Shown here: one piece after another, positions 1-64,000 of the stretch
How positions within the stretch are numbered: the first letter of the stretch is position 1
Layout: every line of letters begins with the position of its first letter
NCBI GenBank assembly: GCA_053919585.1
Contig: CM132787.1
Strand: one strand, 5' to 3'
Length of the DNA stretch: 64,000 nt
Source of the DNA: Euprymna scolopes
Taxonomy: Eukaryota
Made by a program: the position numbers and the translations under genes
The notes under the pieces: generated by a model
The model's database searches: none
Told to the model about the DNA's origin: nothing
The model's input: only the letters and a program-made list of their open reading frames with translations

Positions 1-13685: not shown

Positions 13686-13930
13686 TTTTTGTATTTAAAA
13701 TCGCCAGTGTTTAGACCTAAAATTGGCTGAGGAGTTTGGTAAATTGTTCAAAGCTCAAATCATTTAACTTTGACCTGTGATAGCCAAATTTCTGGCCAAA
13801 AACCGATTAAAAAGATTTTTCAAAATCTCAATAACCCTTTTGTCAAATCTTGCGTGTGTAGACTAAAAATTGACAGAGTACTATGCTAAGAAAATGTACA
13901 CGCACAGATAATATTACTTTAACAGATATA
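11340..13930 (-). mobile_element. Cluster of rearranged or tandem Helitron family A modules
   Basis: Repeated modules TCAAATCAAGTTATTAAG, CCCAAAATTGGNGGAGGAGTTTG, TTGAACTTTGACCCC, CCGATTAAAAAGCTTGCCC and ACAGACACAC..TTTATAGATA ends. A CTAG end lies at about 13553. Confidence 0.7.
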
Positions 13931-13939
13931 ATAAATTGA

Positions 13940-14480
13940 TGTATTCACTATTAATCTCAAACCTAAAATTATTTGCTAATAATTTACTATTATTTTTAAA
14001 TCCAAATTATTTACTATTAATTCACTATTAATCTCAAACCCCAAGATTATTTGATATTAATTTACTATTGTTCTCAGCTCCAAACTTATTTACAAATAAT
14101 TTACTATTAAGTAAAGTTATTTGATAAAAAATTACTCTTACTCTTACATCCAACCTTATTTACTATTAATTCACTACGGATCTCAAACCCAAAATCAATT
14201 GCTATTAATTTACTATTGTTTTTAAGTCCATACTTATTTACTATTAATTCACTTTTAATCTCAAACCAAAAATTAATTGCTGCTTATTTACTATTGTTCT
14301 CAACTGAAAAACTCATTTACTATTAATTCACTCGTAATCTCAAACCCAAAACTATATGTTACTTATTTACTGGTGTTCTTAACTCCACACTTATATACGC
14401 TTAATTCACTATTAATATCAAACCCAGAATTATTTCCTATTAATTTAATATTAACCTCAAACCAAACTTATTTACTATTT
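13940..14480. repeat. AT-rich minisatellite, ~41-bp unit with dimeric higher-order structure
   Basis: TTATTTACTATTAATTCACTATTAATCTCAAACCC alternates with a variant AATTTACTATTGTT unit, about 13 units in all. Confidence 0.85.
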
Positions 14481-14539
14481 GGATTTCTGCCCGGTTTATC
14501 CCGCCCTTGCTACTGTTCATAACTTGTCCCAAGTGTGAA

Positions 14540-15247
14540 TAGACTTTATGTAAGATTTCAAATGTTTAGACCAAAATTTTTTCTGTGTAATTTTGTATAT
14601 ACCACAGGAGTCAAATGCTTTTTTATCTTTACCCCCAAATTTGCCTCCTTAACATTTTCGCCGCAAAACTGAGTAAAATGCTTGACGCCTGGCTGAATAC
14701 TCGTTATGTATAAATTTCAAATGTGTAGACAAAAATATGCTGAGTAGTTTGATAGATACAAAAAATGTAAAATCTTTGGAAATTTAACTTCTTGGCAGCT
14801 CAAATTTTCGACCCAAACCGATTAAAAAGCTTGCCCTATCTCTGAATGTCATGTATCTAAAATTAAAAATGCTCAGATCAGAAATTGGCTGAGTAATTTG
14901 GTAGAAATCACATAGATTAAATTGTTTTTGACTTTGACCCCAATGATGACCCCTTAACATTCATTTTGGGGTGCTCAAGTAAAAATAAAACGTTTCAGCC
15001 ATGTCCAGGTAACCTACATTGAACATTTTAAGTGCTTCGACCTAAAATTGGCAGAGGAGTTTGATAAGGTCTCCAAAAGTAAAAATGTTAAAATTTGACA
15101 TCTCGACAGCCAAATTTTTGACTGAAAACCTATTAAAACGATTTTCAAGAATACCAATACCCCTGATCTCAAATCATGAGTTTGTAGACCCAAAATTGTA
15201 GGCAACTGTACACAGGCACACACAGAGGCATTTTCACTTTCATAGAT
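14540..15247 (-). mobile_element. Helitron family A copy (5' part), head-to-tail with the next copy
   Basis: Same modules as other family A copies. It ends GGCATTTTCACTTTCATAGAT immediately before the CTAG of the next copy. Confidence 0.65.
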
Positions 15248-15248
15248 T

Positions 15249-17725
15249 CTAGCATGGGTGTACGGCATTTTCCGGGTGTTTGAAGGTGTAGTTTGAGCAA
15301 AAAAAAGTGGTAGTAGGAAGGCAGCCTCAAACCTGTACGGCAAAGGAGGAAAAGAACGGGGAAAATCATGACGTTTTTGCTGTTACGACTACCGCCAAAC
15401 AGTAAGTGACGTAGGTTTAAATTAAGGCTAAAGCATGACTTTCGAAAATATTGGCAAAAAGTGACCCCATTGTAGAAAAGTGGCCAGTTGAAGGTGAAGA
15501 TTTTAATCTTTTTGGCAAACATAGAACAATCTAGGTAGCATACAAATATCCGTGCATGAGGTCGCCAAGCTAATCAAGAACCTATATTCCAGTAAAGCAA
15601 CTGGCCCTGATGGCATCCCAATTATAGTGGTAAAAAGCTTCAACCAGAACTTGCTCCCATACTTACGAAACTATTTAAGCGCTGCCGTAAGGAGAAGTGC
15701 TTTCCGACTCCCTGGAAGACCTCATCAGTTTGCCCTGTGTTTAAGAATTCTCTCAGTACGGACCAATAAATCTCCTGTGTGTTATAAGTAAGTTGCTGGA
15801 ATCCATATAAAATAGAGAAACAGTCAGCCACCTCAGCAGGAATAACCTTCTTAGTGACACACAATATGGCTTCCGCTCTGCAAGATCTACCGCAGATGTG
15901 CTGACGGTTATATCCCACAGGATAAATGAATCTCTTGACAAAAGCTTCCTTTCTAAGGCAATTGCTCTTGACATATCAAAGGCCTTCGACATAGTATGGC
16001 ATAAGGGTCTACTTGATAAGATTTCCAGCTACGGTATAACTGGAAATGTTTTCTCAATCATTAAATCATTTCTCTCCGATAGGCTTATAAGAGTAGTGGG
16101 AGATGGACAAAAATCGGAGGCCTGCAATATAAATGCTGGAGTCCCTCAGGGGTCAATCCTGGGCCCAACTCTCTTCCTGATCTACATCAATGACCTCCCT
16201 AAACATATACTTAAATCATTCGTTGACATCTATGCTGATGACACGACTATCTACGGCAACACATCAAAGGCTGTAAACGACAAAATTCTCTGTGAGTTTT
16301 CTCTCGTCTGATCTCGAGAGCGTGGTTCAGTGGGGGAAGACGTTGCTGGTTACCTTTAATGCATCCAAAACCAAACTCCTATCCTTACATCATCAAGACT
16401 CTGATCCCCATTTGGCATCAATTGTGATGGATGGCTCTCGTCTGGGTGAGGCCCCGTGTTTTGACAAGCTTCTGGGTTTGACCTTTACTCCTGATCTGAA
16501 ATGGAACACGTACATCAAGTCTGTTGCCAAGGTCGCTGGAAAGATGGTGGGATCCGTCTACCGGTCCAGAAGATATCTCACTACTGATGCAATTCTCTAT
16601 CTATATAAAAGTCAAGTACATCCAAGGATGGAATACTGTTGCCATATCTGTGCAGGAGCTGCTAAAAACAGCCTATCCTGCTTTGACAGAGTAGAAAATA
16701 GACTTCGTGGCTTAGTGGGGGATGCCCTTTTCTCTACCCTGCAACCTCTTTCCAACAGAAGAGACGTTGCGAGCCTATCCTTATGTTATCTTTATTTCCG
16801 CGGCAGGTGCTCGTCTGAACTCCAATCTCTGGTCCCCCCCGGCCAATCTTTTACGAAAAACATCCGTCTAGCTGAATCCACTGTGAAAAAATTCCCCCAC
16901 TCTATATCTGTGCCTAAATCAAAACGCGGATTCTATGAACAAAGCATCGCCTGTGAACTCTGTTCCGTCTGCCTGCTTCCCACCGGACTACAACTTGAAT
17001 GTCTTCAAGTCCAATGTTAACAAATTCCTAATGAACCGCCCCCTTAAGTAAACACTTCATCAAATTTCCACACTAACGTAATGTACTTGCAATAACCCCT
17101 ATCCCTTAGTGGCTTGCGTGCCTTGATAAGTGGTGATCACTGTGTAAAAAAAGAAAAAAATTCGATTTTTGTCGTCCAAGTTGTTGACCTTCAAAACGAT
17201 ACAGATCTTGTAAAATCATTGGCATTTGCCAAAAATTTTAGGCCAACATGCGAACATACATAGATATATTTATATATTGGAAACTCATATTTTCGACCCA
17301 AACCGATTAAAAAGCTTGCCCAGTTTCTCAATACCATTTATGTAAAATTTCAAATGTTTAGTCCAAAAAATGTGTGCGTAATTTGGAAGAAACGGAAGCG
17401 GTCAATCTTTTTTTAATTTGACCCCGACTATGACTCCGTAATATCTATAGTTTTGTGCTCTAATCAAGTTATTTAGATCCATGTCCACGGAACCTCTATC
17501 TAAAATTTCAAGTGTTTAGACCAAAAATTGGTGGTTGAGATCGGCAGAGTTCTAAGAGGTCAAATCGTTGAACTTTGACACATTAACAAGCAAATATCTG
17601 GCTGAAAATCGATTAAAAAGATTTTCCCAAATCTCAATACACTGAGTATTAAATTTTAAGTCTGTAGCCTGAAATTAAAGGAATTTTTTTGAAAGACAGA
17701 CAGGCACACAGACATACACTTTCAT

Positions 17726-17730
<5 letters not shown>
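15249..17730 (-). mobile_element. Helitron family A copy interrupted by a LINE
   Basis: CTAG end at 15249-15252. The family sequence stops at about 15519 (TTTGGCAAA) and resumes at 17161 (TTCGATTTTTGTCG), contiguous relative to the copies at 18060 and 43050. Confidence 0.75.
15520..17160 (+). mobile_element. 5'-truncated CR1-group LINE (RT plus C-terminal domain), frameshifted
   Basis: KATGPDGIP, LDISKAFD.VWH, GVPQGSILGP.LF..YINDL, YADD, MEYCCHI, LQPLS.RR.VASL. A-rich tail at about 17146-17160. Confidence 0.9.
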
Positions 17731-17780
<50 letters not shown>

Positions 17781-17784
<4 letters not shown>

Positions 17785-18633
17785 CATTTCAGCCCGGCGT
17801 TGCCCGGGTGTTCTGATGTGTATGTTGAGCAAAAAAAAAAAGTGGTAGTAGGAAGGCAGGCTCGAAACCGTACCGCGAAGGAGGAAAAAACGGAGACAAA
17901 ATAATCCTGACGTCTTTGTGGTTACCACCCCGCCAAAGCTGGTGACTTCTGTTAACATAAGGGCTAGACAATTGAAAGAAGAGGATATCTTTTAAAAATA
18001 TCGGCGAAAAAAGCGCTCCCCCTGTAGCAATGTTCCTAGTTGAAGGTAAAAATATTAATGTTTTCAGCCAATATCTGGGATAATTGTCGTATGAAAGGTC
18101 AGACCTAAAAAACGATTCTGATCTTGGTAAAATCCGTAGCATCTGTCGAAAGTTTTTAGCAGCCATGCAAACATGCATCGTACATACATACATTTACATA
18201 TTGGTAACTAAATATTTTCGATTACAACCGATGAAAAAGCTTGCCCTATCACAGAATACCCTTTATGGAAAATTTAAAATGCTTAGACTAGAAAGTGCCT
18301 GAGTACATTGGTAGAGATCGCAGACTGCAGTTTTTTTTTTAATTTGACCCCTATTTTGACCCCTTTAAATTTATTGTTTGGGCTCAAATCAAGTTATTAA
18401 GTTAGATCCATGTCCAAGGAACCTATATCTAAAATTGCAATCGTTTTGACGTAAAATTGTAGAAGGTGTTTGGTACAGTTCTCAAACGTCAAAGCTTTGA
18501 AATGTGACCCCATAACAGATAAATTTATGGCCGAAAACGGATCACAAAGATTTTCCCAAATCTCAGTACCCTGCATATCAAATTTCGAGTCTGTGGACTA
18601 AAAATTGAAAGAGTTATTGCGTAGAGAAATGTA
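17781..18633 (-). mobile_element. Helitron family A copy
   Basis: 3' hairpin CCCGGGCAACGCCGGG on the minus strand followed by a degenerate CTAA end. It runs into an N gap. Confidence 0.8.
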
Positions 18634-18904
18634 NNNNNNNNNNNNNNNNNNNNNNNNNNNNNNNNNNNNNNNNNNNNNNNNNNNNNNNNNNNNNNNNNNN
18701 NNNNNNNNNNNNNNNNNNNNNNNNNNNNNNNNNNNNNNNNNNNNNNNNNNNNNNNNNNNNNNNNNNCCGTAATATGTGTGTGTATGTCTGAGTGTGTGTG
18801 TCTGGTCAGGAATAGGCTCCTATGGTTGACTATTTAAAAAAAAAAATGATTACATATAATGATAGATGTATCGAGACACAGGAATGGAGATGTTTGATCT
18901 GGCA

Positions 18905-19355
18905 GAAAAGTGGTTCATTAAAATTGTGGGGTTTGCGTTCGCGGCTATTCCACACAGTATGGAAATAAAATATTAAAAAATTAAAAAAAAAACATTTACA
19001 AGTGTTTGTCATATAGATGTACATTAGAATGTTAGAAGTATGTTTTAACTAAAATAGGGGTGGTATAATAACATTGTGGGGTCTGCGTTCGCGCCTGGCA
19101 TCCATAGAATGGAAATAAGTACAAACTTAAATAAAGACTTTTCATATCTATCCGTGTAAGTTTACTTTCATAATTGTCTTGAAGTTTGAAGAAATATGGT
19201 ATAATAACATTATGGGGTATTCGTTCGCGCCTGACCTCGATAGAATGGAAATATGTCACAAATTTTAACAGGGTTATTTAATATAGATCCACAGAATATT
19301 GTGATAAGTGTTTCAGTGTGAACAGGTACGGTATAATAAATTATGGGGTTTATCG
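18905..19355. repeat. Old tandem repeat, period about 135-150 bp, with a conserved ~55-bp core
   Basis: GGTATAATAACATTRTGGGGT..GCGTTCGCG...C.ATAGAATGGAAATA at about 18911, 19062 and 19198, and partially at 19330. Confidence 0.7.
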
Positions 19356-19515
19356 ATTTTATTTTTACTTTCATCATATTTTGCTTGTGTTTTGATACCC
19401 CCAAATTCAACCCAAATTTACAACCCTTTCTTTTTCATAACCTAGCATACTTTCATAAATGAGAGTCAATTTTCTGTAGGATGTTTTTGAACCCAGTCAA
19501 CGACGAGACCTTTTG

Positions 19516-19589
<74 letters not shown>

Positions 19590-19593
<4 letters not shown>

Positions 19594-19626
19594 CTGTCTT
19601 CCAAGATAAATATTCTGTGGAGGTGA

Positions 19627-19708
<82 letters not shown>

Positions 19709-19745
19709 TCACCTCCACAGAATATTTATCTTGGAAGACAGAAAA
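19590..19745. repeat. Perfect palindrome: 42-bp arms around a (TA)n core
   Basis: TTTTCTGTCTTCCAAGATAAATATTCTGTGGAGGTGAAACAA at 19590-19631 and its exact reverse complement at 19704-19745. Confidence 0.9.
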
Positions 19746-20490
19746 ACCTAGCATACACGGGGAAAAAAGTTTTTTTTAAACCTACTAAAGCTCCCTCTTT
19801 GTTAACATGTAACATTCTCGGTTCGAAAAATAAAAGAGTGGTGAAAGGAACTCTAGCCAAATACACTTATCCCGTCTACCTTTATTAAATTTGTTAATTT
19901 ATTTTTTTATTTATTCATTTTTTTTGCTAGATTGGTCGCGTTTTCCGGTAACTTTGATTATTGTTCTAGTCGTCACTTTGTATATTTTATCTGATATCAC
20001 TTTTTTCCCTATAAGATATTCGGCTATGCATATTTCGAAATATTTTTTATCATTGATGCCTGTTTCATTGAGACCATGTTCACATATATTTACTTGTAAA
20101 TAGCAGATAGATAGATAGATTGATAGGTAGGTAGATAGATAGATGTGTATTTATTATAAAGGTAAGTATATATAACGGTTTGATTACATTTTTAACACAC
20201 ACGCAAATATATATATATAGCTATATATATATATATATATATATATATGAATATATACATACATACATATATACATGTACATATTGTAAAACTATGTACA
20301 TATTACAGTAATACCCNNNNNNNNNNNNNNNNNNNNNNNNNNNNNNNNNNNNNNNNNNNNNNNNNNNNNNNNNNNNNNNNNNNNNNNNNNNNNNNNNNNN
20401 NNNNNNNNNNNNNNNNNNNNNNNNNNNNNNNNNNNNNNNNNNNNNNNNNNNNNNNATAGATTTTGATTGTTTCAAATATATTGAAATTAA

Positions 20491-20668
20491 TGCAAGGGAA
20501 GACCTGATTCCAAATATTTTGCATATGTCATATCGCCACTCGTTCGGAAATAGTGTACGATTATAAATATCTCCAGTATGAAATAATGATTATAAACTGT
20601 GAAATTTACTTCACGTACGAAAAGCAAAAAGTGACGATGAGAAATATTTGGAATCAATCTTCACTTGC
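20491..20668. repeat. Imperfect inverted repeat, possible MITE remnant
   Basis: GCAAGGGAAGACCTGATTCCAAATATTT pairs with AAATATTTGGAATCAATCTTCACTTGC. Confidence 0.55.
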
Positions 20669-21930
20669 TTTTATTTACGTCATATGCAATCAGAGCGGCA
20701 AGTTTTACACTCCCTTAATTATAGATATAATTTAGGGGAAATATACTATAATTTGTAATTCGTATGCTTAACTAAGAATACATATGACTATGATTGAATT
20801 ATTCGTAAAATGGCAGTGTGTTTTAACTCACGAAATATCCTTCAAAGTAACCACTGTTCGAGGATTCCGAAGTTGCCGACAACAAAGATTACAGATAAAA
20901 TTCCCGGAAACGAGTAGTTCCAAAGATAGGAATGAATAATAATTTTAAAACGTGGGAGATCCCTTTTCATATATTTATTGTACGTAACGTTTAGATGTGT
21001 TTTATCGCTTCCGATTTTGGATGGACGGTTGTTTTTTTAGGAGCTGTGTTATTATGGTAAATTCTTCCTAGTACACCAACACCAAACCTTTCCAAAAATA
21101 ATTGTATTTTTTGTTCGATTTCCGCGTGTACAAAAAACGAAAATGGCATTTAAATTTTCCGCGTATTGAAAGAATTAAATTTTTATGTTATAAGTGGTGG
21201 CAATAGTTGTATGCGCAAACGCGCATATTTATACTTGATACTCGTAAACACTTATTTCCGACAAATGTAAACGTGATATCTGTTTTCACACCCCCGAAAC
21301 CTATAGAGGTACGTTTTAAGGTAAGGTTGGTGTTGGTCTCCGAGACCACAATAGTGACAACCTCTAAAAAACCAGACCCCCTCCCCCAAAATGGTCATAA
21401 ATTGGGTTCTCATTTTTAATAAATAGAGAAAAGGTGATACCCATCTTTAAAAGAAAACTGTGCGACATTACACTAAATTTAACATAAGGCACAAAAAAAA
21501 ATATGGTTATCATTCAACGAGAATTCACTGTATTATTCTGATTTATAGTCGGCGAGATTTCGGGCTTATATACTGGCCAAAACGCGATAGAGTATATATT
21601 CATCTTTGTAGCCAAATTGACTATTGACATTTTTACATTTTTGGTTGTATGGGACTAACGTAAATGAAAAATTACAGACTGCTTGCAAATTATTGTACTA
21701 TAACCTGGGTAAAATTTTATCGCAAAGATTTAAAAGAACGTAATGTAAAAGCAAAAAAAAATATATTCCAAATTTGACTACATTTGTGTATATAATGTCC
21801 GGGCAATCAGCATCAGTTTCACTGCTTCGGTTCACACCCACTACATTGTCGGTTTTGCAGCTTCGGTTTTCTTCCCTACATTTCTCAGTTGCGCTGATTT
21901 GGTTGTCTTTGTTGTGGCTTTGCCAGATTA

Positions 21931-21997
<67 letters not shown>

Positions 21998-22010
21998 TCA
22001 TCATAGGCCC

Positions 22011-25000
22011 TTAACGTCGAGGACGACGATTGGCAAGGCGCTTCAGTCTTCTACAGTTCAGGAAGTCTGTGTATTGCTGGCAGGATCTTTTGGCACCAGA
22101 TCTTATAGCAGCTTGCCACTTTGCTCGGTTGCCGGCAGAGGTTTCCCAAGTGTTGTGAGGGATGCCGAAGACCTGGAGGTCACGTTTCAGGACATCCTTG
22201 TAGCGGAGGCGTGGCCTGCCAGCACAGCGAGGGGCATCAGCTATCTCTCCAAAGAGAAGTGCTTTTGGTAGCCGGCTGTCGTCCATGCGGCAGGTGTGGC
22301 CAGCCCAACGTAAGCGACGGATGCGCAGCACTGTGTACATGTCAGTACTCTTGGTCGTGGAGAGGATAGCTGTGTTTGGTACATGATCCTTCCATGTGAA
22401 TCCAAGAATTGTGCGCAGGCATCGGAAGTGGAAGGCGTTCAGACGGTGTTCGTGTCGGCGGTAGGTGCACCAAGTCTCACTGCCATACAGGAGAGTGCTG
22501 AGGATGCAGGCCTCGTAAACCTTGATCTTTAGGTGTAGCGAGAGGGACTTGTTCTTCCAGACTCTCTCACTAAGCCTGCCGAAAGTTGTTGATGCCTTTC
22601 CAATGCGGGAGTCCAGTTCACAATCAAGACTGTTGGTGTTATCAACTGTAGAACCCAAGTAAGTGAACTTGGTGACGTTTGACAGTACATGATTGTTTAC
22701 GGTTATTGTGGGTGAAAGCCCAGCAGGCTGGGCAAAGACCACCGTCTTGCCTAGGCTGATTTTGAGACCAAACTCCTCGCAGGCAGAAGCAAAGGAGGAG
22801 CACATTGCCTGAAGCTCAACCTCCGAGTTGGCGATGAAGGCAGCATCATCAGCGTACAGGAGTTCACGGATCTGTACGCGGTTAACCATAGTTTTTGAGC
22901 GTAGCCTGGCCAGGTTGAATAGGCCTCCAGTACTGCGAGTGTGAAGGAGCACTCCAGTTGGGTTTGGGAAGGCTCGGCGCAGAACAGCTGAGAAATATAT
23001 TCCGAACAGAGTAGGAGCTAACACGCAGCCTTGCTTGACACCACAAGAGATGGGGAACTCTTTAGAACGAGAGCCCCCAAACTGTACTGTAGCCTTCATC
23101 TGATCGTGAAATTCTTGTATGGTTTTCAGGAGTTTGGGAGGGCAGCCCAGTAGACGGAGGACTAGAAATAGCCCTGATCTGCTAACATAATCAAAGGCCT
23201 TCGTCAAGTCAACGAAAACAGCATAGAGAGGACGGCCTTGCTCAATGCATTTCTCCTGGATCTGACGAACAGAAAAGATCATGTCAGTGGTAGAGCGGCC
23301 AGGTCGAAAGCCACATTGACTCTCAGGAAGAATTCTGTTGGCAATAATCTGGAGACGTGGCAGGACTAAGCGGGCATAGATCTTTCCAGGCTGGGAAAGT
23401 AGAGATATGCCACGGTAGTTGTTGCAGTCGCAGCGAAACCCTTTGTTCTTATACAGGGTAACTATGTTGGCGTTACGAAGTTCATCGGGAATAGTACCTT
23501 CATTCCAGCAGATTGAGAAGAGATGATGGAGTTCCTCAGTTAGTGAGTCACCACCGCATCTGAAGATTTCTGAAGGTAGCCCATCCACGCCGGGGGCTTT
23601 GTTGTTCCTCAGTAGCTTGATGGTCTTGTGTACTTCATCGATGGTGATGTCATAATCTAGCTCATGGAGGACTGGTAGTTGGGGAACAGCAGCTATTATA
23701 GCAGCCTCACTAGCTGCTACAGGTTGAGCATACAGTGAGCTGTAGTGCTCCACCCAACGGTCAAGCTGATCATCAGGATTGGTGAGTAGTTCTCCGGTCA
23801 GAGATCGCAAAGGAGATGATTTCTTCACAGGAGGACCTAGAGCCTCTTTCAGAGCTTGGTACATGCCACCGGTGTTGCCGGTGGCAGAGCAGTCTTCAGC
23901 ACGCTTGGAGATGTCACTCCAATAGTTGTGTTTAGCCTCTCGAGTTAGGCGCTGCACTTTTGAGCGGCTCTGCTTCCAGAGGCTAGTAGCTTGAGGAGAG
24001 GGGTCCTGCATCACAGCCAGTCTTGCCGCTCGCTTTTCTGCTAGTGCTTGATGGAGTGTGTCCGCGTGGTGTCTGAACCAGTCCGGCTGCTTTACTGTAC
24101 GTCTACCAAAACTGGAGAGTGCGCAAACTCCAACAGTGTCACGAATCCGCAGCCAGGCAGAGGCAGCATCCTGAGGGGGTGCAGACTGGCCAAAGGTGGA
24201 TTGTATTGAAGCTTGAAAATGTTGGCATTTCTCCTTGGACTTAGTAGCAAGAACATTGAGCGTTGAAAGTGGTTTTGAGCAAGACAGGTGGATTTTCTTT
24301 GGCTTTAGTTTAAGCTTACAGCGCACAAGTGAGTGGTCTGTGTCACAGTCCGCAGAGTGCATTGTCCTGCAGTGGATGATATCCTGGAGGTGCTTCTTTT
24401 GAGTGATCACATGGTCCAGCTGGTGCCAGCGCTTAGAGCGTGGGTGTTGCCATGTCATCTTCGACCACGGTGAGCCCTTAAAGAAGGTTGATGGGATGCA
24501 CAGCCTGTGTGTAGCACAGAGTTCCAGAAGACGCTGTCCATTTTCATTCATAGAGCCCACTCCGTGAGGACCCAGGACATCAGGCCAGGCATTGGTGTTA
24601 CTGCCTACACGAGCGTTGAGATCACCCAGGATGATTATGCGGTGACCGCGGTCGATTTTGGAGAGGGTCTCACTCAGCTGGAGATAGAAAGCATCTTTCT
24701 GGTCATCCGGCGAGGTGAGGGTTGGGGCGTAGGCAGACAATAGGGACACTGGACCAGAGGTGGTGTGTAGCTGTAGTGACATTAATCTGGGAGAGATGGC
24801 GACGGGAGTTTCGACAAAGCTGAGCAGCTTGTTGCAGATGGCAAAACCCACTCCATGTTTTGGTCTCTCCAAGTCAGGGTAGCCAGTCCAGTAAAATGTG
24901 AAGTTAGCTTCACGTATGGAGCCATTTCCAGTGAGCCATGTCTCGCCTAGTGCTGAGACATCCACCCCCAACCGGAGTAATTCCAGGTCGATAACAGCAG

Positions 25001-25262
25001 ACTTCCGAGGATGAAAACTGTCAAGAGAGGAAGTCACCCCAAGGGAGCGGACATTCCAGCAGGCCAGGTGTAGTGGGGAGGCAGTAGCAGGATGTCGACC
25101 GGGGCGCGCCTGCCTAGAACGCGGGCCCTGCCGAGCAACGACAGCACCCCCGACTGCAGGGGGCTCCCGAATTGCCAGTCGCTGAGAATTTATTCTTGAC
25201 ATATCCATAGTAGTTGCCTGAAACGTCAAGCGCCGGGGCAGGGAAGTAGTGGATGAGTGCAT
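22011..25262 (-). CDS. RTE polyprotein: AP endonuclease plus reverse transcriptase (1083 aa, uninterrupted)
   Basis: APE motifs WNVRSL, GETWL, GVGF, AYAPT, GDLNARVG, TWQHPRSK.WHQLDH, TDHSLV. RT motifs KAPGVDG, NYRGISLL, QCGFRPGRST, FVDLTKAFD, GVKQGCVLAP.LF, LLYADD, FTYLGS. RTE-type C-terminus RLRWAGH..RM...R.PK, GRPRLRYKD. Confidence 0.95.
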   Translation of the reverse strand: MHSSTTSLPRRLTFQATTMDMSRINSQRLAIREPPAVGGAVVARQGPRSRQARPGRHPATASPLHLACWNVRSLGVTSSLDSFHPRKSAVIDLELLRLGVDVSALGETWLTGNGSIREANFTFYWTGYPDLERPKHGVGFAICNKLLSFVETPVAISPRLMSLQLHTTSGPVSLLSAYAPTLTSPDDQKDAFYLQLSETLSKIDRGHRIIILGDLNARVGSNTNAWPDVLGPHGVGSMNENGQRLLELCATHRLCIPSTFFKGSPWSKMTWQHPRSKRWHQLDHVITQKKHLQDIIHCRTMHSADCDTDHSLVRCKLKLKPKKIHLSCSKPLSTLNVLATKSKEKCQHFQASIQSTFGQSAPPQDAASAWLRIRDTVGVCALSSFGRRTVKQPDWFRHHADTLHQALAEKRAARLAVMQDPSPQATSLWKQSRSKVQRLTREAKHNYWSDISKRAEDCSATGNTGGMYQALKEALGPPVKKSSPLRSLTGELLTNPDDQLDRWVEHYSSLYAQPVAASEAAIIAAVPQLPVLHELDYDITIDEVHKTIKLLRNNKAPGVDGLPSEIFRCGGDSLTEELHHLFSICWNEGTIPDELRNANIVTLYKNKGFRCDCNNYRGISLLSQPGKIYARLVLPRLQIIANRILPESQCGFRPGRSTTDMIFSVRQIQEKCIEQGRPLYAVFVDLTKAFDYVSRSGLFLVLRLLGCPPKLLKTIQEFHDQMKATVQFGGSRSKEFPISCGVKQGCVLAPTLFGIYFSAVLRRAFPNPTGVLLHTRSTGGLFNLARLRSKTMVNRVQIRELLYADDAAFIANSEVELQAMCSSFASACEEFGLKISLGKTVVFAQPAGLSPTITVNNHVLSNVTKFTYLGSTVDNTNSLDCELDSRIGKASTTFGRLSERVWKNKSLSLHLKIKVYEACILSTLLYGSETWCTYRRHEHRLNAFHFRCLRTILGFTWKDHVPNTAILSTTKSTDMYTVLRIRRLRWAGHTCRMDDSRLPKALLFGEIADAPRCAGRPRLRYKDVLKRDLQVFGIPHNTWETSAGNRAKWQAAIRSGAKRSCQQYTDFLNCRRLKRLANRRPRR

Positions 25263-25610
25263 GCCCAGAACAGAACATCCACCTCTGGACCCAACATTGC
25301 GGACCCCAGCGGAGCACAGGAGTGCGACAGCTGGAGCAGTGGTAGGTTGCCCCGCAGTACCCGCTAACTGGGTGTTGATCCCTGACCGTTGATCGTTCTT
25401 GATTCATCCGCTCAGTGATCCGCCATGGGAGACCGGTGGTTGAAAAATATATCAGCTGCGCTCATACCATGACTGCCAACTCCTGCTGCCGAGATGACAT
25501 TTTGCTATTTGACCACATAGCTGGGGTCTGGATTGGTGTAAGCCAGGGCGTGTCCTCACGCCGGAGGGCCATGCACTCAACACCTCTGGGGCTCCAGACT
25601 ACTCCGAGAT

Positions 25611-25886
25611 CCCACATACACTTAGCCTGGGGCCGCAAGGTACCCAGTTAAACCGTGATGTACCACGAGGAGGTGGCATGCGAGTCTTGACCAGTGAGAC
25701 GCTCTAACCACCAGTGGGCAGGGCTTACTAAACTGCCTCCCCTTCACTCTTGCGAGTATAGGTGGCGGTTACAGCTGGAAGCAAGAGGAGAAGAGCACCT
25801 GAAAGCCAAGCAGCTAAGCACTCTACACATTCACTAAGCTACAACACTACACGCTCAAAGGCCCTGTGTGCAACACACCACATCAC
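25611..25886 (-). ncRNA. HDV-like self-cleaving ribozyme at the RTE 5' end
   Basis: P1 GUGAUGU (25886-25880) pairs with ACAUCAC (25661-25655). P3 ACC/GGU closes L3 UCCUCGU. GG follows P1' for P1.1. P4 is CUGGG/CCCAG. J4/2 is GCUAA with the catalytic-position C at 25625. P2 is CUCGCAUGC/GUAUGUGGG. Confidence 0.85.
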
Positions 25887-25971
<85 letters not shown>

Positions 25972-25972
<1 letters not shown>

Positions 25973-26870
25973 TAGTATTTCAGCCAAGCGTTGCCCGGGT
26001 GTTCGTACGTGTATGTTGAGGCAAAAAAAGGTCAAATTTTATTTAAATTTGACCCCTATTATGACCCTTAATATTTATTGTTTTGGGCTCAACTCAAGTC
26101 ATTAAGTAAGATCCATATCCAAGGAATCGATATCTAAAATTTCAAAAATCGGTGGAGTAGTTTGGTAGCGTTCTCAAAGGTAAATTGTTGAACTTTGACC
26201 ACTAAAAAGACAATTTTCTGGGTGAAAACTGATTACAAAGATTACCCCAATTCCCAGTACCCTGTATATCAAATTTTTCGTCTGTAGACTGAAAATTGAC
26301 AGAGTTATTGCGTNNNNNNNNNNNNNNNNNNNNNNNNNNNNNNNNNNNNNNNNNNNNNNNNNNNNNNNNNNNNNNNNNNNNNNNNNNNNNNNNNNNNNNN
26401 NNNNNNNNNNNNNNNNNNNNNNNNNNNNNNNNNNNNNNNNNNNNNNCGTTGCCCGGGTATTTTGAAGTGTATGCTAAGCAAAAAAACAAAAATAAAAATA
26501 AAAACACAAACAAAAAAACGATCAATTTTTTTTATTTGATCCCAATTATGACCCCTTAAAATTTATTCTTTTGGGGTCAAATCAAGTTATTAAGTTGAAT
26601 CCATGTCCAAGGAATCTATATCTAAAATATCAAGTGTTTAGACGAAAAAATCGTCGGAGGAGTTTAGTAGAGTTCTTAAAAGTCAAATCGTTGAACTTTG
26701 ACCCCTTAATCGCCAAATTTCTGGCCATAAACCAATGTCATCGATTTGCCCAAATCTCAGTACCCTGTATATCAAATTTCGAGTCTGCAGACTAAAAATG
26801 GACTGAGTTATTACGTAGGGAAATGTACACAGACACACGCACACACACAGACACGTCCACTTTTATATAT
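25972..26870 (-). mobile_element. Two short internally deleted Helitron family A derivatives separated by an N gap
   Basis: CTAG end at 25972 with the CGTTGCCCGGG hairpin, and a second hairpin at 26447. Both copies jump from GCAAAAA to the TCAAATTTT..TTTGACCCC module. Confidence 0.75.
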
Positions 26871-28713
26871 AGAGAGAGACATATATTTATAAGTGTATGC
26901 ATGTGTGTGTGTGCATATATATGCGTGTGTGCATATGTATTATTATTATAATTAATTTTGGAATATTAAAAGCAATTTTTTGTAAGTTACTTTGTTTCCT
27001 AAGTACCCTGAAAAGGCTGCATCGACTTTTTATAACCAGACACGAATGTGCTTGATTTTCGTGGTAGTTATCTTACGTAAGTTTTCTTTCCAGATGCATA
27101 CACTAATGTTTTTCACAGCACGAACACTAAGTTCCACGAGATTAAATATAGTAGTTATATTTTAAGACAAAGGTGTGATCGAAGTGAATGTTTTTCTTTA
27201 GAGCACAATCGGTCAATTATATATGACTTTGTATTTTATATTAATTTAAGCCATAAATGAAAAATATTTTTGTAAAATGCCAGTTAGTTATTTAATAACC
27301 TAGGTGTGCGTTCGACATTACTGCTTCTCTTTGCAATAAAACTGAACTATTCTATTTACATTTGTATTTTACAGCAATTTTTTTAACGTCAAGTGACGAN
27401 NNNNNNNNNNNNNNNNNNNNNNNNNNNNNNNNNNNNNNNNNNNNNNNNNNNNNNNNNNNNNNNNNNNNNNNNNNNNNNNNNNNNNNNNNNNNNNNNNNNN
27501 NNNNNNNNNNNNNNNNNNNNNNNNNNNNNNNNNNNNNNNNNNNNNNNNNNNNNNNNNNNNNNNNNNNNNNNNNNATCGTTTTCTATATTTTCAAAACACC
27601 TAAACTAAATATTCACCATGATTTTCTTATTACATAAAACAGAAACTATATTTATGGCCTTATAATATAATTATCTTTCGGTCGCATATATTAACAAGTC
27701 TTAAAAATGATGTAATGAGGAATGTAATATGGTTGCAATCCCAAAAAATGACATTAAAAAAAAGACACATTCTAATCTGATAATATAGATTTCTTTTGGG
27801 GCTTCTGGAAAAAATCATATATACTTCAGAAAATATCAATATCAAATATGATGTGTTATTACGTAATCGGACTACGGTTTTTTACTCTCATAAATGAAAG
27901 AATTTATGTTGTTATACTCTTAGTTACAATGTTACAAAGGAATCAGAACCTCGTATTGTACAGAAAAATGTACTAATATGGCCATAACAATATTATTGTT
28001 TACATATGTGCATACATGTTTCAGTTATTTGCTAATTCATGGAAACAACACATCATCAGACCAATACGAACATATAAAAGTGTAAGTTTGTTTCTCTTTC
28101 CAACAAAAAAAGTGTTGTAAATATTCCGGACATAGTCCCCTGCGGTATGCATTTCCGTGCGGTACTAATGTGTATGAATTAGTAAATTCGTTGGTAATTT
28201 CGCTAAGAGTATGCATATTCAACTGTTATATAATATTTATGTTTTAAGAATGAAACTGAGAATATCAATCGAAAATATTTGCTATTTTTCTGGCGGTTAA
28301 TTTTTACAATGAGCACTGATATGTTAAATACATTGTTTTACATTACACTTAATCTAATCTAATCTTTCTATTAATTTGATTTATAAAGAAAAAGGAAGAA
28401 AAAACTATTAACCCATTTTAACATTTGAATCGAGTAAAAATAATTATCATTTGAAATACTATATCGATATTCTGAACTTTCGAGAGTGAAAATATGATGA
28501 AAAATATTCTATAAACCAGAAATCTGATAATTATGAACTTGTTTTCAAAACAAATATTTACATATGACGACGACTTTTCCTTAAGTAATCGATTTTTGAA
28601 TAAAGATAGGTTTCTGTGAAGTGCGCTATACTTATTATGAATATACATATTATCGTACATTTATACACACATAGCTTTGTTGGCCTATCTGTCTATATGT
28701 CTGTTTCTCCATT

Positions 28714-28779
<66 letters not shown>

Positions 28780-29036
28780 AACAAACATATGAAAATTAAA
28801 TTTTAAATTATTGTATTAAACAGATATTTCGTAATTGGATTAAATGATGGTAAAAATAGTAGTAAAAATGCATGCATACGTAAACACACACACACATATA
28901 TATATATGTACATATGTAGTGATACATATATATGCGTATGTGTGTGCGTGTGTGTACGTATGCATGTATATTTAACACATTTCTTGTACCTTCATTGCAT
29001 CATATATCTAAATATCTTTCCCATACAATTGTTTGA

Positions 29037-29116
<80 letters not shown>

Positions 29117-29152
29117 TTCGTATATCTATCTTTCTATCTCTCTACACACACC

Positions 29153-29222
<70 letters not shown>

Positions 29223-29899
29223 TGCATACATGTGTGGTTGTATAATTCAGTTATATAATTATACTTGGATTAAAATAGATGGCTTATTTCTGGTTAACTT
29301 AGACCCTTAATTCGATAGATTGTTTGATATAAACTGTTTCATTGGAATATAAGTTTTAATATAGTTTTCTTAGAATAAATAGTTTCCATATCGAAAATAA
29401 AACAATGAAGTAAAATATCTAAGATTACCATATTTTTTTTTACAAAATTGTTCAACTTTTAGTTCAGTTTTTTTTTTTTTTTTTGTCGTGTGTATAATGT
29501 TTGGTATTTAATAGTATCGTCCTTGTTTTAAAAACTGTATAATAGTTCTTGCATAATTGCTTCAGATTATATATTTTTCAAAAATGGTAATGGTTGGAAT
29601 TATATAGACATTAACATTGGTGAACGTTTTGATCATCATAATGTTTTTGTTTTTTTTAAATACGACCAGTGACTAAATATATATGGATTTAACATACATA
29701 TTTCGTTCTCAAATGAAGCTTTGCTTTAAAAAAAAGAAAACGATTGACAGCTACGTAGATGCGACGAATACTATTTACTTATTTTTTTTCTTTCGTTCTA
29801 ACATTTTATTTTACTACATATTAACCCACATTACAAATGCACTGGTACACTCTACTTTTGATGTGTCCATCGTAAGGAACTTGTTTGCCACAATATGAA

Positions 29900-30795
29900 G
29901 TCGGATTTGTCAGCGGAAAATAGCAGGAGAGCTTTCAATACTCCTTTCTTCTGTTAATAGAGTGATCAGACAATTTACAAGAGAGAGCAAACAGAGCCAC
30001 AAATATTTACCCAACCTTGCATTTGGAAATAACTTAACAATGATTTGCATCATGCAAAAAATATGAAGAGGACCCCTCGTGAAAAGCCTCTAATATTGCA
30101 ATACAAACTAGCGTCAGTCCCAGAATAAATGTCACGTCTTAAAAGGCTAGGCATCTATCATAAGTGTGAAAGAAGTAAACTTCTAATTCATCTTGCCAAT
30201 ACGAAAACAGAAAAAAGTGGGCTCGTTAGTTGTAGAGCCACGTATAAGGTTTTGGATCAATGTCATTTTCTCGGCAGAGTAACGATGTGATTTATTTCGT
30301 GATAATGCATTGGTATGGATGAGGAGACTTGCTCAGAAATTTGGAAGTAAAAACTGTCGTAAATGATGAAACAGGGGGTATTTGGTTATGTATAGGGGTA
30401 GATTTTGAGTGATAGTCACTCAGACTTGACAGAGAGCGGAGAGAACATAAATTCGACTAAATGCGCTTCGATATTTAATGAAAGATTCACAACAGTATTC
30501 TCAAGTTGTAAAATGAACCAAATAAACCTCCTCTATATGCAGACTGGAGCTATTTTTTACTGTGCTTGCGCGACGCAACATTGGTGAAGCCAAAATCAGA
30601 TTAATAAAAATTCATGGCAAAGTCGACTGATATGTAGCCAATTGAAAATATTAGGCGCATAATGAAATTGAAGATTCGCAAAAAAAAAAAAAAATGGCAG
30701 GAAATACCTCAAGATTATATTCCTCGACTAGTCGATGTAATGCCGAGAAGGTTCCTAGCATTCTAATATTAAACGATGTGTAAATCAAGTATTAC
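29900..30795 (+). pseudogene. Decayed Tc1-type DD(34)E transposase relic
   Basis: MQTGA (resembles QQDGA), PIENI.RIMK and WQEIPQDYIPRLVDVMPRR at about 30695-30750 match the Tc1 C-terminus. Many stops. Confidence 0.6.
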
Positions 30796-31384
30796 TTAAT
30801 AAATGTGTGACAATTTGTTTTGATTGTGTTTCATAAATTATATGTATATCGAAATACACACTTTCGTGTGTCTATACTTCTNNNNNNNNNNNNNNNNNNN
30901 NNNNNNNNNNNNNNNNNNNNNNNNNNNNNNNNNNNNNNNNNNNNNNNNNNNNNNNNNNNNNNNNNNNNNNNNNNNNNNNNNNNNNNNNNNNNNNNNNNNN
31001 NNNNNNNNNNNNNNNNNNNNNNNNNNNNNNNNNNNNNNNNNNNNNNTATATTAATTATTACTTTTAACTTTTCCAACTGAACAATAACGGTCTTTCCTAG
31101 TGGGAATTACTTCTTGTACTCAAGAAGTTTTCGTAATGGCAATACCTCCTAATTTATCGACAGAGATAAAAAAATATGTTTCGTTTTTAACGGTTAATAA
31201 ATCTTTTACTTTGAATTTTGAAAAGATCAAAAATAGAATTAATAGAGATGATACGTCAGTTTTACTTAATTAAATAGGCTTAAAAGAAAAATATCCTATA
31301 TATATATATATATATATATGTGTACGTGTGTGTGTATTTGTGTGTGTGTGTTAAGCTGTGTGTTTGTGTGTGTGTTTTAATATG

Positions 31385-33926
31385 TATTATTTAACATGCC
31401 CGGATATCTCCCAATCTGCCGTAAGGACTCTGACAGACATATGCATGGGATTGGAGTTGATATTCGAAACACTCCCCCCTTAGCTAGAGAAAAAAACTAG
31501 AATCGGACGATCAAGCCTTAACATGCAACATAATATTAGTTACTTTTATTTTCTCTGTCGCTCCCCCTCGACCCATGATTTTACCCTAATAAACAAAATA
31601 TCTGACAGCATAGATACAGCGCTTTCCCTTGACACTAGAGCACAAGTTCATGTATTTAGGGACTTCACTGTCCACCACAACAACAACTGGTTTGGATTTT
31701 CTACTTACACAGACGCAGCTGGTAGCACAACACATAGCTTCTCTATAACTCATTCCCCATCACAGATGGTTACGTTCCGATCCCGTTTCCCTGATCAGCA
31801 AGAACAACACGCATAAATTGTAAATCTGTTTTGACCACAGTTCCTGATGAGTGTGTTACGAACGGCCACACGCCACTTGGGAATGCTGACCATGTAGTGA
31901 TAATAGGTGAAATCGCCCTAAACTCTAGACCAAACACGGAAGAGCCAATACTCAAAAGAACGAGATATTATAAAAAGGATGATTGGGAAACCATCAGGGA
32001 TCTAATCAGAGACGCCCCATGGCGAAATATCTTTTCACTTCCTGCTGAACAGTACGTAAATGAGACCACTGAATGGTTCAAAACAGCAATCGAAACACAT
32101 GTACCCACGCGGAAATTTTATAGAAAGTCCCACTCTCCCCAATAGGTTACTTCCACATGTGCAGTTGCCATCGCACAAAGGTAGCACGCGAACCACATAT
32201 TTAACCGACATAAATTCAGTTAAACATGGAATAGTTTGCTCAGCAACCGAGAATGCTAACATGCTTGCCAGTTGTCAACTCCACACTGGACAATGCTAAT
32301 CACCCTTTCCCTGACTTTCCTTTGCGGACAGACGCCATACTTGCCGATCTGAAAATCACCCCCTCTCAGGTGTATGCTATCATAAAAAATCTTGGCACTT
32401 CAAAAGCATGTGGACCTGAGCTCATCCCGGCTGTTCTATTAAAAAATGCTCCACCGAAATAGCTTCAATCCTCTCCAAACTTTACAACACATGCCTTAAT
32501 GAATCTTGCTTACGGGGAAACTGCTTCTGTGGTACCAGTTTTCAAAAATTCTTGCGAAAGAACTGACCCAGTAAATTACCGCCCCATTAGCTTCCTCCCA
32601 CTTTTTGTCACAATATTTGAGTCCATAATTAACCAAGCTCTAGTTCATCACCTTACAGATACAAAACTTCTGACCGTCCAACAATATGGATTTAGGAGAG
32701 CCCGTTCTACATCAGATATAACTGTAATCTCTGGGCGTATATGCCATTCATTTGACAGGGTAGGATAGAACGCTAGCTCTAGATATATCTAAGGCTTTTG
32801 ACAGGGTATGGCATGCAGGTCTTTTCAGGAAAATCAGATCATACAGTATCACTGGAAGACTATTTGAACTAGTTAAATCCTTCTTAGATAAGAAAAAAAA
32901 TCCAGGTTTTACTCGATGGTTTTACATCTAAACAATATGATATAAATGTGCCTCTGGGGTCTATACTTGGACCTCTATTATTGCTAAAATTAATAAATTA
33001 CCTCCCTGACGAAATTTTCTGTGAGATGGGTATTTATGCTGATGACATCACGATCTATAACAGATACGACAGGAAAACAAATAAACATATAATATACAAA
33101 TATGTAAAAAAATTCAGAAACACAAATCTGTAGTAGAAATAGGGACAAAAATGGATGTTTATATTCAATGCTGCCAAGACTAAACTTGTTTCCTTCAATA
33201 ACTACCAGGAAACTTCTCTACCACCAATAGCAATGGCCAAAGACTCTTTACCTGAAAGCACATCTTTTAAACTCCGCAGTCTAATATTCACAGGAAACAT
33301 GAGTTGGAACAATAACATTGAGAGCATTGCCAGGACCGCTGCGAAAAAGGTAGTTCCTCTCTACCGTGCTTGAACGCTAATTATGTCTGAAAGTATCCTG
33401 TACCTCTATAAGGCCACCATTTGCCCATGTATTGAGTGTTGTTGTCATATATGGGCAGGTGCATTTGCTACTAGTCTCTCACTCCTAGACAAGGTTCAAT
33501 CGAGAGTCGCCAAGCTAATAGGTCATGAACTGTCATCCAAGCTTCAGCCTTTGTTCCATCGATGTGATGTAGCATCCCTCTGTCTGTTCTACAAGTACTT
33601 TAAAGGCGAATGTTCCGACGAACTGCAAGCATTTGTGCCCCCATTTATGTAAATACCCCTGAGAAACCCGACAAGCAGTAAAATCCCACCCCTCTACAGT
33701 AGAGATCCCTAGATGTAAGAGATCCTTCTACTCCTGTAATTTATTCCCCAGAACCGCTAGACTTTGGAATTCTCTATCAGATCCCTGCTTCCTCAACTGT
33801 ATTGACATGCAGCCGTTCAAGTGTAACGTGAACCGACATCTTGCTGCTTAACTGTCTACTTAGTACTCCTTTAGCCTGTGTTCCTAATACTAGCCCTCTA
33901 CATCAAAGTTGTTTGTGGTGAAAATG

Positions 33927-33929
<3 letters not shown>
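31385..33929 (+). mobile_element. Degenerate CR1-group LINE (APE C-terminal part plus RT), ending in (TA)n
   Basis: APE remnants (RSPS, F.DF.VHH..W, DHVVI), KACGP..IP, NYRPIS.LP, QYGFR..RST, YADD, CCHIWAGA. Many stops and frameshifts. Confidence 0.88.
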
Positions 33930-33987
<58 letters not shown>

Positions 33988-34329
33988 TTATCAATGCCAT
34001 GCAGCAGTTTTAAAAATAAAATAAGTTTCTCGGCGCCAATTACTATGCTATCAGACTTACAACAAATTATGCATTAATAATTATATTTATTCACACTCGA
34101 ATTCTTCGTAATTATTGGTTAAATAAATCTAATGATTCTTAAAATTAACGCGAAGCATTATCTGTGCGTAAAGTTTATAGCTCTAACGTAAACACATATA
34201 CAATATAATATACTGAGACGAAAAGAATGTGTTTCGGGTTGCAAAAGTTATGGATTAGGATTTTCTGCAAATCTTTAATAGTGATGTAAATAATTGAAAT
34301 TAACGACTCAATCTCCATAAAACCGAAAT

Positions 34330-35420
34330 GGATAATCCACGCCGAAACTGATAATTCTAATCTCTTTTCACAGAATATGCACGTTATTCACATTTCATTC
34401 CTTAAACAACGGCATCACAGATTTATCACTATCGACAATTCAACTGTCGATTATTTTATCAGCAGTCATTTCATATAAGAGATATCATATTCTTAAGTAC
34501 GTGAAAGTGCATGGGTCCGAGTTTGAGACAAAGAACCATAAAGATACTTGTTATTGACATATTTTGATTTTAACATTTTTTCAATAGAAGTCCACAAATA
34601 GTCGTAAAATATGATATTTGAGATCGTTAATGAAGATGCTGAAGAAAATCCGTCCCAGGACTGATCACGGAGGTAAGCTAGTGTAAATATCGTGGGGCTT
34701 GGAGTTTGCCTTCAAGAGCTAATTTCAAAATTGATGGTCAGACGACATGTCCTGAAAAATTGTTATTGAAAATGGTTTGAGTATGCCAAACACTATAAAT
34801 CACCATATATGTGCCAAGAGTTATTGATTAATAAAAGGGCACATTAAATAAACTGGTCATTTGTGATATTATTTTGATCTCATCTGCTGTAGATATCTTA
34901 GAACGGAAACCATATTTCATGCCGCTAAATAAGATACTTTTTGTTTAGGTGGTTGGCAACTGATTTTATTTATAACAAACACAAATAAAACCAACTTACT
35001 AATGACGCATAGGAAACGGGTTAGTCTGAACTGAGAAGCAGATTAAAATCGCTCTTATTTTAAAGAATATTGTAGTTTCCAGGGAACTGAAAGTAACACC
35101 TATCCTTTAGCCAGCGTTCAAACAACTAGATAAGTTATGAAATATAGCTTTGTTTGCAGCCTTCTGATCAATGTTATTGGATTTTGTTAGAACAAGTTGC
35201 TTCGCTAGTACCAAGGTTCTTGATAAGTGTGGCAACGCGTCAGGAAGATATAGAGAGATGCCGCTTATTTGATCAGGTTGATCGTAAAATTCTTGCGTTT
35301 TTATTTAGCTTATATATTCAGATGGATATATTCCGATTCAAACAAGAAGAGTGGATGAACACAGGTCAGATCAAGTTAAAGGAACATATCTAGAATCAAA
35401 CACATTGACTATTAGGGCAT
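34330..35420 (-). pseudogene. Highly decayed CR1/L2-type RT relic
   Basis: Minus-strand translation at about 34590-34685 gives LPP*SVLGRIFFSIFINDL...LRLFVD, resembling GVPQGSVLGP.LF.IFINDL...LFADD. Boundaries are approximate. Confidence 0.5.
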
Positions 35421-35609
35421 CAAAAATGTAAGGTCATTAAATCGCTTAACCAAATATACGGCAACAGAGAAATAAGGAGATCTTTATTTTTTATATGTCC
35501 TTTTTTAAAGAACAAACTATGCAACGGTAGATTCTGTAAAACTTTCACAGGCGTAAAGCTTGGCAGTCGAATAGGCAGACAGAAAATGCTGGAGGTTCGC
35601 TACCATGCT

Positions 35610-35611
<2 letters not shown>

Positions 35612-35680
<69 letters not shown>
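35612..35680. repeat. (TAA)n microsatellite
   Basis: Pure trinucleotide run. Confidence 0.95.
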
Positions 35681-36960
35681 GTACCCCATCATTGTGAGTA
35701 GTAGAGGTTTACTATGAAAGCGGTTAGTAAATGATATTCCAAAACAAATGTGAGGTGATTTTTTTTTTAGAAATGTACCGGCCACAAGAGAAGCTATCTT
35801 TAATGTAGCCACAGATTACATGACCGTGACATTCTGGCCAGGTGTGTAACTTGTTAGAATAACTTCTGATAGAGAATAAAGGTGTAGTTAAATCAATGTT
35901 AGTTTAACACCCAACAGCAGGTCCGGTTGGTCTCCTATAATTTGATTTCAACCATGGAAAATTTCCAAGATAAAACTCTTATGCTACATATTGAAGTATA
36001 TTAGGAAGGTTGTCTACATTACAAGTTGTCGTACAGCGCCTAATCCTTTGAAAGTTGATCTTCTGTTCATGAAAGTAAAATTTTTATTTGTTTTTTAAAT
36101 ATATTTTTACTAGATTTGAAGAGAGGTAAAATGAATAGTCCAAACCCATTAGTGTGGGCGAACATAGAAACAGAAATATAAATATGAAAATTTGAATGAC
36201 AGTTTATAGAGAAATGGTATGCAAAACTTAAGTTATTGTTTTCATTCAGCCGTTTAGAATTTTTACATTTTATTTCCAGATAAACACCGAGACAAGTCAA
36301 TGGAACTCTGACATTTATCTCAACGTTTTAATGCTATTTTGCCATTTATATCCTATAAAGTAATGCCTCTTCTGATGATAACATAAGACACTTAATTTAG
36401 TACACTATTTGACTCAAGAAAACTTTGTCAATTCGTGGAGACTACATAATGTCTGGTATATTCTAATTCACCAATGTGTTCCGGATATCCGCAAGATGTT
36501 TTCTTTGTTTTTAAATCGAACATTAGTGAGCCTGTCTATGAGTGATAAACAATTTAAGTCAGCAAATGTCCACCTTATCTTCGATTGCATTGGATCGTTA
36601 ATGCAAGTCTACGATTCCTGAATCAATTTCCTAATTAAGAAAGTGGCGTGATGTTTTCCAGCTGTGAAAAGATTTTCACTGTTTAACATCAAAAGTAGCA
36701 AACAAGTTTACATAGCATTCTTAATATTATAAAACTTGAATATATTACTTTATATGAAATTGTTTATTGTGTCCGCTGGCCTTTACAGACAACGTGTCTA
36801 ATCTCATGTGATAAAAGTCATATTCACCATTGCAAAATATTTGCTATTTCAAATTAAGACAACGGGAACATGAACCTACGTTCTCTTATCTCCTTTCATT
36901 GTTCTCCGAAAGACACACTCTCTCTCCCTCCCTCTCTCCCCCTCTCTCCCTCCCTCTCTC

Positions 36961-36991
<31 letters not shown>

Positions 36992-37279
36992 TTCATATGA
37001 ACGCGCTTATATTATACATTAATAGAATATTTTTCTTGTATTCGATTCATAGCTTCCAAAACAAAATTATATTCTATAGTAGCATAAACTATCAAGATCA
37101 CTATGCGCATTACAATAAAAAACGTGTATATATAAGGAGGATAATATATTCGTTATGAAAAGTGATTATCCTCTAAGTGTAAAGTTTGCGAATATTACAT
37201 AGTCTTCGAAAACACATTTAGGTTAGAGGCGTTTATTCAGAAAGACGTTATAGATATGGGGAACTGGATATGTTTATTC

Positions 37280-38755
37280 TGAATGCCTTAATGAAGCTTG
37301 CTTTCCGGGCTGTTGGAAAACTGCTTCTGTGGTACCAATATTCAAGAATTCTGGCGAAAGAACTGACCCATTAAATTATCGCCCTATTAGCCTCCTCCCA
37401 CTTTTTGCCAAAATATTTGAGACCTTAATTAACCATGCTCTCGTCCAGTACCTTACAGATGCTAAACTTCTGACCGACCAACAATATGGATTTAGACAAG
37501 CCCGTTCCACGGCAGACATCCTCACTGTAATCTCTGAACGCATATACCATTCACTGGACAAAGCGGGAGAGGGCAGAGCGGTAGCTCTAGATATATCTCA
37601 GGCTTTTGACAGGGTATGGCATGAGGGTCTCCTCAGGAAGATTAGATCATACGGTATCACTGGTAGAATACTTAACATAATTAAATCCTTTTTAGATAAG
37701 AGAAAAGTCCAGGTTGTCCTCGACGGTCGTACATCTAAACAATATGATATAAATGCGGGAGTGCCCCACGGATCTATCCTCTGCTGTTCCTGATATTCAT
37801 AAATGACCTCCCCGACAAAATTGCCTCTGAGATGGGTATATATGCTGATGACACCACAATTTATAGTAGGCACGACAGGAAAACAAATGAACATATATCT
37901 AAAGTAATGGCAGAAACACTAGATGATGACGTCCAATCAGTAGTGGAATGGGGACAAAAATGGATGGTCACGTTCAATGCTGCCAATACAAAACTGGTTT
38001 CATTCAATAATTACAAGAAACCTTCTCTACCACCTATAGCAATGGCCAACGACTCTTTATCTGAGAGTACGTCTCTCAAGTTCCTTGGCCTAACGTTCAC
38101 AGGAATCATGAGTTGAAACGATTACATCGAGGGCATTGCCAGGGCCGCTGCGAGGAAGGTGGGCTCTCTCTACCGTGCTAAAAAACTTCTAACACCCAAA
38201 GTATCCTGTACCTCTATAAGGCCACTATTCGCCCATGTATGGAGTATTGCTTTCATATTTGGGCTTGTGCATCGGCTACTAGTCTCGCTCCTTGACAGGG
38301 TTCAAAAGAGAGTCGCAAATCTGATAGGCCCTAAACTGGCATCTAAGCTTCAGCCTCCGTCCCATCGTCGAAACGTTGCATCCCTCTGCCTGTTCTACAA
38401 GTATTATAATGGTGAATATTTTGAAGAACTGAAAGCACTTGTGCCCCCACGACGTGAACACCCTCAATAGACCCGACAAGCTGCAAAATCCCACGCCCAC
38501 ACTTTAGAAATCCCTAGATGTAAAAGATCTTTTTACTCCAGTAGTTTCTTCCCCAGAACTTCTAGACTTTGGAATTCCATTCCAGGTCACTGCTTCCCCA
38601 ACTGTACTGACATGCATAAGTTCAAGTGCACGTGAACCAACATCTCGCTGCCCTAATCCCTACATAGTGCCCCAGTAGATGTTTCCCCTGATAGTAGCCC
38701 GCTACAGCAAAGTGGCAATGTACCTTGTTTGGGGTGAAAATGTAAAAAAAAAAAA
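37280..38755 (+). mobile_element. 5'-truncated CR1-group LINE, young subfamily
   Basis: CFPGCWK.A.V.PIFK, NYRPISLLP, QYGFR, LDISQAFDRVWH, YADDTT and a poly-A tail. Highly similar to the copy at 62581-64000. Confidence 0.92.
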
Positions 38756-40626
38756 TCGTTCTTAATATTTGGAGGTATAGCATGTATATTCCGAAAGTTG
38801 TTCTGAACGTTAGGAGATTGGAAGGGTATATTTTGAAATGTATTATTAAACATAGGGAGGTTGTGGTAATTTATTCCTGAATCAGCTTAACATGTTGAGA
38901 TTGGAGGTGTTTATTCGGAAAACCTTATGCACGCGCATTAGAAATTTATCGGTTGTGCACAAATGGCGTCCAGGGATTCCATTAGGTGTAATTTTGGATG
39001 TCATGTTTTCGTATTTGGTAAACTACTTATCAGTATCAAATTTTACTGTAATATTTGTTGTCGCCCTACACGAAAACATATGAAACTCAACATTTCGAAT
39101 GTGAACCGTGAGTTGTAGTTAATTAAAAAAATACCGGGAATGCTCAATTTTAGATAGACGTATTACTTTAAAAAAATTCTTAGAAAATAATATTTTTTCA
39201 CACTATAATGATTATTTATAAATGATTAGCTACGTAAATGTTTATTTTGTATTAAAATAAACATCTTTTTTGTGGTGTAATAATTATCTTAAATATTACA
39301 AGCAATAAAACGCGAAATTATATATAGAAAAAGAGAAGTTATTTAAAGAGAAATAGAAGGTAATTATAGAAAATAAAATTATCAAAACGGAGCAGGATTA
39401 GTAAGGTAATTTAATAAAAAAAACACATTATAAGGTTAGGCGAGACTATAAATATTTCACGTTTAGAATCTCGAGCAATATTTACGTATTGCTTGAACAA
39501 AAAAAAAAAAAAGAATAAATGAAACACAGGGACTTGACATTAAGCCCAAGTAAGGTTTTCTATCCAAATGTTAATTAGGACTTGCCCCCTCTCGTGGAAG
39601 ATTTACTTAAGAAATGCTAAAAAGACTGTAAGAATATTTTTTATTTTACATTTTTTTCTAAGACTGCAAATTACATATTTGGATTCCGTTTGCCGTAAAA
39701 CACGTTTAAATATATTTAAAAATCTTGCAAACATTCTCATTTATTAATACAAAGACACGGTGGAAAATATACATAAAACAATGACTTGGTGCCATCATCT
39801 AGAATCGAAACAAAAAACATTTCATATACCAGCTGCGTTTTCTACTTATGTTGGTATAGAAAGGGAGATAATAGTCTAAACATTAACATATGTTAAGAAA
39901 TAAATTATATGTGTGCATGCGCAGAAAAAAAGTACATATATGTCGGCCTGCTGAAATGAACATTTCGCATTTCGATTTGCCGATATATGTCTGTATGGGT
40001 TATTTATTGATTCAAGCAAAGATTTTACTCGTTATAAAAATATATGCTGTATGAGTACGGTTTCTTTTTAATTGCAGTGTTATGTGATCAGTAGTTTTTT
40101 AGTTTACCTGAATCTTTACACACACATGCGTGTATTGTTTTATTTATATCGATTTTGCACTGACATTCGTTCAAAATGAGCAACACAAAAACCCCCAGAA
40201 AAAATGTTAGTTATTATTGTTAGGTACATCCTGTATTTGAAATAGAAGTAATAACTCTAGACAACTGACATTACGTATCTCTCGTATTGAACCGAATAAA
40301 CCAGTATCATCGAAAATTAAACCTTTGCAACTCATTTTCACTGAAATAACGTTTTGATTTCGGAGGAGATACAATTTGATTTACATGACTTCCGCTTACG
40401 CGTATGAGGTTTATTTTATAAATAACGTGTGGCAACGTTCTATACTTCGCAGGAAAGTTATANNNNNNNNNNNNNNNNNNNNNNNNNNNNNNNNNNNNNN
40501 NNNNNNNNNNNNNNNNNNNNNNNNNNNNNNNNNNNNNNNNNNNNNNNNNNNNNNNNNNNNNNNNNNNNNNNNNNNNNNNNNNNNNNNNNNNNNNNNNNNN
40601 NNNNNATATATAATTTATGCATAATA

Positions 40627-40670
<44 letters not shown>

Positions 40671-40847
40671 CGTAATAGAATAATCTTTTTCATATACTCT
40701 GAAACATACCCACGTAAGTTGTAAGTAGTAAATATATATCAGATAGTTTTAGTATCCAATAGTCAGTTATTTTAAGTAACATATAGAGTATTACATTGTT
40801 TAAAGAATCTGTACATTCGAAATAAAGGTGTCTGCATTGACACCTAA

Positions 40848-40956
40848 TCTATTATATCAACAGATCTATGTCTCCCTGTCTGTTTGTATTGATATTTTCA
40901 AACTCTATCTACCCCGAAACTAAAAATCGCAGAGCAACGCAAGGAGCCTCAAATAG
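40848..40956 (+). mobile_element. Possible ~110-bp mini-Helitron
   Basis: A|TCTATTATAT 5' end, CTGTCTGT, and a GCAACGC hairpin remnant followed by ATAG|T. Confidence 0.4.
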
Positions 40957-41093
40957 TTCGATTTTTATGGACTGGTAAACATTGTTTTAATGGATAAATA
41001 ATGAATCTAAATTTAAAAGAAATTGTTAAACATTTTTTCATTCATCTTACTTTATTTTAAAGTTTTAATTGGTTAAAATCCGTGTACAGTTGT

Positions 41094-41435
41094 TGGTTGG
41101 TTGGTTGGTTGTTTTTGTATCATGGCATATCAACGCTTTTCGGGTTATTTAATGCCGAGTCCAAAGATTTTGAAGATCTTTTTTTTAATAGAATATATTT
41201 GTTGTTTTCACGTCAGTTTCTATTAAACCCATCGTTGGAACCCTAGCAGGTACTACCACTCCGGGTCAGAGTGGACCTGGGAGCAATGGTAATTAAAGGG
41301 TGGCCCCACACTCCCTAAAGCCCACAAGCTGTGGCCTCGCCACTGGATATAGTTGAAGGTCATATCAGGACACCAATTGAGGGAATTTTACCCTCTGAAA
41401 GAGGGCAGTATTCTAATACCCCACCGACAGGGCAA
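41094..41435 (-). mobile_element. SINE-like retroposon with a 12-bp TSD and (CAAC)n tail
   Basis: Direct repeat GTGTACAGTTGT at 41082-41093 and 41436-41447. (GTTG)n on the plus strand forms the 3' tail. Internal hairpin CCACTCCG-GGT-CAGAGTGG. Confidence 0.8.
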
Positions 41436-42706
41436 GTGTACAGTTGTAATAGCACCAGTTTTGAATACTACAGTTTGGTTTTCGATCCTAGTTGATGGCA
41501 CTTAAATATTTATTTAATATTTGAAATCACGACTCTATAATAATATATACGGAATCTTGATTGATCAAAATATCATATTAAAACGTACTTAACACCCTGG
41601 CATCCCCCACGCTAGTACTTTACATATATATTATATATTCTCAATACCCATTATTTTCCTACAATTTTTACTTTCATTATTTTACATTATCGATGAATTA
41701 GTTGCGCCTTATTTACAAAATAGGGAGATATATACAGATGGTGTTGTTTTTGGCATTACTTATACTAACCATTAATCTATAGATATTTATAAATTACGTA
41801 GAATAATATTTGCTGTGTCCCACTTCTATCATGCAAATGGCAGAGGGAGTATTAGCATATATTGAAACAAAACCAGGATAACGTTTGTTTCAATATAAAC
41901 CTCAACTTTATAGGAACCTATTAATAATAAGCACCCATACACTCATATATACAGAGTTAAACCATAAAATCGTCGCGCTAAAAACAAAACCACACCTTAC
42001 ATTTAAAACCTTAATTGAAAAAAATCAATTCAGGTAACATTATTATGTAGTAGGGCTTATATCTATTGAATTTAATCGCATTTACAGTCAATCGCCGCGT
42101 TGATATGGGTTCGGAATTTAAAGCATGCCTTTTCAACAAGAGCCGGCGGGAGTTGAATGAATACACGACGGACAGCGGCGATCTGACAACTTTTCTTGTG
42201 GGATTAAATATTGCTGATATTGGCCACATGTGACTAACAGAGTACTCAGTAAGTTCAGGTGGGAGTGGAGGAAGACCAGTTAGAGGAGTGTACAAATTCG
42301 TAGCACTTCTGAAGCCAAGCCTCTGTCTCTAGGACGTGGGCCGCCGCCAGGTCCTTCTGTCACACAGTTTTTGCACGCACTCATCTCATAGTACCACAGG
42401 ATCAACATACATACATCTAGGTACACTTTGCTGTTGACTTTCAAGATGATCTCTAAGATATGAAGTGTCATAATATTGACCTCACATGAAAAAAACACCA
42501 AAGACCATAACTGACCGGAGACAATGTTTACATTACGCTGGCCACACCCCTGATAGGCGAAGCAATCCAGCGATAAATTTTCAGGGTGATGTCTATAGTT
42601 CTGAACATATAACTTGGGTCTGTATGCAGCCTTATTTGTATGGCGCATATAAGATCTGGTTTTTTAAACATTGTGTCACTTTCTACTATCGCGTTTAGGG
42701 ATTGTT

Positions 42707-42774
<68 letters not shown>

Positions 42775-42778
<4 letters not shown>

Positions 42779-44037
42779 CATGGTCGCCCGGGCTTGCACG
42801 GATATTTGGATGTGTATGTTGATAGAAAAAGTGGTAGTAGGAAGGAAGGCTCGAACCCGTACCGCAAAGGAGGAAAAGAACGGGGGTAAAACCTAACGTT
42901 TATGCAGTTACCTCCACCGCCAAACTGGAAGCGACATTTTTTTTAAAGTAAGGCTAGATAATCTAAAGGAGAGGATAACTTTAAAAAATCTCGTCGAAAA
43001 AAGTGACCCCCCCTGTAAAAAAGTGCGTTGTTGAAGAGTAGATAATAGTGTTTTTAGCCAATTTTCGATATCTGTCGTATGAAATATCGTACTTTAAAAC
43101 GATACTGATCTCGGTAAAATCCGTCGCCGCTATTGAAGGTTTAAGGCAGACATGTAAACATACATGCATACATACATTTATATATTAGTAACTAAAAATT
43201 TTCGAGCCAACTAATGAAAAGGCTTGCTCTATCTCTGAATACCCTTTATGTAAAATTTCAAATATTTAGACCAGAAATTGTTTGAGTAATTTGGACGTGA
43301 CCGCAGAGTTCATTTATTTACAATTTGACCCCTATTATGATCCCTTAAAATTAAGTATTAAATTAGATCCATGTCCAAGGAACCTATATCTAAAATTTCA
43401 AGTGCGTAGACCCAAAATTGCCGGAGGAGTTTGGTAGAATTCTCAAAGGACAAACCGTTGAATTTTTACCCCTTAACCACGAAATTTCTGGCCCAAAACA
43501 AATCACATCGATATTCCCAAATCTCAGTAAGCTGCATATCAAATTTCGAGTCTGTAGACTAAAAACTGACAGAGTTATNNNNNNNNNNNNNNNNNNNNNN
43601 NNNNNNNNNNNNNNNNNNNNNNNNNNNNNNNNNNNNNNNNNNNNNNNNNNNNNNNNNNNNNNNNNNNNNNNNNNNNNNNNNNNNNNNNNNNNNNNNNNNN
43701 NNNNNNNNNNNNNNNNNNNNNNNNATTGCCCGGTTGTTTTGATGTGTATGTTGAGCAAAAAATAAAAAAAAACGTGGTAGTAGGAAGGCAGGCTCGAACC
43801 CGTGCCGCAAAGGAGAAAAAGAACGAAGTAAAACCTAACATCTATGCTATCACGACCACCGCCAAACCAGACGTTACATGTTTTAAAAGTAAGACTAGAC
43901 AATCTAAAGGAGAGCATAACTTTACAAAATATCGTCGAAAAAAGTGACCCCCCCTGCAGAAACGTGCCTAGTTTAAGGGGTAGATATTTTTTTTAGCCAA
44001 AGAAATGCACACAGTCACACAAACATAGAAATACACA
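42775..44037 (-). mobile_element. Two Helitron family A copies (42775-43578 and 43725-44037), each cut by N gaps
   Basis: Terminal hairpin remnants, GTGGTAGTAGGAAGG..GCTCGAACCCGT and shared internal modules. Confidence 0.78.
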
Positions 44038-44946
44038 NNNNNNNNNNNNNNNNNNNNNNNNNNNNNNNNNNNNNNNNNNNNNNNNNNNNNNNNNNNNNNN
44101 NNNNNNNNNNNNNNNNNNNNNNNNNNNNNNNNNNNNNNNNNNNNNNNNNNNNNNNNNNNNNNNNNNNNNNNNNNNNNNNNNNNNNNNNNNNNNNNNNNNN
44201 NNNNNNNNNNNNNNNNNNNNNNNNNNNNAGGTTTCAGAAAATCGTGTGAAATTGATCATTGTCCCTTTTACATAAACACGTGGTGTTAATTGTGCGTACA
44301 AATCTGAAATACGCCTTCCTATTGATGTATTGACACATTTGGAAATGATTCTGCTCAAGGCAAAAAATAAAACGTCTTCTGTCAATTAGAACAATCAATA
44401 GCCTTCAATTAATGGCCAAATCAATACTTCCGGAAAGAAGCGTCAGTGATTGTGAGTGTGTTTGGCTGCGTGTTCGATATTTTGACACAGTTCCTATTGA
44501 AACAATTAATAGCCATCAGTATCAATTATTATTTTAAACTAAAAAAAACTAAAATGATGACGTATTAAACAACCTGCTCCTATTAAAAATAAAAATGTCG
44601 TTGCGATTTACGCTGTTTAGTGTAAATGTTTCATTCTCATAAGGTATATTTTATGTTAGGATACATTTTTCAGAAGTTTTTGATCAGGTTGCGTTATTTG
44701 TATTATTTAGATTACTCGAAATACCCTTCACATTTTTTGGCATATTATTACGTTAATTCCGTCGATGTTATCTCCGACTTTCTTCCGGTGTATCAGGTTA
44801 ATCTTAAAAACGCATATACCGATCACGTTTCTTTGCATTAAAAGGCTGCCTTTTATATTTCTTTCGTTTTCATTTTTCTTATCCAATATTTTTTCTCAAA
44901 AAAAATATTTTCGGTATTGTTCATAGCACTCATACTATCTATTGTG

Positions 44947-45009
<63 letters not shown>

Positions 45010-45010
<1 letters not shown>

Positions 45011-48000
45011 TTTCTTCATCTTCCTGATCCCTCCGATCTCTATGTCAAATTCCGTGTATTCTCTCCGCTTTTCCGGCTTTTTGATATGCCGAACATCTTC
45101 AAACTGGCATAGGTGTTCCTTTTTTTTAATCATTATGTTGCTTGTGAATTGTATTGTTCATTAGGTTAACCGGCTGTTACTTCTATGATTTATCTGAGTA
45201 TTATAGACGCAATTGTCTGCAAAATTCCTAGTTTACTTATTCCCTCACTCAACCGTGTCTATTTTTTTTTATTATTTTCTGCTAGTTAGCTGCACTCCAA
45301 TTTTATGTGGTTTATTGTTTCATCTCTTTATCTTCAGAGTCTGCTTTTGCTATTTGATTGTGTCTTGTGGACGATTAGTCTGATCCGGTTCGTTCTAAAC
45401 ACGTTATATTTTGTGGCTGTAATCAGGAACTCAATTTCCATGTTTAGGTTTTTGTTTTTGTGGCGAATTCACAGTGATTTCGTTAATCTCATCCGTTGAC
45501 ATCCTTGTGAATCTTTTGTGTAGCTGCTTCACTTCCCATTTTTCTCGACTTAGTTCGTGTCTCTTCTGTGTCTGTCTTTCTGGTGTCTTCGGCGTCTTTT
45601 GTTGTGGCATTTACTCAGTCGGTGTTCTGCATTATATATTTATCAAATTTTCTTTTTTCTAATATGTACACAACTTTCTACACAAACCAGTTCTCTTCCT
45701 CAATTTTTCCGTTTTCACATAGAATTTGTCAGTTAACTTTTTTGCGTGTAGTGCACTGTACATTATCATGAGTTTCCGTGTGTTCTGGTTGAAATTCCTC
45801 AGTTCTCCTTCAGTTCAACATATAAAGTATCTTATTATTGACACTGAACATCCGTTTAAATCTTTATGTTTCTACTATATAGTTTAATTTCTAAGGGTTT
45901 TGCTGTGCTACTGAGGTCTTTCTTTTCAAATTGTCCATTTAATTTAAGTTGCTTTGATTGTATCAACTTCTGGAACTCCCACATAGTTGTATCAGTCGTG
46001 TTCAGCCTTTTTCAGTCATCTTTGAATAGGCAGACCAATATCTTCTTTTGCTTTCAACTTTGCCTCTTCATAATCAACACTGCGCAATTTAATGTTCCTT
46101 TTTTTCTCTCTGACTTTGTTTCCCTTAACTTGAGAGCGGTCCGAAATTATGAAGGGAAAGAATAATTTGTGTTTTCAGGTGTGTTGTTGGTATCTTCTAC
46201 ATTGTAGGTAAACATATTATTAAAGTCTAGTTAATGAGGATGCCTTTTGTTCCGAAGCTTTTTTAAAATCACTAGGAGTAGTGACACAAGCCATTATAAA
46301 ATATTGTTCTTTAAAAATTACTTGTGGTGTTCATTGGATTTTTATTAACTGGTCTCCTCAGACTTCCAGTACTCTCAGCCTCTTTTGATAACCTTTGCAA
46401 AATAATGTGCGTGCTCCAATCAGCCACTTATTTGTTTTTCGTTGGTGGCGACCATGTATATTCACTTGGTTTTGGGTGGCAATACACCTTCCTAATAATT
46501 ATTTGGTATGGTGCTCATTCATGGTGACACTAAATACCTTACAATTATACAGTTTCAGTTTCTCATGATTCCATGCGATGTTCCTTCGCGTTACGCATCT
46601 ACTGCCGTGTCTGTGTTCAATTTGTGTGTAGTTTCTGTGTAGCGTTAGTCTTAAATTTCAAGGGGTTTCCTTAATATATCTGCAGTTTTAAGTATTAAAG
46701 TTCGTTGAACTTTTTCAGACATTCCTCCAATTTCAATATCTCCCATTCTTTTTTTTAAAGTGGTTCAGTGTCGTCGCTAGTGCTCCAACTATTAGTTATG
46801 TTATCTTTACCGTCTATATTTTCCAGATCCCTTAGAGCTCTTCGGCAAGCTCTGTGTATTTGCTCCTCTCTCAATCTCTTAGATCTTTACTCTGTGGTAT
46901 GCGGGAACAGAAAAATTCTACAATCTAGCAAGGCGTTTCCTTCTTGTTAATTATTATGTTATCCTGTGTTCTTGCGTAGATCGGTTCATTCATTTGTATA
47001 CCCATATCCCATAGGATGTTTTGACTTTTATTTTTCAGAAATGCTGTCGATTTCTGCTTGCAAATTCCATCGGTGTGTTCAAGATTCCATTGTTTGGGTA
47101 CTTTTCAATGTACTCTCTTCAACACTATATCTTGTCTATGCTTATATTCTTTTGGGCCAATTTGCAAAATTCATATATACGTAGTTTATTGTTTCGTCTC
47201 TTTGTCCGCAGAGTTGGAATGTGCTGTTTTTGGTGTCTTGCCGATTCGCGCTTTGATAAAGCTGATTCTAATTACGTTATCCTGTGAGCTGTAATTAGTT
47301 ATTACGTTTACACGTTAAGGTTTCGTTCTAGATTCTGTCTCCAAGTGTTTTTGTGTGTTTCGTGCTGTGTCATACTTTTAAATAGTCTTATAGCAGTTTC
47401 TGTTCACATTTTGTTTCCGCGACTTATTCCCCGTCTCTTTACAATCTTGCTAGTTTCTGCAGTGTTTCTTGCTGCAGCACTTTTCTTTCGGTATACTGCA
47501 TTATGTACTTTTAAATCCTTTTTTGGGGGGGGTTAATTACACAGTCTACTGTACAGACCAGACTTCTTCCACTGTCTTCCTTTTCACATATAATCGGCCA
47601 GTTTTATCTTTCGGGTGTAGGGCATTGTGCGTCGTCAAGAGTATCGTGATCGTCTTGTCGATTTTCCTTAGTTCTTATTTCATCCAGCTTATAAAAGGTC
47701 GAAAGTATCTTATTAGTGAAACTGACCACGTGTTTATTCCTTTAATTAGGTTTCGACTATATAGTTTAGTTCGAGGAGTTTTCTTGTTCTTCTGAGATAT
47801 TCCATTCTAATTTTCTCTTTAATTGCTTGAAGTGTTTGTAGCTACCATTCTCACCTGGTGCTCTGATCTATGTTTGATTTGGAAATACAATACCTTCTCT
47901 TGTTTCGAATTTTCCTCTCCTCATGGTCGGCAATGAGCAATTTTACATACTGAATTGAATTACGATGTCCTTGCTGAAGATTTTGGTAGGGTTTATTAGT

Positions 48001-48755
48001 GTGCCTTGTTCTGTTTTTGATTTTGGAAACAGTTTCAAGTCATCCATGTACAGTATAGGGTGCATTATTCGTGTTAGTTAGTATTCGGCTAGGTATTTTC
48101 TTAGAATGTTGTTAAGGATATTCTGACTCTAAAGAACACTAATGCTGATAGGGTATCACCTTGCTTTATCTCTTTGTATTTTGACTTCCGTTATGCGTTG
48201 TCCATCAGCTCTCAGCTCAAGTCTTCATGTTTGCCCTGCATTTTCTACTAGATAGGTTATTTTACCTGGAATTTTGTACATTTCAGACGTTCTATTGGAC
48301 ATTCTCCATGATTATATAATATGCCTGGTTATAGTCCATCTAAGTTATTTTTCTACATTTTATCTCCTTCAAAATCCTCCGTTCTATGTATAAATGGTCG
48401 TCTGTTCCTTTTTCCTTTTGACAATTTATCTCTTTCTCTATGAGTACTCCGATGTTATAGATACATTTCTTCTCTCGGTTATACAGTAATTATTTTTCAC
48501 ATTAAATGGGAACAGGTTCTTGGCGTGTAGCTTCTGAGGATGCTTTGTGTCTCATTTGCATCAGTGTGGTTCTAGTTTTCGTCACACATTCTCGTACTTA
48601 TGCTTCGTGGATGAGGATTTAACTGTTTATAGCAGCCTTTTATGCAGTGCTGTGAAGTTCGTAAACCGATAGACATTATTTCGTCATAACTTGGTGCTCT
48701 TACGTTGGCCATTTTTGTAAGGTTATCTTGAGGGGTTCCTTGCTGATTTCATTTT
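45010..48755 (-). pseudogene. Highly decayed non-LTR retrotransposon, R4/Dong-like RT
   Basis: Minus strand gives KEIKQGDTLSALVF at about 48174-48133 and PILYMDDLKL at about 48059-48030, with upstream remnants of KAP..D, Y.P..C and DY..AY. The 3' boundary is uncertain and falls near the (TA)n at 44948-45009. Confidence 0.6.
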
Positions 48756-50000
48756 NNNNNNNNNNNNNNNNNNNNNNNNNNNNNNNNNNNNNNNNNNNNN
48801 NNNNNNNNNNNNNNNNNNNNNNNNNNNNNNNNNNNNNNNNNNNNNNNNNNNNNNNNNNNNNNNNNNNNNNNNNNNNNNNNNNNNNNNNNNNNNNNNNNNN
48901 NNNNNNNNNNNNNNNNNNNNNNNNNNNNNNNNNNNNNNNNNNNNNNNNNNNNNNNNNNNNNNNNNNNNNNNNNNNNNNNNNNNNNNNNNNNNNTTATTTG
49001 CGTATTACTGTATATATTATTCATGACTATCGGTTCCCATATCGTGTTAAATTCTATATCAGGTCTAATATATATTAGGTCTTCGCTCATCGTATGGGTT
49101 TTTTTATTTGAGTCATCTTACTCTATACCTTACTTTCCTCTCTATAAAATTTAATTCGTACAATGGTTATGGGCGATTTCCCTTTTCCAGATATGATAAG
49201 CCATGCCTGATCTTTACAATATTTTCATCTTTTACGGTTGCGATGTTTTGTAACTTTTGTATATTTTTTTCAAAATTTACATAGCATCGCATATACACAG
49301 ATTCCATTATGTTTGTTTTTGGTTCTGGAGAGTTGAATTGCATCGGAATACTTCCCTGATTATTATGGGTAGCATACTCTTTGAAATGTTTCCCTCTTTC
49401 ATGTATGGTTTGCAAAATCATCACAGTTTTTATACAATACACATTCATTAATGGAATCGTCACTAATTTATTTACGTTATCGACTCATCAAATTCCCCTC
49501 CAATATGTTCCGCTATATACGCTATGTTTTAAGATTAGTAAGGATCCAATATATAAGTTTAAGGCGTGGCGATTGTTAACATAACGTTCAGTTCGAGTTT
49601 CATTATGTAGTCGTATTCTTATAGAACTAATTGTATTAACTGTAGCGGTAGTGATAGCAGTAATACAGACTACTTACTGCGTAAAATAGAAATTAATGTA
49701 CAGTTTATATTTATATAAACCTCTAATATTCGACTTTTGATAGTGATGCCGGAATAATTGTTTACAATTATGTCTCCTTTCTCAAGTATCTGTAGCATTT
49801 TAATACTAGTATTAATAGTAATGGTCGTGGTAGTAGTTGGGATAGCAGTAGTGCATATCGGTTTCAAGTTTGTGAGTAAAATAGAAGCAATTGTGTTAAT
49901 ATTATTCAATTACGAACTAAATGATCTATAAGATGCTACATAAAAATGTCGAATTTAAGAATTAAATAAAAAAAAAATGAGAGACGATATTCTGTAAAAC

Positions 50001-50051
<51 letters not shown>

Positions 50052-50239
50052 AACTGCTTTACTAAAAATATGCTGCGGTATTTCCTTGTATACATGTTTT
50101 TAAAGGTTGTCATATTTGTCGTATGAACTTAATTATTCACAAGAGAGAAAAATAAGGAATAAGTGTATACAGTTTTTTCTCAAAGAAATAAAAAAAAACA
50201 AATGAAATATCGATTTTCAGTTTCTTTTTACGGTAGATA

Positions 50240-50580
50240 ATTTGTCGATGAACGGCGCCTTGTTTTCATCCATCGATTACTTGCTTATCAATACGAACCA
50301 GGGCGAGTGCTTCATGAATGGCCTTGGGTGTGGGGCGGTGGAGAGTTTCCTTTCTAGTCGATAGTAAACATTACTTGAGACTCACTGCACACACCCACAC
50401 ACTAAACTCACACTGCAAAAATGATTTTCTTGTTCTGCAGTGCATGTTGCACTCAAGTTTGGTGTGGGTTGAAGCAGACATAGACGTTCCAGCTTACCAA
50501 TCTTCGTCCAATCCGCATAACCTTGTTTCTTCCTGATTGGACAATCCGCTACCTCTCCCACACACCCCAATCAGGTAACT
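50240..50580. promoter_or_regulatory. Candidate cis-regulatory island
   Basis: Unique, GC-richer segment with CCAAT at 50497, 50508 and 50567, ATTGG at 50536, a GC box GGGGCGG at 50332, a FOX-like GTAAACA at 50364 and CACACCC motifs. Confidence 0.35.
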
Positions 50581-51261
50581 TTTCACAACACAAGGGTTCA
50601 AATTGGTACTTTTATTACGTACCGGGAACTATTTCTTTGACCTATCAGATCGAAACCCTAGCCTAAACAATTCGAAAGATATCTACAAATAATCCCATTT
50701 ACTGCAATATTATTTTATAAATTCGACTTTATTTTTATGTTTATAGTTTTGCGACCACGTTATTTTCCCTTCAATCTGGCATAGTTATCTGCTGTTTTCT
50801 TGAAAAAGCAATTCAAATGAGAATTAATATCTCGGTCTCCTCTTTTTTCCATTATTTCTCGAATTTAACTCTCAGTACCTTCTTCTTTCCTAAACGTTTC
50901 CCACTGTCGCTGGTTGAGTCACATATTAGATCATATATAGTACCGAGCTTTCCATAGTGAACACGTTTACTTAAAATATAATCATTAACAATGCATTTTA
51001 TTATGCAAGAGAAACGGCTTAATTATTTAAATATAATAAATAACTTTCACAAGTTCACCCGATTTACTAATTGATTAAAACATTTTATGAATACATTAAT
51101 ATAATTAATTGTACGAATGATTAATTGTATTAGAATATTTTAATACTCAATAAAAGAGAAGAATAAATGAATAAATATTCGACAGATTGCATAAATCATT
51201 AACTAGTAAAATAGATGGCAATGCATTTATGTGTATGTGATAGTCCACGATCCACATTTAG

Positions 51262-51339
<78 letters not shown>

Positions 51340-51496
51340 CTTTCCATACTTTTTTGTGACCAAGAGCGGAGATCTGCTTGAAATATAAAAAAATAACAAT
51401 AAAAATATTAAATACAAAAAGTGGCATCGTTTTTTCATGCTTCAAACCCCCTCATAACCTTAAAAAAAGAAAAACATATATATAGAGAGAGATTCA

Positions 51497-51540
51497 GCCC
51501 CTCTGATGGGTCGTGGACGACGAAACACGTGTCATTGGAT
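51497..51540 (+). ncRNA. Degenerate minimal hammerhead motif
   Basis: CUGAUGG (A9 changed to G) / GUCG-UGGA-CGAC / GAAA / CACGUG / UC. Stem III is palindromic with a GUC site, but stem I is not formed. Confidence 0.5.
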
Positions 51541-51558
51541 AATTATATTTTAAAAATA

Positions 51559-51596
<38 letters not shown>

Positions 51597-52131
51597 AAGG
51601 AAGAGATAGAGATGAAGAATTTACATTCTCACAGTCGACGACCGTTATATATCTTTTGTCCAAGCTGTGAGACAATTTGCTTCGAATACAAGTGACATTG
51701 GTTTCAGAACATAGGTTCAGGTATTGCATTCTTAAATTTGGGGGGACTTTTTCAGCCTTAACGCCGTCGTTGTCTGGTTGTAAAAATCACACACCCACAC
51801 AGACATACACTCATACTCACAANNNNNNNNNNNNNNNNNNNNNNNNNNNNNNNNNNNNNNNNNNNNNNNNNNNNNNNNNNNNNNNNNNNNNNNNNNNNNN
51901 NNNNNNNNNNNNNNNNNNNNNNNNNNNNNNNNNNNNNNNNNNNNNNNNNNNTTCATCTTCCGTTCTTGTTTGTTTGTTCAGAGTTTTATTAATAAGTTCA
52001 ATATGTCCACTGTATTTCAAATTATTTTTCATACTGAAATCGAAAATGTACAAAGTGATATTCCAGCAAGGATCTTAATGTGTTTTAAAAGGTAATCTGC
52101 ATTCGAATGATATGCCTATTTTTATATTACA

Positions 52132-53085
52132 CTAGCGGGGGTACTCGGCGTTGCTCGGGTGTTTTTAGATGTGTGTGGTGGTAAATAAAAAAGAAACCGT
52201 AACCGGGAGGGGGTAGGATCGAACCCGAAGCCTTGCGGCGAAGTTTGAAAATAAAATTAGCCAGCTAGAATGAGTTAGTGAAATATGTTTGAATTTATTT
52301 AAGTAAGAACCAAATTGACAGGAGCGTGCCCGGAAGTCGTCGAGCGTTACGATGACGACCACGTAGGGTTGTTTATTATAAACGAAGTAAAAAAAGAAAA
52401 CAACGTTTTAATTAAGCGAGGGGGGGGTAATACAAACATCGAAAAAACACAAAAAAACTAACGTAACGATGAAAACAGAAAACGAACACGTGAAAAATGG
52501 CTTGAATCAGCCTGTTTGGATATTAAATTTTTAAAAATTAGTGGGTACCCGGGTGTTTTTGGGTGTGTGGTCGGGGCTGGATAAGCGAAGTAAAACAAAA
52601 AAAAAAAAGAAAAAACGAACGTTACGTGAATAATGGCTTAAATAACATTGGGGAAATATTTAAATTAAACAAAATCGAAAAAAAAAGATATCTCACACCA
52701 CGATTCGAACCCAAAAGGTTTAGATAACGAATCAACACGCTAATCAACTGACCTAACGCTACGTACATGAGATTTTTCAGTTTTTCAACTACTTAAAGTA
52801 AATCAGGTCATGACGTATTCTGGCGCATGCGTAGAACTGCTCGTCGTCACGAGAAGCCCGTTTTTGTTGAGCCCCCTCCCCTGTCGAAAATTGTCGATTT
52901 GGGGGTAAAAAAATTGCCGTTCTGGGTCAATTTTTCGATATTTTTGGAGTGAAGGATGGGGTTTCGATATGTCTAATTTTTGTAAGTGAATTTTTGTCCT
53001 GTCTGTCGAAAGTTTTTAGCAGACACACAAACATCCACACATGCATACATACATACATTTTCGCTTTTATATATCTATATATAGA
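52132..53085 (-). mobile_element. Complete non-autonomous Helitron (family B)
   Basis: Minus strand: A|TCTATATATAG 5' end at 53085, (TATG)n, hairpin CCGAGCAACGCCGAG and a CTAG|T 3' end at 52132. Inserted at an A^T site with no TSD. Confidence 0.85.
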
Positions 53086-53505
53086 TTAAGAACATATATT
53101 TTATTAAGTTAAAGGTAACATTTTATTGTGGTAATAAAATTGACTTAATTGTTCTATTTAGAAATATAATTTAAAGTTTGTGGATTAAATGTGTTTATAA
53201 TTTAATACATATTTAATTTCTTTTCAATTATTATCATGCTACATGAGTAGCATATTTGAAGCTATTATTGTTTTATTTTCATAGATGAATACCGGTGTAT
53301 TTTACGCCGTCATAAATCCAAAAATTGTTACATATTTAAATATTCGGTTTAGCTTATACAGTATGGTACTTGATCGCCAGCTTTCCAATATGAACTAACT
53401 TTGCAATGGCTGGTATATACAGCTTGTATATATAATAATTATTAACATAATTAAAAATACATTATAGCTAAACAAATAACTTAAATATCCTAAAAGCAAA
53501 TTATA

Positions 53506-53578
<73 letters not shown>

Positions 53579-55074
53579 TAGCATTTTAACCGTTAATTAA
53601 CACAGGCTAATAAATTTCTGCATTATACTGCATTATACTGTATTATCTTCGAATATATAGAACCAAGTACTTATGATAGCAAGTACAACTTTTATAAAAG
53701 TTTGGTTGAATAATGCTGTATCTACGAATTTAAAGAGTGACGTTAGAACATTATGTATAATTATCAAGCGAGAACTACGTAGTTGGTGTCTATATACTTT
53801 AAGAATTAGTCGTTAAAATATGTCTTCGCTCTTAAAGCAGTGTTTTCGGGGGATATATGTCATCCAATAGTGAGAAAATATAAACTTACACTAATATTTC
53901 TGGAAATATAGTATTTTTGATATGGGAAACTAATACATAATGCCTAAAATCGAACTACGGTTCATCAGAATCGCCTATTTAAATATCTATATACTACACT
54001 TATATGCGAAGCATTTTGCATTATTTATAACAAAGAGACAGGGGGAATATTTTTCGAAATGACGGGAAATTAATCAAGATGTTTAAGTGATATACTGCTA
54101 CATATACAAGATGAAAATTACTAGACTTCTTTTCTGACTTATTTGCGTCTAAGCGTTCTCATATTTCTAGAAGTGAATCCTGATAGCCGACAGTAAATTT
54201 CCATTAACTAAACCCGCTTTATTAATCAATATGATAAAGTACGTACGCTTAAATGACACGAATAATGTGCGACGAAATAATGATTCACCTTTGTTGTTAG
54301 GTAAAAATACGTAAAACTGAACTGAATTATTAAATTTTAATTTGCGAGACGATAATATCTACGAAAACACTTTTGCTTCTCTTATTCTAAAAATGGAAAA
54401 AGCAAACAAAATAAAACAATATTATACCGAAAACAAATGCTATAAATAGAATTCTACACGAATGAAATATGTATAATTCAATACGCCTTATAGATTATAT
54501 AGTTTTGTGTCATAACGATGGGTTGAAATAAATAGCATATGGTAATAAATTATTTGTATTAATCTGCTTCATATATCGGACAGAAATTATTGTACAGAAA
54601 CTCTCGGAAATAAACAAATACACAAAAATAATTGGATTAGATGAAAAATAAAAAGTTTTATCAGATTAATTCCTAAATGTATATTTCTATTTTTTTACTG
54701 ATTGAATATTTTATAAGTTTTATTTTATTAGTTTTATTTTCTTATTTTAGTAACTACTCTTTCTTTAATCTATGTTCGAAAAATATCTAGGATAACATAA
54801 TTAAATATATAAAATTACAATACATAAACATCTGATTTGAATTTTATATTTCTATATTTGTTCGATGTTTTATTTGGTCTAATAATTGAAACAATTATAC
54901 ACAGGAAATATTCACAAAAAAACACTTATATGTCTTTTTCGAATGTGAGTAATCTACAAATTAAACAGAAAGGGTGTTGGAGAAACAAAGTCGTTCTTTT
55001 AGCAGTATTAATATGAATTTTATTCAGCCAAATAATATTATATTACCTTATAATAACCCCGTCATCATCTTTAA

Positions 55075-56030
55075 TCTATAATAGAAATTTCACCTACCTG
55101 GTTCAATGTGTGCATGTATGTTTGTATTTCTGACAAAAATATTTGAATGACTTGACGGATTTTTTTAGGAAATTGATATTGTTTTGACATCTCACCCTTA
55201 AGACAAAGAATATCGACGAATTGGCTAAACACAATAATTTCCGCACCCTTAACTGGGCACTTATCTACGGGGGAAGGTCGCATTTTAGACGATATTTTCG
55301 AAAGTCATTTTTTTCGATGATATTTTCGAAAGTCACTTTTTCACGTTCTTTTCTTCCTTCGCAGTAGGAATTCGGGTCGTCTGCCTACAACCACCTTTTT
55401 TGCACAACTTACACCTCCAAACACCTGGGCAACGCCGGGAACAAAGTCTTGTGTATGATATAAATTTCATCCGTCTGTGTAAATGTACGTATGTATTTAT
55501 GTATGTATGTTTCTATATCTGCCTAAAACCTTCGACAAAGGCGACGAATATAAACGAGATCAGTATCCTTTAAAGACCCGACACCTTAGACAACGAATAT
55601 CGAAAAATTGGCCTAAAATATTAAATACATAACCCTCAACTTGGCAGTTTTCACAAGGAGGGTCGCTTTTTTTCGCTGATACTTTCTTGAAATTCATTCA
55701 AACACGGCGTTTACGAGGTAGCATAAAATGCGTTATTTTGGCCGTCCGTGACGTCACAACCGTAGTAGGCGCATCTATAACACTGTTTTTTTTTGTTTTT
55801 TTTTTTCACTTTTTTTCCTCTGGTGCGTTACGAGTTCCTGCCTTCTTACTATTTCTATGTTTGTTTGTTTTTTTGTTTTTTTGCACTCGTAACTTTCAAT
55901 TGTATTGCTCCACTAACACCCTTACAAACATCTCCACTTTCTTTTTCTTCCTCTGCGTCAGGGCGTCCTGTTTACTAAACCTTTTTTGGCTCAACACACC
56001 CTTACAAACACCTAGAACAACAAATGCTAG
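55075..56030 (+). mobile_element. Two tandem Helitron copies on the plus strand (55075-55451 and about 55455-56030)
   Basis: A|TCTATAATAG start, hairpin CCTGGGCAACGCCGGG with a CTTG|T end. The second copy ends ATGCTAG at 56030 and has duplicated 3' modules. Confidence 0.72.
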
Positions 56031-56643
56031 ACTTTAATAAATGTCAATCTCAGAGAATTATCCCCATGCTATACATTAAAATGAAGGGAGAGCTGATATT
56101 ACTTAATATATAGATTTATAATTATATAAATTTGATGATATTCAAATTCAATAATATATTAATTATTATAGTCCACCTAATATATAGTGCGGATTGTAAA
56201 CATGAAATCACTGCCATCAGCATGAATGGAACGCATACCATGTAAGTTTCTATTTTTTTTTATCAGAACCCGACATCAGCAAGAAAAATCTACACATAAA
56301 CCGACATGAACGAGTAAATGCATATCTCCTTATATCCGTTAAATCGTAGTATGTTTGTAAAGTTCGAATTTTATCAACATTGACCGCTTAGGCAAAATTA
56401 AAATAACAGTTGTTTCTTAGGTTCAGATCCCTGATTTATCAGACTGTAAACAAAATAATTAAGCATTTTGAGAAATATGCTTCCTTACACAAACAAACAG
56501 ACACTGCCGCTTTACCATATCTATATTTCCACATGTTATCTCATCTGCCTGTTAAAATACCTTTACGTTTTGCAACGACAGATGACAATATGATGTATAA
56601 ATACACACGCCCACACACACACACACACACACACGCACACACC

Positions 56644-56687
<44 letters not shown>

Positions 56688-56958
56688 TGTTGGATGTGGT
56701 AACTAATGGCTACACATGCAAACATGTTTCCATATCTGTAGCCATTAGTTATCACATCCAACATATTTATATTGCTCTGTCTTAACATTGAGCATCTTTG
56801 GTTGACACATTTTGGTTCTGTTNNNNNNNNNNNNNNNNNNNNNNNNNNNNNNNNNNNNNNNNNNNNNNNNNNNNNNNNNNNNNNNNNNNNNNNNNNNNNN
56901 NNNNNNNNNNNNNNNNNNNNNNNNNNNNNNNNNNNNNNNNNNNNNNNNNNNNNNNNNN

Positions 56959-57400
56959 ACGTATATAATGACTTATTTACCGGACTCATTATATAAACAA
57001 AGACAATTTCTAGAAAAAGTCCTACTCGGACTATTACCTTGTGATGTTGATTACTCAAAACACATATTTGATCACGTGACCTCACTACTATCAAAGCCAT
57101 TCACTTCGGATTTCACCATGTAATTGAGATGTGAATTTCTATATTCTTTTCATTAACTTTCCTTACTCTTTGATATTTAAATATTAAACAACATTTCATT
57201 GTGATTTCCCATGTCTCACTGACTTTAGCAAATAAGGTGTAAACCATTATAACTGTTTGCTAATATTTTCTCCCCTGAAGAGATGGTAGACATCGAAATC
57301 CTACAGGATAAGGAGTTATAATATTTCAAATGTAGTCCTTGTCTTGCATAGAATAATTACAATTTTTGGATTTGAAATTTACAGATTTCATGTCAGAAAT
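56959..57400 (+). mobile_element. Penelope-like element 3' end / pseudo-LTR
   Basis: Contains a hammerhead. 57190-57395 is homologous in inverted orientation to 61250-61455. Confidence 0.55.
57270..57315 (+). ncRNA. Minimal type I hammerhead ribozyme motif
   Basis: CUCCC / CUGAAGA / GAUG-GUAGA-CAUC / GAAA / UCCU-AC-AGGA / UA / AGGAG. Confidence 0.75.
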
Positions 57401-57457
57401 TCTTAATAATATATAGAATGACTAAAATTTGACATATAATTTATTAACGTGTTTATT

Positions 57458-57511
<54 letters not shown>

Positions 57512-58072
57512 TATGTGTGTGTGTATGTGCGCGCGCGTGTGTGTACATATATATGTAAGAGTGTGATAAAACCTCATATGATAGGGATGGAAAACGAACT
57601 CACGATATAACAGAACAACTGGGCTATAATACTGAAATGCTAATCGTCAGATAAAATAAGGGAAACTGTCAGAACCAACAAAGCGAATATACCTTTTGTT
57701 GCCGAAGAAATATTGTTTTCCATATAGCTATATAATAAGCGAAACACCCACTTATTTACTTAAGAATGAAACCATGTAAAAAAAACTTTTGATCATACTG
57801 TCATCTGTCGTTTCAAAAGGTAAAGACAAAAACATGACTTTAGAGGGAAATTATATGCGATAAGGAGAACCTATGATAATATCGCCTTTCAAATGATACT
57901 GAATATATGCATAATAATGCGATTTGGGATATCTAGTTGGCTATCAGATCTCAGGAATTGTTTGGCCATAATGTAAATGCAAGATCGTGTTTCAGTATAA
58001 CAAAAAATAAAACATAAAAACGCACCAAGTATATAAGCAAAAATGAAGGGAGATTTGTAGAAACGATTATAT

Positions 58073-58360
58073 ACGTGGGGCCTTCAATAAGTTTCTAGAC
58101 ATTTCTTACATGGAAAATTGTATTGATAGTAGACACATGAGCATTTATAACCTTTCGAAGTAACTCCTCTGTCTGTAATGCACTTTTGTAGAGTTGCAAC
58201 ATTTTCTGGAAGGTTAAATTGAACCCTCTTGTGTGAGCGTGCCAATGACCCTCCTCATAGCATCTTTCATCTCGTCAATTGTTTCAAACCGATGGCCTGT
58301 GCATTTTTAAGGAATACCCAAAAGTTACAGGAGGCAAGATCTGAACTATTTGTTTTATGA
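58073..58360 (-). pseudogene. Mariner transposase 3' relic with TIR
   Basis: Minus-strand remnants SSDLASCNFWVF (resembles YSPDLAPCDFWLF), RFETIDEMKDA, TLTQE, CI and YFE. TA|CGTGGGGCCTTCAATAAGTTT terminus. Confidence 0.7.
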
Positions 58361-59084
58361 AGACATGTCTTGACTCCCATCTTGGTCTAATATGGTCAAA
58401 TATAATCAAATAGTTTGTCACAAGAAAGATGAAGGAGACTTAGGACAAACCTTTCCCATTTTGATTTTCCCGATAATAATTGTGTGTACAGTAACCACAT
58501 TAGCATAAAACCGCACAAATATTGGCTCAATAGATCCAAAGAGGTCAATATACATGCACTACTTTATTTAGTAAAGTGGATTCATGACCTTTTCACAATT
58601 CTCAGAATCATTCACATACTTCCTTCTTTCCTTGACTCTCGTATGCGAATCAAAAAAAAAGATGATGTATTCTTTCCAAATAGTCTATTATATGCCCTCA
58701 GTTTATGTGGGATTTTTCTTAGTTTAGAACAGTATCTTTATTGCATACTGCTCTTTTTTAGTATAGTCACATCTATATTGCATTTATACAATTCACCAGC
58801 TGTGAAAATAGCGCTTTAGTAGGGGGAATAAAATTTCCTGCTTTAGTTGCTCATTAGAACAAGCAATTAAAATAATAAAAGAGTCAGTAGGCTCACAGTA
58901 TTCACAGCAATAATATACTTAATTCTACAGATACAACGATAATTGTACTAATGTGTAAACAAAAGTCTGGTAGCTCGTATTTCTACATTTGATTTATTAC
59001 ATATATTTATACACACACACACATATATATATACGCATATATATACGCATATACATACGAATTTATATATATATATATGTATAT

Positions 59085-59836
59085 ATATTGTGAATATTTA
59101 GGCAGCATTTTCCATTTAGACAAATCATTATTGAATAGCACGGAATTATTCTGTTTTACAATTTTCTTTTTTATCTTCTCCAATCTCTTTTTGTGTTTTT
59201 TCTCGAAATTGTATATGTTGGATCCATAATCGTGAACGCTTTCGACAGAAGTACTTCTATCATCCTCAGGCATATTGTAGAAATAAATGTAGGGATTTTT
59301 TTATTTACTTATATATACATATTTTTCCTAGTCACGTAGTAATTTGTTACAAGTTAAGTGGGCGGACTTTTTTTTTACATATATTAAACACATTTATATA
59401 TACAAACACATATATACATTATCAAACATTTATCCCAAACATTTCAAAATGTTCCGGCTGCACTCATAATTAATATTATTTATTTGAGTCTTCTTTGTTT
59501 TAATGTACAATGCTTCGAGTATTCTAAGCCTATTTACAGTTTTCTCACTCTGCAATACTCTTGTATTTTCTACCATAATTCCTCGAAATTCCGAATGTTG
59601 GTAGCCATGTCCCTTCAAATGTTGTGAGAGGTGGAGAGTCAATATTCGCGACAACGTGTTAGTTTTTGAACCAACGTAGCTATTAATATTGGATATACAC
59701 TCTCCTATTGGGCAGCTAAATTTGTAAATTACATTGGTCCTTTCCAACAGGTCATTTGTTTGGGAACTGTTGTTTTTCATTAGAAGGCTTGTTGTCTGTA
59801 TTTTTTTTATAATATATAATAAATTTTATTTTTTTA
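59085..59836 (-). mobile_element. Penelope-like element 3' part: GIY-YIG endonuclease plus pseudo-LTR
   Basis: ORF 59430-59780 has NVIYKFSCP...YVG.....L..I...H...LRILEALYIK.....IN. Downstream are a decayed hammerhead core at 59234-59269 and a restart of an ORF N-terminus (RLEK..K......VLFN......LPKY) running into TA. Confidence 0.8.
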
Positions 59837-60029
59837 TTATTTTTGTGAGCCACGTATNNNNNNNNNNNNNNNNNNNNNNNNNNNNNNNNNNNNNNNNNNN
59901 NNNNNNNNNNNNNNNNNNNNNNNNNNNNNNNNNNNNNNNNNNNNNNNNNNNNNNNNNNNNNNNNNNNNNNNNNNNNNNNNNNNNNNNNNNNNNNNNNNNN
60001 NNNNNNNNNNNNNNNNNNNNNNNNNNNNN

Positions 60030-60305
60030 CGATTAAGCTACACTGAATATTCTGCGTTTCATCCAACTATATTATTCGTCAGGCTTATGCGCGAATTCTG
60101 TGGTTGCTTCTTGTTTTTATATATGTTGAGGAATTCTAGTTAGCCAATCAGCGTTCTAGTATCCACCGCACCCCTTCCTATCAGCCAATGGGCATGCATT
60201 TTATCAAACAAAGGATATGTTTTAGAACTAAGTTAGTGGTTTTAGGTAGACATTCTCCGTCTTTTTTACTTATAAATATACCTATGTGTACACACATACA
60301 TGCAC

Positions 60306-60350
<45 letters not shown>

Positions 60351-61075
60351 TGTGTGTATTTATTCGCTAGTGTTGTTTTTATACGTTGTTTTTTTTAATT
60401 TTTGAATGTACTTTTGTGGTCATAGTATACTATGAATACTGGGAACTCAAAGAAAGCGGACATTCGCCGGTAGTCGAAGGGAAAATAATGAGGCAAGCTA
60501 CCACATGCAGACATTTATACGACCCATGTAAATTATGCCTCCATGAAAAATGGTCTATCCTGTACTTTAAAGAACCTCAAAATCTATTAAACTGTAGGCG
60601 AGAAATAGCAAACAACTGTGTTCACAAAATAAAACTTACTCTAGGATAGCGATACAAAATAGCTTTAAAACTAATAGTAACAATAGAATACAAACAAATA
60701 AATACATTAAAAAAACATGAATATACATAAACGATCACACACATATATGTATATATATATATACATATATGTATATATATGTGCATGTATGTATGTACAC
60801 ATAGGTATATTTATAAGTAAAAAAAAGGAGAACGTCTACCTAAAACCACTAACCTAGTTCTAAAACAGATCATTTGTTTGATAAAATGCATGCCCATTGG
60901 CTTATAGGAACGGCGCGGTGGATACTAGAAAGCTGATTGACTAACTAGAAATCCTCAACAAGAAAAAAAACAAGAAGCAACCACAGAATTCGCGCATAAG
61001 TCTGACGAATCCTATAGTTGGATGAAACGCAGAATATTCAGTGTAGCTTAATTGCCATATATATTTTATAAATTA
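60030..61075 (+). mobile_element. Penelope-like 3' fragment flanked by inverted pseudo-LTRs
   Basis: ORF 60386-60649 has WELK....P.V...I...A........C.LCL.EK..IL.....LLN.R.E....C.H. 60033-60310 is the reverse complement of about 60775-61052. Confidence 0.82.
60997..61050 (+). ncRNA. Type I hammerhead ribozyme, intact fold (mirror copy at 60034-60087 on the minus strand)
   Basis: UAAGU / CUGACGA / AUCC-UAUAGUU-GGAU / GAAA / CGC-AGAAUAUUCA-GUG / UA / GCUUA, with a GUA site at 61043-61045. Confidence 0.8.
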
Positions 61076-61211
61076 CTAACTAGCTCTACCTACGTATTGA
61101 GAACTTTTGAAGTAAATACTTAAAATTTACGCATAAATCTATACTTTCGTATATTAAATTAATGTGCATCAATGAAGTACTTATATATATATATATATAT
61201 ACATATATATA

Positions 61212-61570
61212 TTAAATTGTAATTCAATGAATTTCAAAAAACTCTCATTGAAATGAAATGAAGTGGTTGAGTTTCATGTCAAAGAATTTTTATTATTCTA
61301 AGCAAGACAAAGAATGTTTTAGAAAGTTTATCTCCTTTACCTATAGGGTTTCGATGTCTACCATCTCATCAGAGGAGTGAAAATATTAGCAAATAGTTAT
61401 AAAGGTATGCACCCTATTTGCTAAAGTCAGTGAGACATGGAAAGTCAAAGTGAAAATAATATATTTATCAGAAGTTCTGTAGCAGGAGTATTTGTAGAAA
61501 ATTTTCTACAAATACTCCTGCTACAGAACTTTCAATGAGAGTTTTTTGCAATTCATTGAATTACAATTAA
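61212..61570. mobile_element. Penelope-type pseudo-LTR with inverted duplication, a hammerhead (61332-61377, minus) and a 60-bp perfect palindrome
   Basis: 61212-61252 is an inverted copy of 61531-61570. The palindrome spans 61472-61531. The minus strand reads CUCCU/CUGAUGA/GAUG-GUAGA-CAUC/GAAA/CCCUAUAGGUA/AAGGAG. Confidence 0.7.
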
Positions 61571-61711
61571 ATTTATTTGCTCTATCTTGAATATCGAGCA
61601 ATTCTCGTTTAGATGGGATAACTTATAGAATATTACTGCCAGTAATATTTTGTAAACCTACAATCTCACGTTTACATAACCACTGATTGTTAAATAAAAA
61701 CTACTCCGAAG

Positions 61712-61800
<89 letters not shown>

Positions 61801-62478
61801 TCTGCAACATAGAGCACTGTTTCGCTGTTTCACATCTCATCAATGCCTAAAACCAGGATCGAAACTCGATCGCCCAAATGACAATCAAGACTTCTCTACT
61901 ATTACGCTATACGGATGATGATGTGTGGGCAATGAACTAACGATGTTTTGACATTGTCGAAATGCCTCCGCTCGATTTGTTTACACAAAGAGCGTCGCTT
62001 AATACGCTAATAGGAGATTGTATATCACTTCCCAATATGCTCAACCCAAGATGGGGAGCGTTGTAGTCATGGACAATCAGTACTGTTTCACAGCTCATCA
62101 GTGAAGGTAGATGGATATGTATAATTTTGTAATAACAGAAGTAAGAAATATCATTATATATGNNNNNNNNNNNNNNNNNNNNNNNNNNNNNNNNNNNNNN
62201 NNNNNNNNNNNNNNNNNNNNNNNNNNNNNNNNNNNNNNNNNNNNNNNNNNNNNNNNNNNNNNNNNNNNNNNNNNNNNNNNNNNNNNNNNNNNNNNNNNNN
62301 NNNNNNNNNNNNNNNNNNNTATATAGAAATATATATTATGAGGAAACATCCAAAATATACGAATTCATATGGACCAATATTATTCTAACAATATTAAAAT
62401 GAAAATAAATGCGGACACATTAAAATAAACATGTTTTTAAACGTAGCCTTTATCTGACTGTGTCGATTATATATACAC

Positions 62479-62515
<37 letters not shown>

Positions 62516-62580
62516 ATGTATATATATATTAAATAAGAATCTAAAATTGATTTTTGTAAATATTTATGAACACAATATTG

Positions 62581-64000
62581 TTTTTTTTTATTAAATTTTC
62601 ACCCAAAACAAGGCACATTGCCACTTTGGTGTAGGGGGCTACTATCAGGGGAAACATCTACTATGTAGGGATTAGGGCAGCGAGATGTTGGTTCACGTTG
62701 CACTTGAACGTATGAAGGTCAGTACAGTTGGGGAAGCAGTGACCTGGAATGGAATTCCAAAGTCTAGCAGTTCTTGGGAAGAAACTACTGGAGTAGAAAG
62801 ATCTTTTACATCTAGGGGTCTCTACAGTGTGGGGGTGGGATTTTGCAGCTTGTCGGGTCTGTCGAGGGTGTTCAGGTCGTGGGGGCTCAAGTGCTTGCAG
62901 TTCTTCAGAGCATTCACCATTATAATACTTGTAGAACAGGCAGAGGTATACAACCTTTCGACGATGGGACAGAGGCTGAAGCTTAGATGACTCTTTAGGG
63001 CCTATCGGATTTGCGACTCTCTTTTGAACCCTGTCAAGGAGCGAGAGACTACTAGCCGATGCACCAGCCCAAATATGACAGCAATACTCCATACATAGGC
63101 GAATAGTGGCCTTATAGAGGTACAGGATACTTTCGGGTGTTAGAAGTTGTCTAGCACGGTAGAGAGAGCCCACCTTCCTCGCAGCGGCCCTGGCAATGCC
63201 CTCGATGTAATTGTTCCAACTCATGTTTCCTGTGAACGTTAGGCCAAGGAGCTTGAGAGACGTACTCTCAGATAAAGAGTCGTTGGCCATTGCTATAGGT
63301 GGTAGAGAAGGTTTCATGTAATTATTGAATGAAACCAGTTTTGTCTTTGCGGGATTGAACGTGACCATCCATTTTTGTCCCCATTCCACTACTGATTGGA
63401 CGTCATCATCTAGTGTTTCTGCCATTACTTTAGATATATTTTCATTTGTTTTCCTGTCGTGCCTGCTATAGAGTGTGGTGTCATCAGCATATATACCCAT
63501 CTCAGAGGCAATTTTGTCGGGGAGCTCATTTATGAATATCAGGAACAGCAGAGGTCCAAGGATAGATCCGTTGGGCACACCCGCATTTATATCATATTGT
63601 ATAGATGTACGACCGTCGAGGACAACCTGGATTTTTCCTTTATCTTAGAAGGATTTAATTATGTTAAGTATTCTACCAGTGATACCGTAAGATCTAATCT
63701 TCCTGAGGAGCCCCTCATGCCATACCCTGTCAAAAGCCTTAGATATATCTAGGGCTACCGCTCTGCCCTCTCCCGCTTTGTCCAGTGAATGGTATATGCG
63801 TTCAGAGATTACAGTGAGGATGCTTGCCGTGGAACGGTCTTGTATAAATCGATATTGTTGGTCGGTCAGAAGTTTAGCATCTGTAAGGTGCTGGACGAGA
63901 GCATGGTTAATTAAGGTCTTAACTATTTTGGCAAAAAGTGGGAGGAGGCTAATAGGGCGATAATGTAATGGGTCAGTTCTTTCGCCAGCATTCTTGAATA
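62581..64000 (-). mobile_element. CR1-group LINE, young copy, continuing beyond the window
   Basis: 305-aa open RT/C-terminal frame (YADDTT, MEYCCHIWAGA, SFFPRT..LWN). One in-frame TAA at 63645-63647 separates it from the upstream RT motifs. Poly-A tail at about 62581. Confidence 0.93.

What the first reader, a model, noticed from the sequence alone, without database searches (positions are those of the whole stretch)
25611..25886. HDV-like ribozyme whose cleavage site coincides with the first base of the RTE element
Seen in sequence: every element of the HDV double pseudoknot is present on the minus strand (7-bp P1, P3 ACC/GGU, L3 UCCUCGU, P1.1 GG, P4, J4/2 GCUAA, 9-bp P2). P1 starts at G25886, precisely the element/(TA)n junction. 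J1/2 is very long (about 195 nt), the first P1 pair is G-C rather than G.U, and P2 has a bulged U near J4/2. Established: HDV-like ribozymes process the 5' ends of R2, RTE and related non-LTR elements. Inference: this copy is truly full length, and it can release unit-length RNA from read-through host transcripts without its own promoter.
Basis: partly seen in the sequence, partly recalled or inferred. Interest (0 to 1): 0.85.

Follow-up and report, generated by a model that had tools for sequence, protein, structure and literature searches.

The report
Self-cutting RNA heading an RTE element
The first 276 bases of a young, high-copy jumping gene (an RTE retrotransposon) in a mollusc genome fold into an HDV-type self-cutting RNA whose cut site is the element's first base; this is a well-supported new example of a device already known from mosquito RTE and insect R2 elements.

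Summary
On the minus strand, 25886-25611 carries every part of the HDV double pseudoknot. P1 begins at G25886, which is the first element base in 30 of 30 genomic copies examined. The 13-nt P3-L3-P3' core is identical to the Rfam drz-Agam-1 consensus and to the R2 ribozyme in this genome's own 28S rDNA. Comparison with two 80%-identical copies in a cyprinid fish and with three sister RTE subfamilies here shows strong covariation: 91.8% of cells pair (28-53% when partners are slid), 7 of 10 P2 pairs change on both sides, and P1' always matches the first 7 nt of its own element. The 195-nt J1/2 is closed by a covarying helix, as in large mosquito and R2 ribozymes. No Rfam model reaches threshold, because P1 lies 195 nt from the core. 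Cleavage itself is untested, and my one RNA-seq look showed sense transcripts but no 5' end. Verdict: a genuine HDV-like ribozyme (about 0.88) and a new member of a known kind. First-stage readers of this scan flagged the same device on other pieces of this genome.

The parts
21994..25886 (-). Full-length RTE-type non-LTR retrotransposon (3,893 nt) inserted in a (TA)n tract
   Evidence: The 5' end is shared by 30/30 copies with unrelated flanks. The 3' end is a TAA stop, a 17-nt UTR ending in (TGA)3, then (TA)n. It is colinear at 80% nt identity with two fish copies.
22011..25262 (-). Single ORF, 1083 aa, APE endonuclease plus reverse transcriptase
   Evidence: Pfam Exo_endo_phos 4e-08 and RVT_1 1.2e-32. 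A 100% identical protein occurs in public assemblies.
25880..25886 (-). P1 5' strand GUGAUGU; predicted cleavage is 5' of G25886
   Evidence: Seven Watson-Crick pairs with 25655-25661. It is the first base of the element in 30/30 copies.
25685..25879 (-). J1/2 peripheral domain, 195 nt
   Evidence: Sister subfamilies have 152-207 nt here. Its stability is not above shuffles (z = 0.66).
25860..25863 (-). 5' strand of the helix that closes J1/2 (P1.2-like); pairs with 25689-25692
   Evidence: RNAalifold pairs columns 29-33 with 232-236; three of these pairs change on both sides in 7, 7 and 9 of 24 sequences.
25689..25692 (-). 3' strand of the J1/2-closing helix, ending 4 nt before P2
25675..25684 (-). 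P2 5' strand CUCGCAUGCC
   Evidence: 10 bp with 25611-25621. Seven of 10 pairs change on both sides across relatives. RNAalifold finds it independently.
25662..25674 (-). P3 (ACC/GGU) enclosing L3 UCCUCGU; C25670 and C25669 form P1.1
   Evidence: 13/13 identical to the Rfam drz-agam-1 consensus and to the genome's R2 ribozyme. P3 pair 1 varies A-U / G.U / G-C.
25655..25661 (-). P1 3' strand ACAUCAC
   Evidence: It changes together with the element's first 7 nt in fish copies and in subfamilies A/B/C.
25653..25654 (-). P1.1 guanines
   Evidence: Invariant C-G pairs in 23 distinct sequences.
25627..25647 (-). P4 hairpin
   Evidence: The outer 4-5 bp are conserved. One inner pair switches C-G to U-A in 10 of 23 sequences.
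25622..25626 (-). J4/2 GCUAA; candidate catalytic C at 25625
   Evidence: Fits C-N-R-A. The C is nearly invariant and the U and last A are invariant in the 31-sequence alignment.
25611..25621 (-). P2 3' strand G[U]GUAUGUGGG with bulged U25620
   Evidence: The bulged U is also present in the fish copies and subfamily A, and absent in B and C.
25887..25970 (.). (TA)n target tract on the element's 5' side
21934..21993 (.). (TA)n target tract on the element's 3' side

Best explanation
The first 276 nt of this RTE transcript are an HDV-like self-cleaving ribozyme. When the element is transcribed as part of a longer RNA, P1 (bases 1-7) pairs with the 7 nt that follow P3. P2, P3, P1.1 and P4 complete the nested double pseudoknot. 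The cytosine at 25625 in J4/2 then catalyses scission just 5' of G25886. This removes all upstream RNA and leaves a unit-length template whose first base is the element's first base. The 195-nt J1/2 insert is a peripheral domain whose closing helix holds P1 and P2 near each other. Shown here: the fold, its covariation, and its coincidence with the 5' terminus. Inferred: catalysis, read-through transcription as the RNA source, and any role in translation of the uncapped product.
For: 1. Anatomy is complete and in register. 2. 30/30 copies with unrelated flanks start at G1. The genome holds 255 exact copies of the 22-nt core and 179 of the first 25 nt. 3. The core equals the Rfam drz-agam-1 P3-L3 consensus 13/13. 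It also equals the compact R2 ribozyme in this genome's 28S rDNA, which scores 39.6 bits (E 7e-5) against an Rfam HDV model. 4. Two fish copies that are 80% identical keep every helix. In P1 one pair changes on both sides (A-U to G-C) and two change on one side to G.U. In P2 one pair changes G.U to U-A and one changes G.U to G-C. 5. Sister RTE subfamilies A/B/C (295 core hits, proteins only 34-43% identical) have P1' CACACAC and begin with GUGUGUG. 6. On 23 distinct sequences, 91.8% of cells pair against 28-53% when partners are slid. Nine of 23 pairs change on both sides, and the covariation score is 0.288 against 0.163 in shuffles (0 of 500 reach it). 7. RNAalifold independently recovers P2, P4 and a covarying J1/2-closing helix. 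8. A strict descriptor finds 0 hits in 7.7 Mb of shuffled sequence. 9. The unconstrained minimum-energy fold already forms P1. 10. Literature: RTEs carry HDV-like ribozymes and lack promoters (PMC6765202). P1 and P1' lie 23 to over 700 nt apart in active R2 ribozymes (PMC3774820). A structured J1/2 activates large ribozymes (PMC4908430). 11. Sense-strand RNA-seq reads cover the element.
Against: No cleavage assay and no 5'-OH end have been mapped. No Rfam HDV family reaches its gathering score (best 11 bits against 44). The first P1 pair is G-C, not the canonical G.U. J1/2 is no more stable than shuffles (z = 0.66), and its closing helix is only 4 bp in this copy. RNA-seq gave no pile-up of read starts at base 1. 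A fixed 5' end alone would also fit an internal promoter.
Confidence: 0.88

Rival explanations
1. The fold is real and conserved, but its main job is not cleavage. It may act as an IRES-like or protein-binding platform for the element's own protein, while an internal promoter starting at G1 sets the 5' end.
For: HDV-like ribozymes of R2 and L1Tc are proposed to aid translation and to bind the element's protein, and L1Tc combines a promoter with a ribozyme (PMC6765202, and the PMC3383444 abstract). The core plus about 100 nt downstream is the only stretch of this element that matches the sister subfamilies at DNA level. No read-start pile-up was seen.
Against: P1' co-varies with the very first 7 nt of each lineage. 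That is expected if P1 fixes a cleavage site and is not needed for a downstream platform. The catalytic C, L3 and P1.1 are conserved. The two roles are not exclusive.
Confidence: 0.08
2. It is a decayed ribozyme relic. The ancestor cleaved, but this lineage, with its G-C first pair, bulged P2 and long J1/2, no longer does.
For: The first pair is G-C rather than G.U. P2 has a bulge and three G.U pairs. The closing helix is 4 bp.
Against: 29 sampled copies are identical over the first 330 nt, and 179 places in the genome hold the exact first 25 nt, so the lineage spread recently with this exact sequence. The bulged U is conserved in the fish copies and subfamily A. Subfamilies A/B/C also have a G-C first pair.
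Confidence: 0.03
3. It is a chance resemblance.
For: A loose descriptor with a free 400-nt J1/2 gives about 7 other hits in the window.
Against: The strict descriptor gives 0 hits in 7.7 Mb of shuffles. There is also the covariation, the exact coincidence with the 5' end, and conservation in another phylum.
Confidence: 0.01

Closest known systems
drz-Agam-2 ribozymes of Anopheles gambiae (assignment to RTE elements is from Ruminski et al. 2011, which was not readable here; J1/2 work in PMC4908430)
   Same: An HDV-like double pseudoknot with a long, structured J1/2 insert whose helix brings P1 and P2 together. Its position at the 5' end of RTE-type elements is from my recollection of Ruminski et al. 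2011.
   Different: There is no detectable sequence match to Rfam RF01788. J1/2 here is 195 nt and multi-branched. Its closing helix starts 16 nt after P1, with a small hairpin in between. The host is a mollusc.
R2 ribozymes (Drosophila, Bombyx and other animals; PMC3774820)
   Same: The P3/L3/P1.1 core is the same. J1/2 loops of 216-498 nt are active in silkmoths. P1' evolves to match whatever forms P1. The 5' junctions are variable. This genome's own R2 has the identical 13-nt core.
   Different: R2 is site-specific for 28S and has a restriction-like endonuclease, and its P1 is often made of 28S sequence. Here the element encodes an APE endonuclease, is dispersed with many copies in (TA)n tracts, and P1 is element sequence.
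drz-Agam-1 (Rfam RF01787)
   Same: The P3-L3-P3' sequence ACCUCCUCGUGGU is identical to the model consensus.
   Different: Only this 13-nt stretch aligns (11 bits against a gathering score of 37); the rest of the model does not.
L1Tc ribozyme/Pr77 of Trypanosoma cruzi (PMC3185411, PMC3383444)
   Same: An HDV-like ribozyme in the first bases of a non-LTR element that frees it from co-transcripts.
   Different: L1Tc's 77 nt also serve as a promoter. No promoter activity is known or tested here.

Membership tests
HDV-like self-cleaving ribozyme (nested double pseudoknot) | P1 helix of 6-7 bp whose first nucleotide is the cleavage site | tested here: met
   Seven Watson-Crick pairs, 25880-25886 with 25655-25661. 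G25886 is the element's first base in 30/30 copies. P1 and P1' co-vary in fish copies and sister subfamilies.
HDV-like self-cleaving ribozyme (nested double pseudoknot) | 3-bp P3 closing an L3 loop that starts U-C-C, with a 2-bp P1.1 to the two G after P1' | tested here: met
   ACC/UCCUCGU/GGU followed 7 nt later by GG. P1.1 is invariant and P3 pair 1 varies A-U / G.U / G-C.
HDV-like self-cleaving ribozyme (nested double pseudoknot) | P2 helix crossing P1 (second pseudoknot), stacked on P3 | tested here: met
   10 bp, and 7 of 10 pairs change on both sides. RNAalifold recovers it.
HDV-like self-cleaving ribozyme (nested double pseudoknot) | P4 hairpin between P1.1 and J4/2 (dispensable in some members) | tested here: met
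   The outer stem is conserved and one inner pair switches C-G to U-A.
HDV-like self-cleaving ribozyme (nested double pseudoknot) | Catalytic cytosine in J4/2 in a C-N-R-A context | tested here: met
   CUAA, with the C at 25625. CUAA or CUGA in all relatives except single mutated copies.
HDV-like self-cleaving ribozyme (nested double pseudoknot) | Mg-dependent self-scission giving 5'-OH and 2',3'-cyclic phosphate ends | not testable with these tools
   Needs a bench assay.
Rfam models RF00094, RF02682, RF01787, RF01788 | Score at or above the gathering threshold | tested here: not met
   The best scores are 11.1 bits (RF02682, threshold 44) and 11.0 bits (RF01787, threshold 37). These models cannot span a 195-nt J1/2. 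The compact R2 control in the same genome scores 39.6 bits, also just under threshold. I therefore do not file it under any of these Rfam families, only under the structural class.
Large HDV-like ribozymes with a structured J1/2 (P1.2 type) | A helix within J1/2 that juxtaposes the outer ends of P1 and P2 | tested here: inconclusive
   A covarying 4-5 bp helix joins bases 24-27 with 195-198. It ends 4 nt before P2 but starts 16 nt after P1, and J1/2 as a whole is no more stable than shuffles.
RTE-clade non-LTR retrotransposon | Single ORF with an N-terminal APE endonuclease and an RT, about 3-4 kb in length | tested here: met
   the element is 3,893 nt.
RTE-clade non-LTR retrotransposon | Very short 3' UTR ending in a short tandem repeat rather than poly(A) | tested here: met
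   A 17-nt UTR ending in (TGA)3; the fish copies end in (TGAA)n.
RTE-clade non-LTR retrotransposon | RT phylogeny places it with named RTE references | not tested
   Only an unnamed homologue list was obtained. The clade name rests on architecture.

The most novel reading that the evidence does not exclude
This ribozyme-headed RTE lineage, often found in (TA)n tracts, has recently moved between a mollusc (probably a cephalopod) and a cyprinid fish. Because the ribozyme makes the element independent of any host-specific promoter, it may be part of what lets RTEs establish themselves after jumping between phyla. The conserved J1/2 domain and the conserved block just 3' of the ribozyme would then be host-independent signals for folding or translation.
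Probability: 0.45. Interest if true: 0.55.

Novelty: new member of a known kind. Interest (0 to 1): 0.35.

Why it matters
It adds a well-documented natural set of large HDV-like ribozymes: one mollusc lineage, its fish counterpart and three sister subfamilies. These have J1/2 inserts of 152-207 nt and rich covariation, which is useful for studying how peripheral domains tune HDV-type catalysis. It explains how a family present in hundreds of near-identical copies produces exact unit-length RNA. It also allows exact annotation of RTE 5' ends in this genome. It does not change what is known about how such ribozymes work.

Tried and rejected
Rfam on 10 kb and on 131 nt gave no HDV hit at threshold. 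The listed miRNA and pestivirus hits are (TA)n/(TG)n artefacts.

My one read-laying run used copy L010. Its upstream flank turned out to be another highly expressed repeat that swamped the tables. No start at base 1 was reported and the loose-end list was cut, so the 5' end is unresolved.

Within-family covariation was impossible, because 29 copies are identical over the first 330 nt.

Pattern searches for other P1' or L3 variants found only R2 copies, isolated hits, or numbers equal to the control.

More distant relatives did not help. L049-L051 and L053 are contigs truncated at the 5' end, and L052, L091, L093 and L094 gave no convincing motif with my descriptor.

My loose descriptor is non-specific, with about 7 chance hits in the window, so I do not rely on it.

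Ruminski et al. 2011 (PMC3308841) is not held, so statements about it rest on reviews and on my own knowledge.

Full report
**What is in the sequence.** I read the minus strand and numbered it from G25886 = 1.
- P1 is 1-7 GUGAUGU. It pairs by seven Watson-Crick pairs with 226-232 ACAUCAC.
- P2 is 203-212 CUCGCAUGCC, pairing with 266-276. That is one pair, a bulged U, then nine pairs, three of them G.U.
- P3 is ACC/GGU around L3 UCCUCGU.
- G233 and G234 pair with C218 and C217 (P1.1).
- P4 is 240-260.
- J4/2 is GCUAA, with the candidate catalytic C at window 25625.
- J1/2 is exactly 195 nt.

**The element.** The motif heads a 3,893-nt element (21994-25886, minus strand). It has one 1083-aa ORF with APE endonuclease and RT domains. 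Its 17-nt 3' UTR ends in (TGA)3, and (TA)n lies on both sides. Thirty of thirty genomic copies with unrelated flanks begin at exactly this G. Twenty-nine of them are identical to each other over the first 330 nt, and the window copy differs at two J1/2 positions. The genome holds 255 exact copies of the 22-nt core and 179 of the first 25 nt. Five of the 30 copies carry a partial duplicate of the element's first bases just upstream; in L019 it is 15 nt. This is the kind of 5'-junction variation described for R2, whose RNA end is set by a ribozyme (PMC3774820).

**Chance.** A loose descriptor is non-specific. A strict one requires L3 starting UCC, P1.1 of GG, at least two G-C pairs in P3, P2 of 7 bp or more, and C-N-R-A. 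It hits once in the window and never in 60 dinucleotide shuffles of both strands, about 7.7 Mb. On top of that, seven perfect P1 pairs fall at a 5' end defined independently. The unconstrained minimum-energy fold of the 276 nt already forms P1.

**Databases.** No Rfam HDV family reaches threshold. The sub-threshold matches are still informative: the drz-agam-1 P3-L3 consensus is matched 13 of 13, and RF02682 aligns the core, P4 and GGCUAAG. As a control, the same 13-nt core occurs in this genome's R2 elements inside 28S rDNA. There P1 (GACUCUC) is 28S sequence and J1/2 is short. That compact version scores 39.6 bits (E 7e-5) on RF02682 and lies in a stretch Rfam calls LSU rRNA. The RTE version fails mainly because P1 is 195 nt away from the core.

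**Covariation.** The nearest protein relative (81% aa) is in the cyprinid fish Leuciscus chuanchicus. Two fish copies on contigs of 39 and 48 Mb, one beside RhoGAP and Rpb5 genes, are 99.4% identical to each other. They are 80% identical to the window element along all 3.89 kb.
- Their ribozyme keeps every helix. P1 is GUGGUGU with GCACCAU: G.U at pair 1, G-C replacing A-U at pair 4, and U.G at pair 7.
- In P2 one pair changes G.U to U-A and one changes G.U to G-C.
- The single L3 change falls at a position that is variable in the Rfam consensus.

In the same genome, a pattern search with a G-C first P3 pair found 295 sites against 2 in the control. These belong to three RTE subfamilies whose APE domains are only 34-43% identical to ours. 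Their P1' is CACACAC. Where the flank is unique, they begin exactly with GUGUGUG (L063, L070, L074, L082, L085). Their J1/2 is 152-207 nt.

On a 31-sequence core alignment (23 distinct rows), 91.8% of cells pair, against 28-53% when partners are slid. Nine of 23 pairs change on both sides, seven of them in P2. The covariation score is 0.288 against 0.163 in shuffles, and 0 of 500 shuffles reach it. P3 pair 1 runs A-U, G.U, G-C. RNAalifold, which cannot see pseudoknots, independently recovers P2 and P4.

**The long J1/2.** RNAalifold also finds a helix joining bases 24-28 to 194-198 (in this copy G24-C198, G25.U197, C26-G196, C27-G195). Three of its pairs change on both sides in 7, 7 and 9 of 24 sequences. 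It ends 4 nt before P2 and closes the insert. Published work shows that such a helix ("P1.2") speeds large HDV-like ribozymes by pinching P1 and P2 together (PMC4908430). It also shows that active R2 ribozymes have P1 and P1' 23 to over 700 nt apart, with J1/2 of 216-498 nt in silkmoths (PMC3774820). So the insert length does not argue against activity. J1/2 as a whole is no more stable than shuffles (z = 0.66).

**Expression.** RNA libraries labelled mollusc metagenome, and runs of the same coded species, hold the element. In two stranded poly(A) runs, most pairs have the first mate on the minus strand. In most stranded libraries that means sense RNA. Depth is about 20-30 over the first 670 nt or so, and 3-10 further on. 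RNA-derived contigs run 30-140 nt past base 1 into sequence unlike the L010 flank. That fits read-through transcripts, but DNA carry-over cannot be excluded. No pile-up of read starts at base 1 was reported, and the chosen flank was itself a highly expressed repeat, so the 5' end is unresolved.

**Mechanism and rivals.** The best reading (0.88) is co-transcriptional self-cleavage 5' of G25886. This yields unit-length, 5'-OH RNA from read-through transcripts, as described for RTEs, which are reported to lack promoters (PMC6765202). An internal promoter combined with a fold that serves translation or protein binding is possible and not exclusive (0.08). However, the co-variation of P1' with each lineage's first seven bases is what a cleavage-site helix predicts. 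A dead relic (0.03) fits poorly with 29 sampled copies identical over the first 330 nt and 179 places holding the exact first 25 nt. Chance is excluded for practical purposes.

**Novelty.** HDV-like ribozymes at RTE 5' ends, long structured J1/2 inserts, and migration of P1/P1' are all published. This is a new, well-supported member in a mollusc. Earlier notes of this scan call the genome cephalopod; I did not check that. First-stage readers flagged the same device on other pieces of this genome. My subfamilies A/B/C, with J1/2 of 152-207 nt, probably correspond to some of those notes. The near-identical element in a fish is the most unexpected by-product.

Noticed in passing
L048:2117-6008 and L054:2325-6219 (Leuciscus chuanchicus contigs): Two full-length copies of the same RTE lineage sit in a cyprinid fish genome. 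They are 99.4% identical to each other and 80% identical in DNA to the mollusc element over all 3.89 kb, including the non-coding 5' UTR. The next best protein relative is only 63% identical. L054 lies beside RhoGAP and Rpb5 genes and also abuts (TA)n. This looks like recent horizontal transfer between phyla.
   Followed up: partly
L034:1484-1577 and 13 similar loci; L079: R2 elements sit in this genome's 28S rDNA with a compact HDV-like ribozyme whose P1 (GACUCUC) is 28S sequence just upstream of the insertion site. A second R2 lineage (L079) has P1' AAGAGUC pairing with GACUCUU.
   Followed up: partly
window 25887-25970 and 21934-21993; L001-L030 upstream flanks: The element sits inside a (TA)n tract. 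Six of 30 copies have a strict (TA)n upstream flank and many more have TA- or TG-rich flanks. Five of 30 carry a partial duplicate of the element's first 7-15 nt just upstream (for example L019).
   Followed up: partly
window 25500-25610 (minus strand): The only part of the 3.9-kb element that matches sister RTE subfamilies at DNA level (72-81%) is the ribozyme core plus about 100 nt downstream. RNAalifold predicts a stem there with several pairs changed on both sides. It may be a second conserved RNA element of the 5' UTR.
   Followed up: partly
L010:1547-2170 versus 2170-3327: Sense-strand RNA-seq depth over the first 670 nt or so of the element is 3-8 times that further downstream, despite poly(A) selection. 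This could reflect short derivatives that share the 5' end; L082 is an internally deleted copy.
   Followed up: no
L010:1157-1400: The flank upstream of this copy is another repeat with very high RNA-seq depth (up to about 1,650 reads per position) and many clipped reads.
   Followed up: no
L092:147-490 (metagenome contig, protein 48% identical): A distant RTE relative seems to carry a P4-less version. P1 GGGGGGU lies at the AT-rich/GC-rich boundary, P1' is ACCCCCU with a G.U first pair, J4/2 is CUAA, P2 is one pair, a bulge, then nine pairs, and J1/2 is about 280 nt. P1.1 is unclear.
   Followed up: partly
L061-L090, first 25 nt of subfamilies A/B/C: In the sister subfamilies the P1 strand GUGUGUG can also pair with a conserved ACAC 8-10 nt downstream (a small hairpin predicted by RNAalifold). 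This is a possible transient competitor of P1 during transcription. In the window family P1 lies 8 nt further 5', outside that hairpin.
   Followed up: no
window 25114-25407 (minus strand): A 97-aa ORF overlaps the start of the main ORF. It has no Pfam match.
   Followed up: no
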